Shown piece by piece: positions 1-64,000 of a stretch of DNA of 64,000 bases. The translations under genes and the position numbers were made by a program. Numbering within the stretch: position 1 is the first letter of the stretch; each line of letters starts with the position of its first letter. Source of the stretch: an uncultured Clostridia bacterium (GTDB lineage Bacteria > Bacillota > Clostridia > Christensenellales > CAG-917); the NCBI GenBank assembly GCA_947382865.1, contig CANDBF010000001.1, positions 9,543 through 73,542 on the forward strand, in the 5' to 3' direction. The notes under the pieces were generated by a model. That model ran no database searches. It had not been told where the DNA came from and saw nothing but the letters and a program-made list of their open reading frames with translations.

Positions 1-299
1 TCAACTGTTCAACATCAAACTGCGAGCACAATCTCAAAAATAAATGCCTTGCGGGAGTTATCTCGATAGGCGAAAACGCCAAATGCGTAAGCCGCATAAA
101 GAGAGAGGGCGGCGCGCTCGCCCAGAATTTCGCGGACGTAGAGGCGGGCAACGACGTATATGAAAACGACCTCGAATCTCTCGTGCAGTGCTCCGCGACC
201 GACTGCGCTTTCAACAACAGCGGTCTGTGCGCAAACGAGCAGATCGACGTGCGCGATACGGCGTTTTCCACAAAGTGCAAGACGTACGTGAAGAAATAA
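1..299 (+). CDS. DUF1540 domain protein, C-terminal part (5' end outside window)
   Basis: Frame 3 is open from the window edge to TAA at 297-299. It has no in-window start, so it is absent from the ORF track. The translation ...NCEHNLKNKCLAGVISIGENAKC...VQCSATDCAFNNSGLCANEQIDVRDTAFSTKCKTYVKK* shows two copies of the Cys-spaced motif I associate with DUF1540. Confidence 0.6.
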   Translation, partial: NCSTSNCEHNLKNKCLAGVISIGENAKCVSRIKREGGALAQNFADVEAGNDVYENDLESLVQCSATDCAFNNSGLCANEQIDVRDTAFSTKCKTYVKK

Positions 300-419
300 T
301 AGACAAGAAAAGCCACAAAATACTTTCATTCCGCAAAACAGGTCAAAACAATCCGAGCCAAAAGTGTTATTTTTTGAGAGCGTAGACGATTGCGCGAATA
401 ACATCGAGGTTGACGACGT

Positions 420-1526
420 ATGGATAATTTGCGGACTGCGAAGCGCATTCTCGGCAAAACGGAAATTATGATAGGACAGGAGCTGGTGCAGAATATCGTG
501 CCTACGCTCAACCACCGTTTCCCCGAGGGGGCGCTTTGTCTGATTTATGACAGGAACGTAACCGCGCTTGCGGACGACATAATCAGAGAATTGAAAAAGA
601 GTGGATACAGGGTTTTCGTTCAGGCGGTATCCTCATTGAGAAGCAAAAAGGATGACGACGAATGCGCGTGTCCCGAGTATGCAAGACATGTATTCGCGGT
701 GGGCGCGGGCACGGCGGCGGAGGCGGCGAAGCGGGTCGCAAGAGAGCTCGACGCGGAATGGACGCTGTTTCTGACCGCTCCGTCCACCGACACGATTATG
801 TGCAAATACCCGCCGAAACTGGTGTTTATCGATAGAAATGTCTTGATAAAATGTCCGTTTGAGTGTATAGCCGCGGGATACGGCATACTTTTGTCGCAGC
901 CTTTGCCTGCGTTTGAGAGCTTTTTTGCAAGCAAGGTGCTTGCAAAAAACTCGGAGGTTGCAACGCCTGCCGTCCAAATGAATGCGGACCTTGCTCAGCT
1001 GGCGTACGCGTTGCTTGAAATTTCTGTGAAGAGAGGACGGGACAGCGCGCAGATTATGTCGGAGATTATGTTTGCTTCGGCAATGCATAAGGGTGCGCGA
1101 CCGAGACTTCTCGGCGAATACAAATTTTTGTGCGCGGCGATGATAGCGGCGTTTTATTCCTCATATCTTGCGGCGCCGTCAATCGACGTCATTCCACCTG
1201 CATGCAGGGAAGTCGCCGCCGATAAAATCGACGGAATAGGTTATATCCCCAAACAGGTCAAAAGCGTTGACTTTTTCGACGTAAACGCGTATTTTAGAAT
1301 TAGTTACATTTTAGGTGAATACCGCACCGATTTGCTCGATAAGCTGGGTTCGATAGATTTCAGAACCGCGCAACGTTTCTGGCGCAGACTGTATCCCGAC
1401 GCGGGCTACTGGTTGAAGAGCGAAATCACCTGTCGCGACCTCTTTACGGGGCTGAAGCTCGCGGGCTCGCAAAGCGAAAACCTTTTGGGATTTGCGTACG
1501 CTTCGGGGGTGACGGACGGGTTTTAG
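420..1526 (+). CDS. Divergent iron-containing alcohol dehydrogenase / glycerol-1-phosphate dehydrogenase-like protein
   Basis: 368-aa ORF. GAGTAAEAAKRVA resembles the GGGSxxDxAK loop of the Fe-ADH/DHQS-like superfamily. Metal-binding His residues are not obvious and the start codon choice is uncertain. Confidence 0.4.
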   Translation: MDNLRTAKRILGKTEIMIGQELVQNIVPTLNHRFPEGALCLIYDRNVTALADDIIRELKKSGYRVFVQAVSSLRSKKDDDECACPEYARHVFAVGAGTAAEAAKRVARELDAEWTLFLTAPSTDTIMCKYPPKLVFIDRNVLIKCPFECIAAGYGILLSQPLPAFESFFASKVLAKNSEVATPAVQMNADLAQLAYALLEISVKRGRDSAQIMSEIMFASAMHKGARPRLLGEYKFLCAAMIAAFYSSYLAAPSIDVIPPACREVAADKIDGIGYIPKQVKSVDFFDVNAYFRISYILGEYRTDLLDKLGSIDFRTAQRFWRRLYPDAGYWLKSEITCRDLFTGLKLAGSQSENLLGFAYASGVTDGF

Positions 1527-1547
1527 TGCGGACCGCTAAGGAAGAGA

Positions 1548-2336
1548 ATGAAGAACATCAAGGACGTAGAACTGTTTGTATTCGACCTCGACGGCACGGT
1601 GTATATCGGCGACGAGGAGATAGAGGGCTCGTTTGAAGCCATAAACACTTTGAGAAAGCTCGGCAAACGAGTTTGTTTTTTTACCAATAACAGCTCCCGT
1701 ATGCATACGGATTATATCGCGAGGCTGAACAACCTCGGGCTCAGAACCTATTCCGACGAGATATACACCAGCGGACAGGTCACCTGCGAGCATATTCTTG
1801 ACAATTACCGCGGAAGCCGTGTGTATCTGCTGGGCAACGACAGGCTGCGCAGCGAGTTTGAGCTTTACGGCATAGATATCGTCGACGACAATCCCGATAT
1901 CTGCGTGCTCGGCTTCGATACCACGCTCACGTACGACAGGCTGTATAAATTCTGCTCCTATCTCAACAAAGGCTTGCCCTATATCGCGACGCATCCCGAT
2001 TATTTCTGTCCCGCGCCTGACTGTCCGATGCCCGACGTCGGCTCGTTTATCGAGATGATACGTCTGACCGTCGGAAGGACTCCGGATATTATTATGGGTA
2101 AGCCGCACAAGACGGCGGGGCAGAGGCTTGCAAGAAAATACAATCTTCCCGCAAAAAAGATAGCTATGGTCGGCGACAGGCTGTATACGGACGTGGCGTT
2201 CGGCAAAAACTGCGGCTTTGTGTCAATCCTTGTGCTGTCGGGCGAGACGTCGGCAGATATGCTGCCGTCCTCGAAGATAAAGCCCGATTACGTTTTTGAT
2301 AAGGTAAAAGACATTATTACCGAATTGCAGAATTAG
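1548..2336 (+). CDS. HAD-IIA family hydrolase (NagD-like sugar phosphatase)
   Basis: FVFDLDGTVY (DxDGT motif I), FFTNNSSR, GKP, and MVGDRLYTDV (GDxxxTD motif IV). The 262-aa length is typical of the HAD-IIA subfamily. Confidence 0.85.
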   Translation: MKNIKDVELFVFDLDGTVYIGDEEIEGSFEAINTLRKLGKRVCFFTNNSSRMHTDYIARLNNLGLRTYSDEIYTSGQVTCEHILDNYRGSRVYLLGNDRLRSEFELYGIDIVDDNPDICVLGFDTTLTYDRLYKFCSYLNKGLPYIATHPDYFCPAPDCPMPDVGSFIEMIRLTVGRTPDIIMGKPHKTAGQRLARKYNLPAKKIAMVGDRLYTDVAFGKNCGFVSILVLSGETSADMLPSSKIKPDYVFDKVKDIITELQN

Positions 2337-2466
2337 CGCAAAAACTCCGATAAATTATAATCTTCGATAATTTTCAATAAAAAACATGCAAAAAGACGAC
2401 CGCACCGCAGTCGCCTTTTTGATAAGGGGGAGATTATATTTGTCTGTTGTATTAAGGTTTATTTGC

Positions 2467-3120
2467 TCACTTTTCGTCGAGAACGAGGACATCGAGAGGA
2501 TTGATTTGCTCGCCGTTCTTCAACACCTCGAAGTGCAGGTGCGCGCCTTCAACCGATTCGGTGCCTTTGGTCGCCGCCATCTTGCCGATAAGCTGTCCCT
2601 GCTTCACCTTTGCGCCTGCTTTGAGGGTAGACTCCGATTCGAGCGACATATACTTTGTGATATAGCCCTCCTCGTGCTCGATTACGATATAGTTGCCGTC
2701 GAGCTTGTCGTATCCGACTTCCTTGATAGTTCCGTCCGCCGAAGCGTACACGTTCATATCCGTGGACTTGAAATCGATTCCGCAGTGGGTTTCAAAGGAG
2801 CCCATACTTCCGTTCCAGACGATTTTAGAATCGTTGTATTCCGCCGAAATAGTGCCGTTGCAGGGAGTGATGAAAGTCAGTTTTTGTACAATGGGCGGAT
2901 TTTCGGTGTCGGGCTTGTTGTTGTCGGGCTCGGGGTTGATGACCGTGCTGTTGTTATCGTCGTCGTTGTTCATTCCCGTGTCGGGAACGTTAGAGTTGTG
3001 AGTGACCGCAAGGGCGATGACCGTCGCAACCGATGCTATGCAGAGAATAATCAAAAAATAGAATGCGTTGCGTTTCATAAAACCGCCGAAGCGCTTTGCT
3101 GCAACTGTGAATTTGCTCAT
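2467..3120 (-). CDS. Membrane-anchored M23/LytM family metallopeptidase
   Basis: N-terminal TM segment FYFLIILCIASVATVIALAV. HCGID (HxxxD) and GAHLHFEV (HxH) are the M23 zinc motifs. GNYIVIEHEEGYITKYMSL is typical of the LytM core. Confidence 0.85.
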   Translation of the reverse strand: MSKFTVAAKRFGGFMKRNAFYFLIILCIASVATVIALAVTHNSNVPDTGMNNDDDNNSTVINPEPDNNKPDTENPPIVQKLTFITPCNGTISAEYNDSKIVWNGSMGSFETHCGIDFKSTDMNVYASADGTIKEVGYDKLDGNYIVIEHEEGYITKYMSLESESTLKAGAKVKQGQLIGKMAATKGTESVEGAHLHFEVLKNGEQINPLDVLVLDEK

Positions 3121-3282
3121 GTTCGTACCTCCAAGATGAAATGAGTATTGACGGGAAATTCGGGGTTTATACGTGTAAAAATAAATTCTTTGAAATTTTT
3201 GAAAGCCTCAGTCTAATTTGTAATTTGTCGGTTTTCGTCGAAAGCGTTTGACGGTGTAAAATTTGTTAATTATAATAAAAAT

Positions 3283-4806
3283 ATGTATTTTGATATAGAA
3301 CAGTCGATGTACGATTTTATGCGTACTTATCATAAGAAGGGCGACACTCTTGCGGTCGCGCGCGCAAACGGCAGAATGAATTTTCCGCGCTTTTTCCGCG
3401 AGGTGGACAGAGTTGCGGCAGGGCTTTACAGGCTGGGAGTGCGCAGGGGTTCGGTGGTTATGATTGCTCTGCCGAACATAATCCAGAGCGTCGTCGCAAC
3501 GTATGCGGCGTCGAGACTGGGTGCGATAGCTTCTATGATACACCCGCTGCTGTCGGGAGACGAGTTTGAATCTGCCGTAAAAAAACAGCGCCCCGAGATT
3601 GTCTTTCTTTCCGACGTAAACGCCAAAACCTTTTGGGGAAGATGTCACGGCGCGAAGCGCATATTCTGTTCCTATCTAAGTTATGGATATATCGGATTGC
3701 CTCGGGCTGAGGATTTCGAGGCGCACAAAGGCGACGGAACGGAGCCCGCACTCTACATGCGCTCGGGAGGCACCTCCGGCGAGCCTAAGACGGTCGTGCT
3801 TTCCTCGCGCGCAGCAAACTCTATGGCGGGAAATCTGCTCAACTATCTCGACGACAAATTTGACGAAAACAACAGAATGCTGGTGGTTTTGCCTATGTTT
3901 CACGGCTTCGGTCTGTGCGTGGGCGTGCACGCGTCCCTGTGCGCGAATATGTCCGTCATACTTCAACCGCGTTTCAACATCAAAAAGACTACGCGACTTA
4001 TTGCCGAATATAAGGTCACCACTATGCTGGCAGTCCCGCGCATGATAGCGAAGCTGCTTTCATCCGATAAGTTTTCGGGCGAGAGCATAAAGAGCTTGCA
4101 GGACGTATACGTAGGCGGCGACAGCGTAAGCGACGCGCTTGTGGACGGTTTTGCAAAAAGAATGAAGGAGTGCGGAGGAAAAGGCGTGCTTTCGCCGGGG
4201 TACGGGCTTACCGAAACCGTGACCGTGTGCACTCTGGCAAAAATCGGAGATTTTACGCAGGGCACCGTCGGTACTCCAATCAACGGAATTGAAGCGCGCA
4301 TAGTCGGAGACGGCTTGGAGGAGCTGCCCGTAGGCGAGGTCGGAGAGCTGCTTATCTTCGGGGATCAGCTTATGGAGGGTTATCTCGAAGACGATGAGAA
4401 GACGTCTGGCGCGTTTGAATTTATAGACGGGAAAAAGTACGTGCGTACGGGCGATTTGTTCAGAAAAGACGCGCAGGGTAGGCTGTACTTCCTCGGCAGG
4501 AAAAAGAGACTTATAAAAATTTCGGGCATAAACGTGTTTCCCTCCGAAATCGAGAGCGTCGCAAGGGAGCTGGATTTCGTTTCCGAATGTGCCGCCGTAG
4601 AGTATCGGATCGGGGAGAAGCCGTATATCAGACTGCTTGTAGAGGGCGAAATAAACGCCGCGAAAAAGAAAGAGATAATCGCGCATATATCCCGCCGTAT
4701 GTCGCACTGGAATGTTCCAAACGAGGTAGTGTGCGTAAAGGAGTTCCCGAGGACGAATATGAGCAAAATCGATATAAAAAAATTGCAGGAGCAATTCGGC
4801 GAATAG
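3283..4806 (+). CDS. AMP-dependent synthetase/ligase (fatty-acid--CoA ligase-like)
   Basis: YMRSGGTSGEPKTV (AMP-binding motif), GYGLTET, and GDLFRKDAQGRLYFLGRKKRLIK. The protein is 507 aa. Confidence 0.85.
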   Translation: MYFDIEQSMYDFMRTYHKKGDTLAVARANGRMNFPRFFREVDRVAAGLYRLGVRRGSVVMIALPNIIQSVVATYAASRLGAIASMIHPLLSGDEFESAVKKQRPEIVFLSDVNAKTFWGRCHGAKRIFCSYLSYGYIGLPRAEDFEAHKGDGTEPALYMRSGGTSGEPKTVVLSSRAANSMAGNLLNYLDDKFDENNRMLVVLPMFHGFGLCVGVHASLCANMSVILQPRFNIKKTTRLIAEYKVTTMLAVPRMIAKLLSSDKFSGESIKSLQDVYVGGDSVSDALVDGFAKRMKECGGKGVLSPGYGLTETVTVCTLAKIGDFTQGTVGTPINGIEARIVGDGLEELPVGEVGELLIFGDQLMEGYLEDDEKTSGAFEFIDGKKYVRTGDLFRKDAQGRLYFLGRKKRLIKISGINVFPSEIESVARELDFVSECAAVEYRIGEKPYIRLLVEGEINAAKKKEIIAHISRRMSHWNVPNEVVCVKEFPRTNMSKIDIKKLQEQFGE

Positions 4807-5050
4807 GGCGGAGGAACGCGTGGCAGCTCGGCATTTCATTTTTAGTTTTATCGGATTTCCCAATACTCTCTAAGAGATTATAAATAAGGAAATTATCGGA
4901 TAATTGCCTTAAATGGATATATGCTTTAATCTTCATGCGGACATATCGCGTTATCGGCATATGCGTATATGTGCATTCGTTATAAAACAGGCATATATGT
5001 CGGTATGCGAATATGTCCTCTGCCGCATACGCCGAATTTCGGATTCAGAC

Positions 5051-5091
5051 AAAAACCGCATACAATCAGTCGGGATTGTATGCGGTTTTTT
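5051..5091. terminator. Bidirectional intrinsic terminator
   Basis: AAAAACCGCATACAATC-agtcgg-GATTGTATGCGGTTTTT forms a 17-bp perfect stem flanked by an A-run and a T-run. It lies between the convergent ligase gene (+) and spoVG (-). Confidence 0.8.
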
Positions 5092-5201
5092 ATATCAAAA
5101 TTTATGCGGAAAATATATATTTGCAATCAAACACCAAGCCGTCTGAGCAATCATTCGGTTGAGAGCAGACGGTTTGATGAGACAGCAACGGGGGAAAGAA
5201 C

Positions 5202-5480
5202 TCAGATTTCGGCGCTTTCTGTCAAACTGCGCTTATAAGCGTCGAGTATCGTGTCGCGCATAAGCTCGCGGGTGGCGGTGTTGATGGGATGCGCGATATC
5301 CTTGAAATCGCCGTTCGGAGTCTTTCTCGAAGGCATTGCGATAAACTCGCCGTCCACTCCCTCGATAATCTTGATGTCGTGCACCGCAAGGCAGTCGTCG
5401 ACGATGATGGAGGCTACTGCTTTGAGCTTGCTGTTTTCAGCGTTTACGGTACGGATTTTTACGTCGGTGATTGTAATCAT
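5202..5480 (-). CDS. spoVG: Septation/sporulation regulator SpoVG
   Basis: MITITDVKIRTVNAENSKLKAVASIIVDDCLAVHDIKIIEG...FIAMPSRKTPNGDFKDIAHPIN is a canonical SpoVG sequence. I chose the ATG at 5480 because a GGAGG sits about 8 nt upstream. The ORF track extends to 5519. Confidence 0.9.
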   Translation of the reverse strand: MITITDVKIRTVNAENSKLKAVASIIVDDCLAVHDIKIIEGVDGEFIAMPSRKTPNGDFKDIAHPINTATRELMRDTILDAYKRSLTESAEI

Positions 5481-5674
5481 ATTTCCGACCTCCAAATGGT
5501 TATGTACACAGCGTACCATATTATTGTGTGCATTTCAAGACCGAATTTTACAAACGGATATAAAACAGTTTGTAAATTATCGTATTTTGATGATTTTATG
5601 ACCTGATTTTTTTCGGGATCTATCCTCGCGGCATTTATTATGACATTTTAGGCATTCCGTTCATATAGTGGCGT

Positions 5675-7018
5675 ATGATTTGCATAAAAGGTAAAAAAAT
5701 CCATTTTATCGGCGCGGGCGGAATGGGAGTCGCCGCTCTTGCAAAATTCTCAATAGGCGGCGGCGCGACGGTGAGCGGAAGCGACGCGAAGTGCGAAGGA
5801 CTTTGCGGCGAATTGAACCGTATGGGCGCGCGTATATACGAGGGCGAAAATCCCGACGCGGTGAACGGCTCGAACATCGTCGTCTATTCTTCCGCAATAA
5901 AGGAAGGCCATCCCGAGCTTGCACGCGCACGTGAGCTAGGCATTCGTATAATGGAAAGACAGGAATTTCTGCACGCGGTTGCGAGCGGATTCCCCGAAAT
6001 CGTGGGAATTGCGGGCACGCACGGCAAAACGACTACAACCGCTATGCTTGCGCATATTTTTCACGTTTTCGGACTCGGATTTGTCGCTATGATAGGCGGC
6101 GACAGTGTGGAATTCGGAAATTATGTCAATAATTGCAAGGGTGATTCGGACGACATATTCCTTACGGAAGCGTGCGAGTACAAGCGCAACTTTTTGTCGT
6201 TGAAGCCGACGGTCGCGGTTGTCACAAACGTGGAGTGCGACCATCCCGACAGCTATGACAGCTTCGATAGCGTGCGCGCGGCGTTCGACGAGTATCTGTC
6301 GGGAGCAAGGGTCAGAATCTATTATGACGACGGGCACGAAAAGGGCGAGCGCGACATAATCGCGGAAACCTCCTTCGAGCGTGCGACGTATAAGGTTAGG
6401 GCTTCAAAGGAGGATTGCAAAATTTTGCTCGGTGAAAACCTAATCTGCGATTTTTCGTTTGCGGACGGCTGCGAGTACAATTATGCAAACGCCGCGCTTG
6501 CAGCGGTCACGGCTTCGGTGTTCGGAGTAAAAATAGCAGACGCGGTTGAAGCGCTCAAAACTTTCCGCGGAGTCAAACGGCGTTTCGAGCGAGCGGGAAA
6601 TATAAGCGGCGCGCCCGTAGTTTTCGATTTTGCGCATCATCCGACGGAAATCGGATGCGTGCTTGAAAGGGCGGCGGCGTACGGGAAAATACTCGCGGTT
6701 TTTCAACCGCATACGTATTCGCGCACAAAGGCGTACTTCGATGATTTTGTGAACGTCTTCGGAAACGACCCGCATATCGGAGACCTGATAATCATTCCGA
6801 CTTACGCCGCAAGAGAAAAATACGATCCCGACAACGATTACGACGCGCTTGCAGAGCGTATAAAAGAAAAGTTCGGCAAAAATAATACGTACGCGATGAA
6901 AGCGGACGACGCCGTAAGTTTTGTAAGGAATAATGCGCAGGGATACGGCATAATACTGTTCATAGGAGCGGGAGATATCTACAACCTTAAATCGAAAATT
7001 GTCGAAAACAATGGTTAA
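5675..7018 (+). CDS. murC: UDP-N-acetylmuramate--L-alanine ligase
   Basis: IHFIGAGGMGVAALA (N-terminal Rossmann fold), GIAGTHGKTTTTAMLAHIF (Mur ligase P-loop), and FQPHTYSRT. The protein is 447 aa. Confidence 0.9.
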   Translation: MICIKGKKIHFIGAGGMGVAALAKFSIGGGATVSGSDAKCEGLCGELNRMGARIYEGENPDAVNGSNIVVYSSAIKEGHPELARARELGIRIMERQEFLHAVASGFPEIVGIAGTHGKTTTTAMLAHIFHVFGLGFVAMIGGDSVEFGNYVNNCKGDSDDIFLTEACEYKRNFLSLKPTVAVVTNVECDHPDSYDSFDSVRAAFDEYLSGARVRIYYDDGHEKGERDIIAETSFERATYKVRASKEDCKILLGENLICDFSFADGCEYNYANAALAAVTASVFGVKIADAVEALKTFRGVKRRFERAGNISGAPVVFDFAHHPTEIGCVLERAAAYGKILAVFQPHTYSRTKAYFDDFVNVFGNDPHIGDLIIIPTYAAREKYDPDNDYDALAERIKEKFGKNNTYAMKADDAVSFVRNNAQGYGIILFIGAGDIYNLKSKIVENNG

Positions 7019-7130
7019 TCAACATAAACTGCCGTTTTAAGTCGCGAATGTGCAAATATATATGCAAATATGCGCATATGTAAATATGAGCAAAACGTAA
7101 AATAAGAATAGAAACGAAAGCAATTATGAC

Positions 7131-7182
7131 AATATGCGCAAGGGTTAAAACGAGAATTCTCATATTAAACCTTGCGCATATT
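7131..7182. repeat. 52-bp near-perfect palindrome centred on GAATTC
   Basis: AATATGCGCAAGG (7131-7143) is the exact reverse complement of 7170-7182. Inner matching blocks are TTAA and GAGAA/TTCTC. It lies between convergent murC and the DUF4363 gene, and no U-tract follows. Confidence 0.7.
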
Positions 7183-7277
7183 CGTACGTCTTAATTCGGG
7201 AACGGTTTGCTCTACAATATTCGTATTGTCTCCGTTTTTTCGACGAGACAGTCCGGATAGGGCTAAGTCGTATCTCC

Positions 7278-7655
7278 TTATATTATGTCGGCGAGGTTGA
7301 AGTCGAGAATGTTGTGGATGTTCTGCGACATAATCTGCAAGGAGCGTATTTTTGAGAGCGCGTTGTCGTAATCCCCGCATTCGAGCGAGCCGACCGTCTC
7401 CCCGACTGCGACTGAAAAGCCGCGTATATCGGGCGAGTACATGAAAAGCTCCGCGCATTTTCTTTCCTTTTCCCACCAGCCTTGAAGGTCTTTCGCCTGC
7501 CCCAGCGCCGCTTCGTCCTGCGCTATTATGCTGTGTTCCAGCTCGGAAAGCCTGCCGTCCAGATTTGCGAATACCTTGTCTACGTAAACGTTTTCGAGTA
7601 TTCCCGCGGTCAGAATAATCACGAGTATAACGATTGCGACTATGACTTTTTTCAT
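7278..7655 (-). CDS. DUF4363 family protein
   Basis: 125 aa with an N-terminal TM anchor. The sequence has ...LGQAKDLQGWWEKERKCAELFMYSPDIRGF... and the gene sits immediately downstream of, and overlapping, a DUF421 gene. That is the usual pairing. Confidence 0.65.
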   Translation of the reverse strand: MKKVIVAIVILVIILTAGILENVYVDKVFANLDGRLSELEHSIIAQDEAALGQAKDLQGWWEKERKCAELFMYSPDIRGFSVAVGETVGSLECGDYDNALSKIRSLQIMSQNIHNILDFNLADII

Positions 7656-8488
7656 TCGTCCACCCCGTCTGATTGCGCCTTAGCGCCCTTGCTGTCGTTT
7701 ATGATTATGCCTTCGTCCGATTCGGATTTATCGTCCTTGCTCATTTCGGCGCGTTCGTCGTGTACGGATACGGTCGTTTCCGCGCTGTCGTCGCTGTCGA
7801 GCTGCGCTGTTATGAAGTCGCCCTTGTAGGGTTGCAGATATACGTCCTCTCCCGATACCAGAAGCACCAACACGTCCTCCTGTTTGACGTTAATATTGTC
7901 GAGCAGGGTGAGCACGCGCTCCTTTATCGTGCCGTCGAGCTGTGCGACGTTTTCTCCGACAAATTCGCCCTCCATAATCACCGATACGGGAATAGAAGCG
8001 GGCGGGAGCTGTAATCCGAGATCCTCGGGAGAAAGCGGTTTATTTTGCGACTTGGGAAGAACAGTAAGGCTTCCGTTGGTTTCGAGTATGGCGTATTCTA
8101 CCTCGGAGGGATTGAAATAGCCGCTTCCCCTAAGCGCCTCCATAATATCGTCGATATTCATATTCAGCTCTTTCATAACGTCGGGAAGAATGTTGCCTTT
8201 CTCGATGAGTATGACGGGCTTACCGTTGAGAAATTTCCTGAAACGCAGGCTCTTCGTAGCGAGCTTGGTTATGATGATATGCACGAGGAAGAGGGAGAAA
8301 ACGGGAATTATTCCGTATATAATAGGGATTGTCGCGTCGCCCATCGGGATGCACACGAGCTCGCTTGCGACAAGCGTTATGGCGAGCTCGAAGGGTTGAA
8401 GCTCGCCGAGCTGCCGCTTGCCCATAAGTCTCATTGCAAGCAATAAGAAAAAATACAATACCAGACACCTTATGAATAAATTCAGCAT
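7652..8488 (-). CDS. DUF421 (YetF/YdfS-like) membrane protein with acidic C-terminal tail
   Basis: LAMRLMGKRQLGELQPFELAITLV and the following TM region are typical of the DUF421 N-terminus. It carries about 50 extra acidic C-terminal residues (DSDDSAETTVSVHDERAEMSKDDKSESDEG...). Confidence 0.7.
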   Translation of the reverse strand: MLNLFIRCLVLYFFLLLAMRLMGKRQLGELQPFELAITLVASELVCIPMGDATIPIIYGIIPVFSLFLVHIIITKLATKSLRFRKFLNGKPVILIEKGNILPDVMKELNMNIDDIMEALRGSGYFNPSEVEYAILETNGSLTVLPKSQNKPLSPEDLGLQLPPASIPVSVIMEGEFVGENVAQLDGTIKERVLTLLDNINVKQEDVLVLLVSGEDVYLQPYKGDFITAQLDSDDSAETTVSVHDERAEMSKDDKSESDEGIIINDSKGAKAQSDGVDE

Positions 8489-8538
8489 ACCGATATTGTG
8501 TTTTTACTTTACTTTTTTATGCGCCTACGCGCGTAAAA

Positions 8539-10083
8539 TCAGCGCCTGCGCCGTTTCGTTGTCCTCTTTCTCCCGCCGCTCTTGCGACGCGTCACCGCCG
8601 CGGGACGAAGCAGACGTATGTAACCCGTTATATCCGCAATATCGAATGCGGAGATAAATACGAAAAGGAAAAACACCAGAAATACGATGAGCACAACCGT
8701 CGTTACGACGTTGCCGGCAACCTTCGAGAGCAGATTGGACGAGAAAAATCCCAGAAGGGCGAGGGGTATGGAAAAGCCCAGCGTTTTGAGAAATTTTTTG
8801 ACGTCGACAAATTTGCCGACTTCCTTTCTGAGAACGATTATGTTGAGTATGCTTATGAGCGTGAAGCAAAGCGCGGAGGCTATCGCCATTGCGTATACGC
8901 CCGTAACAGACGGCAGAAGAAAAACGCAGGGAATGGTTATCAAGGTGCCGAGCGCGGAGATTATAAAGGTTGCGCGCTCCTTGCCGAGCGAATTGAGCAT
9001 AGGAGTGGTGACCTGCGCGAGCGAAATTGGGAACAGCATCGCGGCGCAGTGCGATACCAGCTCGCCAGCGTGCGCGTCGTTGAAAAACATAGTTCCTATC
9101 TGCCTGCCAAGAGGAAGATATATGACGAAAAACACCGCCGAAACCAGTACGGCAAACGTCATCGCGCTCGATAGTTTTTTGCGTACCGCTTCAAGATTGT
9201 CTTTGGCTTTGAGCTCCGCAACGTCGGGGATGAGGACGACCGAAAGCGAGCTTACAAACATTACTGGCGCCATAATAAGGGGCAGAGCCATACCCGCGAC
9301 GCGCCCGTATTCCGCGGTAGCCGCCGCGATGGTCATTCCGCTTTTTACAAGCATCTGCGGTATTACTATGGCGGTCAGGGACGCGGTCAGAGAGGTGAAT
9401 ATTCTCGTCGCAGAAAGCGGCACCGTACGCGTAATAAGCTCCTTGAAGCCGCGGGGCTTGGTGAATCTTCCGCCCGATATGAAATATAGGATTGCAAGCA
9501 CCAGTACGCAGAGCAAATCCGCTATCGTCATCGCGAGCGCGACGCCCTGCGCGCCGCTTATAAACGAGACCAGACCGCCCGCGAATACGACGGACAGGAC
9601 GATTTTGATAATCTCGTCAAGCAGCTCTGTCGAGGAGAAGGCGAGGAAGTTTTTTCTGCCCCAGAACCAGCTTCTGAACGACGCGTACAGCGTGGACGTT
9701 ATCAGAGTGGGCAGCATTATCAGGAATATGGGCAGACACCTTTCGTCCGAAAAAAGGAAGCCGAGCTTGGAGTGCAGACCGAACATCAGTCCCGTGAGCG
9801 CGGCGGAAATCATAAAGCCCATTATGAGCGAGGCGGTAGCATATGCGTTCTGCCTCTTCGTATCGCCTACGGACGCCGCTTCCGCCACCTTGCGCGACAG
9901 CACGGTAGGAGCGCCCGCAGTGAGAGTAAACAGCAGCATAATGACGCTCATCGCAATCTGATACAGACCTACGACCTCCGCGCCGAGCGCGCGCGACATC
10001 CATATTTTGAATATAAACGACAGCGCCCTTGTAAGGATGGAGAAACCCGTCACTATCGAAAATGATTTGGCTGTTTTATTCAT
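8539..10083 (-). CDS. MOP-superfamily flippase-like membrane protein (SpoVB / polysaccharide biosynthesis protein type)
   Basis: 514 aa and polytopic (about 14 TM). The N-terminus SFSIVTGFSILTRALSFIFKIWMSRALGAEVVGLYQIA is typical of the SpoVB/MurJ-like family, and the C-terminal tail is basic. Confidence 0.7.
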   Translation of the reverse strand: MNKTAKSFSIVTGFSILTRALSFIFKIWMSRALGAEVVGLYQIAMSVIMLLFTLTAGAPTVLSRKVAEAASVGDTKRQNAYATASLIMGFMISAALTGLMFGLHSKLGFLFSDERCLPIFLIMLPTLITSTLYASFRSWFWGRKNFLAFSSTELLDEIIKIVLSVVFAGGLVSFISGAQGVALAMTIADLLCVLVLAILYFISGGRFTKPRGFKELITRTVPLSATRIFTSLTASLTAIVIPQMLVKSGMTIAAATAEYGRVAGMALPLIMAPVMFVSSLSVVLIPDVAELKAKDNLEAVRKKLSSAMTFAVLVSAVFFVIYLPLGRQIGTMFFNDAHAGELVSHCAAMLFPISLAQVTTPMLNSLGKERATFIISALGTLITIPCVFLLPSVTGVYAMAIASALCFTLISILNIIVLRKEVGKFVDVKKFLKTLGFSIPLALLGFFSSNLLSKVAGNVVTTVVLIVFLVFFLFVFISAFDIADITGYIRLLRPAAVTRRKSGGRKRTTKRRRR

Positions 10084-10244
10084 CCGTTAAATTTATGCTC
10101 TGTTTAAGGATTATAGAATTATTCCGTTCCAATCGCTATTCAAGAGACTGTACCGGCGCGTGCAGCCCCATGAACGATTGCACGTCGTTTTCACACTCGT
10201 CCAAGCCAAGTCCAAGCGCATTGGTGCGCAAATAAAATTCCTAT

Positions 10245-10277
10245 AAAAAACTCGCCGTCGTTTGACGGCGAGTTTCG
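10245..10277 (-). terminator. Intrinsic terminator of the 1457-aa surface protein gene
   Basis: The minus strand reads CGAAACTCGCCGTC-aaac-GACGGCGAGTTTTTT. This is a 9-bp GC-rich stem plus a T6 run, about 25 nt after the stop codon. Confidence 0.8.
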
Positions 10278-10302
10278 ATAGTTTACGTTTTAGGGCAGAG
10301 TC

Positions 10303-13300
10303 TTACTCCTTGCCCTCGTCGTACCTGCTGCGCTTCTTATCAAGCATTTCCGTGCTCATAGGAGCGCCGTTTACTTTCTTTGAGACTCTCTTCGCGGTGG
10401 GCTTGACCTTGCGTATTACCAGTACGATAACGACGACGATAATCACGAGACCGATTACGATTGTGGGTATCATCCACCACAGATAGTCGAGGTTGAACTT
10501 GTTTGCGGCAGGAGTCTGGTTGTTGCCTTCTTCATCCTTTTTACCGCTCGTGTCCGCGGCGACCTGTCTTGTGAGTATGTTTTCGCTGTCGGAAGCGACG
10601 GCTTGCTCATAATCTCTTTCTTCCACCTTTTCGATGGACACGTCGTCGAACATGGCGTAGCCGCTCATAAGACCCTTGACGACGCTTTCGCCGTTCTCCT
10701 CAGTCGTGGTGTATCTGCCCAGAGAGAGTTTAAGCGTTACGGACGTGACCTTTTCTTCGAGCGTCTTGACGTAGAACTCATATTTGGTCCATTCGTTGGA
10801 TGCGGGCTCGGTATCGGTGGCGGGCTTTTGAGTGTTGATGCCCTTGAAGATGAGCGCGTTGTTGGTTTCGTTTGCGGAGCCGAGGTACAGCTCGACGTTG
10901 GCGCCGCCGTCCTTGCCTTTGAGTCCGTAGGTGCGCACCCACACGCTGACCTTATAGAAGCTGTCTTCCGCGAGGGTATTGGAAGTGCCCGTATAGATAT
11001 ATCCGCTTTCCGTCGTGTTGTTTATGATGAGCATTCTGTTGCCGCTCTTCGCATATAGCTCGTTTACGGGAATCCAGTTTTCCGTCTTCTTATCGTCGAG
11101 CTTCTTCTGTTTGAGGGCTTCCAGAATTTCGGAATCCGTCGTAAGCTCGGGGAACAGGTTGTTTTCCTTGGCGTCCGTGAGCTCCTGATCGGTGACGGTT
11201 ATATCCTCCAATTTGTATTCCGCGCCGAGTATTCTCGCATAGCTCACTCCGTTTACGACCTCTGTCTCATAGAACTGGCTGTCCGCATAAATTATGCCGC
11301 CCTTGGTGTTGGATGAGGTCTGGTTGGTGTCCGCAGCGCCCGTCCAGTTTTCGGGCTTTACGAGCTCCTGTCTGGATTCCGCAGAAGAGGAGAGCGAGTC
11401 GAAGCTGTCCGTCGTGAAGGAAAGTTTTACGTTTTCTTCGACGTCGGCGTTTGCGTCGTTGTATACGTCTTCGCCGATAGAGGCGAGCACTACGTTGTCG
11501 AAGAACACCTTACCCGATGAGAGCGCTTCGTCTTCTTCCACGTTCATATATTCCGCGTCATAGCCCAGCCACAGATTGAGCTTCACGGATACGGAGGTGT
11601 TGCCAACCTCGATATAGAAGGTGTATCTGGTCCAATCCTTGTCGACTGCGTTGGTTATGGCAAAGTACTTTTGTCCGTCGGACACGCTGGATTCGCCCGT
11701 AAGGAACACCGAAGCCTTGGTGTTGCCGAAGGTCTTGACATATACGCTGAGAGAGTAGTAGGTGTTTGCAGACAGCGAAATGTTGTCTGACGCGAAGCCC
11801 GCCGCATATGATTTCTGTGCGTCCGTGCTGCCGAGCGCGAGCATGTAAGGTCCTGCGAGCGAGTTGAGATAGTCGTCGCCGTATTCGTTGCCGATGTTGT
11901 TGTAGAAGCTGTTGAATACGTCTGCCGAAAGTCCCGTGACCGCCTGCGCCTGCGCGCTTGCGGCAAAGCTGTTCCCAACCTTATCCAGCGCGATAACGCC
12001 CGCGTACAGATTGCTTCCGTTTTTGCCGTTGATGTCGATGGTGTTGTCGTTTATCGTCCAGTTTTCGGGAGTAGCGGCAACGCTCTGATTTTTGAGAGCC
12101 TCGCCCGAACTGAGGTTCTCGTCATCAAGGTCGTAGCCGTCGAAGCTGCCGTTGGTGACAGTGTAGGTGTATGACTTGGAGAGATTGACGGTCTTTGTGT
12201 AGGTGCCGGTGCTCGTGTCGTTGAAGTTTGCGTAGGTGATGGTCGTCATATTCACGTTCGCCACGTACATAGCGCCGTCGGTGAGCGTGGTCGCCCATCT
12301 GTTGCCCGTGCCGAGGGAGAAGCGGAGCGCTACGTTGGTGTTCTTGTCCTCCGCGCCGCGGATGACCACCGTGAGCTCGCACCAGTCGTTGTAGTATTCG
12401 TCGTACTCGAACGTGTTTATCTTTGTGAAGCTGGTAAGCGTTTCGTCCTCGTCGTCTCTGTTGATGAGATATACGTACGCGCCGCTTGCCGAATTGACGT
12501 CCTGCGTCTTGACCCAGAGGGACAGACGGTAGAACTTGTTGGCTTCTATCACGATGTCGTCGGATTCCACCTCGTAGGAGCTGTCGGACGACGCGTGTAT
12601 GGAGTACGCGTTTTTGGATACCGTGTCGTAGGGGAGCTTCGGATATGCGCCCTTGCCGTTGAATACGTCCTCGGACGAGAGATTTACGATGCCCTCGCTG
12701 ATAATTCCGCTTACAACGGGCGTTGTCATATCTTCGATGTCAAACTCGCTCTTCCAGCCTACGGGCGCGCCGAGTCCGAGCTTGCCGTCTGCTCCGAGAT
12801 AATCCGCAACAGAGTTGCCCGTGCCTCTTTCAAATATATCGCCGAGACTGTTTGCGGTCGTCAGATCCACGATGAGAGCGACCTTGTCCGAATCGGTGCA
12901 ATCCAGAGTCTGTTCGTCGTTTGCTCCCGCTATGCTGCTGTCGGCGTTGAGGTCGGGCAGAGCCGCTATCTGCGTGAGCACAAGCTCGTCGATAAATGCC
13001 CATCCGTTGGAGAAGGTGCCGTTGCCGTCATAGCCCGTCGCGTTGAGTACGCTCGTGTCAGACGTGCTCGAACCGGAGTCGAAAGAGTGGTACTTCACCG
13101 AATTGTTGCTCTTTGTGCCCTCAGTGCCCAGCCAGATGGTCATATTGTAGTTGTAATCTCTGTATTGGTTGCCCTTGATATAGAAAGTGTAGGTTTGCCA
13201 TTTGCCCGTCGTGTTTCCGGTGTTTTCGCTCGTGGTATAGCCGCCGTTTGCGGTGTCGATGATCTTGGTGCCGATGAGTACGTCGGGGGTCTTGTCGGCG

Positions 13301-14676
13301 GAAATGCCTTTTATAACGATGTCCTTACCGTCGCTGCCCGAGAGAATGAGCGATACGCCCGCGCCGTGTACGGCGTAGGTATAGATGTCGACGGAAAGCG
13401 CGTAAGTCCTGTTCTTTTCTATCGTGATGGCTCTTGAAGACTTTATGCCCTGAGCGGTCATAAGCTGGCTTGACAGCATAAATACGTTGGAGCCTATTCT
13501 CTTTGAATATCCCTTGATAGAATCCGTTATAGCCCCGAGGCTGTCCGCGGGCGCATATGTCGAATTAGTAGCGCTGTCGGGCTCTCTGGTCTGGAAAGTC
13601 TTTGCGAGCTTGGAATAATTCTCCGCAAATTTGCTCAAATCCACGATTCCGTTATAGACGGGAGAGGTCGGCGCGGGGTCGTCCTTTCCGCTGTTGCCCG
13701 TCACAAACGACCACGAGCTGGGAGAGCCGGAGGTCGAAAGAGAAGTGGAGCCGAAATCGAAATGTCCGTTGGGGACTTTCAGCGTTGCGGTCGTGACCGT
13801 CTTGCCGTCAAGCACTCCGCCGTGATTGAGCTGTGCGTCGTACGCGTTGTCGAACGCTACCTTGCCTTCGATGTCGTCCGTCTGCTTGTCGTCCTCGATT
13901 TTGGTGAGCTCCACGTTATCGAAGAAAGCATAGCCCGTCGTAAGTCCGTTTTCGTAGTAGGACAGACGTTTGCCGAGCCCGAGCATAAGCGTAAGGCTCG
14001 TGGAAGAGGCGGGAGAGGTTTCGATATAAATTTCGTAGGTTTTCCACTCTCCGTTGGTGTTGATGCCGGCAAATTCCGCAAAGGTGTTGGAGCTTACGTA
14101 AATACGCGCGCCGGGGACGTCGCCGTCCTTGCCCGCAATCTTGTAGGTGAGCACGTCGACGGTGAGCTTGTAATAAGAGCTCTTTTGCAGCGAGAAGCTG
14201 GACGAGGTGTAGCCGTAGGCGGTCGGACCGTGTATATCCTTACCGTCCGCGTTTTTGCCCTGCTCGGGCATATAAATCATAAGCGCGTTCTTGATTTTGT
14301 CGGTTTCGCCGTATCTGCCGCCCGCAAGCAGCTTGCTGCGTATTTCGCCGTCGTCGTCGCCCCATTTGGATTTGTTCTCGTTGTAGAGAGCTTCTTCGAG
14401 GCTGATTACGCCCGCCGTGACGTCGTCTCTGTACGTGTCGGAGGAGTATTGCTTGGCGCCCGTCCAGTTGGTCGCGCTGCGGGGATATGTGCTGACGGAC
14501 GTATCCACGACCTTGAAGTCGCCGTTGTTTATCAGCAGACCCTCGGTTGCTTTTATCGTCTTGTCCGCGCCGTCGTCGTCGGAGCTTGCCGGATTGCAGG
14601 CGACGAGTAAGCAGGAGGTGAGTGTGAGAACCACAATCAAAAGTAGAGCCAGTACAGTAAATTTCTTCTTGTTCAT
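10303..14676 (-). CDS. Giant cell-surface protein: lipoprotein signal, five CBM-like beta-sandwich modules, C-terminal TM anchor
   Basis: The signal MNKKKFTVLALLLIVVLTLTSC has a lipobox. Five divergent modules each start with NG.F...W and end with a (G)(Y/W)A(F/M)(F/I)D(N/D/E)V.L..I-type strand. A C-terminal TM WWMIPTIVIGLVIIVVVIVLVI is followed by a basic tail. Confidence 0.6.
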   Translation of the reverse strand: MNKKKFTVLALLLIVVLTLTSCLLVACNPASSDDDGADKTIKATEGLLINNGDFKVVDTSVSTYPRSATNWTGAKQYSSDTYRDDVTAGVISLEEALYNENKSKWGDDDGEIRSKLLAGGRYGETDKIKNALMIYMPEQGKNADGKDIHGPTAYGYTSSSFSLQKSSYYKLTVDVLTYKIAGKDGDVPGARIYVSSNTFAEFAGINTNGEWKTYEIYIETSPASSTSLTLMLGLGKRLSYYENGLTTGYAFFDNVELTKIEDDKQTDDIEGKVAFDNAYDAQLNHGGVLDGKTVTTATLKVPNGHFDFGSTSLSTSGSPSSWSFVTGNSGKDDPAPTSPVYNGIVDLSKFAENYSKLAKTFQTREPDSATNSTYAPADSLGAITDSIKGYSKRIGSNVFMLSSQLMTAQGIKSSRAITIEKNRTYALSVDIYTYAVHGAGVSLILSGSDGKDIVIKGISADKTPDVLIGTKIIDTANGGYTTSENTGNTTGKWQTYTFYIKGNQYRDYNYNMTIWLGTEGTKSNNSVKYHSFDSGSSTSDTSVLNATGYDGNGTFSNGWAFIDELVLTQIAALPDLNADSSIAGANDEQTLDCTDSDKVALIVDLTTANSLGDIFERGTGNSVADYLGADGKLGLGAPVGWKSEFDIEDMTTPVVSGIISEGIVNLSSEDVFNGKGAYPKLPYDTVSKNAYSIHASSDSSYEVESDDIVIEANKFYRLSLWVKTQDVNSASGAYVYLINRDDEDETLTSFTKINTFEYDEYYNDWCELTVVIRGAEDKNTNVALRFSLGTGNRWATTLTDGAMYVANVNMTTITYANFNDTSTGTYTKTVNLSKSYTYTVTNGSFDGYDLDDENLSSGEALKNQSVAATPENWTINDNTIDINGKNGSNLYAGVIALDKVGNSFAASAQAQAVTGLSADVFNSFYNNIGNEYGDDYLNSLAGPYMLALGSTDAQKSYAAGFASDNISLSANTYYSLSVYVKTFGNTKASVFLTGESSVSDGQKYFAITNAVDKDWTRYTFYIEVGNTSVSVKLNLWLGYDAEYMNVEEDEALSSGKVFFDNVVLASIGEDVYNDANADVEENVKLSFTTDSFDSLSSSAESRQELVKPENWTGAADTNQTSSNTKGGIIYADSQFYETEVVNGVSYARILGAEYKLEDITVTDQELTDAKENNLFPELTTDSEILEALKQKKLDDKKTENWIPVNELYAKSGNRMLIINNTTESGYIYTGTSNTLAEDSFYKVSVWVRTYGLKGKDGGANVELYLGSANETNNALIFKGINTQKPATDTEPASNEWTKYEFYVKTLEEKVTSVTLKLSLGRYTTTEENGESVVKGLMSGYAMFDDVSIEKVEERDYEQAVASDSENILTRQVAADTSGKKDEEGNNQTPAANKFNLDYLWWMIPTIVIGLVIIVVVIVLVIRKVKPTAKRVSKKVNGAPMSTEMLDKKRSRYDEGKE

Positions 14677-14980
14677 ACCAAACCTGTATTGATTTATTCG
14701 GACTTTTGCCCGTTTTTGTTTTCCTTATTGCGTACGTGCGCATTGCGCGTGCCGTATAGTATGCTAGATATTCTAATACAAAAACATTTTTTTTGCAATA
14801 GAAATTCATACTTTCACTTAAATTAAAAACACTATTAACGATTTTTAAGCATTTCCTAAATCGGGCGCTCTACGCGAGCCCGCCGCGAAGTGCAGGGAGA
14901 CGGATATGCAACAAACCGTTTATTGTGACAGAGTGATTGTTGACAACGTATACAAATATAACCGCCCGACAGCCAAGAGT

Positions 14981-15340
14981 ATGAAAAAGCGCAGATTGTT
15001 TCTTGCGCTTGCGGGGCTGTTTATCGGCGCCGTCAACGGAATTTTCGGCGCAGGAGGCGGAATGCTCGCCGTGCCCGCGCTCAGCTTTATAGGCGGACTT
15101 GACGACAGAGGGTCGCATGCCACGGCGATTGCGGTGATACTTCCTCTTTGCCTGATAAGCACAATAGTGTATTCGCTCAGAAGCTCTTTCGAGGCGAGCG
15201 TGGTTCTGCCCACGGTTATAGGCGTGTTCGTCGGCGGCATAATAGGCGCGTTGCTGCTTAAAAAACTGTCGGGCGACTTGCTTTGTTTTTTGTTTTACGG
15301 ACTTATGCTGTTTGCGGGCTTGAAGATGATATTTTCTTGA
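14981..15340 (+). CDS. Half-size TauE/SafE (TSUP) family membrane protein, subunit 1
   Basis: MKKRRLFLALAGLFIGAVNGIFGAGGGMLAVPAL matches the TSUP signature, with about 4 TM over 119 aa. I chose the start at 14981; the ORF track starts at 14906. Confidence 0.65.
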   Translation: MKKRRLFLALAGLFIGAVNGIFGAGGGMLAVPALSFIGGLDDRGSHATAIAVILPLCLISTIVYSLRSSFEASVVLPTVIGVFVGGIIGALLLKKLSGDLLCFLFYGLMLFAGLKMIFS

Positions 15341-15374
15341 AAACGCGTATCTAAACGATTGGAATGAGGCATGT

Positions 15375-15761
15375 ATGAAGTTTTTATATTTTATTCTGGC
15401 AGGTATTCTCGGCGGCGTTCTCGCGGGAATGGGAATGGGCGGCGGCACGCTGACTCTCCCTTTGCTTGTGCTTGTAATGGGCGTCGGACAGCTCACCGCG
15501 CAATACGCAAATTTGATTGCTTTTCTTCCGTCTGGGACGGCGGCGCTGTTTTTGCACGTCAAAAACGGACTTGTAAGAAAGGAAAATTTATTCTATTTGC
15601 TGCTTCCCGCGTTCGTCACATGCTCTGTTTCGTCGGTGTTTGCAACGCAGATACAGGGCGATTTGCTGAAAAAGCTGTTCGGCGGATTTTTGTGTATGAT
15701 AGCTATATTTTCGTTGGTCATGAAGGTTTTCGTAACGGGGAAAAAGAGCAAACAAAAATAA
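15375..15761 (+). CDS. Half-size TauE/SafE (TSUP) family membrane protein, subunit 2
   Basis: LAGILGGVLAGMGMGGGTLTLPLLV matches the TSUP signature, with about 4 TM over 128 aa. It has its own GAGG Shine-Dalgarno 8 nt upstream and sits 34 nt after subunit 1. Confidence 0.65.
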   Translation: MKFLYFILAGILGGVLAGMGMGGGTLTLPLLVLVMGVGQLTAQYANLIAFLPSGTAALFLHVKNGLVRKENLFYLLLPAFVTCSVSSVFATQIQGDLLKKLFGGFLCMIAIFSLVMKVFVTGKKSKQK

Positions 15762-15881
15762 AATATTTGCGGACGGCATGCTCGGCAATGGCTTGACCGC
15801 GGCGGGCGCCGCGTTAGCCGAGAGCGAGGGAATACGCGCGCGTCGCTTAATACAGTAATTAAATTTCTTAAAAAAGGGGTA

Positions 15882-15910
15882 TTTACAATCTGTCTTCCGT
15901 AATGTATAAT
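15882..15910 (+). promoter_or_regulatory. Sigma-70-type promoter (TTTACA-17-TATAAT)
   Basis: TTTACA at 15882-15887, a 17-nt spacer, and TATAAT at 15905-15910. It lies about 160 nt upstream of the ppx start. Confidence 0.5.
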
Positions 15911-15951
15911 TTAATCTGTAAAACCGCTCTCGGATTTGAGCATAATAAATG

Positions 15952-15975
15952 AGGAAGCTATGCTTCCTGTTTTGA
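15952..15975 (+). terminator. Terminator-like hairpin in the ppx leader (possible attenuator or short RNA 3' end)
   Basis: AGGAAGC-tat-GCTTCCT is followed by GTTTTGATTATT. It overlaps an 8-codon ORF (ATG 15949, MRKLCFLF*). It is about 40-60 nt downstream of the predicted promoter. Confidence 0.35.
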
Positions 15976-16065
15976 TTATTCGGAACGGTCGTTCGCATTG
16001 CGTCTAAGAGCGCTTTGATTCAAAAAATTATGTTTCCGTTTAGGACGGGGACGTAAAACGGAGAA

Positions 16066-17592
16066 GTGATTATGGAAAAAATCGCAATAATTGATCTCGG
16101 TTCCAACTCCGCGCGTCTTGTGCTTGTAAACGTGCTTGACGGCGGTTATTTCGTGGTATTCGACGAGCTTAAAGAGACCGTTCGTCTCGGACAGGATTTG
16201 GATTGGGACGGCTTCATCAAACCTCAGCGTATAGCGCAGACCATAAAAACGCTCACTATGTTCAGAAGGCTTTGCGACGCCAATCACGTGGATAAAATTT
16301 TCGCCTACGCGACGGCGGCGGTGCGCAGAGCCAAAAATCAGAAGAGCTTCCTCGACGAGGTGGCGATGACGTGCGGCATAAAAATCAAGGTGCTATCCGT
16401 AGAGGAGCAGGCTATGCTCGTCTATCAGGGCGTTATCAACTCTATGGATATCCCCAAGGGGCTCATTATGGAGATGGGCGGAGGCTCGACGAATCTCATC
16501 TACTACAACCGCCGCAACCTTATACATTTCGAGACGCTCCCGTTCGGAGCGGTCACTCTTACGGATTTGTTCAAGGCGGATATCTCCAATCCGCAGGAGC
16601 GGGCGCAGAAGATAGAGGATTTTATCGGCGCGCAGCTTGATAAGGTGTCCTGGCTTGACAGCGTGGAGCCCGATACGGCGTTCGTAGGCGTGGGAGGAAG
16701 TTTCAGAAATCTCGGCAGAATAAGCAGAATGATAACCAAGTATCCTCTGAATATGACTCACAACTACGAGCTGAGCACCGAGAGCTTCGATCATATCTAC
16801 AATACGATAAGGAAGCTCGACCTGGACAGCACGATGAAGATAAAGGGCATTTCCAGCGGAAGGGCGGATATCTTCCCGAGCGCGCTCGCCGTGATGAAAG
16901 CGGTGATAAAGAGGTTCGATTTCCGCAAGATCACGATAAGCGGCTGCGGACTGAGAGAGGGAGCGATGTTCCGTTACGCGGTGCCCACAATCGGCGAAAG
17001 ACCGCTAAGCGACGTGCTTGGACATTCTCTATACACGCAGATGAAGTATTTCGATATCAATATCGGACACGCGGAGCACGTGTACAATATTTCAATTCAG
17101 CTGTTCAAACAGCTCAAAGTGCTGCATAAGATGCCGCGCGCGTACGTCAGAGTGCTCAAAATCGCCGCGCTTTTGCACGACAGCGGGATGAGAATAAAGT
17201 TCTACAACCACCAGTTGCATTCGCAGTACATAATTCTCAACAGCAACCTCTACGGAGTTCCGCACAAGGATATCGTGCTCGCGTCCTTTGTGGCGGTGGG
17301 ACACAGGAATATGGACTTCCCCAAGGAAGAACTGCTCAAATACAAGGATATTATAACCGTGGAGGATATTGAGGCGCTTAGAAAGCTGAGCGTTATTCTG
17401 CGCATAGCCGAGAGCTTCGACAGAAGCCAGAGCAAGGTCGTCACGGGCGTCAACTGCGACGTTCTGGGCGACAGCGTAATCGTAAAGACGGAGACTGAAA
17501 ACGGCGAAGACTGCTCGCTCGAAATAAAAGACGCGATAGGCGCGGCGGCGGATTTCAAGTCCTCATTCGGCAAGAACCTCGAAATACTGTAA
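16066..17592 (+). CDS. ppx: Ppx/GppA family exopolyphosphatase with C-terminal HD-like region
   Basis: IAIIDLGSNSARLVLV, MEMGGGSTNL and FVGVGGSFRNLG are ASKHA phosphate-binding motifs. LLHDSGM lies in the C-terminal half. The ATG at 16072 is an alternative start. Confidence 0.85.
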   Translation: MIMEKIAIIDLGSNSARLVLVNVLDGGYFVVFDELKETVRLGQDLDWDGFIKPQRIAQTIKTLTMFRRLCDANHVDKIFAYATAAVRRAKNQKSFLDEVAMTCGIKIKVLSVEEQAMLVYQGVINSMDIPKGLIMEMGGGSTNLIYYNRRNLIHFETLPFGAVTLTDLFKADISNPQERAQKIEDFIGAQLDKVSWLDSVEPDTAFVGVGGSFRNLGRISRMITKYPLNMTHNYELSTESFDHIYNTIRKLDLDSTMKIKGISSGRADIFPSALAVMKAVIKRFDFRKITISGCGLREGAMFRYAVPTIGERPLSDVLGHSLYTQMKYFDINIGHAEHVYNISIQLFKQLKVLHKMPRAYVRVLKIAALLHDSGMRIKFYNHQLHSQYIILNSNLYGVPHKDIVLASFVAVGHRNMDFPKEELLKYKDIITVEDIEALRKLSVILRIAESFDRSQSKVVTGVNCDVLGDSVIVKTETENGEDCSLEIKDAIGAAADFKSSFGKNLEIL

Positions 17593-17607
17593 AAGCGCCG
17601 CGTACAT

Positions 17608-18183
17608 ATGCAAAAGATAGATAAACGCATAATACTCGCATCCGCGTCTCCGCGCAGAAAGGAAATACTGACGGAGATGGGTTTGAGGTTCGAGATTGTG
17701 CCTGCCGACATAGACGAGAGCGCGATAAGCGCGGCAAATCCTCGCTCGCTTGTAAAAAAACTTTCCTACGCCAAGGCTTTTGCCATAGAGGATACGGACG
17801 CGGTTATAATCGGCGCGGATACGGTCGTCGTTATGGGTGGGAAGGTATTCGGAAAGCCGCATACCGACCAAAACGCGCGGGCGATGCTCGAAAAGCTGTG
17901 CGGCAGGTGGCACACGGTCTATACGGGCGTTACAGTCAGGCTCGGGAGCGATTTCAGGCGCTTTGCGGTGCGCTCCTATGTAAAGCTCAAAAAACTGAGC
18001 GGGGAAGAGATAAAAAGCTGCGTCGCGGATACAAATCCGCTCGATAAGGCAGGCGCGTACGGCATACAGGACGGGCGCGTCGTTGAAAAATACAGGGGCA
18101 GTTATACAAATATCGTAGGTCTGCCCGAGGAAAAGCTCGCAAGGGTGCTTGCGGGGTTCGGAGTGACAGATGGCAACCGTTGA
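17608..18183 (+). CDS. maf: Maf-like nucleoside triphosphate pyrophosphatase
   Basis: IILASASPRRKEIL, GADTVVV, and AGAYGIQD. The protein is 191 aa. Confidence 0.9.
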   Translation: MQKIDKRIILASASPRRKEILTEMGLRFEIVPADIDESAISAANPRSLVKKLSYAKAFAIEDTDAVIIGADTVVVMGGKVFGKPHTDQNARAMLEKLCGRWHTVYTGVTVRLGSDFRRFAVRSYVKLKKLSGEEIKSCVADTNPLDKAGAYGIQDGRVVEKYRGSYTNIVGLPEEKLARVLAGFGVTDGNR

Positions 18184-19168
18184 ACTTTCAATCGATCTAG
18201 GAAGCAAGTTTATCACGATATATCAAAAAGGAATAGGTCCCGTGCTGCGGGAGCCGGCTATAGCTATTGCCGTAATGGCGGGGAACAGGTTGGAAATACG
18301 CGAGGCGGGCTATAAGGCGCAGCGCATCATGACAGGCTCGCTGGGCGGCGCCAAAATCATAGCTCCCATAAAGGAGGGCGTTGTCGTCGACGAGGAAATG
18401 GCGGCGATGATGCTGAAATATTTCTTGAAAAAAATCATTCCGACGGGCTTGTTCGCTCCGAGAATAAGAGCGATTGTCTCCATATGCTCCTCGTCGTCCG
18501 GCTCGGACAGGCGCGCCGTGGAGAAGTGCTGTCTTAAAGCGGGCATAAAGGAGGTTACGCTCGTTGAAGCTCCGCTGTCTCTGCTGGCGTACACGGGCAG
18601 TATCGGCGGTCTGTTTGTGGATATCGGCGGCGGAAAGACGGAAATTGCGGCAGTCACAAACAGAGGCATTGCGGCGGGATGCAGCGTAAATATCGCGGGA
18701 GACGCGTTCAACAACGCCATAATAGACAGCCTTTATATGCACTACGGCGTTAAGGTCGGAGAATATACGATTGAAAATCTCAAACAGTCCGCGCTCTCCT
18801 TTTACGTCAACGACGAGGGCAGCTATGCGGTGTCGGGCGCCGCGAGCGACGGGAGTCCGCGCAGTCTGTACGTCTCGGCGGCGGATATGCGGGAGGCGGT
18901 CATCCCTCTTGTAGACGACATTCTCGACGTCGTTATGTCCGTGCTCCATCAGGCTCCGCCCGAGCTTGCGGGAGAGGTGCTCAGAAAGGGAGTGTTCGTG
19001 ACGGGCGGATGCATGCATATTCCGGGGCTTTTCGAGTATCTCGAACAGGCGCTGGAACTCAAACTTACGCTGTTGCGCGACGGCGAAAACGCAGTTGCAA
19101 TCGGGGGCGCGAAATTCTTCGACGATAAGGAGCTGCTCGGCGATATGCTCGGGATAAGGCTCAATTAA
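18170..19168 (+). CDS. Divergent MreB/Mbl-like actin-fold protein
   Basis: SIDLGSKFITIYQKGIGPVLREPAIAIAV, LVEAPLSLLAYTG, VDIGGGKTEIAAV, AGDAFNNAII and VFVTGGCMHIPGL align with the five MreB ATPase motifs but are diverged. The gene overlaps maf by 14 nt. Confidence 0.6.
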   Translation: MATVELSIDLGSKFITIYQKGIGPVLREPAIAIAVMAGNRLEIREAGYKAQRIMTGSLGGAKIIAPIKEGVVVDEEMAAMMLKYFLKKIIPTGLFAPRIRAIVSICSSSSGSDRRAVEKCCLKAGIKEVTLVEAPLSLLAYTGSIGGLFVDIGGGKTEIAAVTNRGIAAGCSVNIAGDAFNNAIIDSLYMHYGVKVGEYTIENLKQSALSFYVNDEGSYAVSGAASDGSPRSLYVSAADMREAVIPLVDDILDVVMSVLHQAPPELAGEVLRKGVFVTGGCMHIPGLFEYLEQALELKLTLLRDGENAVAIGGAKFFDDKELLGDMLGIRLN

Positions 19169-19200
19169 AATTTTTTGACAATATACTTCCAAAAAATATC

Positions 19201-19234
19201 AAAACAGCCATAAAGCGCGTATGGCTGTTTTTTA
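19201..19234 (+). terminator. Intrinsic terminator between the mreB-like gene and minD
   Basis: AAAACAGCCATA-aagcgcg-TATGGCTGTTTTTT forms a 12-bp stem plus a T-run. Confidence 0.75.
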
Positions 19235-19236
19235 TT

Positions 19237-19998
19237 ATGGTTTGTATGAGAAAGATAGTTGTGACCTCCGGCAAAGGGGGTGTGGGAAAGACCACCGTCA
19301 CCGCGACGCTCGGGCGTAAGCTCGCGCATAAAGGCTATAAGGTCGTGCTTGTGGACGGCGACGTGGGACTGAACAACCTCGACGTAGTGACCGCCATAGA
19401 AAAAAGAGTGGTCTACGATATGAGCGACGTGCTCGCAGGCAAGTGCAGAGCCTTTCAGGCGCTCGTTTCCGACACGCAAAGTCCTATGCGCATACTGCCG
19501 TCATCCAAGGACAGCGCCGCGCTTACCGCGCAGGCGTTCCGCGGAGTTGTGGACGGCTTTTCAGAGTTCGATTTTGTGATAATAGACTGTCCCGCGGGCA
19601 TAGAGCATGGCTTTCACAGATCCGTGTCCGCCGCCGACGAGGCTATCGTCGTCACGACTCCATCCGCTTCGGCGATACGCGACGCGGACAAGGTCATTAG
19701 ACTGCTTGCAAGCTACCGCCTTGCCGACGTGTCGCTGGTGGTCAACCGCGTAAGAGCGGATATGGTCGTCAGAGGGGAGATGATAGGCGCGGCGGAGATA
19801 GGCTCTCTGCTTCATATCCCGCCGATAGGAGTCATTCCCGAGGACGATATGATTACGCTGTATCAGCAGCTCGGGGGCGTGCCCGACAGCGCAATATCGG
19901 ATAGGGCGTTCGACGCGCTCGCCGCGAATATCGCAGACAAGACAAAGGTCTTTGTGGACGTAAGCGCGAGGCGCAGACTGTTCAGACGCAGATATTGA
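19237..19998 (+). CDS. minD: Septum site-determining ATPase MinD
   Basis: VVTSGKGGVGKTTVTATL (deviant Walker A), GLNNLDVV, IIDCPAGIEHG, and TPSASAIRDADKVI. A basic amphipathic C-terminus is present. The start could also be the ATG at 19246. Confidence 0.85.
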   Translation: MVCMRKIVVTSGKGGVGKTTVTATLGRKLAHKGYKVVLVDGDVGLNNLDVVTAIEKRVVYDMSDVLAGKCRAFQALVSDTQSPMRILPSSKDSAALTAQAFRGVVDGFSEFDFVIIDCPAGIEHGFHRSVSAADEAIVVTTPSASAIRDADKVIRLLASYRLADVSLVVNRVRADMVVRGEMIGAAEIGSLLHIPPIGVIPEDDMITLYQQLGGVPDSAISDRAFDALAANIADKTKVFVDVSARRRLFRRRY

Positions 19999-20005
19999 GG
20001 TCGCT

Positions 20006-20257
20006 ATGAAAAGGTCGAGAGATATAGCAAAGCGTATGAGAGAAATGCTTACGCAGGATAAGGTCGGAATAAAGGAGGGCTTTTCCGTCGCTCTTACGGG
20101 GGATCTGAACCGACTGCTCGGAGATTATTTCGAGCTCACCGCTCCCTTAGACCTCGCGATTGCGCAGTCGGAGGACGGCGAGTATCTTGTTCAAATCTCC
20201 GCGAAGGCGTGCAGGATAAAGCAGTTCGACACTACGCTGGACGTAAAAAGATATTAG
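20006..20257 (+). CDS. minE: Probable cell division topological specificity factor MinE
   Basis: 83 aa, located 7 nt after minD. The N-terminal SRDIAKRMREMLTQDK resembles the AKERL..ll..DR motif, and the C-terminal segment has an alternating beta pattern. Confidence 0.55.
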   Translation: MKRSRDIAKRMREMLTQDKVGIKEGFSVALTGDLNRLLGDYFELTAPLDLAIAQSEDGEYLVQISAKACRIKQFDTTLDVKRY

Positions 20258-20317
20258 TTTTTGTTTTGTGGAATAATCGCCGCCTATCGGGCATAGGCTT
20301 AATTCGAGGTGACGATT

Positions 20318-20554
20318 ATGGAATTTGACGAAAATAAAAAGCTCGAAGTTGAAATTTCCACCAACGATTTCGTTGAAAACAGAGTGGAGGAAAAGCGCCG
20401 CCGCAAAAGCAGATTCGATTTGCTTGACGCCGCCATCGTACCCGTCATTATAGGCGTGTTCGTTTCTCTGGGCTTCCTGTTTGCCAACATATTCAAGGCT
20501 ACGGCTGCGGTTGACGCCATCAAGTCAGTCGCTAGCGCACTTGCGGGAATGTGA
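20318..20554 (+). CDS. Small single-pass membrane protein, unknown function
   Basis: 78 aa from ATG 20318, with a GAGGTG Shine-Dalgarno 8 nt upstream. It has an acidic N-terminus, a basic patch KRRRKSR, and a TM segment AAIVPVIIGVFVSLGFLFANIF. It lies between minE and the M50 protease. Confidence 0.4.
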   Translation: MEFDENKKLEVEISTNDFVENRVEEKRRRKSRFDLLDAAIVPVIIGVFVSLGFLFANIFKATAAVDAIKSVASALAGM

Positions 20555-20565
20555 GCGTTTGAAAT

Positions 20566-21456
20566 ATGCAGATAAAGGTACATCCGCTGTTTTTCGTGCT
20601 TGCCTTGGCACTTGTGGCTCTTGGGCAGGCACAGGCGTTTGTGTCCACTTTTATTGCGCTGATTTTCCATGAGCTTGCGCACGCGGCGCTTGCGCGGATG
20701 CGCGGCTTCGCCGTAAAAAAAATGGTGCTTATGCCCTTCGGAGCGATGATGAGCACCGAGGAGAATTTCGACAGAACGTCCGCCGTGATGGTCGGGCTCG
20801 CGGGACCCGTATGCAATTTTCTGCTTGCGCTTATTACGCTGGGCATATGGTGGCTTGCGCCCGCCGTCTATCCTTATACGCAGACGTTCTTTTACGCGAA
20901 TATGTCTCTGGGCGTGTTCAATCTTCTACCCGTCTATCCGCTCGACGGCTCACGCGCAGTGCTCGGGCTTTGCAAAAACAGGCTAAAAGCCATAAAGGGC
21001 TTGCAGATTGCGGGCATTGTATCGAGCGTGATTTTCTTTGGACTTTTTATAGCCTCTTTCTTTTTCGGTCTGAATTTCAGCTTCGGAATAATCGCGGTAT
21101 TCCTCTTTTACGGCGCGGCGTTCGGGACCAAAGAGGAAATGTACATAAGCGTGTTGGACGGCGCAAGCAAAAACTATATGCTCGGAGTGGAGCAAAAGAC
21201 GGTGCGCGTATCAAAAGATATTCCGATAATCAGACTGTATCATCACATAAGTTCGGCGAGCGAAACGAAGTTCGAGATTGTAGGCGAGAGAGGAGAAATC
21301 GTATCCACCCTCACCGAAGCGGAACTTAAAGCCGTCGCGTTGGGGAACAGACTGTCTAAGCCTATCGGATACGCGCTCTTTGGGAACGCAGACAAAAGCC
21401 GAAAGCCCGCAATAAAGCGCAAGACCGCGGTATCGCATAGAAAAACCGCGACGTAA
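20566..21456 (+). CDS. M50 family site-2 metalloprotease, SpoIVFB-like
   Basis: IFHELAHAALA (HExxH within a TM segment) and FNLLPVYPLDGSR (second zinc-ligand motif). Its position after minD matches the B. subtilis spoIVF locus. Confidence 0.75.
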   Translation: MQIKVHPLFFVLALALVALGQAQAFVSTFIALIFHELAHAALARMRGFAVKKMVLMPFGAMMSTEENFDRTSAVMVGLAGPVCNFLLALITLGIWWLAPAVYPYTQTFFYANMSLGVFNLLPVYPLDGSRAVLGLCKNRLKAIKGLQIAGIVSSVIFFGLFIASFFFGLNFSFGIIAVFLFYGAAFGTKEEMYISVLDGASKNYMLGVEQKTVRVSKDIPIIRLYHHISSASETKFEIVGERGEIVSTLTEAELKAVALGNRLSKPIGYALFGNADKSRKPAIKRKTAVSHRKTAT

Positions 21457-21742
21457 ATCGCAGACGGATTGTATGCGCGCAATTTGTTTTTATCCTTAAT
21501 TATGCAAATATATGTAGACGATACGGAGAACGGAGTGTCGTTCGGCATCACAGTCTGCGCATTGAAAGCAGATAGAGTCTGAGTGAAAATAATCTTTCGG
21601 AATTTTAGCATGACGCAAAGCATTCTTCGGAGTGCTTTTCATATTCGGCGTTCGACCTTTCAGCGTTTGACATTTGACGTATAGTATTATAAAATAGTTT
21701 GAGTTTGTAAATAAGACAGGCTACGGATCTGCGGGGGAATTT

Positions 21743-22693
21743 ATGAAATATCTCGGCATAGATATAGGCGGAATGAGCGTCAAGTGCGGGGTCGTCGAGG
21801 ACGGCGTAATTCTGCATAAAAAGGCGGCGACCATAAGACCGCGCGAGCAGGACAGGGTCATCCTTGCCGATATCGCCGCGCTGATTTCCGATACGCTTAA
21901 CGAGTGCGGAACAGACAGGGACGAAATCGCGGGGATAGGCGTAGGCTGTCCCGGCTCCGTCGACGACGAAAGGGGATACGTGCGCTATTGCTGTAACGTC
22001 AATCTGGTGAATACGCCTCTTGCGGAAATATTAAGAGAGCTTACCGGAATAAAAGATATAAGGGTGAGCAACGACGCCAACTGCGCGGCTCTCGGCGAAA
22101 CGCTGTACGGCGCGGGCAACGGCGCGAAAAACAGCGTGCTTATCACTCTCGGCACGGGCGTGGGCACGGGAATAATCGTGGACGGCAGACTGCTTACCGG
22201 CAACCGTTCGGCAGGCGCCGAGGGCGGACATATCACCATCGCTATGGACGGAGAGGTCTGCGGTTGCGAAAAGCGCGGGCATTACGAGGCGTACGCGTCT
22301 GCGACCGCGCTTATGAAGCAGGTGCGCGCGGCGTGCGAAAAGTATCCGTCGAGCGGACTTGCAAAATATGCCGAACAAAACGGTATTGACGGAAAAACCG
22401 TGTTTATATGCGCAAAAAACGGTGATAAAGTAGCGATTGAGACGCTAAACAGATATATCGAGTACGTGGGGTGCGGACTTGTGACGTTTGCGAATATCTT
22501 CTATCCCGAGGTTATTATCATAGGCGGAGGAGTATCGAACGCGGGAGACGCGCTCATCAAGCCGCTTGAAAAATACGTATCGGAAAACGTTTTCGGAGCG
22601 CAGTACAATCCGAAGATCAGGTTGGTTGCGGCGACGCTCAAAAACGACGCAGGCATAATCGGCGCGGCGGCGCTCTGCTTGGACGAAAGATAA
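21743..22693 (+). CDS. ROK family glucokinase
   Basis: YLGIDIGGMSVKCGVV, SNDANCAALGE, and the zinc motif GHITIAMDGEVCGCEKRGHYEAYAS. The protein is 316 aa. Confidence 0.8.
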   Translation: MKYLGIDIGGMSVKCGVVEDGVILHKKAATIRPREQDRVILADIAALISDTLNECGTDRDEIAGIGVGCPGSVDDERGYVRYCCNVNLVNTPLAEILRELTGIKDIRVSNDANCAALGETLYGAGNGAKNSVLITLGTGVGTGIIVDGRLLTGNRSAGAEGGHITIAMDGEVCGCEKRGHYEAYASATALMKQVRAACEKYPSSGLAKYAEQNGIDGKTVFICAKNGDKVAIETLNRYIEYVGCGLVTFANIFYPEVIIIGGGVSNAGDALIKPLEKYVSENVFGAQYNPKIRLVAATLKNDAGIIGAAALCLDER

Positions 22694-22725
22694 TTTTCGC
22701 CAGCAATCGCAAGGATAAAGAGAAA

Positions 22726-24492
22726 ATGAACGGATATAACGATAAACTTTATAAAATACTTGCCGATGTCGAAAAGCCTGCCAGATACTGCGGCGGAGAG
22801 TGGAATACTCCCGATATGACCAAGCCTAGAAAGGCGGATATGTGCTTCTGCTTCCCAGAGCTGTACGAAATCGGGATGAGCAACCTCGGCGTGCAGATTT
22901 TGTACGACGTGATAAACTCCGATAAGGATTTCGTGGCGGAAAGGTGCTTTGCGCCCGCTGCCGATTTCGCGCAGAAGCTCAAAGAAGATAACCTGCCCTT
23001 GCTTTCTCTCGAAACAAAAAAACCGCTTAAAGATTTTACCGTGCTCGGGTTTTCCATCGGCTTTGAGCTGCTGTACACCAACGTGCTTTATATGCTCGAC
23101 CTTGCGGGAATTCCGTTCTATGCGGCGGAAAGAGGGGATGAGTATCCTATACTGCTCGCGGGCGGTCCCTGCGCGGTCAACCCCGAGCCGTTTGCGGATT
23201 TTTTCGACATAATCGTATGCGGCGAGGGCGAGGAAGCGGATTTGAATATCCTGCGCATAATCGCGGACGGCAGAGCCGATGGCGCATCGAAATCGGAGAT
23301 ACTGAAAAGAGTCAAAGGCGTGGAGGGAGCGTATGTTCCGTCTCTTCATAAGGACGGTGAAAAGGTTGTAAAAGCCGTTATTCGCGATTTCGAGAACGCT
23401 CCTTATCCCGAAAAACCGCTTGTGCCGAACATAGAGGCGGTGCACGACAGGGCTACTCTCGAACTGTATCGCGGCTGCGCAAGCGGATGCAGATTTTGTC
23501 AGGCGGGCTTTTGGTACAGACCTATACGCGAGCGCAGCGCCGATAGATGCGCAGAGCTGGGGAAAAATATGATAGAAAACGCGGGCTTTGGGGAAATGTC
23601 GCTTTGCTCGCTCTCTACGGGAGACTATTCTGAGCTTGAAAGGCTTGAAGATATACTTATACCTTATTGCGAGCGCAAGCGCGTCAATCTCGCTCTGCCG
23701 AGTTTGAGAATAAGTTCGTTTAAGTCGGATATGGCGAGGCATTCGCGCAAGAGCTCGCTTACGTTCGCACCCGAGGCGGGCACGCAGAGACTTCGCAACG
23801 TTATTAACAAAAACGTAACGGACGCAGAGCTGGATAATTTGGCGGAGGCGTTCGAGATAGGATACGACAGCATCAAGCTGTATTTTATGCTCGGACTCCC
23901 CACCGAAACGGACGAGGATATTGCGGGGATAGCCGAGATATGCAAACGGCTCAAAGGTCTTTATTATCTCAAACGGCACAAGCGCGGGCTGAATATATCC
24001 GTAAGCTGCGCGGTGTTTATCCCCAAACCCTGCACTCCATTTCAGTGGGAGGAGCAGGCGAGCTTCGAGGAAATGCTGAGAAAGCAGAACTATCTTCGCT
24101 CGCTTTTGAGGGAGATAAAGGGAGTATCCTTTTCGTGGCACGGAGCGGAGACCTCGGTGCTTGAAGCCGCGCTCGCAAGAGGGGACAGGATACAGAGCAA
24201 GGTTATAGAAAGAGCGTATAGGCTGGGGGCTAAGTTCGACGCTTGGACGGAGCAGTTCAAATGGGACGCGTGGACGCAGGCGTTTGCCGACTGCGGACTT
24301 ACTATGCAGGAGTACACCCGCGAGAGGTCCGTGGACGAAATCCTGCCTTGGGATTTTATAGACACGGGAGTGTCGAAAACGTATCTTTTGAAGGAGCGGG
24401 AGCTCGGATATAAGGAGAAGACGACGAAAAACTGCCGAGAGGGCTGCAACGGCTGCGGCGCGCTCAAACTGGGGAGGTGCACGGTATGCTAG
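22726..24492 (+). CDS. Radical SAM protein with N-terminal B12-binding-like domain (uncharacterised TIGR03960-type family)
   Basis: LELYRGCASGCRFCQAGFWYRP carries the CxxxCxxC cluster. The protein is 588 aa and the gene is followed by its usual DUF2344-type partner. Confidence 0.75.
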   Translation: MNGYNDKLYKILADVEKPARYCGGEWNTPDMTKPRKADMCFCFPELYEIGMSNLGVQILYDVINSDKDFVAERCFAPAADFAQKLKEDNLPLLSLETKKPLKDFTVLGFSIGFELLYTNVLYMLDLAGIPFYAAERGDEYPILLAGGPCAVNPEPFADFFDIIVCGEGEEADLNILRIIADGRADGASKSEILKRVKGVEGAYVPSLHKDGEKVVKAVIRDFENAPYPEKPLVPNIEAVHDRATLELYRGCASGCRFCQAGFWYRPIRERSADRCAELGKNMIENAGFGEMSLCSLSTGDYSELERLEDILIPYCERKRVNLALPSLRISSFKSDMARHSRKSSLTFAPEAGTQRLRNVINKNVTDAELDNLAEAFEIGYDSIKLYFMLGLPTETDEDIAGIAEICKRLKGLYYLKRHKRGLNISVSCAVFIPKPCTPFQWEEQASFEEMLRKQNYLRSLLREIKGVSFSWHGAETSVLEAALARGDRIQSKVIERAYRLGAKFDAWTEQFKWDAWTQAFADCGLTMQEYTRERSVDEILPWDFIDTGVSKTYLLKERELGYKEKTTKNCREGCNGCGALKLGRCTVC

Positions 24493-25115
24493 TGCTCAAA
24501 TACGTCAAGCGCGCGGACTCCTGCTTCATCTCCCACATCGATTTGCTAAGGCACGTTTCGAGGATTTTGCGAAGAGCGGATATTCCCGTAAAATTTTCGC
24601 AGGGGTTCAATCCTCACGCGCTGGTGTTCTTTTCGTCCCCGCTCGCGGTGGGAGTGGCTTCAATCGCGGAGTATCTCGCTGTCGATACGGATATGAACGG
24701 CGGGGAGCTTTTTGAAAGATACAATCTCGCCGTACCCGTCACGCTTGCGGCAATCGAGACTTTCGAGTGCGGAAAGAATCCCAATTTGCAGGGAAAGATA
24801 ACTGCGGCGGACTACGTTTTCGATACGCCGTTTAGGCAAATCGATTTGAGCGGATTTCAAATAGAGTACGAAAAGAAGGGAAAGACTGTCATAGAGGACG
24901 TTTCGGATAAAATATACGGCAGTACGAATGCGGACGGCAGGTTCGCGTTGAGACTTGCCTCGGGCAATACGAGTCTGCGTCCCGACAGGATACTGTCGGA
25001 GCTGGGTAAGAGGCTCAGGACAAATCTCGCGCTGTCCGATATATGCAAAACAGCCCAGTACGTCGGGACAGACGGCGGCTTCGAGGACGTCGACGAGTAT
25101 CTTAAAAGAGTATAA
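24486..25115 (+). CDS. Radical-SAM-associated DUF2344 (TIGR03936-type) protein
   Basis: MLVLKYVKRADSCFISHIDLLRHVSRILRRADIPVKFSQGFNPH. ATG 24486 overlaps the upstream stop (ATGCTAG) and follows a GGGGAGG Shine-Dalgarno. Confidence 0.6.
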   Translation: MLVLKYVKRADSCFISHIDLLRHVSRILRRADIPVKFSQGFNPHALVFFSSPLAVGVASIAEYLAVDTDMNGGELFERYNLAVPVTLAAIETFECGKNPNLQGKITAADYVFDTPFRQIDLSGFQIEYEKKGKTVIEDVSDKIYGSTNADGRFALRLASGNTSLRPDRILSELGKRLRTNLALSDICKTAQYVGTDGGFEDVDEYLKRV

Positions 25116-25166
25116 AATGGATGAAGAGCGCTTTCGCCCCTAATATATAAACAGAAGGATAAACTT

Positions 25167-26672
25167 TTGAAACAGCTGATTTTGGACAATACCCCGTTTT
25201 GCACACGCGCGGCGCTCGTCGACGACGGAGAGCTCTTGGAATTTTCCGTCGAAATGGCAAGCGTATGCGGCATAGTGGGCAATATTTACAAGGGAAGAGT
25301 TGAAAACGTGCTAAGCGGAATGAAAGCCGCCTTTGTCAATATCGGACTCGAACGCAACGGCTTTCTTTACGTAGGCGAGTCGCTGGTGGATAAGGAGAGG
25401 CTGCACAGCGTTATGCCCAAGAAGAGCGAGAAGCTCTCCGCGGGCGACGTGATTATGTGTCAGGTGGTCAAGGACCAGTTCGGACAGAAGGGCGCGAGGC
25501 TTACGACGGATATAACGCTTGCGGGATATTATCTGGTGCTTTTGCCAAATTCCAATTTCATAGGCGTTTCGCGCAAGATAGAAGACGACGAGCGCAGGGA
25601 GTATCTCGAACAGCTTGTCAAATCCGTCTGCCCGATAGGCTCGGGCTTCATAATCCGCTCGGCGGCGGACAAGGCGGACGACGAGGATATCATAAAGGAC
25701 GCGGGCAAGCTGCTCTCGCTTTGGGGCAAGGTGCTTGACGAATACCGCCGCGCGCCCGAAAAGAGCGTGGTGTTCGAGGAGGCTACGCTGTTCGAGCGCG
25801 TTCTGAGGGATTCATTCAGCGAGGATATAGACAAGGTCATCGTAAACGACGCATTGGTCGCAAACGCTCTTATAGGCAGAGTTGGCAAGGCGCAGGTGGA
25901 GACGTACGAGGGCGAGAGAAATATTATGTCCTACTTCGGACTGAGCGCGCAGATAAATCACCTCTGCGACCGCAAGGTGGAGATGCCGAACGGCGCGTAT
26001 ATCGTGATAGACAAGACGGAGGCGTGCACCGTTATAGACGTCAATACGGGCAAGTTCGTGGGCGACAGCGACCTCGAAGACACCGTTTTCAAAACCAATA
26101 TGGCGGCGGTCGAGTGCATTGCAAGACAGCTGAGACTGAGAAATATAAGCGGAATCGTCGTCATCGACTTCATAGACATGTACACGGAGGAGCACCAGAG
26201 CAGAGTGGTGGAGGCTTTAAGAGCCGCTCTCAAACACGACAGGCTCAAAACTACCACCGTGGGAATGACGCCGCTGGGGCTCGTGGAGCTTACGCGCAAG
26301 AAGACGAGGCTTCCCATCGACGACTTTATGCTCCAACCCTGCAAGTCCTGCGGAGGCGGATTTGTGATAAGCGATTCGCAGCTTGCGTTTATGCTGCGCG
26401 ACGAGCTGGTGGACTATATGCTCGCAAGCAGACGCGACACGGTGTACGTTGGCGTGTATACGGGGCTGTATTATAAGGTGCTCCAAAGCGAAATACTCAA
26501 AAAGCACGTGATGACTTCTTGGAAGGATAAGAAAATATATCTGTATGCGGACGAAAATCTCAGACGCGACAGGTTTGTCATAGGCGACGGCAGACCTTTC
26601 CCCGAGCCTCAGGAAATTACGCGGATTACGCGCGCCTGCGATAAGGTGGATTCAAGCGCAAATAAATTGTAA
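25167..26672 (+). CDS. rng: Ribonuclease G/E family endoribonuclease
   Basis: S1 domain NIYKGRVENVLSGMKAAFVNIGLERNGFLYV. The catalytic region has IVIDKTEACTVIDVNTGKF, IVVIDFIDM and GLVELTRKK. The start codon is TTG. Confidence 0.85.
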   Translation: MKQLILDNTPFCTRAALVDDGELLEFSVEMASVCGIVGNIYKGRVENVLSGMKAAFVNIGLERNGFLYVGESLVDKERLHSVMPKKSEKLSAGDVIMCQVVKDQFGQKGARLTTDITLAGYYLVLLPNSNFIGVSRKIEDDERREYLEQLVKSVCPIGSGFIIRSAADKADDEDIIKDAGKLLSLWGKVLDEYRRAPEKSVVFEEATLFERVLRDSFSEDIDKVIVNDALVANALIGRVGKAQVETYEGERNIMSYFGLSAQINHLCDRKVEMPNGAYIVIDKTEACTVIDVNTGKFVGDSDLEDTVFKTNMAAVECIARQLRLRNISGIVVIDFIDMYTEEHQSRVVEALRAALKHDRLKTTTVGMTPLGLVELTRKKTRLPIDDFMLQPCKSCGGGFVISDSQLAFMLRDELVDYMLASRRDTVYVGVYTGLYYKVLQSEILKKHVMTSWKDKKIYLYADENLRRDRFVIGDGRPFPEPQEITRITRACDKVDSSANKL

Positions 26673-26801
26673 ACGCGCGTTATACTAAAAATTGTTTCTA
26701 TGCGACGATTTCGGGACACGCGGCGCGAGATAATATTTATATGACGATACACGGTTGCATATTGGGCGTAGCCGTGATAAAATAGCAGTAAGGTAGTATT
26801 T

Positions 26802-27782
26802 ATGAAATCTTGGCACATCGGAAATTTTAATGAAGTCAGCCTCAGCGAAGGCACTCTTGTTCCGCGCGAAGGCGAGGTCAAGTTGAAAATTTCAAAGGTG
26901 GCTCTTTCCTCCACCGATATGTCCTGTTTTGCCAATAGAGAGGACAAAAATACGGTCACCGTTCCCGCGCACGCGGCTATCGCCTACGTGACCAACGACG
27001 ACGAGGAGCTGGGCTTCAAGCTCGGCGCGCGCGTTGTGGTCAATCCTTTTGTGAAGTCCGTCGAGCACGGTGAGACGGTTGTAAGGACTATGGGAGTGGA
27101 TACCGACGGTCTGTTGCAGGACTTCGTGTGCGTGCCCTCCGAAAACGTGTTTCATCTTCCCGACGGGATAACCGACGAGGAAGCCGTGTTTACGGAGTGT
27201 ATAGCGATGGGCAACAAGGTGTTTTCCGAGCTTCCGTGCGACAGGGGAGACTACGTCGTGATAGTCGGAGCGGGTACGCTCGGGCTTATACTTTGTCAGC
27301 TTGCTATTTACTATCAGATGGTGCCCATACTCGTCGATTTGGATAACGACAAGCTGGAGCTGGCAAGGAAATGGGATATATGCTATACGCTCAATCCCAC
27401 CTATGACAACCTCGAACGCAAGGTCGAGGAAATTACGGGCGGCAGAATGAGCGAGGCGGCTGTATTCACCACCGATGGCGTGGGGCTGAACTCTGTTCTG
27501 CATCTGGTCAAGAACGGAAGCGAGGTTGTGATAGCCGGCTATTCCACATCCGAAAAGCACTATGTGGGCAGTGATTTTATTCTGAAAAAGCAGCTTCGTC
27601 TCAAAGGCGTCTGCAACGGCTTCGGTGAAATGCCCTCCGCAATAAACCTGCTCGCCAACAAGATTGTGCGCATTGACGGCATTATCACCGCGCGCGAGAC
27701 TTTCGACGACGTGCCGAAGATTTTCGAGGAGTGCGTGAAGTATCCGTATCAGTACAACACGGTGCTTGTAGACGTGGATTGA
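26802..27782 (+). CDS. Medium-chain dehydrogenase/reductase (zinc-ADH-like) family protein, zinc ligands not conserved
   Basis: GroES-like N-terminus plus the Rossmann motif VIVGAGTLGLILCQLA. The usual GxCxxD / GHE catalytic-zinc positions read ALSSTDM / PAHAA, and no structural-zinc Cys cluster is visible. Confidence 0.55.
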   Translation: MKSWHIGNFNEVSLSEGTLVPREGEVKLKISKVALSSTDMSCFANREDKNTVTVPAHAAIAYVTNDDEELGFKLGARVVVNPFVKSVEHGETVVRTMGVDTDGLLQDFVCVPSENVFHLPDGITDEEAVFTECIAMGNKVFSELPCDRGDYVVIVGAGTLGLILCQLAIYYQMVPILVDLDNDKLELARKWDICYTLNPTYDNLERKVEEITGGRMSEAAVFTTDGVGLNSVLHLVKNGSEVVIAGYSTSEKHYVGSDFILKKQLRLKGVCNGFGEMPSAINLLANKIVRIDGIITARETFDDVPKIFEECVKYPYQYNTVLVDVD

Positions 27783-27820
27783 TATTATAAGAGCATAGCG
27801 AAAAATATTGAGTATATTAT

Positions 27821-27850
27821 AAAACAGACGTTCGTGCGAACGTCTGTTTT
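27821..27850. terminator. Bidirectional intrinsic terminator
   Basis: AAAACAGACGTTCG-tg-CGAACGTCTGTTTT is flanked by A- and T-runs. It lies between the convergent MDR gene (+) and the 1014-aa gene (-). Confidence 0.8.
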
Positions 27851-27967
27851 ATGTTGTTTATGTTTTTTTATTATGCCGATATTTATAAAACGGCGTTTTA
27901 CCAAAGTATATTTTGGGCTTAAACTTTCTTTTCCGTCATTATGCCGTTAATACTTTTGTCAAGACGG

Positions 27968-30900
27968 TCAGAAGTTAAGGAAACGGGAGTATCGCTCGAT
28001 AAGGGCGGCGATCTCGTCCAGATCCGTCAGCCTCTTGCCTATCGCGACTTTCAGATACTTGCCGCCAAACGCCTCGAACACTTCTTCCGATACGGGCAGT
28101 AGAGCGGAGAACTCTTCATAGGTGAACAGACCGTATTCCTCTATATCCGCCTGCATTTTGTCCGCGTCGTAGCGCATCGTGTCTTTGTCTACCTCGAAAA
28201 TGTTCGCAAACGGCTCGGTCGCGCCCGGCATAGTCAGCATTCCGTTTACGTAGTAGCATAGGTGTCCGTAGGTGACGGGGCTGTACGCTACCGTGGTTTC
28301 GGTCGTTATATCCACCGACAGGAGCGTGACCGCGGTATTGACTTTGTTTCCGCTTGTGTCTGCACTTTGCTTGCTGAATCTGTGTCCGATATACTTAGCC
28401 GCGTCGTTGCGCAGATATACGTACTTGCCTTGGTCGACGTCGAAGAATGCGTGCTCGGATATGACCTTCACCATCGTGCCGTCCGAGAAATTCAAATTGA
28501 TAACTTCGTATTCCCCGCGCTCGTCTCTGTCGATGAAGAGAATTGGCGCAACGTCGTACGTCCCCGTGAACAGGTTCCACACGAGCAGAATTTCGTCGCC
28601 CGTCAGATTCTCCACCGCCTTTTGCGATCCGTCCGCAAGGGTAATCATACTGCCCTCGGCGATACAGCTATCTTTCCACTTTGCGTACAGCGTTCCGTTG
28701 GGCGCGGAGGAGATATTTGCATATCTTGTTCCTGAAAAATCCGACGTGGTGTACCAGCCTTCAAACCCGTTTGTAACGCAGTGATAAGGATTGGTAACGT
28801 CAGAGACACTCATATTGGTAGGATTGGTGTTCGATTTTACGAATGAGGTTACGTATGGGTGAATGTTTTGCGAGATCGAACATCCCCACACGACGGGTCT
28901 ATCCGAGTCAATCCATTTAGAGTTCCAACCTTTAAGTGCAGACGCAGGCTGACAATATACCGTCAGAAGAGGGCACTCGCTGAAAGCCCCGAAACCAATT
29001 GTCGCAACATTCTTGGGAATTAATACGCTGGTTAAATTAGGACAACCTAAAAACGCCCCCGAATCAATTTTTGTTACGCCGGTAGGGAAGTTTATGTAGC
29101 ATATGCCGCTGGCTGCAAAAGCGGCGATTCCGATTTCTATAAGGCTACTGTTTTCGGGAATTTCTACAATAGATAGCTTTGTGCATTGCGAAAAAGCACC
29201 GTTACCGATGGTCTCTAACGTATTAGGCAGACTCGCGCTAATGGCCGATGAACAACCGTAAAACGCGTGGTTACCGATATATTTTAATTGTTGGTCTGTA
29301 AACAGATTTATGGTCAGGCTCTCGCATTCATAAAACGCCTCATTTTCGATAGCTGAAATGTTCAGCGGGAATTTCAAAGTTTTTAGTCTGCTACATTTGT
29401 AAAAGCATTTATCTGAAATAGTTTTGATTTGATTTTCTTCAGCAAACGTGACGGTATTCAAATACGGGCATTCGCTAAAAGCGCCTACTCCTAATTCTTT
29501 TAGGCTGGACGGGAAAGCGACACCGGTTATAGCTTGTTTAGCGAATGCGGAATCAGCTATTTTTGTGACGGCTTTTCCGTTGTGCGTATAGGGAATAGCT
29601 ATGTTTCCTAAAAGCGGAAATCTAGTGCCCGTAATTGCAAGCTCGTTTTCGGAAATGTCTTCCGTCGTGTATGGAACGTTGCGGTGTCCGCATTCTGTGC
29701 ATCTGACTTCGTTTTTATTCTCCAAATAATTGTCATATGTATGTTCGTGATTGATTTTAAGTGAAACATATCCATAACACCACTTTTCATTAATCCAAAT
29801 TCTTGAATATGATCTATACGTTGGATGCCATCCTAAGTGAGTTATAAAACCGAATGATGAAGATTTACTTTGATAACCATATGCGACAGCATAATGATTT
29901 TGATTTAGAGTTTCGCCACTTATAGCTATGCATACAGGTCTATCGTTGTCTATTTCTGATTTTACATTATTTGTTATGCTTCCTAACACACTTGAGTCAA
30001 CTTCGTAATTTATAGGTGAACTGAGTATTGCGTTGCGTTCCGTTAGTATTTCATCTATTGCATCTTTGATATTTCCAGTAAGAGGTATAAGTGGTAATTT
30101 ATCTTTAATATATTTAAAATAAGTACCGTTGTCGGTTTCATTTATACCGCTACTGCCCATAATATATTTATTAATTGCAGAGGGGTCTGAGCAATAATTT
30201 GGGTTTAATTCTGAATTAGCTAGTGTATTATTTTTAATATCCCATCCGTTTAAGTGTTTATCTGCAATAATACGTCTATCATTGTAATAATTATTATAGT
30301 TTAGCAGTATTTGGGTAGCAACGCTTGCGCAGGTTCCAGTAGTATTATTTCCATAAGTTGGCTCATTGGGGAAATATTCATGATTTTGTATGTAAGTAGT
30401 TCCTGCGGTTCCTGGTAAATCTCCGTCTTCTAAATCTTTCGAATTGGATGGCATATGAGAAGACGACAAAGTGTTTGAAAGTATTGATAAATTTTCATTA
30501 CTTAAAGTAGTTGTAGTGTTTTCACAATCAAGTTTATCCAATATACTTTTAGAGAGCTTTATAATTTCATCTTGCGATAAAAGAAGTTGTTCATTTGTAA
30601 GTAAATCAACAAAGTATCCGTTTTCTTTCTTTAAATATTTAGTAGGTCCGCCATAATACTTTTTTGTATTTTGTTCGTATGGTAAATTGCTTAAAGAAGA
30701 GTATTCCAATAATTCTTGATTGGAAATTAGAAAAATTGCATAATCGTTATCATTGCTTATTAATATGTAATCTAGAGAATCATTATAATTATATAAATGT
30801 TCATAAACAAGATTATTGTTTTCACCAAAATGCTCTTCTGCTAAAACTTGTATTCTTAAAACAGCATTATCTATTGCATAAGCGGTATGAATTGATGAAT

Positions 30901-31012
30901 TAAATGCATTTGTTAAGAAAATACAGCTTAATAGTAATAAGCAAATTAAGCATATTAGTGATAATTTTGTAATTATTAAAAGTTTTTCATTCGTGTTCAT
31001 CGTTTTCTCCAT
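27968..31012 (-). CDS. Secreted multidomain protein: pro-region + papain-fold Cys-peptidase-like domain + 9 BspA-type LRRs + Flg_new-like repeat + Hint domain + unknown C-terminal tail
   Basis: The signal ends in TAYA. Candidate catalytic residues lie in TGTCASVATQILLNY and NQNHYAVAYGY...HLGWHP. Nine repeats of I(G/S)xxAFxxCxxL follow, then GFEGWYTTSDFSGTRYANISSAPNGTLYAKW. The Hint starts at CIAEGSMITLADGSQKAVENLTGDEILLVW and ends near YYVNGMLTMPG. The likely true start is ATG 31000, which has a GGAGA Shine-Dalgarno. Confidence 0.7.
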   Translation of the reverse strand: MEKTMNTNEKLLIITKLSLICLICLLLLSCIFLTNAFNSSIHTAYAIDNAVLRIQVLAEEHFGENNNLVYEHLYNYNDSLDYILISNDNDYAIFLISNQELLEYSSLSNLPYEQNTKKYYGGPTKYLKKENGYFVDLLTNEQLLLSQDEIIKLSKSILDKLDCENTTTTLSNENLSILSNTLSSSHMPSNSKDLEDGDLPGTAGTTYIQNHEYFPNEPTYGNNTTGTCASVATQILLNYNNYYNDRRIIADKHLNGWDIKNNTLANSELNPNYCSDPSAINKYIMGSSGINETDNGTYFKYIKDKLPLIPLTGNIKDAIDEILTERNAILSSPINYEVDSSVLGSITNNVKSEIDNDRPVCIAISGETLNQNHYAVAYGYQSKSSSFGFITHLGWHPTYRSYSRIWINEKWCYGYVSLKINHEHTYDNYLENKNEVRCTECGHRNVPYTTEDISENELAITGTRFPLLGNIAIPYTHNGKAVTKIADSAFAKQAITGVAFPSSLKELGVGAFSECPYLNTVTFAEENQIKTISDKCFYKCSRLKTLKFPLNISAIENEAFYECESLTINLFTDQQLKYIGNHAFYGCSSAISASLPNTLETIGNGAFSQCTKLSIVEIPENSSLIEIGIAAFAASGICYINFPTGVTKIDSGAFLGCPNLTSVLIPKNVATIGFGAFSECPLLTVYCQPASALKGWNSKWIDSDRPVVWGCSISQNIHPYVTSFVKSNTNPTNMSVSDVTNPYHCVTNGFEGWYTTSDFSGTRYANISSAPNGTLYAKWKDSCIAEGSMITLADGSQKAVENLTGDEILLVWNLFTGTYDVAPILFIDRDERGEYEVINLNFSDGTMVKVISEHAFFDVDQGKYVYLRNDAAKYIGHRFSKQSADTSGNKVNTAVTLLSVDITTETTVAYSPVTYGHLCYYVNGMLTMPGATEPFANIFEVDKDTMRYDADKMQADIEEYGLFTYEEFSALLPVSEEVFEAFGGKYLKVAIGKRLTDLDEIAALIERYSRFLNF

Positions 31013-31526
31013 TATAATTTGTTTCGGTATTTATAAAACTTACCTCTGAAAATTCAATACGGCGCATGATGACTGCGATAAATATTAGATGAGGAGAAGT
31101 CATATGATTGCCAAACGTGTTGTGATATTTCGGATTGCAACCAAATTTGACGGTTAAGGTTTTATCGTTGAGTATTATGTCTTTTAGCTCAAATGCATGA
31201 CCGATTTGTGATATTTCCCAATGTACTAGTAGAATCTGATTATCAAAATTAACTGAAACGGGAAATTCTTTGAACGTTTCTTCAAATTCTGCCTGGTCAC
31301 TAATTATATACGACTGTTCGGGAGTTATGTGTGATTGCTCGTTTGCGTTATCTAGGAACTGCATATAAAACCAATCGCTTGGGGGATTGTAAAGAGTTGC
31401 AAGATATTGACGTATATTAGTGTAGTTGGGTTTTTCCGTATTACTGCAACCCCAAAAAAATACAGAGCACATAATAAGCAAAATTCCCGTTACTACCATT
31501 GTTTTCAACAATTTGCGTATTTTCAT
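30987..31526 (-). CDS. Lipoprotein of unknown function, co-transcribed with the protease-LRR-Hint gene
   Basis: 179 aa from ATG 31526, with a GAGGGAGGA Shine-Dalgarno. The signal MKIRKLLKTMVVTGILLIMCSVFFWGCS looks lipobox-like. The 3' end overlaps the downstream gene start. The gene is AT-rich. Confidence 0.6.
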   Translation of the reverse strand: MKIRKLLKTMVVTGILLIMCSVFFWGCSNTEKPNYTNIRQYLATLYNPPSDWFYMQFLDNANEQSHITPEQSYIISDQAEFEETFKEFPVSVNFDNQILLVHWEISQIGHAFELKDIILNDKTLTVKFGCNPKYHNTFGNHMTSPHLIFIAVIMRRIEFSEVSFINTETNYNGENDEHE

Positions 31527-31597
31527 GCGCAATCCTCCCTCATATAATAAAAATATATTAATCAAAAAAATATATGTGATATTATTTCAAGTCTAGC

Positions 31598-32029
31598 TTA
31601 ATGTATTGAACAAAACATGTCAATAGTGAATTGGTTATTTGTATTTTTTTCGCACGATTCGCCGAAAGGAGAATTATTTATAGTAAAGGCATAATCGGGT
31701 GAAACTGAACGTAAGCCGCTTGTTTTTTCAAGTTTTTATAGTATCGATTACATTCTGTTTTGAAGGTTCTGCTAATAGAAGTTAATTGAATCTGGAAATT
31801 CCTTGAATATTTCGTCGGATTTTTCCTAGTTGCCGACTAAATGTGTTTGATTACCTAGAAAATGCATATTGAACCAATCGCTTTTGGGATTGTAGAGTGT
31901 CGCGTCGAAGTTTTTGATATTGGCATAGTTTGGGGTTGCGGTTACGACGCAACTGCACAGCGCAATCGAGCAGAATAAAAGAATTAAGGCGATTAGAACT
32001 ATGAATTTTGTCGTTTTACGCATATGCAT
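31598..32029 (-). pseudogene. Decayed tandem paralog of the 179-aa lipoprotein gene
   Basis: The single frame is collinear with the intact copy: PNYANIKNFDATLYNPKSDWFNMHFL vs PNYTNIRQYLATLYNPPSDWFYMQFL, and EKSDEIFKEFPDSINF vs DQAEFEETFKEFPVSVNF. It is interrupted by four in-frame stops at 31826, 31772, 31748 and 31736. Confidence 0.65.
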
Positions 32030-32037
32030 TCTCCTTT

Positions 32038-32844
32038 CTATCCCGCGACGACGGAGCGCATAAACGCAAGAGTGTGCTCTACGGTTTGTGTAAGCTGGGT
32101 TTGCCTTTCCTGCTCCGTTAAAGCGGAATTGTCGGGGCGCGAAGTGACCGCATAGAAGCCCGTATAACCTCCGTGCGACAGCCTTACGTACTGCGTAGCG
32201 GCCAGGTTAAGACGGGTTTTGGAGTCCGCGACCATTTCGTCCGATACTATGCCTTCGCCGTCGGCTTCGAGCACTAGAGTGGGAAGAGATAAATTTGCTA
32301 CCGAGTCGTAAACCTTTACCACCTGTCCGTTTTCATCGAAGGTGAGATTGCCGTCCTTGTCAAGCACCTGTCTCGACGAGCATATGGGCGAGTAGAGGGC
32401 TATGCCGAGTACGGCGGTCGGATTTTCCTGCGCACGGCGCACTGCGGCGCCACCGCCCAGCCCGTGTCCGCCTACGAAAAACCTTACGTTCGTATATTTT
32501 TCAAATGCGGGCTCTATGGCTTTGTACGCGCCGTAGGAAGAGCCTTTATCGAATTTTGGGATTATCACAATATATCCTTGTCTTGCAAGCGCCTCGCCGA
32601 GATAGGCATATTGCGACGACGGAATCAGCGTGCCGACGTAGAACACGAGACCGTATCTGTACGGGATATTCTGCGGCTCGTATATAAGCGCGTCCTCGGC
32701 GTCCGTCACCGAAATATCGAAGCTGTTGTCGTGCGAATAGAAATCGTCTTCCTTGTTACACGCAGAAAATCCGAGCGCAGAAATTACGCTTATCGCGATT
32801 GCCAGAAGCAAGTATAAGGGTTTTACGAAATGGAATCTGCGCAT
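32038..32844 (-). CDS. Alpha/beta-hydrolase-fold lipoprotein (dienelactone hydrolase/chlorophyllase-like), nucleophile motif altered
   Basis: Lipobox ALGFSAC. The fold pattern includes GLVFYVGT...GYIVIIPKF... The nucleophile elbow reads FVGGHGLGGG, that is G-H-G-L-G instead of G-x-S-x-G. Confidence 0.5.
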   Translation of the reverse strand: MRRFHFVKPLYLLLAIAISVISALGFSACNKEDDFYSHDNSFDISVTDAEDALIYEPQNIPYRYGLVFYVGTLIPSSQYAYLGEALARQGYIVIIPKFDKGSSYGAYKAIEPAFEKYTNVRFFVGGHGLGGGAAVRRAQENPTAVLGIALYSPICSSRQVLDKDGNLTFDENGQVVKVYDSVANLSLPTLVLEADGEGIVSDEMVADSKTRLNLAATQYVRLSHGGYTGFYAVTSRPDNSALTEQERQTQLTQTVEHTLAFMRSVVAG

Positions 32845-32959
32845 TTTTTTCGGACAAAAACGGGTGTTTTACCGCATTTTTTTACTTTTTAACCTATTAT
32901 ATCACATATATGTAAAAATTTCCATAGCCATTTTTATTTCTTAATGCTATAATGTCAGT

Positions 32960-34489
32960 ATGAGACTGCGGAGAAAGAGATTTCTTTATAAAAATAGAGT
33001 GGGCGCGGACCCGAAAACGCAAGATTCAAAATCTCTTGCGGTTATGCTGCGCGAGTACGACGAGGAGGGTTATATCCCCTTTCATATGCCGGGGCATAAG
33101 CGTTCGGCATACAATCATCTGAGCGCGGTTCAGGGCATGGACATAACGGAGATAGAGGGCTTTGACAATCTTCACAATGCGGGTGGAGTTTTGCTCGAAG
33201 CTCAGAAGAAGGCGGCGTTTTTCTTCGGCGCGAACGAGAGCAGGTTTCTCACCTGCGGAAGCACGGCGGGCATACTGGCGGCGGTGCGTACGCTTACGCA
33301 CAGCGGCGACGAAGTTCTGCTTGCGAGGAACTGCCACAGGAGCGTTTACAACGCCGTTGAGGTCTGCGGATTGAAGCCGCATTACGTGGCGCCTACGTAT
33401 TTCGAGGAGTACGGATTTTTCGGCTCCGTTTTGCCGTCCGACGTCGAGACGGCTCTCAAAAAAAATCCCAAAATTACGCTTGTGGTGATCACGAGCCCGA
33501 CGTACGAGGGCGTGATATCCGACATAAAGAGCATTGCAGTCGTTTGCCGCGCGAACGGCGCGAAGCTGCTGGTCGACGAGGCGCACGGCGCGCATCTGGG
33601 TCTAAGCAAAAAGTTTGCGCAGAGCGCGCGCAATCTGGGCGCGGATATAGTCGTGAACAGCTTCCATAAGACTTTGCCCAGCCTCACCCAGACGGCTATC
33701 GTTCACGTTTGCTCCGGCAGAGTGGACGTAGACAGGCTCGACCGAAATCTTGCGATATTCCAGACAAGCTCGCCGTCGTACGTGCTTATGGCCTCTATAG
33801 AGGGTTGCGTAAGATATTTGCGCGAGGACGGCTCGACCGCGATAGACGAATGGAGCGATATGCTGGATAAATTTCGCCGCAGTCTTGCGCATATGAAGCA
33901 TATCAAGCTCTTCAACGGAGAGGCGGAGGGCGGACGCGTGTATGCGTACGACAAGAGCAAGCTCGTATTCCTCACCGTGGACAGCGCGCTGCGCGGACTG
34001 GATTTGTCGCGAGCGCTCAAAAACAAGTATAAGATAGAGCTGGAAATGGCGAGCGCGAATTATGCTCTGGCGATGAGCGGCGCGGGCGACGGTCTTAGCT
34101 CCTACATGGCACTTGCAGAGGCTATCTACGATCTGGACGGCAACGTGAAGGAACGCAACGGTCTTGTCAACATAAACGCCTCGATTTTGGCGCAAAAGCA
34201 GTTTGAACCCTACGAAATCGATAAGTTAAACACTGAATTCGTCGATTTGGAGAAATCTATCGGCAGAGTCGTGGCTGAGAACGTGTGGACGTATCCGCCC
34301 GGGTGTCCCATCATCTGCAAGGGCGAGGTTATAGACCATGAGTTTATCAGATACGCGCTTTGCCTCTATGAGTATGGGATGAATCTGGAAAGCGAGCACA
34401 GGCGCTTCCCCGACAATATTCTGGTCGTGACCGAATCATCCGAGGAGATAGCGTCCAAGTTCAAGAGACCGCCCGTCACTGCGGAATAA
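32960..34489 (+). CDS. PLP-dependent Orn/Lys/Arg decarboxylase family protein
   Basis: IPFHMPGHKR, TCGSTAGILAA, DEAHGAH, and NSFHKTLPSLTQTA with the PLP lysine. The protein is 509 aa. Confidence 0.75.
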   Translation: MRLRRKRFLYKNRVGADPKTQDSKSLAVMLREYDEEGYIPFHMPGHKRSAYNHLSAVQGMDITEIEGFDNLHNAGGVLLEAQKKAAFFFGANESRFLTCGSTAGILAAVRTLTHSGDEVLLARNCHRSVYNAVEVCGLKPHYVAPTYFEEYGFFGSVLPSDVETALKKNPKITLVVITSPTYEGVISDIKSIAVVCRANGAKLLVDEAHGAHLGLSKKFAQSARNLGADIVVNSFHKTLPSLTQTAIVHVCSGRVDVDRLDRNLAIFQTSSPSYVLMASIEGCVRYLREDGSTAIDEWSDMLDKFRRSLAHMKHIKLFNGEAEGGRVYAYDKSKLVFLTVDSALRGLDLSRALKNKYKIELEMASANYALAMSGAGDGLSSYMALAEAIYDLDGNVKERNGLVNINASILAQKQFEPYEIDKLNTEFVDLEKSIGRVVAENVWTYPPGCPIICKGEVIDHEFIRYALCLYEYGMNLESEHRRFPDNILVVTESSEEIASKFKRPPVTAE

Positions 34490-34595
34490 CAGGCGGATTT
34501 GCGTTTGAAAAATACAGCGGAATAGTATGCGGTTGCCGCATGAAACGTAAATGCTACGCAATCGGGATAAAAGGCGCGCGGCATAACGATAAAGG

Positions 34596-34624
34596 TTGAC
34601 ATTTGTACGCGCCGCAATTATAAT
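34596..34624 (+). promoter_or_regulatory. Consensus sigma-70-type promoter of the SCIFF cassette (TTGACA-17-TATAAT)
   Basis: TTGACA at 34596-34601, a 17-nt spacer, and TATAAT at 34619-34624. It lies 37 nt upstream of the SCIFF ATG, which has an AAGGAG Shine-Dalgarno. Confidence 0.65.
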
Positions 34625-34660
34625 CATATAAAAGCTATAAACTCATCAAGGAGCATCAAT

Positions 34661-34807
34661 ATGAAAAGAATCGTTACATTGAAAACCCGCAATCTCAACG
34701 AGAGCAAAAAGAACGGCGGTTGCGGCGAGTGCCAAACTTCCTGCCAGTCCGCTTGCAAGACGTCCTGCGGCGTGGCAAATCAGAAGTGCGAGAAAGCGGC
34801 GAAATAA
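34661..34807 (+). CDS. Six-cysteine peptide SCIFF (ranthipeptide-type RiPP precursor)
   Basis: 48-aa ORF, below the ORF-track cutoff: MKRIVTLKTRNLNESKKNGGCGECQTSCQSACKTSCGVANQKCEKAAK. It has six Cys in the C-terminal half and the GGCGECQTSCQSACKTSC core typical of SCIFF. The cognate rSAM maturase follows it. Confidence 0.9.
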   Translation: MKRIVTLKTRNLNESKKNGGCGECQTSCQSACKTSCGVANQKCEKAAK

Positions 34808-34835
34808 GCTCCGCCGTATTTTCCATACAGAAAGT

Positions 34836-34861
34836 CGCCTAGCAACGTCTAGGCGTTTTTT
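34836..34861 (+). terminator. Intercistronic hairpin / partial terminator between SCIFF and its maturase
   Basis: CGCCTAG-caacgt-CTAGGCG is followed by TTTTTT, 29 nt after the SCIFF stop codon. Confidence 0.6.
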
Positions 34862-34969
34862 GTGACAGGGAATTTCGATTTGTTTTAAGGTTTTCGGACT
34901 GTCATAATTTCGGACGGTTTATTAAAAGCGCGGCGCGGCATAATTTTGCGTAGCCGCGGGAGAGAAAAT

Positions 34970-36349
34970 ATGATTCATTCATTCAGGCAAAACGGATACA
35001 ATATCGTGCTCGACGTAGCGAGCGGAAGCGTGCACGTTGTGGACGACGCGGCGTACGACGTAATAAACGCGTACGAATCTAAAAGCGAGGACAGTATTGT
35101 AAAAGCCGTGTGCGAGAAGCACGGCATAACTCCCGAGGAGGCGCGCGAATGTATCGCGAACGTTAAGGAGCTAAAAGCCGACGGCAAGCTGTTTTCGGAG
35201 GATACGTTCAAGCCCGACGCGAATATACTCGCAAAGCGCGACACGGTTATTAAGGCTATGTGTCTGCACGTCGCGCATACCTGCAACCTCGATTGCGAAT
35301 ACTGCTTCGCGGCGCAGGGCAAATATCACGGCGAGCGCGCGCTTATGACGTACGAGGTGGGCAAACGCGCTCTGGATTTCCTTGTGGAGAACAGCGGGAC
35401 GCGCCATAATCTCGAAGTGGATTTCTTCGGCGGCGAACCGCTTATGAATTTTGAAGTTGTGAAACGGCTCGTAGCATACGCGCGTTCGATAGAGGAAGAG
35501 AAGGGCAAGCATTTCAGATTTACGCTCACCACCAACGGAATGCTCATCGACGACGACGTGATAGACTTCTGCAACCGCGAGATGGACAACGTCGTGCTGA
35601 GCCTCGACGGCAGAAAGGAGGTGCACGACCGCTTCCGTAAGACCGTGGGAGGCAAGGGCAGCTTCGATATAATAGTGCCGAAATTTAAGAAGCTCGTGGA
35701 CGAGAGAAAGAACGGAACATATTATATGCGCGGCACGTTTACGCATTTCAATCCCGACTTCACGGAGGATATCGCGACTATGCTCGACCTAGGTTTCGAC
35801 GAGTTGAGTATGGAGCCCGTCGTGTGTCCGCCAACCGACAAGTATGCGCTTACCGAAGAGGATAAGCAGGTCATCTACGGGCAGTACGAGAAGCTCGCTG
35901 ATATGATGATAGAGCGCAGGAAGCAGGGCAAGCCCTTTACGTTTTATCACTATATGCTCGACCTCGACGGCGGTCCGTGCATATACAAGCGCATATCGGG
36001 CTGCGGAAGCGGCACGGAATACCTCGCCGTTACGCCTACGGGCGAGCTGTACCCCTGCCACCAGTTTGTAGGGAATAGGGACTACCTTATGGGCGACATA
36101 TGGCATGGCGTGACGAGGACTGATATACGCGACAGGTTCAAGAGGTGCAACGCGTATTCCCGCAAGGAGTGCGGGGACTGCTGGGCTAGGCTATACTGCT
36201 CGGGGGGCTGCGCCGCAAACGCGTACAATGCGACGGGCGATATAAACGGCACATACGCGTATGGCTGCGACCTCTTCAAAAAGCGCATAGAGTGCGCGAT
36301 TATGCTCAAAGTGGACGAAATGATGAGCGAGCAAAATCCGCAGCAATAG
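34970..36349 (+). CDS. SCIFF radical SAM/SPASM maturase (thioether cross-link-forming)
   Basis: HVAHTCNLDCEYCFA carries the CxxxCxxC cluster. The C-terminal SPASM Cys clusters are CGSGTEYLAVTPTGELYPCHQF and CGDCWARLYCSGGCAANA. ATG 34970 follows a GGGAGAG Shine-Dalgarno; the ORF track starts at 34946. Confidence 0.9.
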   Translation: MIHSFRQNGYNIVLDVASGSVHVVDDAAYDVINAYESKSEDSIVKAVCEKHGITPEEARECIANVKELKADGKLFSEDTFKPDANILAKRDTVIKAMCLHVAHTCNLDCEYCFAAQGKYHGERALMTYEVGKRALDFLVENSGTRHNLEVDFFGGEPLMNFEVVKRLVAYARSIEEEKGKHFRFTLTTNGMLIDDDVIDFCNREMDNVVLSLDGRKEVHDRFRKTVGGKGSFDIIVPKFKKLVDERKNGTYYMRGTFTHFNPDFTEDIATMLDLGFDELSMEPVVCPPTDKYALTEEDKQVIYGQYEKLADMMIERRKQGKPFTFYHYMLDLDGGPCIYKRISGCGSGTEYLAVTPTGELYPCHQFVGNRDYLMGDIWHGVTRTDIRDRFKRCNAYSRKECGDCWARLYCSGGCAANAYNATGDINGTYAYGCDLFKKRIECAIMLKVDEMMSEQNPQQ

Positions 36350-36396
36350 CCGATAAGAGCCTTATACTGATTTGATTATGAAATATGGATAGTATT

Positions 36397-36425
36397 ATGC
36401 CGCGCATTGAAAGCGCGGCATTTTT
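36397..36425 (+). terminator. Intrinsic terminator after the SCIFF maturase gene
   Basis: ATGCCGCGC-attgaaa-GCGCGGCAT is followed by TTTT. Confidence 0.8.
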
Positions 36426-36514
36426 ATCGATTTAGGGTCAAATTTCCGTTAAATATTGACAAATACGGTCAAATATTGTTATATTTTTATCGATAAAAAT
36501 TTTGCGGTGAAATT

Positions 36515-37162
36515 ATGCAGGAACAAAACGTCGAAATGTCGAAAGCGACTCTAAACAGACTTCCGTCTTATCTCAGATATTTATATCAGCTGGACAAGAA
36601 AAACGTGCCCACCGTTTCCAGTACGACGATTGCAAACGGACTGGGACTGAATCCCGTGCAGGTGAGGAAGGATATCGCGCTTGTGGCTTCCGTCGCGGGT
36701 AAGCCCAAGACAGGCTACGCGACAAAGGATTTGATTGCCGACCTCGAAGGGTATCTGGGATACAACAACACGCGCGACGCGGTGCTCGTGGGCGCGGGCG
36801 GACTCGGGCGCGCTATACTCGGCTACGACGGCTTCCGCAATTACGGCTTGAATATCGTCGCCGCTTTTGACGTAAACGAGGAGTCAATCGGCAAAGAGGT
36901 CAACGGCAAGCCCGTTTATCATCTGGACAATCTGGACAGCGTGGTGAACAGGTTCAAAATCCGGCTCGGCATAATCTGCGTACCGTCGGTTGCGGCGCAG
37001 TCCGTCGCGGATAAAATGGTAAAAGCGGGTATAAGAGCGATATGGTGCTTTGCGCCCGTGCATCTCAATCTGCCGCCCGACATAGCTGTCAAGGGGGAGG
37101 ATTTGGCTGCGTCGCTTGCTTTACTCAGTATGCAACTCACGACCTCTTCGTTGAACGAATAA
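36515..37162 (+). CDS. rex: Redox-sensing transcriptional repressor Rex
   Basis: SKATLNRLPSYLRYL, TVSSTTIANGLGLNPVQVRKDIA (winged helix), and VLVGAGGLGRAIL (NADH Rossmann fold). The protein is 215 aa. Confidence 0.9.
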   Translation: MQEQNVEMSKATLNRLPSYLRYLYQLDKKNVPTVSSTTIANGLGLNPVQVRKDIALVASVAGKPKTGYATKDLIADLEGYLGYNNTRDAVLVGAGGLGRAILGYDGFRNYGLNIVAAFDVNEESIGKEVNGKPVYHLDNLDSVVNRFKIRLGIICVPSVAAQSVADKMVKAGIRAIWCFAPVHLNLPPDIAVKGEDLAASLALLSMQLTTSSLNE

Positions 37163-37263
37163 CTTTGTCAGAGGCATTTTTGCTTGCCGTCGTGTACGTC
37201 GGTACACTGGGCGGTTCGCAAAAATGCCTATTTCGCGTTCTTCATCTCAACGAAGAGGTCGTG
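37138..37263. repeat. 126-nt nested inverted repeat overlapping the rex stop codon
   Basis: The outer 17-bp perfect arms are CACGACCTCTTCGTTGA (37138-37154) and TCAACGAAGAGGTCGTG (37247-37263). The inner 12-bp arms are AGGCATTTTTGC (37172-37183) and GCAAAAATGCCT (37218-37229). The central element is GTGTAC..GTACAC. Confidence 0.75.
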
Positions 37264-37376
37264 GCGAAAAAGTTTGCTCGCCCTCAATTAGACTTTTGAT
37301 TTTTATAATCTATAATATTATTAATATAAAATTAAGCGAATAATTTGTTATAACCTCTATAAGATTCTACAATGAT

Positions 37377-37572
37377 ATGCCTGTGCGCGCCGTTTGGGAC
37401 GACCAAAAGTCCAAATGGTATTTTAGTGTTCTTGATAATTGCGGTAATACGAAATGAAGCTGATTACGATAAAAATCGCAATTATTGGAAGTATCTCAAA
37501 TCGAAATTAAAAAGGGAGAACGGTCAGTTGGGTAGTACACTACCCAAGCGAGGAGAATATTCGGAAAATTAA
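37377..37572 (+). pseudogene. Frameshifted relic of a phage/antirepressor-associated gene (Bro-N/RhuM-like N-terminal region)
   Basis: Frame A reads MPVRAVWDDQKSKWYFSVLD and frame B continues IIAVIRNEADYDKNRNYWKYLKSKLKRENGQLGS. Joined, they resemble the (I/V)R.VWD....WYFSV.D......NYWK.LK.RLK.EG N-terminal pattern I recall from prophage-borne proteins. The relic is truncated at both ends and sits in AT-rich DNA. Confidence 0.4.
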
Positions 37573-37580
37573 TTATCATA

Positions 37581-37603
37581 AAAGCCCGCGGAAGCGGGCT
37601 TTT
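37581..37603. terminator. Bidirectional hairpin terminator downstream of glyQS
   Basis: AAAGCCCGC-ggaa-GCGGGCTTT, 25 nt beyond the glyQS stop codon. Confidence 0.7.
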
Positions 37604-37627
37604 ACATTCACTATAAATATAAAATAC

Positions 37628-39013
<1,386 letters not shown>

Positions 39014-39115
39014 AACACACCTCTTTGAAAATTGCAAATAATGATTAAATAAAATAATAATTAAAAGAGCCTATAAAGTCAATCGATTGAAAGCCGATTA
39101 TTCAGGCGCAAACGC

Positions 39116-39149
39116 AAAAAAAGAACGCCGTGCGGCGTTCTTTTTTTTT
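39116..39149. terminator. Strong bidirectional intrinsic terminator
   Basis: AAAAAAA-GAACGCCG-tg-CGGCGTTC-TTTTTTTTT, 12 nt after the stop of the Cys/Gly-rich micro-protein gene. Confidence 0.85.
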
Positions 39150-39161
39150 GCAAAATCCGAA

Positions 39162-39371
39162 TTACTTGCAGCAGCAGTTGTTGGAACCGCACAGGCAGGA
39201 CAGAATAAGTATAAGCCATACGAGATCGCAGCTGCCCATACCGCCGCAACCGGTATTTCCGCATCCGCAACCGCATCCGCAGCTGTTCAGGATGAACAGG
39301 AGAAGGATGATGTCGCAGCAGTTGCATCCGCAACCGCAACCATTATTGCCACCGTTTGCAAAAAAGTTCAT
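39162..39371 (-). CDS. Cys/Gly-rich, doubly hydrophobic 69-aa micro-protein of unknown family
   Basis: MNFFANGGNNGCGCGCNCCDIILLLFILNSCGCGCGCGNTGCGGMGSCDLVWLILILSCLCGSNNCCCK has 16 Cys and 14 Gly. A GGAGGT Shine-Dalgarno sits 7 nt upstream of the ATG, and a dedicated terminator follows. Confidence 0.65.
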   Translation of the reverse strand: MNFFANGGNNGCGCGCNCCDIILLLFILNSCGCGCGCGNTGCGGMGSCDLVWLILILSCLCGSNNCCCK

Positions 39372-39476
39372 AGTATGTACCTCCGTTTTATTAGGATTTC
39401 TCCTACATTACCTTACGCTTTTTCAAAAAAATGTGTTCCTAAGCATTGAAAATATAAACCGCAAATATAATTTGAT

Positions 39477-39941
39477 GTGGAGTACCTAAAACGGATGGTC
39501 GGAATTGTAGTAGGTCTTTTCTGCGTGCTTATCGTCGCAGGAATTAGCTCCGCAATCTTCAAAATAGACTTAAACTGGTATATTTCGCTCAATAAACCCC
39601 CGTTTGTGGTAAGCAGCGGGTGGTTTACGGTGTTCGTGGCGGTAAGCTATATCTCCTCTATCGTGGCGGTAAGCAGGCTTGTGCACTTCAAGCATTTTTT
39701 TCCGTCGCTGCTGTTTTTCGGCTTGCTGGGACTGTCCAACATACTGTTTGTGCTCTGCTTTTTCAGACTCAAAAATCTTATAGCGTCGCTTGTGTTCATA
39801 ACTGTTGCGCTCGCGATGGCGTACACGCTTTTCATCAGATTTATTTTGAAGGAAATCAAAATCGCGGCGGAATTCGCTCCCGCGTTCGTATTCTATGCGT
39901 ATGCTTTCGTGTGCGTGCTCTATATCGCTATGCAAAATTGA
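39477..39941 (+). CDS. TspO/MBR-like membrane protein (divergent)
   Basis: 154 aa with about 5 TM. LNWYISLNKPPFVVSSGWFTVFVAVSYISS resembles the W(Y)..L.KP.(W/F).P....F..W..(L)Y motif of TspO. The start is GTG, and ATG 39495 is an alternative. Confidence 0.45.
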   Translation: MEYLKRMVGIVVGLFCVLIVAGISSAIFKIDLNWYISLNKPPFVVSSGWFTVFVAVSYISSIVAVSRLVHFKHFFPSLLFFGLLGLSNILFVLCFFRLKNLIASLVFITVALAMAYTLFIRFILKEIKIAAEFAPAFVFYAYAFVCVLYIAMQN

Positions 39942-40043
39942 AAACGGGCGCGCATAAAAGCAATTCGCGCTTGATAATAGCGAAAGATTTTGATATACTA
40001 AATACAATTATTACATAGGCGCGCGCCGCGCGCGGAGAAAGCT

Positions 40044-40814
40044 ATGCTGCTTGCGATGGATATAGGCAATACAAACGTGAAACTGGGCGTTTTCGACGGG
40101 GATACTCCCGTGGCGTCATGGAGAGTTTCCACAAAGGCGTACCGCACTGCCGACGAGTACGGCATGGTGCTGTACGATTTGCTGGGACAGCACAGTATGA
40201 AGTTCGAGGACGTCGACGCCGCGGTTATGTCGTCGGTCGCGCCCGCGCTCAATTACACCATAGAGCATATGTGCAGATACTATCTCCACTGCCAGCCTCT
40301 CGTCGTGTCGCACGCGCTCAATACCGGCATTACGCTCGGCTATGAGCACCCCTCGGAGCTGGGCGCGGACAGGATTGTAGGAGCCGCCGCCGCGTATCAT
40401 TTTTACGGCGGTCCCGTGATAGAGGTGGATTTCGGCTCGGCGACCACGTTCAATCTCGTGACGGGCAAGGGCGAGTTTATAGGCGGAGCTATCGCCCCCG
40501 GCATTATGACCGCAACCGAGTCGCTTGTGACCACCGCGGCGAAGCTGCCGAGGATAGAGCTCACTCCTCCCGACGATATTGTGGGCAGGGATACGAGAAG
40601 CTGTATGCAAAGCGGCGTGATTTACGGATATACTGGGCTTGTGAAGTATATGGTGGAGAGGTACTCGGCGCTCGCCGAGATGAAGGGCGCGAAGGTGGTC
40701 GCTACGGGAGGACTGAGCGAGATAGTCGCATCTACCGAGCCGTCTCTGCTCGACGTTGTGGACAGGGCGCTCGCTCTTAAAGGACTGAAATTTATCTATG
40801 ACGCAAACAAATGA
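40044..40814 (+). CDS. coaX: Type III pantothenate kinase
   Basis: MLLAMDIGNTNVKLGVF, GADRIVGAAAA, and VIEVDFGSATTFN. The protein is 256 aa. Confidence 0.9.
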   Translation: MLLAMDIGNTNVKLGVFDGDTPVASWRVSTKAYRTADEYGMVLYDLLGQHSMKFEDVDAAVMSSVAPALNYTIEHMCRYYLHCQPLVVSHALNTGITLGYEHPSELGADRIVGAAAAYHFYGGPVIEVDFGSATTFNLVTGKGEFIGGAIAPGIMTATESLVTTAAKLPRIELTPPDDIVGRDTRSCMQSGVIYGYTGLVKYMVERYSALAEMKGAKVVATGGLSEIVASTEPSLLDVVDRALALKGLKFIYDANK

Positions 40815-40839
40815 GCGCATTGCGCAAAACGGAGATAAT

Positions 40840-42105
40840 ATGAGTGCAAAACACGTGGGAGTGGCGCTTCTGGGGCTGGGAGTAGTCGGCGGCGGCACGT
40901 ATGAGATTTTGCGCGACAAGCGCGATATGATTCTGAAAAACGACGGCGTGGATATCGAGGTCAGGCGCGTGCTCGACCGCAATTCCGACAGGCTTAAACA
41001 GCTGGGAGCGGAAAGCCTCGCCGCAAGGGATATAGACGAAATCGTAAACGACCCCGACGTAGATATAGTCGCGGAATTTTTCGGAGGCGTCGAGCCTGCG
41101 AGGAGCTTTCTTATAAAAGCGCTCGAAGCGGGCAAGAGCATAGTCACCGCAAACAAGGAGATGCTTGCAAAGAGCTGGCGCGAGCTCGAAGCGGCGGCGG
41201 AGCGCGGCGGCGGAGGGCTGTATTTCGAGGCGAGCTGCGTGGGCGGCGTCCCCGTCATCCGCACGCTTACCGACAGCATGCAAGGCAATGCGGTTACCTC
41301 GCTTAAAGGCATAGTCAACGGCACCACTAATTATATTCTTTCGCGTATGAGCGACGAGGGCGTAGAGTACGGCGAATGCCTCAAAGAGGCGCAAAGGCTC
41401 GGTTACGCGGAGGCGAACCCGTCCGCCGACGTGGACGGCTTCGATTCGTCGTACAAGAACTGTATATTAAGCTCCCTCGCATATCGCAGGCGCGTGCCGC
41501 TCGACAGAATTTACAGAGAGGGAATCTCAAAAATAAACGTTAAGGACATCGCGTACGGAAAGGAACTTGGATATACGCTCAAACTGCTTGCGATTTCCAA
41601 ATGCAGGGACGGACGGGTCGAGGCGCGCGTGCATCCGTCCTTTTTGCCGTCCGCCCATCCGCTTGCCGCGGTCAAGGGGCCTTTCAACGCGCTGTATATC
41701 CACGGCGACAGCGTGGACGATATTATGCTGTACGGAAGGGGCGCGGGCGCGCTGCCTACGGGAAGCGCGATTGTGAGCGATATAGTTTTTGCGGCGGGAA
41801 AGGATACGCACAGGAGATTTGCGTTTGAGCTCGAAGACGGAGGAGATACCGTTATATCAGACGATTTTTCCTCCGCACATTATATTCGCTTTGACGTTAA
41901 GAACGAGGAGGGCACGCTCGCAAAGATATCGGGCGCGTTTGCAAAATGCGGCGTACCCGTAAAGACGGTGCTCAAAAAGGACGACGGCACTCTGATAATC
42001 GTCACGCACGAGGCGGGGGAAAGCGCGGTAGTGCGCGCGCTCGCCGCGGCGGAGCAGTTATCCGGAGTGGAAAGGGTCGCCGCTCACATAAGAGTAGAGG
42101 AATAA
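40840..42105 (+). CDS. hom: Homoserine dehydrogenase with C-terminal ACT domain
   Basis: VGVALLGLGVVGGGTYEIL (Rossmann fold), VTANKEMLA, GIVNGTTNYILS, and LGYAEANPSADVDGFD. I chose ATG 40840; the ORF track starts at 40798. Confidence 0.9.
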   Translation: MSAKHVGVALLGLGVVGGGTYEILRDKRDMILKNDGVDIEVRRVLDRNSDRLKQLGAESLAARDIDEIVNDPDVDIVAEFFGGVEPARSFLIKALEAGKSIVTANKEMLAKSWRELEAAAERGGGGLYFEASCVGGVPVIRTLTDSMQGNAVTSLKGIVNGTTNYILSRMSDEGVEYGECLKEAQRLGYAEANPSADVDGFDSSYKNCILSSLAYRRRVPLDRIYREGISKINVKDIAYGKELGYTLKLLAISKCRDGRVEARVHPSFLPSAHPLAAVKGPFNALYIHGDSVDDIMLYGRGAGALPTGSAIVSDIVFAAGKDTHRRFAFELEDGGDTVISDDFSSAHYIRFDVKNEEGTLAKISGAFAKCGVPVKTVLKKDDGTLIIVTHEAGESAVVRALAAAEQLSGVERVAAHIRVEE

Positions 42106-42106
42106 T

Positions 42107-43648
42107 ATGCAAAAGAAATTCAGACAGTTTGACAGAGCCGCGGGCATACTGCTCAACGTATCTTCGCTTCCGTCGGAGTACGGCATAGGCTGCTTCTCAA
42201 AGGACGCGGTGGTGTTTGCGGATATAGCGGCGGATATGGGCTTTCACTGGTGGCAGATATTGCCCATAACAACGATAGGCTGCGGCAATTCGCCCTACTC
42301 GGGGCTGTCCACGTACGCGGGTAACAGGCTGTATATCTGTCCCGCCGAGCTCGAAAAAGAGGGTCTGCTCACCGCCGACGAGGTGAACGCAAGCAAGTAC
42401 CGCGGCGAGCCGTACAGGACGGATTACGACTTTGCGCGCATAAATACGGAGAGATTTTTGCGCACGGCGTTTTCCAGAGTGGACGGCGAGGTCAAAGAGA
42501 GAATAAAAAAGTTCAGAAAAGAGCAGAGCTACTGGCTTGAAGACTACGCGCTGTTTATGTCTCTTGCCGCCGCCCGCTCGACCGCATGGTGGAGATGGGA
42601 GGACGGGCTTAAATACCGCAGGGAAGCGGATATGAAAAAGGCGAGAGATGAGCTCAAAGAGGATATAGACTTTTACGTGTTCGAGCAGTACGAGTTTTAC
42701 AGGCAGTGGTTTAAGGTAAAGGAGCTTGTCAACGAAAGGGGCGTAAGCGTCATCGGCGACCTGCCCTTTTACGTCGCTACCGACAGCGTGGACGTGTGGG
42801 CTAACCCCGAAGCGTTCCAGCTTGACGAAAAGCTGCTGCCAAAGGCAATCGCGGGAGTGCCGCCGGACGCGTTTTCAAGAACGGGGCAGGTGTGGGGCAA
42901 CTGCCTGTACGATTTTGCGGCAATGAAAAAGGACGGCTTCAAATGGTGGAGAAAGAGAATATCCCACTGCCTCAAACTGTACGACGCGCTCAGGCTCGAC
43001 CATTTCAGAGCGTTTTACAATTACTTTTCCATCCCCGCGCGCGACTATAACACGGCGGAAAACGGCGTATGGGAAAAGGGTCCCGCGGATGCGCTTCTGA
43101 ACCTCGTGTACGAGGACAACCGCGACGCGCTGTTTATCGCAGAGGATCTGGGACTTATCGATAAAGAATGCCGCGAGTATATCGACGGCACGGGCATTCC
43201 CACTATGCGGGTATTCCAGTTCGGCTTCGACGGCACGCCCAGCGCGCATCTGCCGTACAGATACGAGGTCAACACCGTCGCGTATACGGGCACGCACGAC
43301 AACAATACCACGCTCGGCTGGCTTTACGAGCTGAATGAGGGCGCGCGCAATTACGTGCTTAAATACTGCGGCTTCAAGGGCGCCGGCTGGGGCGCCGGCG
43401 GTCCCGACTGCGGCTCCACCAAGGCAATAATAAAGACCCTGATTATGTCGTCGTCCGCACTTGTCGTGCTCCCGTATCAGGATATGCTGGGCTACGGCGG
43501 CGATACGCGAATGAATATTCCGGGGGTTGCGGAGGGCAACTGGACGTACAGACTGCCTTTTCATCTTATGACGAGCGTGGATAGGGATTATTTCCTTGAC
43601 CTGAACAGCACCTACGGTCGTATGGGCGGCGGAGCGAAGATGCTATGA
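42107..43648 (+). CDS. malQ: 4-alpha-glucanotransferase (GH77 amylomaltase)
   Basis: AGILLNVSSLPSEYGIGCF, LRLDHFRAF, YTGTHDNNT, and PYQDMLG. The protein is 513 aa. Confidence 0.9.
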   Translation: MQKKFRQFDRAAGILLNVSSLPSEYGIGCFSKDAVVFADIAADMGFHWWQILPITTIGCGNSPYSGLSTYAGNRLYICPAELEKEGLLTADEVNASKYRGEPYRTDYDFARINTERFLRTAFSRVDGEVKERIKKFRKEQSYWLEDYALFMSLAAARSTAWWRWEDGLKYRREADMKKARDELKEDIDFYVFEQYEFYRQWFKVKELVNERGVSVIGDLPFYVATDSVDVWANPEAFQLDEKLLPKAIAGVPPDAFSRTGQVWGNCLYDFAAMKKDGFKWWRKRISHCLKLYDALRLDHFRAFYNYFSIPARDYNTAENGVWEKGPADALLNLVYEDNRDALFIAEDLGLIDKECREYIDGTGIPTMRVFQFGFDGTPSAHLPYRYEVNTVAYTGTHDNNTTLGWLYELNEGARNYVLKYCGFKGAGWGAGGPDCGSTKAIIKTLIMSSSALVVLPYQDMLGYGGDTRMNIPGVAEGNWTYRLPFHLMTSVDRDYFLDLNSTYGRMGGGAKML

Positions 43649-44130
43649 TACTGTTCTTTATGCGCGGAGAGGCGGACAGCGATATGTTTGTCAAGTATTG
43701 CTATAAGCATTACAGGGATATTATAGGAGACGACAGCCTTCCGCACTCGGTCGAAATTCTGCGCAAGGAGGGAGTCAAGCCTCGTTTTGACTGTGAAGAC
43801 GTATATTTCAATCTTTCCCACTCGGACGGCGTGATTATGCTCGGCATATCGCATACGCCGATAGGAGTGGACATAGAGCGGGTGCGGGAGATAGATATAT
43901 CAAAATTTCCCTTTATACAGGCGGAGGACGAAGAAGAATTCTTCGAGAGGTGGACGGAAAGGGAAAGCTATGTTAAAATGACGGGAGAGGGCATAGTCGG
44001 CATAAGAAAGCCCGTCCCCGAGGACGCGCACTTCGAGCACTTCCCCGTTTACGACGGCTATCACGCCTGCGTGTGCGCGGAGGAGCAGAATATACTGGCA
44101 TACGAAATGGACCCATCCGCAGTGGTATAG
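43645..44130 (+). CDS. Short Sfp-type 4'-phosphopantetheinyl transferase
   Basis: FNLSHSDGVIMLGIS, IGVDIERV, and FFERWTERESYVKMTGEG (W..KES..K motif). The protein is 161 aa and its start overlaps the malQ stop (ATGA). Confidence 0.75.
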   Translation: MILFFMRGEADSDMFVKYCYKHYRDIIGDDSLPHSVEILRKEGVKPRFDCEDVYFNLSHSDGVIMLGISHTPIGVDIERVREIDISKFPFIQAEDEEEFFERWTERESYVKMTGEGIVGIRKPVPEDAHFEHFPVYDGYHACVCAEEQNILAYEMDPSAVV

Positions 44131-44176
44131 AGGACTTTGCAGGTTATCCTGTGAAAATATATTTTGAGGTAACGAT

Positions 44177-44407
44177 ATGATACTTGATAGAGTGAGAGAG
44201 CTTATAGCTCGGCAGATGTGTATAGACGTCGCGAAGGTGCAGGCGAACAGCCGAATAATCGAGGATATAGGCGCGGACAGCTTGGATATCGTCGAGATGC
44301 TTATGACGGTGGAAGAGGAATGGAATCTGATTGTGGACGACGACGATATGCGCGCCTTTACGACGGTCGCAAGCGTCGCGGAGTATATAGAAGACAAAAT
44401 CAAGTGA
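44177..44407 (+). CDS. Acyl carrier protein
   Basis: 76 aa. EDIGADSLDIVEMLMTVEEEW carries the DSLD phosphopantetheine-attachment serine. Confidence 0.85.
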   Translation: MILDRVRELIARQMCIDVAKVQANSRIIEDIGADSLDIVEMLMTVEEEWNLIVDDDDMRAFTTVASVAEYIEDKIK

Positions 44408-44470
44408 GCGTTTTTCATTTAGACGTTTAGATGTACTAAAAATAAATTCTATAATCAAAAAGCCGATTAT

Positions 44471-44496
44471 AAAAACTCCGCGTTTGCGGAGTTTTT
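44471..44496. terminator. Bidirectional intrinsic terminator
   Basis: AAAAACTCCGC-gttt-GCGGAGTTTTT, between the convergent ACP gene (+) and the IDH-like gene (-). Confidence 0.8.
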
Positions 44497-44546
44497 GATT
44501 TGAGCGAGGAAACTGCGTATTGTTTATATTATATAGACAATTTTAT

Positions 44547-45542
44547 TTACATTTTAATAGAGCTTCGGATTTGAAATATTATTTCATCCGCAAGTGCGTC
44601 GGGCTGAATATCGGGATTATTGCCGCGGCGTTTTATTTTGGAAACCGCGTTTTTGATATACTCCGCCGCGGCGGGTAATCCGAATGAGAATTCCAGCATA
44701 TCGGCTATGACCGACAGCGTTGAAAGAGCATATTCGCTTTCCGCCGCCGCGTCCGAGGGACGGGTCTCTGCAAGGCAAGCATATATTCCCGGAGTCGTTT
44801 CGCCGAGATACTCTTCCGTCACAGGTTCGCCGCTTATCGCCGACAGTATTCCGCCGAGACTTTCGCTTATCGCGCTCGGACAGAGTATAACGTCAAAGCA
44901 GTCGGGAGTTGACGCAAGCCGCTTCGCCCCTTGCTCGGGGGAAAGAAAATCTACGTTTACGTACGGATAGTCCTCGTTTATGTCCGTGACGATTTTACGC
45001 CACAAAGAGGATACCGCAAACCTGCTTCCCGTATCGACGAGAGTAATTTTTTGGCGGCTGTTTGTCGCAAGCTCGTAGGCTATGCGGGCGACGCGCTCGA
45101 TTTCAAGTTCGCCGTAGCATTCCGTCGTGTATGCCTCTCTGCCGTAATTCGCGTTTACGCGAAATCCGTTTTCATCGGGACGGAAGCCCCGAAACGCCTC
45201 GCACACTACCATGCGTTCGCCGCCGCATACGTGCGCTTTTCGCACCTTCGCGCAGAGGTTGAGGGATTTGCCGAGATTGCCGAGTATTTGATCGGAATTA
45301 ATGCCGAGCGCGTTGTCGACGTCTGTGGATGAGAGATACAGAACCGCCTGCGCCGCTTTGGCTTTTCCCACGCAGTCGTCGGGAAGTTTTGTGAGTGGAA
45401 TACCGCGTCTTGCTTCGGACAGCGAAATATGCGAAAACGTCGGCTTTGCGTTGAATGCTTCGGCGACAAACGAAAGTACGCGTTCCGTCGCGCGCGGGAT
45501 GCCGTCATAGTAATTGCTTATTGTAAGTATATCTAATATCAT
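44547..45542 (-). CDS. Isocitrate/isopropylmalate dehydrogenase-fold protein with degenerate active-site signature
   Basis: RIAYELATNSRQKITLVDTGSRFAVSSLWRKIVTDINEDYPYVNVDFL...FDVILCP aligns well with the IMDH/IDH core. The N-x-F-G-D-I-x-S-D signature is replaced by SAISESLGGILSA. Confidence 0.55.
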   Translation of the reverse strand: MILDILTISNYYDGIPRATERVLSFVAEAFNAKPTFSHISLSEARRGIPLTKLPDDCVGKAKAAQAVLYLSSTDVDNALGINSDQILGNLGKSLNLCAKVRKAHVCGGERMVVCEAFRGFRPDENGFRVNANYGREAYTTECYGELEIERVARIAYELATNSRQKITLVDTGSRFAVSSLWRKIVTDINEDYPYVNVDFLSPEQGAKRLASTPDCFDVILCPSAISESLGGILSAISGEPVTEEYLGETTPGIYACLAETRPSDAAAESEYALSTLSVIADMLEFSFGLPAAAEYIKNAVSKIKRRGNNPDIQPDALADEIIFQIRSSIKM

Positions 45543-45853
45543 ATTTTCTCCAAAAATATATGTCGGGTATTTTAATTAAAATGCCCCCTCTTTACCTTCG
45601 GCTCCCGCAGTCGCAATGTTTTTGCGTGCCGTAACGAAGTGATGCTTAACGTTTGGAGCAAAATACATATTACATCCGCGCAAGTCGGCAGTCAACGTTT
45701 TGTTATGTAATAATGACGGACGACAAAATTAAGCATTTTCCGCTTGCACTTTTGAATTATGCATGAAAATTTCCAATATTGCATAATAATTGCATAAAAT
45801 ATTGTAAAAATGAGTAAAAATAAAAAAAATTCAAAAATTATGCAAAAAATCAG

Positions 45854-45882
45854 TTGCTTTAATTTTCCCGAAATGCTATATT
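45854..45882 (+). promoter_or_regulatory. Candidate promoter of the amino-acid ABC operon (TTGCTT-17-TATATT)
   Basis: TTGCTT at 45854-45859, a 17-nt spacer, and TATATT at 45877-45882. The -10 element overlaps one copy of the ATTATGCA motif. Confidence 0.4.
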
Positions 45883-45924
45883 ATGCAGGCACTGCGACTT
45901 AGGTTGCCGTACGGAGGAGATAAA

Positions 45925-46788
45925 ATGAAAAAGACGGGTAAATTTTTGATTGTAGCGCTTATGCTTGTCGCCGTAATCGGCGCGTGCTTCGCGTTTACCG
46001 CGTGCAATCAGACAAAAGCGGAAAAGGTGAAAGTGATTGATATAGAGCTTACGGCTGAGGATTATGCTTTTTGTGTGAACAAGAGCAACACGGCGCTTGT
46101 TGAACAGGCGAACGCGTTCCTTGCGCAAATCAAATCGAACGGAACGTTGGAGAATATCATAAACTCGTTCTTCAACGGAAACGCGACGTTTACGTATGAA
46201 AACCCTGCCGGCAAGGACGGGTGCCTCGTAGTCGCGACCAATGCGTATTTCCCGCCTTTCGAGTATTTCAGCGGAAATAAATTCACGGGCGTGGATATGC
46301 AGATTGCAAAGCTGCTTGCCGATTATCTCGGGAAGCCCCTCTATATCGACGATATGGAATTTGAAGCGGTGACGACCAGCGTACAGCAGGGGAAGGCGGA
46401 TATAGGTATGGCGGGTCTTACCGTAACCGAAGAGCGTTTGGAGATTCTCGCTTTTACCGACAGCTATTATTCCTCCGCGCAGGTCATCGTAGTCAAGGAG
46501 AGCGACGCCTTGTTCGACAACTGCCATACAGCCGAGGAAGCAGAGGCGATACTCGCTCAGCAGACTAAATCATACGTAATAGGCGCGCAGAACGGAACGA
46601 CGGGCTTTATGTACTCCGAGGGTAGCGTGGATTACGGCTACGACGGCTTCCCCAATCTTACAACCACCGGCTATACGACGGGCGCGCTTGCCATAAAGGA
46701 TTTGTCAAACGGCAAAATCAATGCCGTTATCATAGATAAGCAACCCGCGATTATGATAAAAGACAGTACCAATTCGCTAGTCAAATAA
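45925..46788 (+). CDS. Polar amino-acid ABC transporter substrate-binding lipoprotein
   Basis: The signal MKKTGKFLIVALMLVAVIGACFAFTAC has a lipobox. VVATNAYFPPFEY and KADIGMAGLTVTEER are family-3 SBP motifs. ATG 45925 follows a GGAGGAG Shine-Dalgarno. Confidence 0.85.
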   Translation: MKKTGKFLIVALMLVAVIGACFAFTACNQTKAEKVKVIDIELTAEDYAFCVNKSNTALVEQANAFLAQIKSNGTLENIINSFFNGNATFTYENPAGKDGCLVVATNAYFPPFEYFSGNKFTGVDMQIAKLLADYLGKPLYIDDMEFEAVTTSVQQGKADIGMAGLTVTEERLEILAFTDSYYSSAQVIVVKESDALFDNCHTAEEAEAILAQQTKSYVIGAQNGTTGFMYSEGSVDYGYDGFPNLTTTGYTTGALAIKDLSNGKINAVIIDKQPAIMIKDSTNSLVK

Positions 46789-46798
46789 GTGAGGAAAA

Positions 46799-47524
46799 AT
46801 GTCGGCTTGGGATATATTCGTAAGGCAGTTCGTTGAACTGCAAGGCTACAAGCTGGTTCTTTCGGGCTTGCTGAACACCGTGATAATCGCGGTGTTCGGT
46901 TTGCTTATCGGATTTGTCATCGGAAGCCTTGTGGCGGTGGTCAAAACGATGCCTACTACAAAAAAGCCTCTCGTTTACGTTTTGCAGAAGATAGGCGATT
47001 TGTACGTGACCGTTTTCCGCGGAACGCCTATGGTTGTGCAGCTGCTCATAATACACTTCGTGCTGTTTCCGCTTATGGGAATCAATTTCAAAAATATCGT
47101 CATATCTGCCGATTTTGTCGTCAACGGAGTCGTGACCGAGGCGGTCATAGCTTTTGCTCTCAACAGCGGCGCGTATATAAGCGAAATTATGCGAGCGGGC
47201 ATTTCGGCGGTGGACAAGGGGCAGTTCAAGGCGGGGCGTGCTCTCGGGCTAAGTTATTCGCGCACTATGATCAGCATAGTGCTTCCGCAGGCGTTCAAAA
47301 ACGTGCTGCCCACTCTCGGGAACGAGTTTATAACCTTGATTAAGGAGACCTCGGTGGCGGGATTTATTACGGTCGTGGATTTGACGAGGGCGTTTCAGGC
47401 TATGGCGAACAGCACGCTCGAATACGTCGTACCCTATCTAGTGCTCGCGGCATTCTATCTTGTGATAGTGATACTCATAACGTTGCTCGTAAAACTTTTG
47501 GAAAAGAGGTTCAGACATGCGTAA
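46799..47524 (+). CDS. Polar amino-acid ABC transporter permease (His/Glu/Gln/Arg/opine family)
   Basis: [13 protein letters not shown] and the EAA-type loop [31 protein letters not shown]. The protein is 241 aa. Confidence 0.85.
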
Positions 47525-48863
47525 GGGAAGATATACGTTCGGCGGCGCGAACGGACAGGAAGAATATACCGATTTCAATCCGACGGAGCAGGCGGCGGAA
47601 AAGGCGACGGAAAAGGCGGACGGCGCGGATTGCAATGCGGAGGCGCTTTGCGACCCGTCGGTCGACGCTTCGGTCGGGGAGGAAAGCGGGAATACGGATA
47701 CGCGTACAGAAACGGAGTCGGAAGCGCACGGCGGCGTAGAGTGCTTAACCGACGAAAATAATAAGACGTCAGCCGCAGAAATTTCGCGTGGAAACGAGGT
47801 CATAAGCATTCGGAATATGACCAAAAAATTCGGCGATTTGCTGGTGCTTGACGATATATCCGAAACTATTTACGAGGGCGAAAAGGTCGTCGTAATAGGT
47901 CCGTCTGGAAGCGGAAAGTCTACGTTTTTACACTGCCTGAACTGTTTAGAGGACCCGACCGCGGGCAAGATATTTTTCGATGGAGTGGATATTGCGGACT
48001 TTAAGGTCAACATCAACGAACAACGTCAGAAGATGGGAATGGTGTTTCAGCATTTCAATCTGTTCAACAATATGACGGTCAAAAAGAATATTATGCTTGC
48101 GCCCGTTCATATCGGTATTTCAAATCTCAGAAAGCTCAAAAGGCGCAACGCCTTTGTGCCGCTTAACAACTTGCTTTTCAAAATGTTCGGAGAAGCGCAC
48201 AATGCGGCGCTTGAAAAAAAGGTGCAATCGTATAAAACGAGAGTTAATAAGCTCAAATCTGAGCTTGAACCCCTGATTTTGGAATGGGAGACCACAAAGG
48301 GCACCAAGGAGGTCGCTGGCAAATCCTTTGCGATTTACGACAAAAAGCTCACCTCGAAAAAGCTCAGACTGACCGATAATATCGAAAAAACGGAGCGAAA
48401 AATAGACCGCGCCAAGCCTATGCGCATGCTTGAAAAACAGCCTGTCGAAACCTCTACTAAGCAGATAAAGCAGGAGGTCTCGGCGCTTGCGGACAGACTG
48501 CTTGCGCGTATAGCCCTAAGCGATAAGGCGGACGTTTATCCGTCCAGCCTAAGCGGCGGGCAGAAGCAAAGGGTGGCTATCGTGCGCGCTCTTGCGATGA
48601 ATCCTAAGGTTATGCTTTTCGACGAGCCTACCTCCGCTCTCGACCCCGAAATGGTCGGGGAGGTGCTCGACCTCATAAAACAGGTCGCAGACGAGGGAAT
48701 GACTATGATTATCGTCACTCACGAGATGGCGTTTGCAAGAGAGGTCGGGACGCGGATACTGTTTATGGCGCAGGGCAAAATACTCGAACAGGGAAAGCCC
48801 GACGAGTTTTTCGACAGCCCTAAGCATCCTCGTCTTAAAGAGTTTTTGAGAAAAGTGCTCTGA
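47517..48863 (+). CDS. Polar amino-acid ABC transporter ATP-binding protein with N-terminal extension and large internal insertion
   Basis: GPSGSGKST (Walker A), MVFQHFNLF (Q-loop), [15 protein letters not shown] (signature), [11 protein letters not shown] (Walker B), and IVTHEM (H-loop). The protein is 448 aa, against about 240-260 aa for typical family members. Confidence 0.85.
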
Positions 48864-48890
48864 TTTTTTAAGATTTGCGCACATTTATTA

Positions 48891-48921
48891 AAAAATTTGC
48901 GCCGTATCGCGCAAATTTTTT
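48891..48921 (+). terminator. Intrinsic terminator after the amino-acid ABC operon
   Basis: AAAAATTTGCGC-cgtatc-GCGCAAATTTTTT. Confidence 0.75.
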
Positions 48922-48990
48922 CAAATTATTTACAATTTAATATTTAATGCTATAATAATATATACTTAAAAAGATGACGGAGCGTGGCAT

Positions 48991-49965
48991 TTGAAATACG
49001 TCGAACTCGAACAGCATATAAACGACGTGCTCGCGGGCAGAGAAAGGTTTGCCCCTGCGTACGTGGTGTGCGGCGACGACGACTATCTGCGCTCGCGCGC
49101 AATAGCGGCGCTAAGAAGCGTTGTGGACGAGGATTTTGCGGATTTGAATATTTCCCGCTTTTCCGCGGACGACGGGATAGCCGCTACGGTGGACGCGCTT
49201 TATACCTATCCCGTATTCGGGGAGTACAGAGCGGTGACTCTGAGTCTGTCCCAGAAGCTCGCGGAAGCGGACAAGGACGCGCTCAAAGCGTATATCGCCT
49301 CGCCCAGCGAAACGTCGGTGTTCGTGCTCGATTGCGACCCGGAGGTCGCGGCGACGCTCAAAGGCAAGGGCTACGAGCGCGTGGACTGCGCAAAACTTCC
49401 CGAGCCCGAGCTGCGTGAAGTTATCAATAAGCTGTTTGCGCCTACGCATACGATCGACAAGGAAGCCGCGGACGAGCTTATAAGGCGTACGCAGGGCTAT
49501 ATGTCGCGCATAGCGGGCGAGATTGTCAAACTCAAAGATTTTTGCGATGGAAGGGTGAGGCGCGAAGACGTGTCGGCGACGGTCGCGGAGGATATGGATT
49601 TTCAAATATACGCGCTTGCCGACGCCGTGAGCAAAAAGGACGCGGATACCGCTCTTGCCGTGCTCGACGTGTTTTACAAAAACGGGATACGCTCTATGCG
49701 TATAGTCAATCAGCTCTACGACAAGTATCGCAAGATGCTTCACGCCGAGCTTAACAAGGGTCTTGGCAACGACGAGCTGGGCGCTCTGCTTGGGATGAAA
49801 GGCGGCGCGGTGTATCATCTGAGACAGGTGTCGGGAGGGTACTCCCAGATGAGGCTGAAAAAGTGCGTAGACTATCTGCACGGACTGCAATACGACGTGC
49901 TGAGCGGCAGACGCACGGAAAACAGCGCGCTCGGCGAAGCGGTGCTCGAGCTTCTGACATTCTGA
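48991..49965 (+). CDS. holA: DNA polymerase III delta subunit
   Basis: 324 aa. The N-terminal pattern ...APAYVVCGDDDYLRSRAIAALRS... and a C-terminal helical domain (YALADAVSKKDADTALAVL) match HolA. The start codon is TTG. Confidence 0.7.
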   Translation: MKYVELEQHINDVLAGRERFAPAYVVCGDDDYLRSRAIAALRSVVDEDFADLNISRFSADDGIAATVDALYTYPVFGEYRAVTLSLSQKLAEADKDALKAYIASPSETSVFVLDCDPEVAATLKGKGYERVDCAKLPEPELREVINKLFAPTHTIDKEAADELIRRTQGYMSRIAGEIVKLKDFCDGRVRREDVSATVAEDMDFQIYALADAVSKKDADTALAVLDVFYKNGIRSMRIVNQLYDKYRKMLHAELNKGLGNDELGALLGMKGGAVYHLRQVSGGYSQMRLKKCVDYLHGLQYDVLSGRRTENSALGEAVLELLTF

Positions 49966-50018
49966 CTTTTACGACGGGTCGTAAACGGCATACATATCGT
50001 TTTCGGAGGTAATCGCAA

Positions 50019-50897
50019 GTGGCAGGCGATAAGATAGAAAAAAAATATTATGCGGCGGTTTGGGTTGCGCTTATCGTTGCGTGTTTCGTGCGCAACGCGT
50101 ACGGCATTTACGTTTATTGCGCGGGCATAACGGAAATAAGCGCATTGAGAATTGTGACCGCGCTCATTTCCATAGTGTTTTTCGAGGGCGCGGTTCCTGC
50201 GCTTGTCACTTTCCTTTTCGCTTGGATTGTGTGGAGAGTGGGGATTATGAGATATGTCCGCTGTATCTCCCGCAAGGATTTTTGCTGTCTTGTGATGGGC
50301 TTCACCGCGGCTTCGAGATTTTTGGTCGGAATAATCGATATTTTTTCCGTGCTGGAAACGAACGTGCATATATTCGCGAGCGGAGTGCTGGATATAGCCA
50401 CCCTGACGGCGGCGCTGCTGATAATGTTCTTTGCGGTCATAGTGAAATTTTACAGATTCAATCCCGTGGAGAAATACAACTCGTACAAGCTGTGGGCGAC
50501 CGTCTATATGGTCGTAGCGGGACTTGCGGTTGTGGGGCAGAACGGGCTTGTGCTTCTGCTTTCGGACGGCAGCCCCGCAAGCGCGGAAATGCTCAACCTG
50601 CTTTATCAGATGGGATACACTTTGCAGGTGGGATTTACGGACGTGCAGATTGCCGCGAGCATAACGGCAATGTGCGTTTATTTCGTGTATCTTGCGGTCG
50701 TGATTATCCTCGGAGAGCGTCTCAACAAACAGGCGAAGCTCTTCCGCGACCCCGAGACGAGAGGGGATTATTACGAAAAGAACTATGACCGCGGCTACAA
50801 TATGCGCTCGGACGCGGACGCGGTATTCGGAGGTTATGACTCCGAAAAACAGGAACAGGACTCAAAAGACAACGTCTTTGACGAATTCGACATATGA
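50019..50897 (+). CDS. Polytopic membrane protein, unknown function, acidic C-terminal tail
   Basis: 292 aa with about 7-8 hydrophobic segments and no motif I recognise. The tail reads DSEKQEQDSKDNVFDEFDI. The start codon is GTG. Confidence 0.4.
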   Translation: MAGDKIEKKYYAAVWVALIVACFVRNAYGIYVYCAGITEISALRIVTALISIVFFEGAVPALVTFLFAWIVWRVGIMRYVRCISRKDFCCLVMGFTAASRFLVGIIDIFSVLETNVHIFASGVLDIATLTAALLIMFFAVIVKFYRFNPVEKYNSYKLWATVYMVVAGLAVVGQNGLVLLLSDGSPASAEMLNLLYQMGYTLQVGFTDVQIAASITAMCVYFVYLAVVIILGERLNKQAKLFRDPETRGDYYEKNYDRGYNMRSDADAVFGGYDSEKQEQDSKDNVFDEFDI

Positions 50898-50917
50898 AAT
50901 AATTTACGGAGGGAGAT

Positions 50918-51775
50918 ATGCCTTACAATTTCGTTGAGTATTTCAGACATCTCAGCGTTTACGCGCTGATAGACGCGGTGATTTTGCTTGCGGTGCTTGC
51001 GGTGCTTGCGGTATTTTTCATTTACAAGCGCAACGTCAAGATGCTTTTCGTTCTGCTTATTGGCGCGGTGCTCGAGGTGTGCGTAAACGTGCTGTCCGAT
51101 ATACTCGGGGGCAACGCGCTCGAAGTCGCAAAATACATAACGCATTACATAGTCATCTTCGATATAGTCGTGGGGTGCGTGGTCTATCAGAACGATTTGA
51201 AAAACATATTCCAAAAAGCGTCGGGCGCGAGGAAGAACGTAGAGTTGCGCAGTACCGACGACGAACTTCGCGCCGCTACAATGGAAATTCTGACAGCCTG
51301 TCAGGATATGGCGAAAAAGGACGTCGGCGCGATTATCATTCTTGATTCCGCAGGGGATATAAACGAAAGCATATTGGATACCGGTACGAGGCTGGACGCG
51401 GTGCTCTCCGCTCAGTTGTTGGAAAGTATCTTCAATACGAAAGGTCCTCTTCACGACGGAGCGGTTGTTGTAAGAGGCAACAGAATCGTCGCGGCCGGCT
51501 GCTTCCTTACGCTCACGCAGCGCAATGTAAACAAGGAGATGGGCACGCGCCACCGCGCGGCTATCGGCGTCACGGAGGAAACTGACGTGCTATCCATAGT
51601 GGTCAGCGAGGAGACGGGAATTATTTCCGTCGTAAAGCACGGCGAAATCAAGCGCTATATGACTATGGATAAGCTCAACGACGAAATTGAAATCGCATAC
51701 GGCATTTCGCCGAGCGTAATCGCTTCGAGAGAAGGAAAAGCTAAGAGAAAGCTCAAAAATCACAGATTTCTATGA
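50918..51775 (+). CDS. cdaA: Diadenylate cyclase CdaA (DisA_N domain, membrane-anchored)
   Basis: Three N-terminal TM segments, then GAIIILD, PLHDGAVVVRGNRIVAAGC, GTRHRAAIGVTE, and VVSEETGIISV. Confidence 0.85.
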   Translation: MPYNFVEYFRHLSVYALIDAVILLAVLAVLAVFFIYKRNVKMLFVLLIGAVLEVCVNVLSDILGGNALEVAKYITHYIVIFDIVVGCVVYQNDLKNIFQKASGARKNVELRSTDDELRAATMEILTACQDMAKKDVGAIIILDSAGDINESILDTGTRLDAVLSAQLLESIFNTKGPLHDGAVVVRGNRIVAAGCFLTLTQRNVNKEMGTRHRAAIGVTEETDVLSIVVSEETGIISVVKHGEIKRYMTMDKLNDEIEIAYGISPSVIASREGKAKRKLKNHRFL

Positions 51776-52971
51776 AACCTATTTGTCCCGTAAACATTCT
51801 TATTCCGCGCAACGCCGATTTTCCCAAATGGGCGGTTGTCGCCTGCGACCAATTCACCTCCCAGCCCGATTACTGGCAGAGCCTCGACGAATACGTCGGC
51901 GAGGCTCCGAGTACGCTCAGGCTCATCTATCCCGAGGTTTATCTCGGCGAAAGCGACGGCGATAAACGTATATCGGATATCCGCCGAGCTATGAGAGAGT
52001 ATCTTGACGGAGGCATATTCGAGGAGCATGAAAATTGCTGCGTGCTCGTAAAACGCTCAACGACATTCGGGCACGAAAGGCTTGGGCTCGTTATGGGCGT
52101 GGATTTGGAGCAGTACTGCTTCACCCACCCGTCCCATGCGGCGGTGCGTTCCACCGAGGACGTGGTGGCAAGCAGAATTCCGCCGCGCGTGCGTATCCGC
52201 AGGGGCGCGCCGTTGGAGCTTCCGCACGTCATACTGCTTATCGACGACGAGGAAAAGGCGGTAATCGAAAAGCTCGCCGAAACCGAAAGAGAGATTCTCT
52301 ACGATTTCGACCTTAATATGCAGGGCGGTCATATCACGGGCTATAAGGTCGGCGCGGAGGAAATCGACATACTGCTGGACGGATATATTTCGCGTAAGCG
52401 CGATAAGGGCAAAGATTTTTTCGTCGCGGTGGGCGACGGCAACCATTCGCTTGCTTCGGCAAAGGCGTACTGGGAGGAGATAAGGGATGCGCTTTCCGAC
52501 GAGGAGAGGCAGACTCATCCCGCGAGGTTCGCGCTCTGCGAGGTGGAAAATCTTTACGACGAGGGTATAATTTTCGAGCCTATTCATCGCTTCGTTTTCG
52601 GCGCCGATAAAGATTTTGTCGAATATCTCACCTCGAAGCTCGGCGGCGGCGCGCGTATGAGCGTATATCTGAACGGGCAAAGGTTTGAAATCGCCGTTCC
52701 CGAAAACAGCGCGGAGAGCATAAGCGCGGTGCAGAAGGCGATTGAGGATTACGTAGCCTCTCATACGGAGAGTTCTGTGGACTATATACACGGAGAGGAA
52801 AACCTTATGTCCGTCGCTTCGCGCGAAAAGGGAGTCGCGCTCGTTATGCCGTCTATGAAAAAACAGGAGCTCTTCTCGTACGTCGAGACTCACGGCGCGC
52901 TTTGCAAGAAGACCTTTTCTATGGGCGAGGCGCAGGAGAAGAGATATTACGTGGAGGCAAAGCGCATCTGA
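51772..52971 (+). CDS. DUF1015-like protein
   Basis: 399 aa. WAVVACDQFTSQPDYW and VAVGDGNHSLASAKAYW resemble the conserved blocks I associate with DUF1015. The gene overlaps cdaA by 4 nt. Confidence 0.5.
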   Translation: MKPICPVNILIPRNADFPKWAVVACDQFTSQPDYWQSLDEYVGEAPSTLRLIYPEVYLGESDGDKRISDIRRAMREYLDGGIFEEHENCCVLVKRSTTFGHERLGLVMGVDLEQYCFTHPSHAAVRSTEDVVASRIPPRVRIRRGAPLELPHVILLIDDEEKAVIEKLAETEREILYDFDLNMQGGHITGYKVGAEEIDILLDGYISRKRDKGKDFFVAVGDGNHSLASAKAYWEEIRDALSDEERQTHPARFALCEVENLYDEGIIFEPIHRFVFGADKDFVEYLTSKLGGGARMSVYLNGQRFEIAVPENSAESISAVQKAIEDYVASHTESSVDYIHGEENLMSVASREKGVALVMPSMKKQELFSYVETHGALCKKTFSMGEAQEKRYYVEAKRI

Positions 52972-53043
52972 CGTCTGCCGAAAAGTGGCGAAAGTCCGCC
53001 GACGGTAATACAATACAGAAACAGAGCATCGGAGTGTATTATA

Positions 53044-54369
53044 ATGAAAGTATGTAAATTCGGCGGAACATCAATGGCGAGCGGCGCTACGTTCGATAAG
53101 GTCGCGCAGGTTATAGGCGGTGACAAAGAGCGTAGATATATCGTCGTTTCAGCCCCCGGCAAACGCGACGAAAGGGATGTCAAAATCACCGACGCTCTTT
53201 ACGCTTGCTTCAACGAATTTACGCAAACAGGCAGTTGTGATAACGCTTTTGAGGGTATAAAACTGCGTTTTGAAGAAATAGCCGCGCATTGTGCGCCCGA
53301 TTTCGACGTGAAGCAAATGCTGGAAGAAGTGAATGACGGCATAAAAAAATACGGCACTAAAGAATATGCCGCGTCGCGCGGAGAGTATATGAGCGCAAGG
53401 CTTCTCGCCGCTATGCTCGGTATAGAGTTTATCGACGCGGAGGGGCTAATAATCTTTGACGGCGGGGGGAATTTGCTCCTCGAAGAGTCGATAGAGAATA
53501 TTAAAGACCGCCTAAGCGGAGTGGAAAAGGCGGTGTTTCCCGGATTTTACGGCTCGGATATTTACGGCGATATCAGGACGTTTACGCGAGGTGGCTCGGA
53601 TATTACGGGCGCTATTATCGCTACCGCGGTGGAAGCCGACGTTTACGAGAACTGGACGGACGTGGACGGATTCCTTGCGGCAGACCCCCGTATCGTAGAA
53701 AATCCCAAGACGATAGACTGCCTAGGATACAAGGAACTTCGCGAGCTGTCGTATATGGGCGCTGAGGTGCTCCATCCCGAATCCGTGTTCCCCGTAAGGA
53801 GCGCGGGTATTCCCATAAATATTAAAAATACTTTCAATCCCGAGCATTCGGGAACGCTCATCGTTGCGGATAAAAACCTGCCAAAAAAGCACAGGGTTAT
53901 CACGGGCGTAGCGGGCAAAAAGGGATTTACGATAATCAATATCGAAAAGGATATGATGAACAGCGAAATAGGCTTCGGACGCAAGGTGCTTGCCGTACTC
54001 GAAGAGGAGGGGATTTCCTTTGAGCACGTGCCGTCCGGCATCGATACGCTGTCCGTCGTCATCAGGGACGAATATCTCAACGGCAAAATGCAGAAGATAC
54101 TCGGCAGGTTGCAGGAAAGAGTCAACGGCGACAATATCGAAATCCACAGCGGACTTGCTCTTATCGCCACGGTGGGACACAATATGGCTTCCCGCCACGG
54201 CACTGCGGCTACGCTGTTCGGCGCTCTCGCGAAACACAATATAAATATCAGAATGATAGACCAAGGCTCGTCCGAGCTCAATATTATCGTGGGCGTCGGG
54301 TCTGATGATTACGAAAAGGCGATAAACGCAATCTATCACGCGTTCTGCGATAAAAACGCCGAGGACTAG
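53044..54369 (+). CDS. Aspartate kinase
   Basis: MKVCKFGGTSMA (kinase N-terminus), SAPGKR, RGGSDITGA, and ELSYMGAEVLHP. C-terminal tandem ACT regions are present. The protein is 441 aa. Confidence 0.85.
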   Translation: MKVCKFGGTSMASGATFDKVAQVIGGDKERRYIVVSAPGKRDERDVKITDALYACFNEFTQTGSCDNAFEGIKLRFEEIAAHCAPDFDVKQMLEEVNDGIKKYGTKEYAASRGEYMSARLLAAMLGIEFIDAEGLIIFDGGGNLLLEESIENIKDRLSGVEKAVFPGFYGSDIYGDIRTFTRGGSDITGAIIATAVEADVYENWTDVDGFLAADPRIVENPKTIDCLGYKELRELSYMGAEVLHPESVFPVRSAGIPINIKNTFNPEHSGTLIVADKNLPKKHRVITGVAGKKGFTIINIEKDMMNSEIGFGRKVLAVLEEEGISFEHVPSGIDTLSVVIRDEYLNGKMQKILGRLQERVNGDNIEIHSGLALIATVGHNMASRHGTAATLFGALAKHNINIRMIDQGSSELNIIVGVGSDDYEKAINAIYHAFCDKNAED

Positions 54370-54583
54370 GTAGCGCCCGCCGATTAATTTTTCCAATATT
54401 GGGAAAAGTGCTTTTATTTGTTCCGATAGTTTGATATTATATTTAGTAGTCAATAATTATCCTCATAATATAAACCCCGCATAACGGAGGCTTTTTATGG
54501 GGATTATCGGATATAAGCCCTTAGGACGAAACGTTTTACGGGGCTAAGGTATCGAGGCTAAAACACTTTTATAGGAGCGTAAT

Positions 54584-55741
54584 ATGAGCGACAAAACGGC
54601 GGTTATAAAAGCCGCAAAGCAGTTTTATGACAGAAAATATATCGAGAGCGGATATATTGCCGTGCGCGAGGGCGACGGCATTCTTATAAATTCCACGGGC
54701 TCAAATCTCGCGGAACTCAAAGAGGACGAGCTCGTCTTTGTCAACGATAAGAATATCGAATCCTTCGAGGGTAATTTCCGCGCGGCGGCGGTCATACTCT
54801 TCTGCGCGATACGTCAGAATAAGACCGCGGAAGCCGCGGCGATAGTCGACAGCGACAGTATTTTGAAGTTTTCTTCCAAGCGCAGAACATTGAGACCTAT
54901 ACTCGACGATTTGGCGCAATTATGCGGAGTTTCCGTAAAATGCGCGTCCAAAAACGTGGCGGCGGAGATAGTGACCTCCCTTTCGGGACAGCGCGAAGCG
55001 TGCTTTATGCCGGACGCGGGCGCGCTTGTGAGAGCGCGCAGCCTCGAAGAGCTGCTTAGAGCGACCGCAGTTCTCGATAAGGCGGCTTATGCGGATTTGA
55101 CGGCGGAAAGCAAGGGCGCTTGCACACAGAGCCTGAATCTTTTCTCCGCTTTGTTGGAGCACGTCGTTTACAGAATAAAATCTTCAAAAGGCCTACGCGC
55201 GCAGGATACCGCCGATATAAGCGAAATTCCCGAGGAAGAGAAAGCGCCGCAGGAAAATACGGATTCCGAAAGCTCCGCATACCCCGAGGGCGAGCAATCA
55301 AGCGCGGAAAGCGCCGCAGAAGAGAGCCCCTCTGCCGACGGCGGAAATGCAGATAACGCTTCGGAGGATACGCAGACCGATAATGAAAATGCCGAGGCTC
55401 CCGCCGATTGCGACGAGGAAGTTGCTTTCGTCAAATTCGATATGGAGGGCGAGGGCACGGCAATTCTCGCGCACCCCTACTATTGCAGCGTGATTTCGGC
55501 TATGGGCAAACCCTTTGTAGTTCCCGAGGAGTATAGCGACGTTCTGGGAGAGGAAATCCCCTGCGCGCTGTCCGTTACGACCTGCTTTAAGTGCTCGGGC
55601 AAGAAGGTGGGAGAGGTTATGGGAAGTGCTCCCGCTTGCATAATAGCGCAGCATGGCGTGGTTGTCCGCGGCAGGGACGAGGCAGAAGCGCTTAAAATCT
55701 GCGCCAGTCTCGAGGAGGCCTGCAAGGCTTATCTTGCCTAA
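54584..55741 (+). CDS. Tandem class II aldolase/adducin-like domains joined by a long acidic linker
   Basis: Domain 1 has GYIAVREGDGILINSTGSNLAELKEDELVFV ... ACFMPDAGALVRARSLEELLRATAVLDKAA. The linker is about 90 aa and rich in E/S/A/D. Domain 2 has AILAHPYYCSVISAMG ... ACIIAQHGVVVRGRDEAEALKICASLEEACKAYL. Confidence 0.4.
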   Translation: MSDKTAVIKAAKQFYDRKYIESGYIAVREGDGILINSTGSNLAELKEDELVFVNDKNIESFEGNFRAAAVILFCAIRQNKTAEAAAIVDSDSILKFSSKRRTLRPILDDLAQLCGVSVKCASKNVAAEIVTSLSGQREACFMPDAGALVRARSLEELLRATAVLDKAAYADLTAESKGACTQSLNLFSALLEHVVYRIKSSKGLRAQDTADISEIPEEEKAPQENTDSESSAYPEGEQSSAESAAEESPSADGGNADNASEDTQTDNENAEAPADCDEEVAFVKFDMEGEGTAILAHPYYCSVISAMGKPFVVPEEYSDVLGEEIPCALSVTTCFKCSGKKVGEVMGSAPACIIAQHGVVVRGRDEAEALKICASLEEACKAYLA

Positions 55742-55768
55742 GCGGATGAGACTTCAATCCGTTTATAG

Positions 55769-55797
55769 AGCGGCGGAATCTCCGCCGCTTTTATTTT
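55769..55797 (+). terminator. Intrinsic terminator
   Basis: AGCGGCGGA-atc-TCCGCCGCT is followed by TTTATTTT. Confidence 0.8.
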
Positions 55798-56046
55798 GCG
55801 TTTTAGTCGGATAGATAAGCATTTTTTTCGTTGGTATACTCGCTTGGTATATAATAAATAGATAATAGGATATTTATAAATTTACATTATAATTTTCATT
55901 TGTTATCAGGGATGATCGGGCGTTGTTTTTTTGTCCGCCGCACTCTCGGGAACAGGGTGTTTGTAAACTGAATTCCAGCCTTATTATACCTTTCGTGTTT
56001 TCGCGCGGAATTTGTCAAAAAAAATCCTTTTATACCTCTATTTCGT

Positions 56047-56076
56047 TTGACACGGCATTTTGCGATAGCTTATAAT
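56047..56076 (+). promoter_or_regulatory. Sigma-70-type promoter upstream of xpt (TTGACA-18-TATAAT)
   Basis: TTGACA at 56047-56052, an 18-nt spacer, and TATAAT at 56071-56076. The leader to the xpt ATG is about 85 nt. Confidence 0.55.
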
Positions 56077-56163
56077 TCGCTTATCTTTTTAGAGCAACCA
56101 ATGCAACTGCACTTATGCGACAAGCGCATAAACCGCAAGTATTTGCGGATGGGAGAGGTGCAT

Positions 56164-56745
56164 ATGCAACTTTTGGAGGAGCGCATTTTGAGAGACGGCA
56201 GGGTGTATCCGGGCAACGTCCTCAAAGTCGGCGGATTTCTGAACCATCTCATCGACGAAAAGTTGATGGATGAAATCGGCAGGGAAATTTCCGCGCGCTT
56301 TTGCAAGGAAAAGGTCACAAAGCTACTTACTATCGAAGCATCGGGTATCGCAATAGCCTGCGCAGCCGCGCACTATATGCACGCTCCGGTGCTTTTTGCT
56401 AAAAAAAGCAAAACTTCCAACGTTTCGGATAACGTATACAGCACCGAGGTCGTATCTTTCACTCACAACAACACCGCGACCGTAATTGTGGAAAAGGACT
56501 GTCTTTCCGCTGACGACAGAGTGTTGATTGTCGACGACTTCCTCGCAAACGGCGCGGCTATACGCGGGCTGAGAGACATAGTCAATCAGGCGGGCGCGAC
56601 GCTCGTGGGTTGCGCGATCGCCATAGAAAAGGGATTTCAGTCCGGCGGCAGGGAGCTGAGAGCCGAAGGCGTGCGTATAGAGAGCCTCGCGGTCATTGAA
56701 AGTATGACGGACGACTCGCTTACGTTCGCGCGCCAGTCATTGTAG
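56164..56745 (+). CDS. xpt: Xanthine phosphoribosyltransferase
   Basis: MQLLEERILRDGRVYPGNVLKVGGFLNHLID, LLTIEASGIAIA, and VLIVDDFLANGAA (PRPP-binding). ATG 56164 follows a GGGAGAGG Shine-Dalgarno; the ORF track starts at 56047. Confidence 0.85.
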   Translation: MQLLEERILRDGRVYPGNVLKVGGFLNHLIDEKLMDEIGREISARFCKEKVTKLLTIEASGIAIACAAAHYMHAPVLFAKKSKTSNVSDNVYSTEVVSFTHNNTATVIVEKDCLSADDRVLIVDDFLANGAAIRGLRDIVNQAGATLVGCAIAIEKGFQSGGRELRAEGVRIESLAVIESMTDDSLTFARQSL

Positions 56746-56783
56746 GAAATAAGGGCTTTGCCCTAAAAATAAGGAGAAACAAA

Positions 56784-57983
56784 ATGAAAAAGAAAATCTT
56801 AGCGCTTGTGCTTGCAATTGCTATGATAGCCGCGCTTTGCGTAGGTCTTGCCGCCTGCAACAAAGACAATCTTGACGGTATCAAGATCGGTCTTATCTGC
56901 TTGCACGACGAAAACTCGACCTATGACAAGAACTTCATCGACGCTATGTATCAGGCTGTTGACGAGATGGGGATGAAGCGCGAGCAGTTGGTCATCAAAA
57001 AGAATATTCCCGAGGGCTCGGAGTGCTATGACGCCGCGGTCGACCTCGCGGAGGACGGTTGCAATATTATATTTGCGGATAGCTTCGGTCACGAGGACCA
57101 TATGATAAGAGCCGCAAAGGAATATCCCAACGTTCAGTTCTGCCATGCGACGGGCACGAAGGCTCATACGGAAAATCTCGCAAACTTTCACAATGCTTTC
57201 GCTTCTATCTACGAGGGCCGTTATCTTGCGGGTATCGTAGCGGGCTATAGGCTCAAAGAGATGATTGAAAGCCAACAGATCACAGCAGATCAGGCTAAGC
57301 TCGGTTACGTCGGAGCTTGGGCATATGCGGAGGTTAAATCCGGATATACTTCCTTCTATCTCGGCGCGAAGTCTGTCTGTCCGTCTGTTACCATGGACGT
57401 GACCTTCACCAACTCTTGGTATGACCCCACCGCAGAGCAGAACGGCGCGGTTAAACTTATGGGGAGAGGATGCAAGGTTATCAGCCAGCACGCAGACTCT
57501 ATGGGCGCTCCCAATGCTTGCCAGAGCGCGAACCCCAAGGTTCCAAACGTTACCTACAACGTGAGCACGAAGGCAGAATGCGCCGATACGTATCTCGTCG
57601 GCTCCAAGATCAACTGGGCTCCTTATTACAAATACATTGTGGATTGCGTTGCCAACGGCGTTGCAATCGACAAGGATTGGACGGGCACTTTGGCTACGGG
57701 CTCCGTACAGCTTCTCGAATACGGCAACGGCGTTTCGCAGGCTGCTAAGGACGCAGTGGCGGCTGCCGAGGCAAAGCTCAAAGACGGCACTCTCAAAGTG
57801 TTCGATTGCAGCAAGTTCACCGTAAACGGCGACCATCTGACCAGCTACATGGCTGACGTGAATTCCGACGCGAATTTCGAAAAAGATACGCAGGTCATTG
57901 AGAACGGTATTTTCAAGGAGTCGGCATTCCGCTCCGCGCCTTACTTCGATATCGACATCGACGGCATTACGTTGCTTAGCTGA
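56784..57983 (+). CDS. BMP family (PnrA-like) nucleoside ABC transporter substrate-binding lipoprotein
   Basis: Lipobox CVGLAAC, IKIGLICLHDENSTYDKNFIDAM, and ...VISQHADS... The context is a two-NBD ATPase and two permeases. Confidence 0.8.
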   Translation: MKKKILALVLAIAMIAALCVGLAACNKDNLDGIKIGLICLHDENSTYDKNFIDAMYQAVDEMGMKREQLVIKKNIPEGSECYDAAVDLAEDGCNIIFADSFGHEDHMIRAAKEYPNVQFCHATGTKAHTENLANFHNAFASIYEGRYLAGIVAGYRLKEMIESQQITADQAKLGYVGAWAYAEVKSGYTSFYLGAKSVCPSVTMDVTFTNSWYDPTAEQNGAVKLMGRGCKVISQHADSMGAPNACQSANPKVPNVTYNVSTKAECADTYLVGSKINWAPYYKYIVDCVANGVAIDKDWTGTLATGSVQLLEYGNGVSQAAKDAVAAAEAKLKDGTLKVFDCSKFTVNGDHLTSYMADVNSDANFEKDTQVIENGIFKESAFRSAPYFDIDIDGITLLS

Positions 57984-58088
57984 TTAGGCTATAAGACGCT
58001 TTTGGGTTGGACGGAGTTTTCTCCGTCCAACCTATTACAAATTTCGCTTGCGTTTTTATGAACGTTTGCAAACGACGGAGGTAGCAAC

Positions 58089-60035
58089 ATGCAAGACAAT
58101 ACTGTTGCTATACAGCTTAAAGGCATCACCAAAACCTTCGGAGAGGTGGTCGCCAATAAAAATGTGGACTTGACCGTTTACCGCGGTGAAGTTCTTTCGA
58201 TTTTGGGTGAAAACGGGAGCGGAAAGACTACTCTTATGAATATGATTGCCGGCATCTATTATCCCGATAGCGGCGAGATTTTTATAGACGGAGAAAAGGC
58301 TTCCATTCATTCACCCAAAGACGCGTTTTCCTACCGCATAGGCATGATTCATCAGCATTTCAAGCTGGTGGACGTTTTCAGCGCGGCGGATAATATAATC
58401 CTCGGCGAAGAATATAAGGGCTTCGATGTCAAAGTCGAAGCGGAGAATATAAGAGCCGCGCACACTTTTGAAAACGCCGCGTACGAGGCGTATAACCCCG
58501 AGGAGCATACGGGTGTTCTTGCATATCTCAAAGCTCCCAAATACCATTCCGAAAAAGAGACCAAGCGCAAAATCGCGGCGCTTCCATTCATAAAAATAGC
58601 AAAGCGTATCAAATTCGGCTGGCTTTCGCGCAATCGCGCGGACGCGTTGCAGAGTATCGCAAACAGATACGGCTTTGAAATAGACTTAAAAAAGAAAATA
58701 TACGATATGTCCGTTTCCGAGAAACAGACTGTCGAAATCATAAAGGTTCTTTACAGAAACGCGGACATTCTCATACTGGACGAGCCTACTGCGGTGCTTA
58801 CTCCGCAGGAAATAGACAAGCTCTTCGCAGTGCTTCGCAGAATGAGAGACGACGGCAAATCAATCATCATAATCACGCACAAGCTCAACGAGGTTATGGC
58901 GATTTCAGACAGGGTGGCGGTTTTGAGAAAGGGCGAGCATATCGCGACCGTAAATACCGCCGATACCAATGAAAAAGAACTGACCGAGATGATGGTCGGC
59001 AAAAAAATAGATTTGAATATAAACCGCACCGAGCCGCATGACGTAGAGGACAGACTGGTTGTAGAAAATATATCGGCTACAAACCATGACGGAGTTAAGG
59101 TTTTGGACAACGTGTCGTTTACGGCGCGTTCGGGCGAGATATTGGGAATTGCGGGAATCGCGGGAAGCGGGCAGAGAGAGTTGCTCGAAGCGATTGCGGG
59201 ACTGCAAAAGCTGAACGGCGGAGATATATGGTATTTCGACCCTGCAAAGGACAACGAAAAAATAGATTTGCGCGCCAAAACGCCCGTTCAGATACGCGAT
59301 TTGGGCGTCAGACTTTCCTTCGTTCCCGAGGATAGATTGGGAATGGGACTCGTAGGTAACATGGACCTCGTAGACAATATGTTGCTCCGCTCGTACAGAA
59401 ACGTCAGACATACAGAGGCGGAAACGAAATGCGAAGGCGACGCTGCCGAAGAAAATTGTATCCCTGCGAGCTGCGAGGAAACAACGGACGTCGGAAACGC
59501 CGCGAGAGAGAACCCGAATATTAAATCGAATAAGGCGAAGGACGCTTTTGCAAAATTCGGAAAGGGCGTGGCAAATTGCGTTTCCGTATTGTGGTCGTCT
59601 GTATTTCTCGACAGAAAGAGTCCGAAGAACCTTGCCGAGAATATCGTGACCGAATTGGAGGTTGTGACCCCCAGCACGCGAACTCCCGTTCGCAGGCTGT
59701 CGGGCGGAAACGTGCAGAAGGTGCTTGTCGGGCGTGAAATTGCCGCGGCTCCCACCGTGCTTATGGCGGCGTACCCCGTAAGAGGACTCGATATAAATTC
59801 ATCTTATACAATATACAATCTTCTCAACGAGCAGAAAGAACAGGGAGTCGCAGTGATTTTTGTCGGCGAGGATCTGGATGTGCTTATCGATTTGTGCGAT
59901 AGGATTATGGTCGTCTGCGGCGGAAAGATATCCGGCATAGTCGACGGAAGAACCGCAAGAAAAGAGGAATTGGGTACGCTTATGACCAATTATTCGGGTT
60001 TGAAAGCAGCCCCCGATAGCGTTACGGAGGGTTAA
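58089..60035 (+). CDS. Nucleoside/sugar-type ABC transporter ATP-binding protein (two fused NBDs) with an insertion in each NBD
   Basis: NBD1 has GENGSGKTTL, MIHQHFKL, MSVSEKQTVEI and LILDEPTAVL. NBD2 has GIAGSGQREL, LSGGNVQKVLVGRE and FVGEDLD. The protein is 648 aa, against about 500-515 aa for typical members. Confidence 0.85.
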   Translation: MQDNTVAIQLKGITKTFGEVVANKNVDLTVYRGEVLSILGENGSGKTTLMNMIAGIYYPDSGEIFIDGEKASIHSPKDAFSYRIGMIHQHFKLVDVFSAADNIILGEEYKGFDVKVEAENIRAAHTFENAAYEAYNPEEHTGVLAYLKAPKYHSEKETKRKIAALPFIKIAKRIKFGWLSRNRADALQSIANRYGFEIDLKKKIYDMSVSEKQTVEIIKVLYRNADILILDEPTAVLTPQEIDKLFAVLRRMRDDGKSIIIITHKLNEVMAISDRVAVLRKGEHIATVNTADTNEKELTEMMVGKKIDLNINRTEPHDVEDRLVVENISATNHDGVKVLDNVSFTARSGEILGIAGIAGSGQRELLEAIAGLQKLNGGDIWYFDPAKDNEKIDLRAKTPVQIRDLGVRLSFVPEDRLGMGLVGNMDLVDNMLLRSYRNVRHTEAETKCEGDAAEENCIPASCEETTDVGNAARENPNIKSNKAKDAFAKFGKGVANCVSVLWSSVFLDRKSPKNLAENIVTELEVVTPSTRTPVRRLSGGNVQKVLVGREIAAAPTVLMAAYPVRGLDINSSYTIYNLLNEQKEQGVAVIFVGEDLDVLIDLCDRIMVVCGGKISGIVDGRTARKEELGTLMTNYSGLKAAPDSVTEG

Positions 60036-60038
60036 AAA

Positions 60039-61319
60039 GTGACCAATGTTTTGAAAAAACTTAAGTTAGAATCGCCCATTCATATCTCCAAGAGAACGGA
60101 TATGCCCAAATGGAAGTCCTGGCTTATTCGAGGAGGGGCGATTGTTGCCGCCCTGTTGCTTTGCGGGATTATAAGCTCAATTCTTTCGTCGGGAAGTTTC
60201 TCAAGTTTTATGGAGCAGATGTTCAAGGGATGTTTCAGTACGCCCAGACGCGCTATAAATCTTTTTGAAGAAACAGCGTTGTTGCTTTGTATTTCGCTCG
60301 CCGTAACTCCCGCGTTCAAAATGAAGTTCTGGAACATAGGCGCGGAGGGACAGGTGCTTATGGGCGCTTTGCTCTGCGCGACGTGTATGAAGTACTTCGG
60401 AGGCAAGGTCGACGACGGATTGCTTATTGTCATAATGCTGGTGTTCAGTATCGTTGGCGGTGCGGTTTGGTCTACTATTCCCGCAATATTCAAGGCGAAA
60501 TGGAATACCAACGAGACGCTGTTTACGCTTATGATGAATTATATCGCGATGGGACTTATCGCCTGCGTTATTGCGATTTGGGTGCCGAATAACTCGGGAA
60601 CGGTCGGGGTATTGTCATACGGAAATTTCCCTAAAATCGGCAGATATCCGTATATACTCAACATAATTATCGTTGCTATATTGACCGTTCTGGTGTTCAT
60701 ATATCTGCGTTTCAGCAAACACGGATATGAGCTTTCGGTGGTCGGCGAATCTGTCAATACCGCGAAATATATCGGTATAAACGTCAAAAAAGTCATTGTG
60801 CGCACTATGATTCTGTCAGGCGCGTTATGCGGAATAGCGGGTTGGCTTATAGTAGGCGGAGCAAGCCATACGGTCAGCACCGAGGTGGCAGGCGGCAGAG
60901 GCTTTACCGCGATTCTGATAAGCTGGCTCGCGCATTTCGACCCCATAGCTATGTCCTTTACCGCATTCTTGGTTGCGTTTTTGAGTCAAGGCTCCTCGCA
61001 GGCGGCTTCGGTGCTGAATTTCGGAGGTTCGTTCCCTAAAATAATCACGGGAATGTTTTTCTTTATCATTATTGCAAGCGAGTTCTTTGTGGGTTATAAG
61101 ATAAAATTTACATTCGGCAAGCGTAAGGCGGAACGAGCGGACGAATTGAACGCGGAGGAGTCCGACGGCTCAATCGGAGCAACGGCTTACGATAGCGCAG
61201 ACTTAGGCGACGGAGAGCCTAATGAAATTACGGCGCGGATAGACAATTCTGCGGAAGAAATAGCGCTTCCTTCTGAAAACAATCAAAACGCTCAAAAAGA
61301 AGAGGAGGTTGAGGCATAA
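60039..61319 (+). CDS. ABC transporter permease (BMP/nucleoside system) with acidic C-terminal extension
   Basis: Polytopic. FNIGAEGQVLMGAL and ...GRGFTAILISWLA... are typical of the family. About 70 extra acidic C-terminal residues are present. The start codon is GTG. Confidence 0.8.
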   Translation: MTNVLKKLKLESPIHISKRTDMPKWKSWLIRGGAIVAALLLCGIISSILSSGSFSSFMEQMFKGCFSTPRRAINLFEETALLLCISLAVTPAFKMKFWNIGAEGQVLMGALLCATCMKYFGGKVDDGLLIVIMLVFSIVGGAVWSTIPAIFKAKWNTNETLFTLMMNYIAMGLIACVIAIWVPNNSGTVGVLSYGNFPKIGRYPYILNIIIVAILTVLVFIYLRFSKHGYELSVVGESVNTAKYIGINVKKVIVRTMILSGALCGIAGWLIVGGASHTVSTEVAGGRGFTAILISWLAHFDPIAMSFTAFLVAFLSQGSSQAASVLNFGGSFPKIITGMFFFIIIASEFFVGYKIKFTFGKRKAERADELNAEESDGSIGATAYDSADLGDGEPNEITARIDNSAEEIALPSENNQNAQKEEEVEA

Positions 61320-62278
61320 TGTTCTGGACGTTTTTGCAGAGAGCAATAAGATTCAGCACCGTGTTTATGTTCGGCGCGACGGGCGAAACGATAACCGAAA
61401 AGTCGGGGCATCTCAATCTCGGAATTCCGGGCGTAATGTGTATAGGCGCTGTCGGTGGGGTACTCGGCGAATCGCTGTATTTGAAATCTCTTTCGGATAT
61501 CAGTCAGATAAACGGTTTTGCGGCGGTGATAATTCCGATAATTATGACGCTGATTTTCGGCGCGCTGGCGGGTTTGTTGTTCAGCTTCTTTACCGTGACG
61601 CTGCGCTGCAATCAGAACGTTACGGGGCTTACAATTACCACGTTCGGAATAGGCTTCAACAGCTTTTATATGAACCGCATAGACAAAACGGGCTTTACGG
61701 CGGCAAGCGAGTATTTTATAAAGGGCTTTCCGTGCGCGGACAGCGCGGGATGGTTTGGTCAAATCTTCCTTTCTTACGGCACGTTGGTGTATCTGGCAAT
61801 AATTATCGCGGTCATTGCGGCGATTGTCATAAAGAGAACGCGCGTAGGATTGAATTTGCGTGCGGTCGGCGAAAACCCCGCTACGGCAGACGCTGCGGGA
61901 ATCAGCGTGACTAAATACAGATATATCGCAACCATTTTGGGAAGCGCGATTGCGGGTCTGGGCGGTCTGTTTTTCATTATGGACCATCTTGGAGGTAATA
62001 TCGAATACAACATCGACGCCTTCGGATGGATGGCGGTAGCTCTCGTCATATTTACTGTGTGGAAACCCAACTGGGGTATACTCGGCTCAATTTTATTCGG
62101 AGCGTTGTATATTTCGCCTGATTTTATGACGGTGCCAAGTGCGGCGACCAAAGAAATTGTGAAGTTGATTCCCTATTTTGTGACGGTTGTCGTTCTGATT
62201 GTGACAAGCATTATAAATAAGAGAGAGACTCAGCCGCCCGCGGCGCTGGGAGTATCGTATTTCCGAGAGGAGAGATAG
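61319..62278 (+). CDS. ABC transporter permease (BMP/nucleoside system), second subunit
   Basis: GETITEKSGHLNLGIPGVMCIGA, and 319 aa of polytopic sequence. The start overlaps the upstream stop (TAATG). Confidence 0.8.
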   Translation: MFWTFLQRAIRFSTVFMFGATGETITEKSGHLNLGIPGVMCIGAVGGVLGESLYLKSLSDISQINGFAAVIIPIIMTLIFGALAGLLFSFFTVTLRCNQNVTGLTITTFGIGFNSFYMNRIDKTGFTAASEYFIKGFPCADSAGWFGQIFLSYGTLVYLAIIIAVIAAIVIKRTRVGLNLRAVGENPATADAAGISVTKYRYIATILGSAIAGLGGLFFIMDHLGGNIEYNIDAFGWMAVALVIFTVWKPNWGILGSILFGALYISPDFMTVPSAATKEIVKLIPYFVTVVVLIVTSIINKRETQPPAALGVSYFREER

Positions 62279-62304
62279 CAAAGCGGATAGAAGCGGATAT
62301 ATTG

Positions 62305-62331
62305 AAAGCCCGTCAGAAGACGGGCTTTTTT
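62305..62331. terminator. Intrinsic terminator after the nucleoside ABC operon
   Basis: AAAGCCCGTC-agaa-GACGGGCTTTTTT, between convergent genes. Confidence 0.8.
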
Positions 62332-62457
62332 ATTGCTTTGGAACGCAGACGTCAGGACGGGCGAAATACAATGGCAATGTAAAATTTACAGCGTTTAGAT
62401 ACCGTAAAACCAAAACGGATATCCGTTGACAAAAGCATAGTATTTAATCGTAATCCG

Positions 62458-63375
62458 TCAAGCCTGCCGTAGGTCTTTCCCGCTCAGTTTGAAGAAACGC
62501 GAATGACGTTTGTCGCCGAGGCGCGAATAGATACGTTCAAAATAACGCGACATAATTCCGTCCTCGTCGAGGTTGGTCGTTATGAGCGTACACAGCTCCG
62601 CGTTGAGCCTTTCTTCGAGAGTGAGCAACAGATACTCTATTGTGACGTTTTTGAGTATGGGCTCCGTGCCGAGGTCGTCTATGACGAGCAAATCCGCCGT
62701 GAGTACGTCGTGCAGACGTTCGGAGCGTTCGGATATGGGAGAGGTGTGGCAGGCGAGCATTTCGTTGTTAAATTCGTACGCAGACATAAACTTACAGCTT
62801 TTGCCGCGTTCAACCGCGGCGCGCGCTACTGCGGAGGCAAGACAGGTCTTGCCCGAGCCGACCGTGCCGGACAAAACGATATTCTTATAATTTACGTCTG
62901 GGAGCTTGTCGGCGTATGCGCTCATATGCTTGTACAGCCTTTCTAAGGTCGCGCGCTGCGCCTCTTCGCTTATAACGGAGGTATCGCAATCCTCAAAGGT
63001 GAACGGCGCTTTTGCGAGGATATTGCACTCATCTTTAAGACAGCTTATATATTCCTCCCAAACGCAGTCGCAGGCTCTGCCGTTCACGCTTCCCCTGTCC
63101 TTACAGACGGGGCAGAGCGGAGTATACTCGAACTCACTTTCCGAATATCCGTACTTTGATAGAGCGGATAAGTATTTGTCGCGTGCGGCGGTCACTTCGT
63201 CGGGATTTTTGCCGTTTAGGATATTGTTGAATTTTTTGTCTACGTATAAGGTATGCGCGGCAGAAATTTCGGGAATCGAAAGCGCGGCGGAGAGTTTATT
63301 TTCCGCTTCGCGTTCTGCCGCGTCTATTCTCGCACGCCTTTTGGTCATCGCAACGTTTATGGCTCTTTCTTTCAT
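62458..63375 (-). CDS. DnaI/DnaC-like helicase loader ATPase (IstB-like AAA+) with N-terminal zinc-ribbon-like motif
   Basis: CPVCKDRGSVNGRACDC, LSGTVGSGKTCLASAV (Walker A), and LLVIDDLGTEP (Walker B). ATG 63375 follows a GAGGA Shine-Dalgarno; the ORF track extends to 63411. Confidence 0.65.
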   Translation of the reverse strand: MKERAINVAMTKRRARIDAAEREAENKLSAALSIPEISAAHTLYVDKKFNNILNGKNPDEVTAARDKYLSALSKYGYSESEFEYTPLCPVCKDRGSVNGRACDCVWEEYISCLKDECNILAKAPFTFEDCDTSVISEEAQRATLERLYKHMSAYADKLPDVNYKNIVLSGTVGSGKTCLASAVARAAVERGKSCKFMSAYEFNNEMLACHTSPISERSERLHDVLTADLLVIDDLGTEPILKNVTIEYLLLTLEERLNAELCTLITTNLDEDGIMSRYFERIYSRLGDKRHSRFFKLSGKDLRQA

Positions 63376-63382
63376 ATTATCC

Positions 63383-64000
63383 TCATAAATCCGTGTCGCT
63401 GAGGCTGTCAATGCTTGTCACAATCGAGTGCAGCTCCTCCGCCGTATACTCGTGCTGTTTGAAATTTGGCTTGCGCTCTTTTTCATAATTCGATGGCGCG
63501 GGCAGCTTCTTTACCTGCTCGACCGTGGTTGCTCCCGCGGATTTATAGTTTGACAGAAGCTGATTGATATAAGGCACGGGATACGTCCTGAACGCGGACT
63601 GCTCCGCGGCGTAGAGTATAACGTCGTCGTCGAAGCCCCAGCTCACCGTCCACGTGCGATAGTAGTCGCGGTCGGAGGGCGTCACGCTGCGCGAACGTCC
63701 GCTTTTTTCTATTATCTTCTTAATTTTCGAGTCCTGCTCGATTTGCAGGCGCAGATACTCTTCGATGCTGTCTGCGCTCAGTCTGCCCAGAGAGTAGAAT
63801 TTGTTCACTACGTTGTTCATTCCCTCAAGCGTGCGGATATTTGTGACAAAGCAGTGGTGCGCCAGCTTGACGAGCGCTTCGTCGTCGAAGCCCTTTGACG
63901 TCCATGGCACGATATAAATCTCGATTTCATGCTCGAATGACTCGTAGAAAACGCCGAGGGTTTTGTTTATCGAGACCGCAAGCTCGCGCAGGTGTTCGCG
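63383..64000 (-). CDS. DnaD/DnaB_2-domain replication protein, C-terminal part (5' end outside window)
   Basis: The frame is open to the window edge (REHLRELAVSINKTLGVFYESFEHEIEIYIVPW...). LVKLAHHCFVTNIRTLEGMNNVVNKFYSLG and ILYAAEQSAFRTYPVPYINQLLSNYKSAG look like two DnaD-type repeats. The gene sits upstream of the dnaI-like gene, as in the Bacillus dnaB-dnaI arrangement. Confidence 0.55.
   Translation of the reverse strand, partial: REHLRELAVSINKTLGVFYESFEHEIEIYIVPWTSKGFDDEALVKLAHHCFVTNIRTLEGMNNVVNKFYSLGRLSADSIEEYLRLQIEQDSKIKKIIEKSGRSRSVTPSDRDYYRTWTVSWGFDDDVILYAAEQSAFRTYPVPYINQLLSNYKSAGATTVEQVKKLPAPSNYEKERKPNFKQHEYTAEELHSIVTSIDSLSDTDL

Follow-up and report, generated by a model that had tools for sequence, protein, structure and literature searches.

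A predicted Hog-like Hint-tail module ends a secreted peptidase-LRR protein and thousands of other secreted proteins of gut Clostridia

A secreted peptidase-LRR protein and its neighborhood

We analyzed a stretch of 64,000 nucleotides from an uncultured Clostridia bacterium (the window), in which a minus-strand ORF encodes a protein of 1014 residues. Along this protein run a signal segment, a propeptide-like domain, a candidate Cys peptidase (C228/H373), LRRs, a Flg_new repeat, a Hint domain, and a tail. The features of the locus are listed in window coordinates.

26802-27782, plus strand: Zn-dependent dehydrogenase gene, convergent
27818-27853, unstranded: terminator, a 16-bp hairpin between the ORF and the convergent gene
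27968-31012, minus strand: whole ORF, 1014 aa plus stop, ATG start, encoding the secreted peptidase-LRR-Flg_new-Hint-tail protein
27971-28222, minus strand: acidic five-helix tail, residues 931-1014, 84 aa (AF2 model, alignments, tail profile)
28223-28666, minus strand: Hedgehog-type Hint domain, residues 783-930 (AF2, Foldseek, hhalign against 1at0, conservation, Pfam census)
28664-28666, minus strand: TGT codon of C783, Hint residue 1 and predicted thioester nucleophile (Cys conservation); predicted scissile bond S782-C783
28673-28867, minus strand: Flg_new (Listeria-Bacteroides) repeat, whose final LYAKW stands three residues ahead of C783
28877-29635, minus strand: nine BspA-type LRRs, residues 460-712 (Pfam LRR_5 and AF..C cores)
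29678-29767, minus strand: His/Cys motif (H422, H424, C438, C441, H443) closing the peptidase domain (family alignment)
29738-30400, minus strand: putative divergent papain-clan Cys-peptidase core, residues ~205-425 (sub-threshold profiles and conserved Cys/His)
30413-30871, minus strand: propeptide-like N-domain, residues 48-200 (near-invariant Y/D/E/G/P positions in the peptidase-family alignment)
30875-31012, minus strand: Sec signal or signal-anchor, residues 1-46 (sequence reading)
30987-31565, minus strand: lipoprotein gene, upstream, sharing 26 nt with the start of the ORF
31826-32029, minus strand: 67-aa truncated paralog of the upstream lipoprotein, 45% identity

A previous sequence-only reading of this DNA had located C228, H373, C783, and G930, and all four positions proved correct when checked against the ORF. 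It had also placed the enzymatic and adhesive domains N-terminal of a non-splicing Hint domain, as its cargo, with the tail following; this layout stands, and the full peptidase-LRR-Flg_new-Hint-tail order also occurs in the genomes of at least seven other species. The signal or transmembrane segment proposed at residues 11-46 was retained with an amended boundary, the hydrophobic stretch covering residues 11-34 and being followed by A44-Y45-A46. The same combination of hydrophobic segment and A-x-A-like pattern appears in 54 of 69 family cargos, and the N-terminal signal of the window protein may be cleaved.

The cargo enzyme is a putative divergent papain-clan Cys peptidase, an assignment that profile searches support at a sub-threshold level, every peptidase-family score lying below its curated cutoff. 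NCBIfam Mplas_Cys_pep matched the window peptidase at E 3.6e-9 (36.9 bits, cutoff 45) and Pfam Peptidase_C39_2 at E 1.7e-4 (22.6 bits against 24), while Pfam Peptidase_C10 matched the ortholog L002 at E 6.9e-5 (23.6 bits against 26). Peptidase_C39_2 was found in five of the 17 peptidase-family sequences scanned, the window's own among these five. The candidate catalytic residues proposed earlier are well conserved: C228, within TGTC, is invariant among aligned homologs spanning that site, and H373, within NHYAVAYGY, lies in a papain-like NHxxVxYGY strand; of 13 aligned homologs spanning that region, 12 keep this His. The propeptide-like domain had no Pfam match. What had been called a CxxC-containing linker belongs instead to the His/Cys motif of the peptidase family, since INHxHxY...CxxCGHR is conserved in most members; the motif weakly matches Zn_ribbon and is possibly a Zn knuckle.

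The peptidase family is rare (17 word-index homologs). Its closest known counterparts are papain-clan peptidases of the streptopain (C10) and C39-like types that have a lipoprotein partner upstream: it resembles them in its propeptide-like domain, its Cys...His order, its papain-like His strand, and its weak C10 and C39_2 profile matches, but differs from them in its divergence, its rarity, its putative His/Cys knuckle, and scores that all stay below cutoff. Lipoprotein genes homologous to the one in the window lie directly upstream of Hint-less peptidase homologs, as well as of L002, L008, L014, and L018, and enriched upstream lipoproteins follow the cargo type rather than the module. These gene positions link the lipoprotein to the peptidase family as its partner, and not to the Hint module. 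The partnership had gone unremarked in the earlier reading.

The nine BspA-type LRRs were recovered by LRR_5 (PF13306), above the Pfam threshold at 157.7 bits and E 1.7e-46, and by nine AF..C repeat cores between residues 489 and 680. The single Flg_new repeat (PF09479) is sub-threshold in the window copy (residues 750-778, E 1.4e-3, 19.1 bits against a cutoff of 27) but significant at the same position in relatives, including P0001, which is 83% identical to the window protein. Downstream, the terminator and convergent gene that had been noted were confirmed as the hairpin and the Zn-dehydrogenase gene.

A Hint domain obligately coupled to a conserved tail

The AF2 model of residues 775-1014 (pLDDT 92.4, pTM 0.87) was searched with Foldseek against the PDB. 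It matched DnaB mini-inteins, the Tetrahymena BIL2 structure 6y75 (rank 2), the C. thermocellum BIL domain 2lwy, and Hedgehog 1at0 with probability 1.0, E-values of 7e-9 to 2e-6, and target TM-scores of 0.7-0.85, the mini-inteins ranking above Hedgehog. The structure search therefore confirmed that, by predicted fold, residues 783-930 belong to the Hint superfamily. The domain begins exactly at C783, as had been proposed: conservation in the family starts at this residue, and nothing N-terminal of the Cys is conserved, the preceding residue being mostly Ser.

At the sequence level, PF01079 Hint matched weakly, at E 3e-3 to 3e-4 (17.5-21.1 bits against a gathering cutoff of 29.7), over profile positions 11-146 of 213, with the SRR part outside the match, and every Pfam Hint score stayed below the gathering threshold. 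An hhalign comparison with Drosophila Hh-C, whose sequence was verified against 1at0, was gapless but scored E 1.3e-3 and a probability of 19%. It paired C783 with C1, D828 with D46 (ILFIDRD versus ILFMDRN), and H854 with H72 of Hedgehog. Over 141 representative clusters these positions are kept in 139/139 (C1), 141/142 (D46), and 142/142 (H72) cases, the equivalent of Glu71 is near-invariant, and the block B Thr (TxxH) is replaced by Ile. The residues that mark a catalytic member of the Hint superfamily, a first Cys or Ser and the block B His, are thus present as C783 and H854. In Hedgehog, Asp46 serves as general base for the incoming nucleophile.

The domain ends VNGMLTMPG, followed by A, with P929 and G930 each kept in 141/142 clusters. 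Both in the window protein and in the family conservation, this end carries no terminal His-Asn and no following Cys/Ser/Thr, in agreement with the sequence-only reading. Since a terminal Asn or His-Asn and a +1 nucleophile are missing, the domain can neither splice nor perform Asn-driven C-terminal cleavage. A Pfam census of 97 modules (E <= 0.1) found PF01079 Hint in 56 and Intein_splicing in one. PT-HINT (PF07591) and Hint_2 (PF13403) were absent from the 25 most-matched of the 32 Pfam families in these modules, a range that reaches down to single-member families, and Hint_2 had no match to the window protein at E <= 10. By these profile matches, PF01079 appears to be practically alone among the Hint-family Pfam models in recognizing the module.

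The tail has a pI of 4.3, looks soluble, and has no TM segment; N937 and K993 (in a GKG/GKR loop) are essentially invariant. No linker separates it from the Hint domain, AF2 models both as one unit, and in the predicted structures its first 20 residues are confidently ordered only with Hint present. It had no Pfam, NCBIfam, PDB, or toxin match and no known wall-binding repeat, in line with the earlier view that it is not a recognizable toxin. It bears no detectable resemblance to the SRR of Hedgehog or to domains that bind lipids or the wall. Neither Hint nor tail was found without its partner in 1.4 Mb of loci; the two are obligately coupled.

The architecture is not confined to a single protein: the module, formed by the last 232 residues of the window protein, proved to be a previously undescribed unit that thousands of secreted proteins in these bacteria carry. 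The tail profile matched 2124 protein clusters (at 50% identity), and the best 150 matches all lay at the C-terminus or within ~135 residues of it. In most members the module spans 222-236 aa between its Cys and the stop; it is always C-terminal, and its copies are ~60% identical to one another across hundreds of proteins. Their hosts are gut Clostridia/Christensenellales MAGs, with several paralogous copies per genome.

The survey for the same Hint-plus-tail on other N-terminal cargo revealed a diverse range. Among 59 family cargos, Peptidase_S8 occurred in 15, LRR_5 in 32, and Flg_new in 34; further cargos include M64, trypsin-like, and window-type Cys peptidases, alpha/beta-hydrolases, and one C10 match. 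The cargos contain 19 Pfam families, and no known wall or membrane anchor domain is among them. The cargos carry N-terminal signal segments with long hydrophobic stretches (median ~22 aa), and a small-x-small motif, by a permissive test, lies 5-15 residues past the stretch in nearly every member. Over 74 module loci, the gene families found downstream are each shared by 4-5 loci at most, which argues that there is no immunity gene, as the absence of an immunity-type ORF in the window had suggested. Likewise, no acceptor candidate or module-linked partner gene was found near the module.

Proposed autoprocessing and alternative readings

We consider it probable, from the predicted structure and residue conservation, that the module is a Hog-like autoprocessing module of a Sec-exported protein, forming a thioester at S782-C783 and severing the cargo. 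Sec would export the precursor, and the module would fold outside the cell. The C783 thiol would then attack the S782 carbonyl in an N-to-S acyl shift assisted by H854 and D828, and an incoming nucleophile would resolve the thioester, separating the ~80 kDa peptidase-LRR-Flg_new cargo from the 25-kDa Hint-tail. In the favored view, which follows Hedgehog logic, the tail, which forms one predicted unit with Hint and carries invariant polar residues, would position this nucleophile, and the cargo C-terminus would pass to a specific cell-surface acceptor. The main alternative to such a transfer is plain hydrolysis or thiolysis, that is, simple release. That cleavage occurs, its place and timing, and the identity of the nucleophile are what we infer. 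C783-dependent cleavage itself seems likely; that its product would be an adduct and not a free carboxylate is a tentative proposal. We can only speculate that the tail recognizes an acceptor and that the cargo would be re-attached instead of merely released.

Alternatively, though we find it somewhat unlikely, the tail might be a non-covalent surface retention domain, and Hint hydrolysis, or thiolysis in the reducing gut, would shed the peptidase-adhesin from the cell. The order of signal peptide, cargo, autoprotease, and anchor would then be as in MAIN-domain proteins, a comparable layout having been proposed for bacterial GAIN/MAIN proteins (2026 Brogan & Rudner preprint). The lack of another anchor among the Pfam families of the cargos fits this order, hydrolytic N-terminal cleavage is known for Hint alone (BIL domains), and ~5% of members carry a His/Asn/Gly-rich, basic-ended extension beyond the tail that could bind anionic wall polymers. 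However, the tail itself is acidic, with neither a TM segment nor a database match, and is fused to Hint without a linker as a single AF2 unit, while constitutive, single-turnover shedding would undo adhesion for the pure LRR/Flg_new adhesins. The invariant D46 equivalent also speaks against it, as Hall et al. in 1997 reportedly found D46 of Hedgehog dispensable for thioester formation.

It is improbable that the Hint has no catalytic activity and serves for structure or binding, with the protein staying whole. The block B replacement of Thr by Ile and the uniformly sub-threshold profile scores would agree with this, but Cys1, His72, Asp46, and Glu71 are near-invariant despite unrelated cargos, a pattern expected of catalysis, not scaffolding.

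Very improbable is a protein kept in the membrane by its N-terminal hydrophobic segment, in which an amine or hydroxyl on the surface of the host, a food particle, or a partner protein would react with the distal Hint thioester and bond the LRR-Flg_new arm covalently to its target. The long hydrophobic segments could be signal anchors, the binding modules abut Hint, and the second-ranked structural match, 6y75, is a BIL2 domain with a role in conjugating a ubiquitin-like protein. The process would be comparable to BIL-mediated ubiquitin-like conjugation in Tetrahymena or to thioester-domain adhesins. Yet the small-x-small motif of nearly every member is typical of signal peptidase I sites (again by the permissive test), and such a scheme gives no reason for the conserved tail and calls for a hypothetical target.

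Hardly credible, finally, is a pretoxin-HINT that frees the 84-aa tail to act as a toxin or an effector: the organization superficially resembles that of secreted Firmicutes proteins in which HINT domains often sit directly before C-terminal toxin domains (PMC3482391), but the tail is constant and toxin-unlike, with several paralogs per genome and the variable part N-terminal, no C-terminal Asn could separate it from Hint, PF07591 is absent among the most-matched families, and the 74 loci argue against an immunity gene. The earlier preference for Hedgehog over polymorphic-toxin logic is strengthened by the conserved tail, the lack of a recurring downstream gene, the invariance of D46 and H72, and PF01079 as essentially the sole Hint model.

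The Hog-like reading matters because every element of the Hog layout is there, from the secreted cargo through Hint to a short C-terminal region, and because the module retains the Hog-specific Asp and is abundant. Among the secreted proteases, lipase-like hydrolases, and LRR adhesins of uncultured, host-associated, Christensenellales-like gut bacteria, it appears to serve as a major C-terminal device. If it anchors proteins or times their release, it would define how these bacteria build their surface, and protein engineers would gain a new self-cleaving or self-conjugating tag. A true bacterial Hog, giving enzyme-free and ATP-free covalent C-terminal attachment of secreted proteases and adhesins to a tail-bound acceptor, is a possible but doubtful extension; conceivable acceptors are membrane lipids, gut sterols or bile acids, wall precursors, and host molecules. 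Such a system would constitute a sortase-independent route of surface display or lipidation in gut Clostridia and possibly the prokaryotic relative of Hedgehog's processing domain.

Comparison with known Hint systems

Inteins ligate their flanks and end in Asn (usually His-Asn) followed by Cys/Ser/Thr, where the module reads VNGMLTMPG-A. Pretoxin-HINT proteins likewise carry Hint near the C-terminus of large, secreted, repeat-containing Firmicutes proteins, but have a polymorphic C-terminal domain, an immunity gene, an Asn cleavage site, and PF07591, whereas the module has a constant tail and none of these (PF07591 as judged from the most-matched families, the immunity gene from the 74 loci). 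The poorly characterized C-terminal Hint-like proteins of proteobacteria and myxobacteria (Burglin 2008; Dassa & Pietrokovski) share with the module a signal peptide and a C-terminal Hint-like domain. By their description they are set apart: they belong to other phyla, have a conserved upstream region with two Cys where the module's cargos are unrelated, and have no helical tail described.

BIL domains resemble the module as Hint-fold autoprocessing domains of variable secreted bacterial proteins with Cys1-thioester N-terminal cleavage (predicted for the module), and in the structural matches to 2lwy and 6y75. A-type BIL domains are defined by a conserved C-terminal His-Asn (PMC7765530), which the module lacks, and for B-type BIL/Hint_2 domains, the Hint_2 model is not among the most-matched families of the 97 modules. 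Furthermore, BIL domains lie inside hypervariable regions with both flanks variable, while the module is always terminal, with one constant domain after it.

The Hog domain of Hedgehog (Hint plus SRR/ARR; PF01079) differs in being eukaryotic, the module being bacterial (gut Clostridia) and sub-threshold on PF01079. Hog has Gly before the Cys where the module mostly has Ser, and Thr in block B where the module has Ile; C143 of Hedgehog is not conserved, while a different Cys, C919, is; and the SRR has no detectable similarity to the acidic five-helix tail. The two nevertheless share a signal-peptide precursor, a cargo, a Hint domain, and a final C-terminal region of 60-85 aa, the 84-aa tail following Hint in all members on cargos with signal segments. 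Both are without splice-junction residues, their Cys1, Asp46, and His72 align gaplessly, and an Asp or His at position 46 is the mark of Hog-type Hint domains (PMC7765530).

The Hint domain and its tail

The reading frame on the reverse strand at 27968-31012 is present and encodes 1014 residues, with C228, H373, C783 (codon TGT, 28664-28666) and G930 placed as in the sequence-only reading, whose overall layout of a protease-LRR protein followed by a non-splicing Hint domain and a tail was right. Pfam searches of this protein gave a strong match to BspA-type LRRs (LRR_5, E 1.7e-46), nine AF..C repeat cores could be counted at residues 489-680, and Flg_new was matched below threshold at residues 750-778 (E 1.4e-3). 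No second copy of the C-terminal module, i.e., Hint domain plus tail, was found within the window, and the exact protein is absent from a collection of 15 billion proteins.

Features of the window discussed here
27818-27853, between the reading frame and a convergent Zn-dependent dehydrogenase gene: 16-bp hairpin
27971-28222, reverse strand: tail of the protein, position confirmed from the sequence
29678-29767, reverse strand, residues 416-445: His/Cys motif INHEH...CTECGHR, kept in most of the peptidase family
31826-32029, reverse strand: 67-aa reading frame, truncated lipoprotein paralog with 45% identity to the N-terminus of the upstream lipoprotein

By its predicted structure, the segment spanning residues 783-930 is a Hint domain. 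Structure prediction had been proposed as a check on this assignment, and AlphaFold2 with Foldseek indeed returned a Hint fold. The model, covering residues 775-1014 and built from a 97-sequence alignment, has an all-beta part and, after it, five helices (mean pLDDT 92.4, pTM 0.87). Its top Foldseek matches in the PDB were exclusively Hint-fold proteins at probability 1.0: the Ssp and Npu DnaB mini-inteins, Tetrahymena BIL2, the Mtu RecA intein, a C. thermocellum BIL domain and Drosophila Hedgehog (1at0; E 1.6e-6, target TM 0.75). Among profiles, the Hedgehog-type Hint family PF01079 matched window residues 781-915 at E 3.3e-3 (17.5 bits; cutoff 29.7). When 97 module sequences were compared with Pfam at E <= 0.1, PF01079 was matched by 56 (best 5.9e-6) and Intein_splicing by one; 32 families were reported in total, and the 25 with the most matches include neither PT-HINT nor Hint_2. 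Searching PDB sequences with the module, the module profile and the peptidase profile gave matches at noise level only, namely DnaE intein block B (E 0.5) and the AXH domain of ataxin (E 0.025). The latter, to ataxin-1 (PDB 4j2j), covers module residues ~785-860 of the family profile, and Pfam AXH was weakly matched by 7 of the 97 members (best E 0.024); this Hint-AXH similarity may reflect a remote relationship or chance.

Conservation within the family begins exactly at C783, with C-[VI]-A-x-G-[ST]-[LM]-I-T-L-A-D-G from there, and none of the 20 preceding positions reaches 60% identity in the family alignment. The domain ends in ...SPVTYGHLCYYVNGMLTMPG, where P929 and G930 are each kept in 141 of 142 representative clusters. 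Because there is neither a His-Asn pair nor a Cys, Ser or Thr after it, splicing and Asn-driven C-terminal cleavage are excluded by sequence.

The tail (residues 931-1014) is acidic rather than hydrophobic (pI 4.3; 18 D/E vs 9 K/R) and forms five short helices in AlphaFold2 models, both with the Hint domain and alone. N937 (141/142) and K993 (142/142) are essentially invariant across representative clusters, the latter in a Gly-flanked GKG loop that reads GKR in the window protein. The tail had no match in Pfam or NCBIfam apart from a chance hit to DNA_pol_B_thumb (E 0.1), and Foldseek found none in the PDB for the tail-only model (pLDDT 84.5; best E 5.4). Its first 20 residues are predicted confidently with the Hint domain (pLDDT 87-90) but not without it (54-84), and no linker separates the two; we therefore read the tail, on these models, as an integrated subdomain and not as a separate, tethered module.

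Roughly 5% of modules continue beyond the tail for a further 25-55 residues, first acidic, next rich in His, Asn and Gly (HGNHNGQGNGN...), with a basic Arg/Lys end. These extensions, for which metal or anionic wall polymers are possible ligands, occur in the word-index homologs P0005, P0032, P0107, P0155, P0168 and P0219 and in relatives' loci L004, L009, L014, L027, L035 and L043.

A constant module on unrelated cargo

The architecture is not unique, as it had first seemed: the module is family-wide and the layout recurs. A word-index search found at least 248 homologs of the C-terminal 240 residues, with identities of ~55-65%, rising to 83-88% for the closest two. When the 84-aa tail was used by itself as a profile against 1.84 billion representatives, 2124 clusters matched at E <= 1e-3, and 1503 of them reached E <= 1e-10. 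The tail lies at the C-terminus or at most ~135 residues from it in all of the best 150 of the 2124. The median length of tail-bearing proteins is 967 aa, and the longest has 3719 aa. A scan of one genome for each species gave 108 loci; 80 were retained, and by record title the hosts are almost all gut MAGs (Clostridia, Christensenella/Christensenellaceae, Borkfalkiaceae, Pumilibacteraceae), several with 2-3 copies per genome. Most full reading frames encode 650-1960 aa, of which the stretch between module Cys and stop takes up 222-236 aa; in most members the N-terminus has a basic-hydrophobic segment and, after it, a small-x-small motif. Across 1.4 Mb of loci, Hint and tail are joined in 82 reading frames, and there were no orphan cassettes of either.

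The survey of related genomes suggested by the sequence-only reading did find the module on other cargo: the regions upstream of the module Cys are unrelated between members.

Pfam families in 59 cargos
Flg_new: 34
LRR_5: 32
Peptidase_S8: 15
Peptidase_M64: 2
Trypsin_2: 2
alpha/beta-hydrolase families: 2
Peptidase_C10: 1

At the small end, the minimal members P0090 (283 aa, on a 97-kb contig) and L078:4058-4822 comprise little beyond a short N-terminal stretch and the Hint-tail; in P0090 the module is preceded by a signal peptide and ~25 residues. Their cargo would be a short peptide, and processed or modified secreted peptides are a possibility.

The window's own cargo enzyme (residues 48-460) belongs to a rare family with 17 word-index homologs at 33-45% identity, whose C-termini differ and lack a Hint domain. 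The motifs fit the reading of a Cys-peptidase core: the candidate catalytic Cys is invariant within TGTC-x-VA-x-Q-LL-x-Y-x-NYY-x-DRRII, the papain-like NH-x-x-V-x-YGY strand is kept in 12 of the 13 homologs covering that region, and a propeptide-like domain lies upstream in the family. Family profiles are consistent with it, but all scored below threshold: NCBIfam 'putative cysteine peptidase' in the window protein (E 3.6e-9), Peptidase_C39_2 (E 1.7e-4; matched by 5 of 17 sequences scanned, including the window's own) and Peptidase_C10 in the ortholog L002 (E 6.9e-5). What had been taken for a CxxC linker is part of a closing INHxHxY...CxxCGHR motif kept in most family members, which is probably a small zinc-binding knuckle ending the peptidase domain.

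By motif search, this peptidase is the module's cargo in 7 of 68 genome loci and in 26 of 147 newly retrieved representative clusters. Six of the seven genome-locus proteins contain LRR_5, five of these together with Flg_new, so the peptidase-LRR-Flg_new-module architecture is recurrent; the seventh (L008) had no Pfam match.

Gene neighbourhood and base composition

No downstream gene family recurred in more than 4-5 of 74 loci and thus there is no immunity-type partner, which extends to these loci the absence of an immunity gene first remarked in the window. Of 63 loci, at least 27 have a lipoprotein gene as the adjacent upstream gene on the same strand, compared with 64 lipoprotein genes among the 726 other genes (p = 2e-11, odds ratio 7.8). 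These lipoproteins belong to unrelated families that track cargo type. The window's (30987-31565, reverse strand), which had no match in Pfam or NCBIfam, is homologous to genes directly upstream of two Hint-less peptidase homologs. Its family stands directly upstream of the Cys peptidase with or without a Hint module (also L081:3430-3978, L082:3452-3940 and L002:6434-6934), and a second peptidase subtype (L025, L050, L076) is preceded by a different family. That the lipoproteins serve the Hint module, as its acceptor or its partner, was rejected, since the families follow the cargo and the window type also precedes Hint-less peptidases. We conclude that the upstream lipoproteins are partners of the cargo enzymes, for which they may be cognate inhibitors, chaperones or tethers.

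The 67-aa reading frame further upstream is probably a remnant of tandem duplication or cassette insertion. Beyond it, at 32038-32844 (reverse strand), lies a 268-aa lipoprotein-like frame (lipobox ...GFSAC) with no NCBIfam match, whose alpha/beta-hydrolase-like GGHGLGGG motif apparently has Gly at the nucleophile Ser position. In ~10 loci, ECF sigma factors and a recurrent family of putative anti-sigma proteins are found further upstream, which suggests dedicated regulation of these surface-protein operons.

The 268-aa frame is located just upstream of a low-GC island (29700-31900; 24-36% vs ~50%) that spans the 5' (peptidase) half of the gene, the lipoprotein gene and its truncated paralog. 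Measured across the peptidase half and the upstream lipoprotein genes, GC is 24-33%; it rises to 40-45% in the LRR stretch and to 52-54%, the genome level, in Hint and tail. An assembly chimera was rejected as the source of this jump: L002 shows the same gradient and architecture, so the mosaic is not an artefact. Such a pattern points to cargo cassettes being swapped, or following a different evolutionary course from that of the constant module.

Proposed processing and comparison with Hedgehog

Aligned to the processing half of Drosophila Hedgehog (sequence identical to PDB 1at0), the family profile runs without gaps across the first ~85 residues, at a weak score (E 1.3e-3). C783 falls on Hedgehog C1, D828 on D46 (ILFIDRD vs ILFMDRN) and H854 on H72 (VISEH vs VTPAH). 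Across 141 representative clusters, these positions are Cys in 139/139, Asp in 141/142 and His in 142/142, and E853 is kept in 141/142. Hog-type Hint domains are set apart from others by an active-site Asp or His for cholesterol activation (PMC7765530, review).

Overall, the module has a Hint fold whose first-step catalytic set is intact, lacks second-junction chemistry, and joins a constant integrated tail to variable secreted cargo. Following established Hint chemistry, an N-to-S acyl shift at S782-C783 would give a thioester to be resolved by an external nucleophile, which would separate the cargo from the 25-kDa Hint-tail. Hint domains are able to cleave without help; an additional domain that is strictly conserved and has invariant polar residues, together with the Hog-specific Asp, therefore calls for a further function. 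It is plausible that a specific acceptor takes the cargo, as in Hedgehog, and that the tail is the acceptor-recognition region, the function first ascribed to it. Adhesin cargos need attachment, and known wall or membrane anchor domains are absent from the 19 Pfam families found in the 59 cargos. Alternatively, the cargo may simply be released and the tail act as a retention element; the domain order matches the proposal for bacterial GAIN/MAIN autoproteolytic surface proteins, and no acceptor is in sight. A polymorphic-toxin logic fails three defining tests (the tail is conserved, no downstream gene recurs in 74 loci and PT-HINT is not among the listed families), which strengthens the earlier preference for a Hedgehog-like logic.

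The module differs from Hedgehog in several respects. The block B Thr of Hedgehog is Ile in the module family, and the residue preceding the Cys, an invariant Gly in Hedgehog, is Ser, Glu, Gly, Asn or Ala. When the two C-terminal strands were aligned manually, Hedgehog C143 had no counterpart, and C919 of the window protein (in HLC; codon 28256-28258, reverse strand) occupies a different position. This Cys is part of the Hint domain's penultimate strand region, is kept in at least 90% of members and could form a redox-sensitive disulfide with C783. No homology to the Hedgehog sterol-recognition region is detectable, because the PF01079 match ends at profile position 146 of 213.

We found no described bacterial Hint-plus-tail module in the open-access literature and no curated model covering it in NCBIfam or Pfam, and the few homologs that come with a source name are all called 'hypothetical protein'. 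Bürglin (2008) mentions C-terminal Hint-like domains of a proteobacterial and myxobacterial group, which is different from this family; that paper describes the origin of Hog as unknown and suggests that bacterial Hint domains might shed light on it. We class the module as a new bacterial Hog-like family in the Hint superfamily whose partner domain is novel.

What the first reader, a model, noticed from the sequence alone, without database searches (positions are those of the whole stretch)
39162..39371. Self-contained gene for a 69-aa Cys/Gly-rich micro-protein with two ultra-hydrophobic 8-residue cores
Seen in sequence:
- The minus-strand ORF reads MNFFANGGNNGCGCGCNCCDIILLLFILNSCGCGCGCGNTGCGGMGSCDLVWLILILSCLCGSNNCCCK.
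- It has 16 Cys (all TGC codons) and 14 Gly, together 43% of residues.
- It is built from two similar halves. Each half is a Gly/Cys run (GCGCGC...), then Cys-Asp, then 8 purely hydrophobic residues (IILLLFIL / LVWLILIL), then (N)S-C. The protein ends in CCCK.
- A GGAGGT Shine-Dalgarno (39379-39384) lies 7 nt upstream of the ATG.
- A strong bidirectional terminator (39116-39149) begins 12 nt after the stop. The gene is therefore a monocistronic unit wedged between glyQS and a TspO-like gene.

Inference:
- I cannot assign it to any named family.
- The 8-residue cores are too short for a classical TM helix.
- The layout (small-residue-rich lead plus a very hydrophobic short core) recalls the tiny YjcZ-type sporulation proteins of Bacilli, but here it is Cys-dominated.
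- Possible roles are a metal, Fe-S or thiol-chemistry micro-protein, a disulfide-crosslinked spore-envelope component, a re-entrant membrane hairpin, or a RiPP-like substrate. A SCIFF radical-SAM maturase gene ends 2.8 kb away.
- I did not find a convincing promoter.
Basis: partly seen in the sequence, partly recalled or inferred. Interest (0 to 1): 0.8.

Follow-up and report, generated by a model that had tools for sequence, protein, structure and literature searches.

The report
Cys-rich sporulation-type micro-protein gene
This is a real, strongly conserved gene for a 69-residue cysteine/glycine-rich, very hydrophobic micro-protein; it belongs to a large uncatalogued family of gut Clostridia whose genes sit behind a promoter of the late-sporulation (sigma-K) type, so it is most likely a small spore-envelope component.

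Summary
Every detail of the observation checks out: the ORF, 16 TGC-coded Cys, 14 Gly, two similar halves, the GGAGGT ribosome-binding site and the terminator.

The gene is under purifying selection. Its nearest relative differs at 13 of 210 bases, and all 13 changes are synonymous. Clade dN/dS is about 0.19.

It belongs to a family of at least 186 distinct sequences in Christensenellales-like MAGs and Lachnospiraceae. No Pfam or NCBIfam model covers it. NCBI mislabels some members "chorion class high-cysteine HCB protein 13".

The family shares a module that occurs twice: Cys, then a polar cap, then exactly 8 hydrophobic residues, then Ser/Asn, then Cys (CX10-11C). The Cys/Gly/Asn linkers vary in length.

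In 35 of 47 distinct Lachnospiraceae-type upstream regions there is an exact sigma-K consensus (AC-N16-17-CATAnnnTA); shuffles give 0.34. The window's clade has the same layout, with an invariant CGTAAGGTA as the -10.

The protein is an architectural and regulatory analogue of Bacillus YjcZ, but no homology to YjcZ is detectable. The RiPP-substrate, glyQS-attenuator and SCIFF-substrate readings are rejected.

My best reading is a late mother-cell micro-protein of the spore envelope that can be cross-linked through its cysteines. The function is inferred, not shown.

The parts
39433..39439 (-). -35-like element GGAACAC (clade consensus G[T/G][A/C]ACAC).
   Evidence: It is conserved in 27 distinct clade upstream regions. 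The same G-n-A-A-C-[A/C] element occurs in 44 Lachnospiraceae-type promoters.
39409..39417 (-). -10-like element CGTAAGGTA, 17 nt after the 'AC'. It matches the sigma-K consensus CATAnnnTA except for G at position 2.
   Evidence: It is CGTAAGGTA in 25 of the 27 aligned clade loci (CGTATGGTG in L030, CGTAAGGTG in L031). It is unique in the window, with 0 expected in shuffles. L107 and L112 have the analogous CGTATGTTA, while 35 of 47 homologues have an exact CATAnnnTA.
39394..39408 (-). Invariant element after the -10, ATGTAGGAGnAATCC. It probably covers the transcription start and the 5' end of the mRNA, and it can form a small UAGGA-GNRA-UCCUA hairpin.
   Evidence: The element is invariant. 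The hairpin is weak (-5 kcal/mol, z -0.6). An analogous [CT][AG]TAA motif follows the -10 in 37 of 44 Lachnospiraceae-type loci, against 5.3 in shuffles.
39379..39384 (-). Shine-Dalgarno sequence GGAGGT, 7 nt before the ATG.
   Evidence: GGAGGTACATA is conserved across the clade.
39162..39371 (-). Coding sequence of the 69-aa micro-protein, stop codon included.
   Evidence: Purifying selection is shown, and homologues.
39279..39317 (-). Module 1: C19-D-IILLLFIL-NS-C31 (CX11C), an 8-residue hydrophobic core. AlphaFold2 places a helix at residues 18-31.
   Evidence: Family statistics are and the AF2 model (low confidence).
39195..39230 (-). Module 2: C48-D-LVWLILIL-S-C59 (CX10C), an 8-residue hydrophobic core. 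AlphaFold2 places a helix at residues 47-63.
   Evidence: SCD[IL]VWLILILSC is nearly invariant in the clade.
39116..39149 (-). Intrinsic terminator: A-run, a G+C-rich hairpin, then a T-run.
   Evidence: the 57-nt stretch containing it folds at -21.4 kcal/mol. A hairpin of -8 kcal/mol or stronger ahead of a T-run lies within 70 nt of the stop in 25 of 31 clade loci.
39477..39941 (+). Divergently transcribed TspO/MBR-family membrane-protein gene, the constant neighbour of the micro-protein gene in this clade. It is context and not proven to belong to the same system.
   Evidence: Pfam PF03073 match. It lies divergently, 103-110 nt upstream, in 30 of 31 clade loci even where glyQS and coaX are rearranged.

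Best explanation
**Shown.**
- The ORF is a real protein-coding gene under purifying selection.
- It belongs to a large, uncatalogued family of Clostridia micro-proteins of about 60-100 aa.
- The family is built from two copies of a fixed module: Cys, a polar cap (D/S/N/E), exactly 8 hydrophobic residues, S/N, then Cys.
- The modules are joined by Cys/Gly/Asn linkers of variable length.
- The gene is monocistronic, with a strong ribosome-binding site and a terminator.

**Inferred from promoter anatomy.** The family is transcribed by RNA polymerase carrying the late mother-cell sporulation sigma factor sigma-K. The window's clade uses a CGTA variant of the -10.

**Inferred from composition and analogy.**
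- The protein is made in the mother cell late in sporulation and needs no export signal.
- It folds as a hairpin of two short capped hydrophobic helices.
- The hairpin buries itself in the outer forespore membrane or in a hydrophobic coat layer.
- Its many cysteines stay reduced in the anaerobic cytoplasm. They form intermolecular (and possibly helix-stapling) disulfides once the spore is released and meets oxygen.
- The protein would thus add a cross-linked, hydrophobic element to the spore envelope.
- It works like Bacillus YjcZ-type tiny sporulation proteins and, in design, like other high-cysteine shell proteins. It is not a detectable member of any of these families.
For: - **Coding and selection.** The nearest relative shows 13 synonymous and 0 non-synonymous changes. 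Clade dN/dS is 0.19, and the core columns keep one amino acid across many codons.
- **Family size.** Searches found 9 homologues with the single sequence and 271 with the profile. Loci recovered were 30 from genomes and 76 from metagenomes.
- **Module statistics.**
  - 181 of 186 distinct sequences have two cores.
  - 312 of 367 cores are exactly 8 residues long.
  - 265 of 366 flanking-Cys spacings are CX10C or CX11C.
- **Promoter in Lachnospiraceae-type loci.**
  - 35 of 47 distinct upstream regions carry an exact AC-N16-17-CATAnnnTA, and 44 of 47 a relaxed form.
  - Shuffles give 0.34 and 0.64.
  - There are no matches on the opposite strand.
  - The background rate is 0.015 per 100 nt.
  - The -10 box starts 37-46 nt before the ATG in 42 of the 44 aligned upstream regions (58 and 61 nt in the two L109 copies).
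- **Promoter in the window's clade.** It has the same layout, which is near-invariant in 27 loci.
- **Published consensus.** Sigma-K promoters have AC at -35 and a CATA-type -10, both in B. subtilis and in C. difficile (PMC517825; PMC3789822).
- **YjcZ regulation.** B. subtilis yjcZ is assigned to the sigma-K regulon (PMC517825).
- **Spore context.** Csp-type germination protease genes lie beside the small gene in some loci.
- **Hints of sporulation genes in the window.**
  - A protein whose best match is SpoVB.
  - A DUF421/YetF plus DUF4363 gene pair.
  - An M50 protease resembling SpoIVFB, placed after minD and minE.
- **Structure.** AlphaFold2 puts the only helices on the two cores in two independent subfamilies.
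Against: - There are no expression, localisation or proteomic data.
- The window clade's -10 has G where sigma-K promoters have a near-invariant A. GGAAC-N17-CGTA also resembles ECF-sigma promoters.
- I could not check whether this MAG or its clade encodes sigK, spo0A or the rest of the sporulation machinery.
- Published predictors call most Christensenellales MAGs non-sporulating, with some CAG-74 exceptions (PMC12536801).
- None of the sporulation-like genes in the window reaches a curated cut-off.
- The AlphaFold2 models have low confidence (pLDDT 52.8 and 46.2).
- The disulfide cross-linking and envelope location rest on composition and analogy only.
Confidence: 0.55

Rival explanations
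1. It is a small membrane protein unrelated to sporulation. In the window's clade it would be transcribed by an ECF-type or other alternative sigma factor (GGAAC-N17-CGTA) and would work with the divergently encoded TspO-like membrane protein, for example in envelope, redox or porphyrin stress.
For: - The clade promoter reads G[G/T]AAC-N17-CGTA, which also fits ECF-type -35 AAC and -10 CGT motifs known from the B. subtilis sigma-W/M/X literature.
- The TspO-like gene is the constant divergent neighbour in 30 of 31 loci.
- Most Christensenellales MAGs are predicted to be non-sporulating.
- Hydropathy passes the transmembrane threshold.
Against: - Homologues in Lachnospiraceae carry CATAnnnTA, which is not an ECF -10, behind the same GnAAC -35 and at the same distance from the ATG.
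- The clade element keeps TA at -10 positions 8-9, as sigma-K promoters do.
- TspO is absent from the Lachnospiraceae-type loci.
Confidence: 0.2
2. It is a metal-, Fe-S- or thiol-buffering micro-protein, a membrane-anchored metallothionein-like protein. This role could hold with or without sporulation control.
For: Cys makes up 23% of residues, with CGCGC runs. Conserved Cys bracket both helices.
Against: - The Cys-rich linkers vary freely in length and in Cys number between close relatives. That is unlike a defined metal cluster.
- There is no match to any metallothionein or Fe-S family.
- His is absent, and the only acidic residues are the two helix-capping Asp.
Confidence: 0.1
3. It is a RiPP precursor: a SCIFF-like or ranthipeptide substrate, or a thiazole/oxazole-modified peptide.
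For: The peptide is small and rich in Cys and Gly. A SCIFF radical-SAM maturase gene ends 2.8 kb away.
Against: - The maturase has its own canonical SCIFF precursor immediately upstream, at 34661-34807.
- No modifying enzyme, protease or exporter is a conserved neighbour in 31 clade loci or 45 Lachnospiraceae-type loci.
- There is no leader/core division. Conservation is highest in the hydrophobic cores.
Confidence: 0.03
4. It is a Gly/Cys-rich leader peptide that attenuates transcription of the downstream glycyl-tRNA synthetase gene.
For: It lies directly upstream of glyQS and ends in a terminator. It has 14 Gly codons. No T-box is present.
Against: - glyQS has its own TTGACT-17-TATTAT promoter after the terminator.
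- glyQS lies elsewhere or in another orientation in L008, L013, L014, L016 and L021.
- Selection acts on the hydrophobic cores and not on the Gly runs.
- Lachnospiraceae homologues are not next to glyQS.
Confidence: 0.02
5. It is a type I toxin-like membrane peptide.
For: The product is a small, very hydrophobic peptide.
Against: - The gene sits at a conserved housekeeping chromosomal position as a single copy, which is not the pattern of a mobile element.
- The promoter is of a sporulation type.
- No conserved antisense promoter was seen: the sigma-K motif never matches on the reverse strand.
- The two-module Cys-bracketed design is unlike known type I toxins.
Confidence: 0.03

Closest known systems
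YjcZ family sporulation proteins (Pfam PF09680 YjcZ_2 / TIGR01732) of Bacillaceae
   Same: - Both are tiny proteins of 30-75 aa.
- Both have a Gly/Cys(/Tyr)-rich lead, an ultra-hydrophobic core, and a short Cys-containing tail.
- Double-core variants exist in YjcZ too (P0149, P0158).
- B. subtilis yjcZ is assigned to the sigma-K regulon (PMC517825), matching the promoter type found here.
- The function of both is unknown.
   Different: - No homology is detectable. There is no HMM hit at E<=10 for 17 members, although a YjcZ-like control sequence scores 1.9e-13. hhalign probabilities are 4% and 0.2%.
- The YjcZ core is one invariant block of about 15 residues, FALIVVLFILLIIVG. Here there are two 8-residue cores, each bracketed by Cys and capped by D/S/N/E and S/N.
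- The hosts are Clostridia, not Bacilli.
Cysteine-rich spore coat and exosporium proteins (CotY/CotZ/ExsY of Bacillus; CdeC/CdeM of C. difficile)
   Same: Both are Cys-rich proteins made late in the mother cell under sigma-K, and the known ones form disulfide-linked outer spore layers. This comparison rests on the established literature and was not tested here.
   Different: The known proteins are much larger and soluble enough to self-assemble, and they lack the ultra-hydrophobic 8-residue cores. There is no sequence similarity.
Silkmoth chorion high-cysteine (Hc-B) proteins, the name NCBI attaches to some members
   Same: Both have Cys-Gly repeat 'arms' flanking a hydrophobic central part. 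In chorion these arms harden an eggshell by disulfides (established knowledge). This is a convergent design for a cross-linked shell protein.
   Different: The two are not homologous. No Pfam chorion domain matches. The NCBI label is a compositional artefact, and the only paper using the name is about Bombyx mori.
Twin CX9C (CHCH) helical-hairpin proteins
   Same: Both have two short helices, each bracketed by a Cys pair at fixed spacing. In CHCH proteins two disulfides staple an antiparallel hairpin.
   Different: The spacing here is CX10C or CX11C, not CX9C. The helices are fully hydrophobic, the proteins are bacterial, and there is no sequence match. Disulfide stapling here is only a hypothesis.
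SpoVM and CmpA, small mother-cell sporulation proteins of B. subtilis
   Same: Both groups are micro-proteins of the mother cell that act at the forespore surface (PMC10730256).
   Different: SpoVM and CmpA depend on sigma-E. They are amphipathic or soluble and not Cys-rich, and they are unrelated in sequence.

Membership tests
YjcZ family (PF09680 / TIGR01732) | Match to the family HMM above its cut-off. | tested here: not met
   No hit at E<=10 for the window protein or for 16 relatives in Pfam and NCBIfam. A YjcZ-like control sequence scores 50.2 bits against PF09680.
YjcZ family (PF09680 / TIGR01732) | Remote homology by profile-profile comparison. | tested here: not met
   hhalign of A2 and A3 against a 29-member YjcZ alignment gives probabilities of 4.1% and 0.2%.
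YjcZ family (PF09680 / TIGR01732) | Architecture: a small-residue-rich lead, an ultra-hydrophobic core and a Cys tail. | tested here: met
   Compare alignments A1/A2 with A5. The layout is analogous, but the core is 8 residues occurring twice versus about 15 occurring once.
Sigma-K regulon (late mother-cell sporulation genes) | Promoter with AC at -35, a 16-17 nt spacer and CATAnnnTA at -10. | tested here: inconclusive
   Family-wide the feature is met: 35 of 47 exact against 0.34 in shuffles. In the window's clade the -10 is CGTAAGGTA, one mismatch at a normally conserved A.
Sigma-K regulon (late mother-cell sporulation genes) | The genome encodes sigK and the sporulation machinery. | not testable with these tools
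   Only 64 kb of this genome is available. The window holds only sub-threshold SpoVB-like and SpoIVFB-like genes and a DUF421 gene. Literature on the order is mixed.
Sigma-K regulon (late mother-cell sporulation genes) | The transcript depends on sigK and appears late in sporulation. | not testable with these tools
   No expression data are available.
SCIFF / radical-SAM RiPP precursors | Match to the precursor family and a cognate maturase next to the gene. | tested here: not met
   - No NCBIfam hit.
- The true SCIFF precursor is at 34661-34807, beside the maturase.
- No maturase is a conserved neighbour.
T-box or leader-peptide control of glyQS | A T-box RNA, or obligatory linkage to the downstream synthetase gene. 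| tested here: not met
   No T-box at E<=1. glyQS has its own promoter. The linkage is broken in several loci.
Insect chorion Hc-B proteins (the NCBI product name) | Homology to the chorion central domain. | tested here: not met
   There is no Pfam match of any kind. The name appears only on MAG proteins.
Twin CX9C (CHCH) proteins | Two CX9C motifs in a helical hairpin. | tested here: not met
   The spacings are CX10C (191), CX11C (74) and CX9C (29) of 366. There is no Pfam match.

The most novel reading that the evidence does not exclude
This uncatalogued 'twin C-cap-h8-cap-C' family is a major sigma-K-made structural protein of the spores of gut Clostridia (Lachnospiraceae, Christensenellales-like lineages and others). 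It would act as a bacterial counterpart of hydrophobins or chorion high-Cys proteins. Each protein would form a monotopic hairpin of two 8-residue helices that coats the outer forespore membrane or coat. The layer would lock into a disulfide-cross-linked hydrophobic shell only when the anaerobe's spore meets oxygen. Its lack of Lys and Arg would explain why spore proteomics has never reported it.
Probability: 0.25. Interest if true: 0.75.

Novelty: new variant of a known kind. Interest (0 to 1): 0.55.

Why it matters
- **Gut spore biology.** Spores are how most gut Clostridia transmit between hosts, yet the coat proteins known from Bacillus are largely missing in them. A widespread, apparently sigma-K-driven micro-protein with an unusually rigid design is a concrete candidate for an unrecognised envelope component. 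Its design is two exactly 8-residue hydrophobic helices bracketed by cysteines.
- **A blind spot in current methods.** The gene is often not called. Where it is called, it carries a silkmoth eggshell name. The protein has almost no tryptic sites, so standard proteomics would miss it.
- **A genomic marker.** The family-wide promoter signal gives a cheap marker for late-sporulation regulons in uncultured Clostridia.

Tried and rejected
- **Family libraries.** Pfam and NCBIfam scans of the protein and 16 relatives gave nothing.
- **Solved structures.** A PDB sequence search with the family profile gave nothing.
- **YjcZ.** Profile-profile comparison gave no homology.
- **RNA families.** An Rfam search of 38800-39700 found no T-box. 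All hits were below their gathering scores and looked like terminators.
- **Loci search.** The search for related loci with the broad alignment A2 failed for lack of a conserved stretch. The narrower A1 and A3 worked.
- **AlphaFold2.** Two runs gave low-confidence models (pLDDT 52.8 and 46.2). I therefore ran no fold search.
- **Sporulation genes in the window.** Only sub-threshold or generic matches turned up. The motif scan found no other promoter of this type in the window.
- **Literature.**
  - The "chorion class high-cysteine" search found only a Bombyx paper.
  - Searches for small Cys-rich sporulation proteins of Clostridia found nothing on this family.
- **5'-UTR hairpin.** The GNRA loop pattern is suggestive, but the fold is not better than shuffles.
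- **Conserved neighbours.** The two downstream genes conserved in Lachnospiraceae-type loci are absent from the window and its clade.
- **Source of the window.** L010 is not the window's own contig. It is a relative at about 88% nucleotide identity.
Full report
**1.

- The minus-strand ORF at 39162-39371 encodes the 69-aa protein exactly as quoted.
- It has 16 Cys, all TGC, and 14 Gly.
- GGAGGT lies at 39379-39384, 7 nt before the ATG.
- An A-run/hairpin/T-run terminator lies at 39116-39149; the 57-nt stretch around it folds at -21.4 kcal/mol.
- The two halves align with 13 of 27 identities.
- It is the only ORF of this kind in the 64 kb.
- With their Cys flanks, both cores reach a Kyte-Doolittle 19-residue mean of 1.84. 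A membrane location is therefore not excluded by the short cores.

**2. It is a gene under selection**

- The nearest relative found is L010, with about 88% nucleotide identity in the flanks. It is not the window's own contig.
- L010 differs at 13 of the 210 coding bases, and all 13 differences are synonymous.
- Across 31 loci of the clade, median pairwise dN/dS is 0.19 at dS about 1.2.
- The hydrophobic-core columns keep one amino acid while using 3-8 codons. Length changes are confined to the linkers.
- Antisense frames are frequently open, but that is expected from TGC/GGN-rich codons. Conservation tracks the sense frame.

**3. The family**

- *Searches.*
  - A single-sequence search found 9 relatives.
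  - An exhaustive profile search of cluster representatives found 9.
  - A profile search of the 5.8-billion-protein set found 271 at E<=1.
- *Window subfamily.*
  - Its pattern is MN(G)FFxNG...CD[IL][IV]LL..LLN...SCD[IL]VWLILILSC...CK.
  - It occurs in 30 species-level genomes. These are MAGs labelled Christensenella sp. or uncultured Clostridia, including one complete 1.65-Mb chromosome.
- *Second subfamily.* A larger one begins MSDL[TSA]A[TS]NCGC. It is common in Lachnospiraceae, with MAGs labelled Roseburia, Agathobacter and Blautia.
- *Annotation.*
  - None of the 120 listed hits has a precomputed Pfam domain.
  - None of 17 members hits NCBIfam or Pfam at E<=10.
  - NCBI calls some members "chorion class high-cysteine HCB protein 13", a silkmoth eggshell name that can only reflect Cys-Gly composition.
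- *Design rule, across 186 distinct sequences.*
  - 181 have exactly two hydrophobic cores.
  - 312 of 367 cores are exactly 8 residues long.
  - The residue before a core is most often C followed by D, S, N or E. The residues after it are most often SC or C.
  - The flanking cysteines are CX10C in 191 cases and CX11C in 74 of 366.
- *In the window protein.* The modules are C19-D-IILLLFIL-NS-C31 and C48-D-LVWLILIL-S-C59.
- *Structure prediction.* AlphaFold2 places the only secondary structure, two helices, on these modules. This holds for the window protein (residues 18-31 and 47-63; pLDDT 52.8) and for a Lachnospiraceae member (27-36 and 61-74; pLDDT 46.2). Confidence is low, so I take only the helix positions from the models.

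**4. The promoter**

- *Window clade.*
  - Aligning 27 distinct upstream regions shows an element that is near-invariant while the surrounding DNA varies: G[T/G][A/C]ACACA(A)TTTT-N8-GCGTAAGGTAATGTAGGAGnAATCC ... GGAGGTACATAnnATG.
  - In the window this reads GGAACAC (39433-39439), a 17-nt spacer after the AC, and CGTAAGGTA (39409-39417).
  - The element is unique in the 64 kb.
- *Lachnospiraceae-type loci.*

| Measure | Observed | Control |
|---|---|---|
| Exact AC-N16-17-CATAnnnTA | 35 of 47 distinct upstream regions | 0.34 in shuffles |
| Relaxed form | 44 of 47 | 0.64 in shuffles |
| Matches on the opposite strand | 0 | n/a |
| Background in the same loci | n/a | 0.015 per 100 nt |

- *Position and shape.* The -10 starts 37-46 nt before the ATG in 42 of those 44 aligned regions; in the two L109 copies it starts 58 and 61 nt before it. 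The positional matrix reads G-n-A-A-C-[A/C] at -35 and CATAnnATA at -10.
- *Match to published consensus.* AC at -35 with a CATA-type -10 is the published sigma-K signature in B. subtilis (PMC517825). In C. difficile the -35 AC distinguishes sigma-K from sigma-E, which has ATA there (PMC3789822).
- *Bridging cases.* Two Lachnospiraceae-type loci (L107, L112) carry GGAACAC...CGTATGTTA, which bridges to the window clade's CGTA variant.
- *Reading.* I read the family as sigma-K-controlled. I read the window's promoter as the same type with one deviation. The ECF-like reading (GGAAC-N17-CGTA) remains a real alternative for this clade alone.

**5. Context**

- *Window clade.*
  - The constant neighbour is a divergently transcribed TspO/MBR-family gene, 103-110 nt away in 30 of 31 loci.
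  - glyQS and coaX are frequently rearranged around this pair.
  - glyQS has its own TTGACT-17-TATTAT promoter after the terminator, and there is no T-box.
  - A hairpin of -8 kcal/mol or stronger ahead of a T-run lies within 70 nt of the stop in 25 of 31 loci, so the gene is monocistronic.
- *Lachnospiraceae-type loci.*
  - Two uncharacterised genes of about 150 aa and 90 aa follow on the same strand in 27 and 24 of 45 loci.
  - These two genes have no family. They are absent from the window and its clade.
  - A few loci have Csp-type germination protease genes beside the small gene. This ties those organisms and that neighbourhood to spores.
- *Hints in the window.*
  - One protein's best NCBIfam match is SpoVB, at 207 bits against a cut-off of 372.
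  - A DUF421/YetF plus DUF4363 gene pair is present.
  - After minD and minE lies an M50 protease that matches SpoIVFB structures about as well as a generic archaeal site-2 protease.
  - These fit a sporulating lineage but prove nothing.
- *Literature.* Published predictions for Christensenellales MAGs are mixed (PMC12536801).

**6. Comparison with known families**

- *YjcZ (PF09680/TIGR01732).*
  - It is the closest analogue: tiny proteins with a Gly/Cys/Tyr-rich lead, the core FALIVVLFILLIIVG and a Cys tail.
  - It has occasional double-core variants, and it belongs to the sigma-K regulon in B. subtilis.
  - Membership fails on both HMM and profile-profile tests.
- *Resemblance in composition and presumed logic only.* This applies to silkmoth Hc chorion proteins and to the Cys-rich coat and exosporium proteins CotY, CotZ, ExsY, CdeC and CdeM.
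- *Twin-CX9C proteins.* They share the idea of Cys-bracketed helices but not the spacing.
- *RiPP reading.* It fails because the SCIFF maturase has its own canonical precursor at 34661-34807, and no maturase travels with the gene.

**7. Mechanism I commit to**

- *Inferred from promoter type.* The micro-protein is made late in the mother cell.
- *Inferred from composition and analogy.*
  - It forms a hairpin of two short, capped, fully hydrophobic helices.
  - The hairpin embeds in the outer forespore membrane or a hydrophobic coat layer.
  - Its Cys-rich linkers and tails become cross-linked by disulfides when the spore leaves the reducing, anoxic cell.
- *Confidence by step.*
  - That it is a real conserved protein gene of a new family: above 0.95.
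  - That the family is sigma-K-driven: about 0.75.
  - That this holds for the window's clade: about 0.6.
  - The structural cross-linking role: about 0.35.

**8. Verdict**

The RiPP link and the claim that no convincing promoter exists do not. The finding is a new, widespread variant of the little-understood class of tiny hydrophobic sporulation proteins. I score its interest as moderate to good (0.55).

Noticed in passing
window 34661-34807 (+) and 34946-36349 (+): A canonical SCIFF precursor (MKRIVTLKTRNLNESKKNGGCGECQTSCQSACKTSCGVANQKCEKAAK) lies directly upstream of its radical-SAM maturase, which scores 753 bits against TIGR03974. The pair is complete and independent of the finding.
   Followed up: yes
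window 39054-39082 (-) and 37628-39037 (-): glyQS has no T-box leader here. It has a short leader behind a TTGACT-17-TATTAT promoter placed just after the micro-protein's terminator. This is unusual for a Firmicutes glyQS.
   Followed up: partly
window 39372-39476 (intergenic) and 39477-39941 (+); clade loci L010-L039: The TspO-like gene and the micro-protein gene form a fixed divergent pair, 103-110 nt apart in 30 of 31 loci. A second conserved element on the TspO strand reads CATTGAA-N13-AAATATA. Its TTGAAA and TATAAT hexamers are only 14 nt apart, so the sigma type is unclear.
   Followed up: partly
L006 1195-1644 and 1686-1964; likewise L040-L115: In Lachnospiraceae-type loci two uncharacterised soluble proteins follow the small gene on the same strand, in 27 and 24 of 45 loci. 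One is about 150 aa with a Met/Gln-rich tail, and the other is about 90 aa with a WMxDP...KLxFL motif. Neither has a Pfam or NCBIfam family. Together they look like a conserved three-gene cluster.
   Followed up: partly
L086 1108-2931 (+) and L106 2004-2939 (-): Subtilisin-type proteases lie immediately upstream of the small gene in some loci. The L086 type (3 loci) matches the germination protease CspBA/CspC strongly (E 1.9e-87 and 4.8e-83). The L106 type (6 loci) matches a mycosin model best and Csp only weakly.
   Followed up: partly
upstream regions of L006 and L040-L115: Two further conserved motifs occur in the sigma-K-type promoters. [CT][AG]TAA lies 3-8 nt after the -10 in 37 of 44 loci, against 5.3 in shuffles. 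A tGACAgGC-like motif lies in the spacer in 17 of 44, against 1.0; from memory it resembles the SpoIIID site, and this was not verified.
   Followed up: partly
window 39391-39404 (-): The invariant 5'-UTR element can form a UAGGA-GNRA-UCCUA mini-hairpin. The only variable base in the clade is the N of the GNRA loop (GAAA, GCAA, GUAA or GCGA). The fold is no better than shuffles (-5 kcal/mol, z -0.6).
   Followed up: partly
window 7278-10083 (-) and 19237-21456 (+): Possible sporulation-related genes are present. They are a SpoVB-like flippase (below its cut-off), a DUF421/YetF plus DUF4363 pair with GCATA-N17-CACAATA upstream (about 8494-8522), and minD, minE, an 81-aa membrane ORF and an M50 protease resembling SpoIVFB.
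   Followed up: partly
database annotation (P0016, P0040, P0089, P0093 and others): NCBI product names call bacterial family members "chorion class high-cysteine HCB protein 13", a silkmoth eggshell protein name. Many other members have no called gene in their source records.
   Followed up: yes
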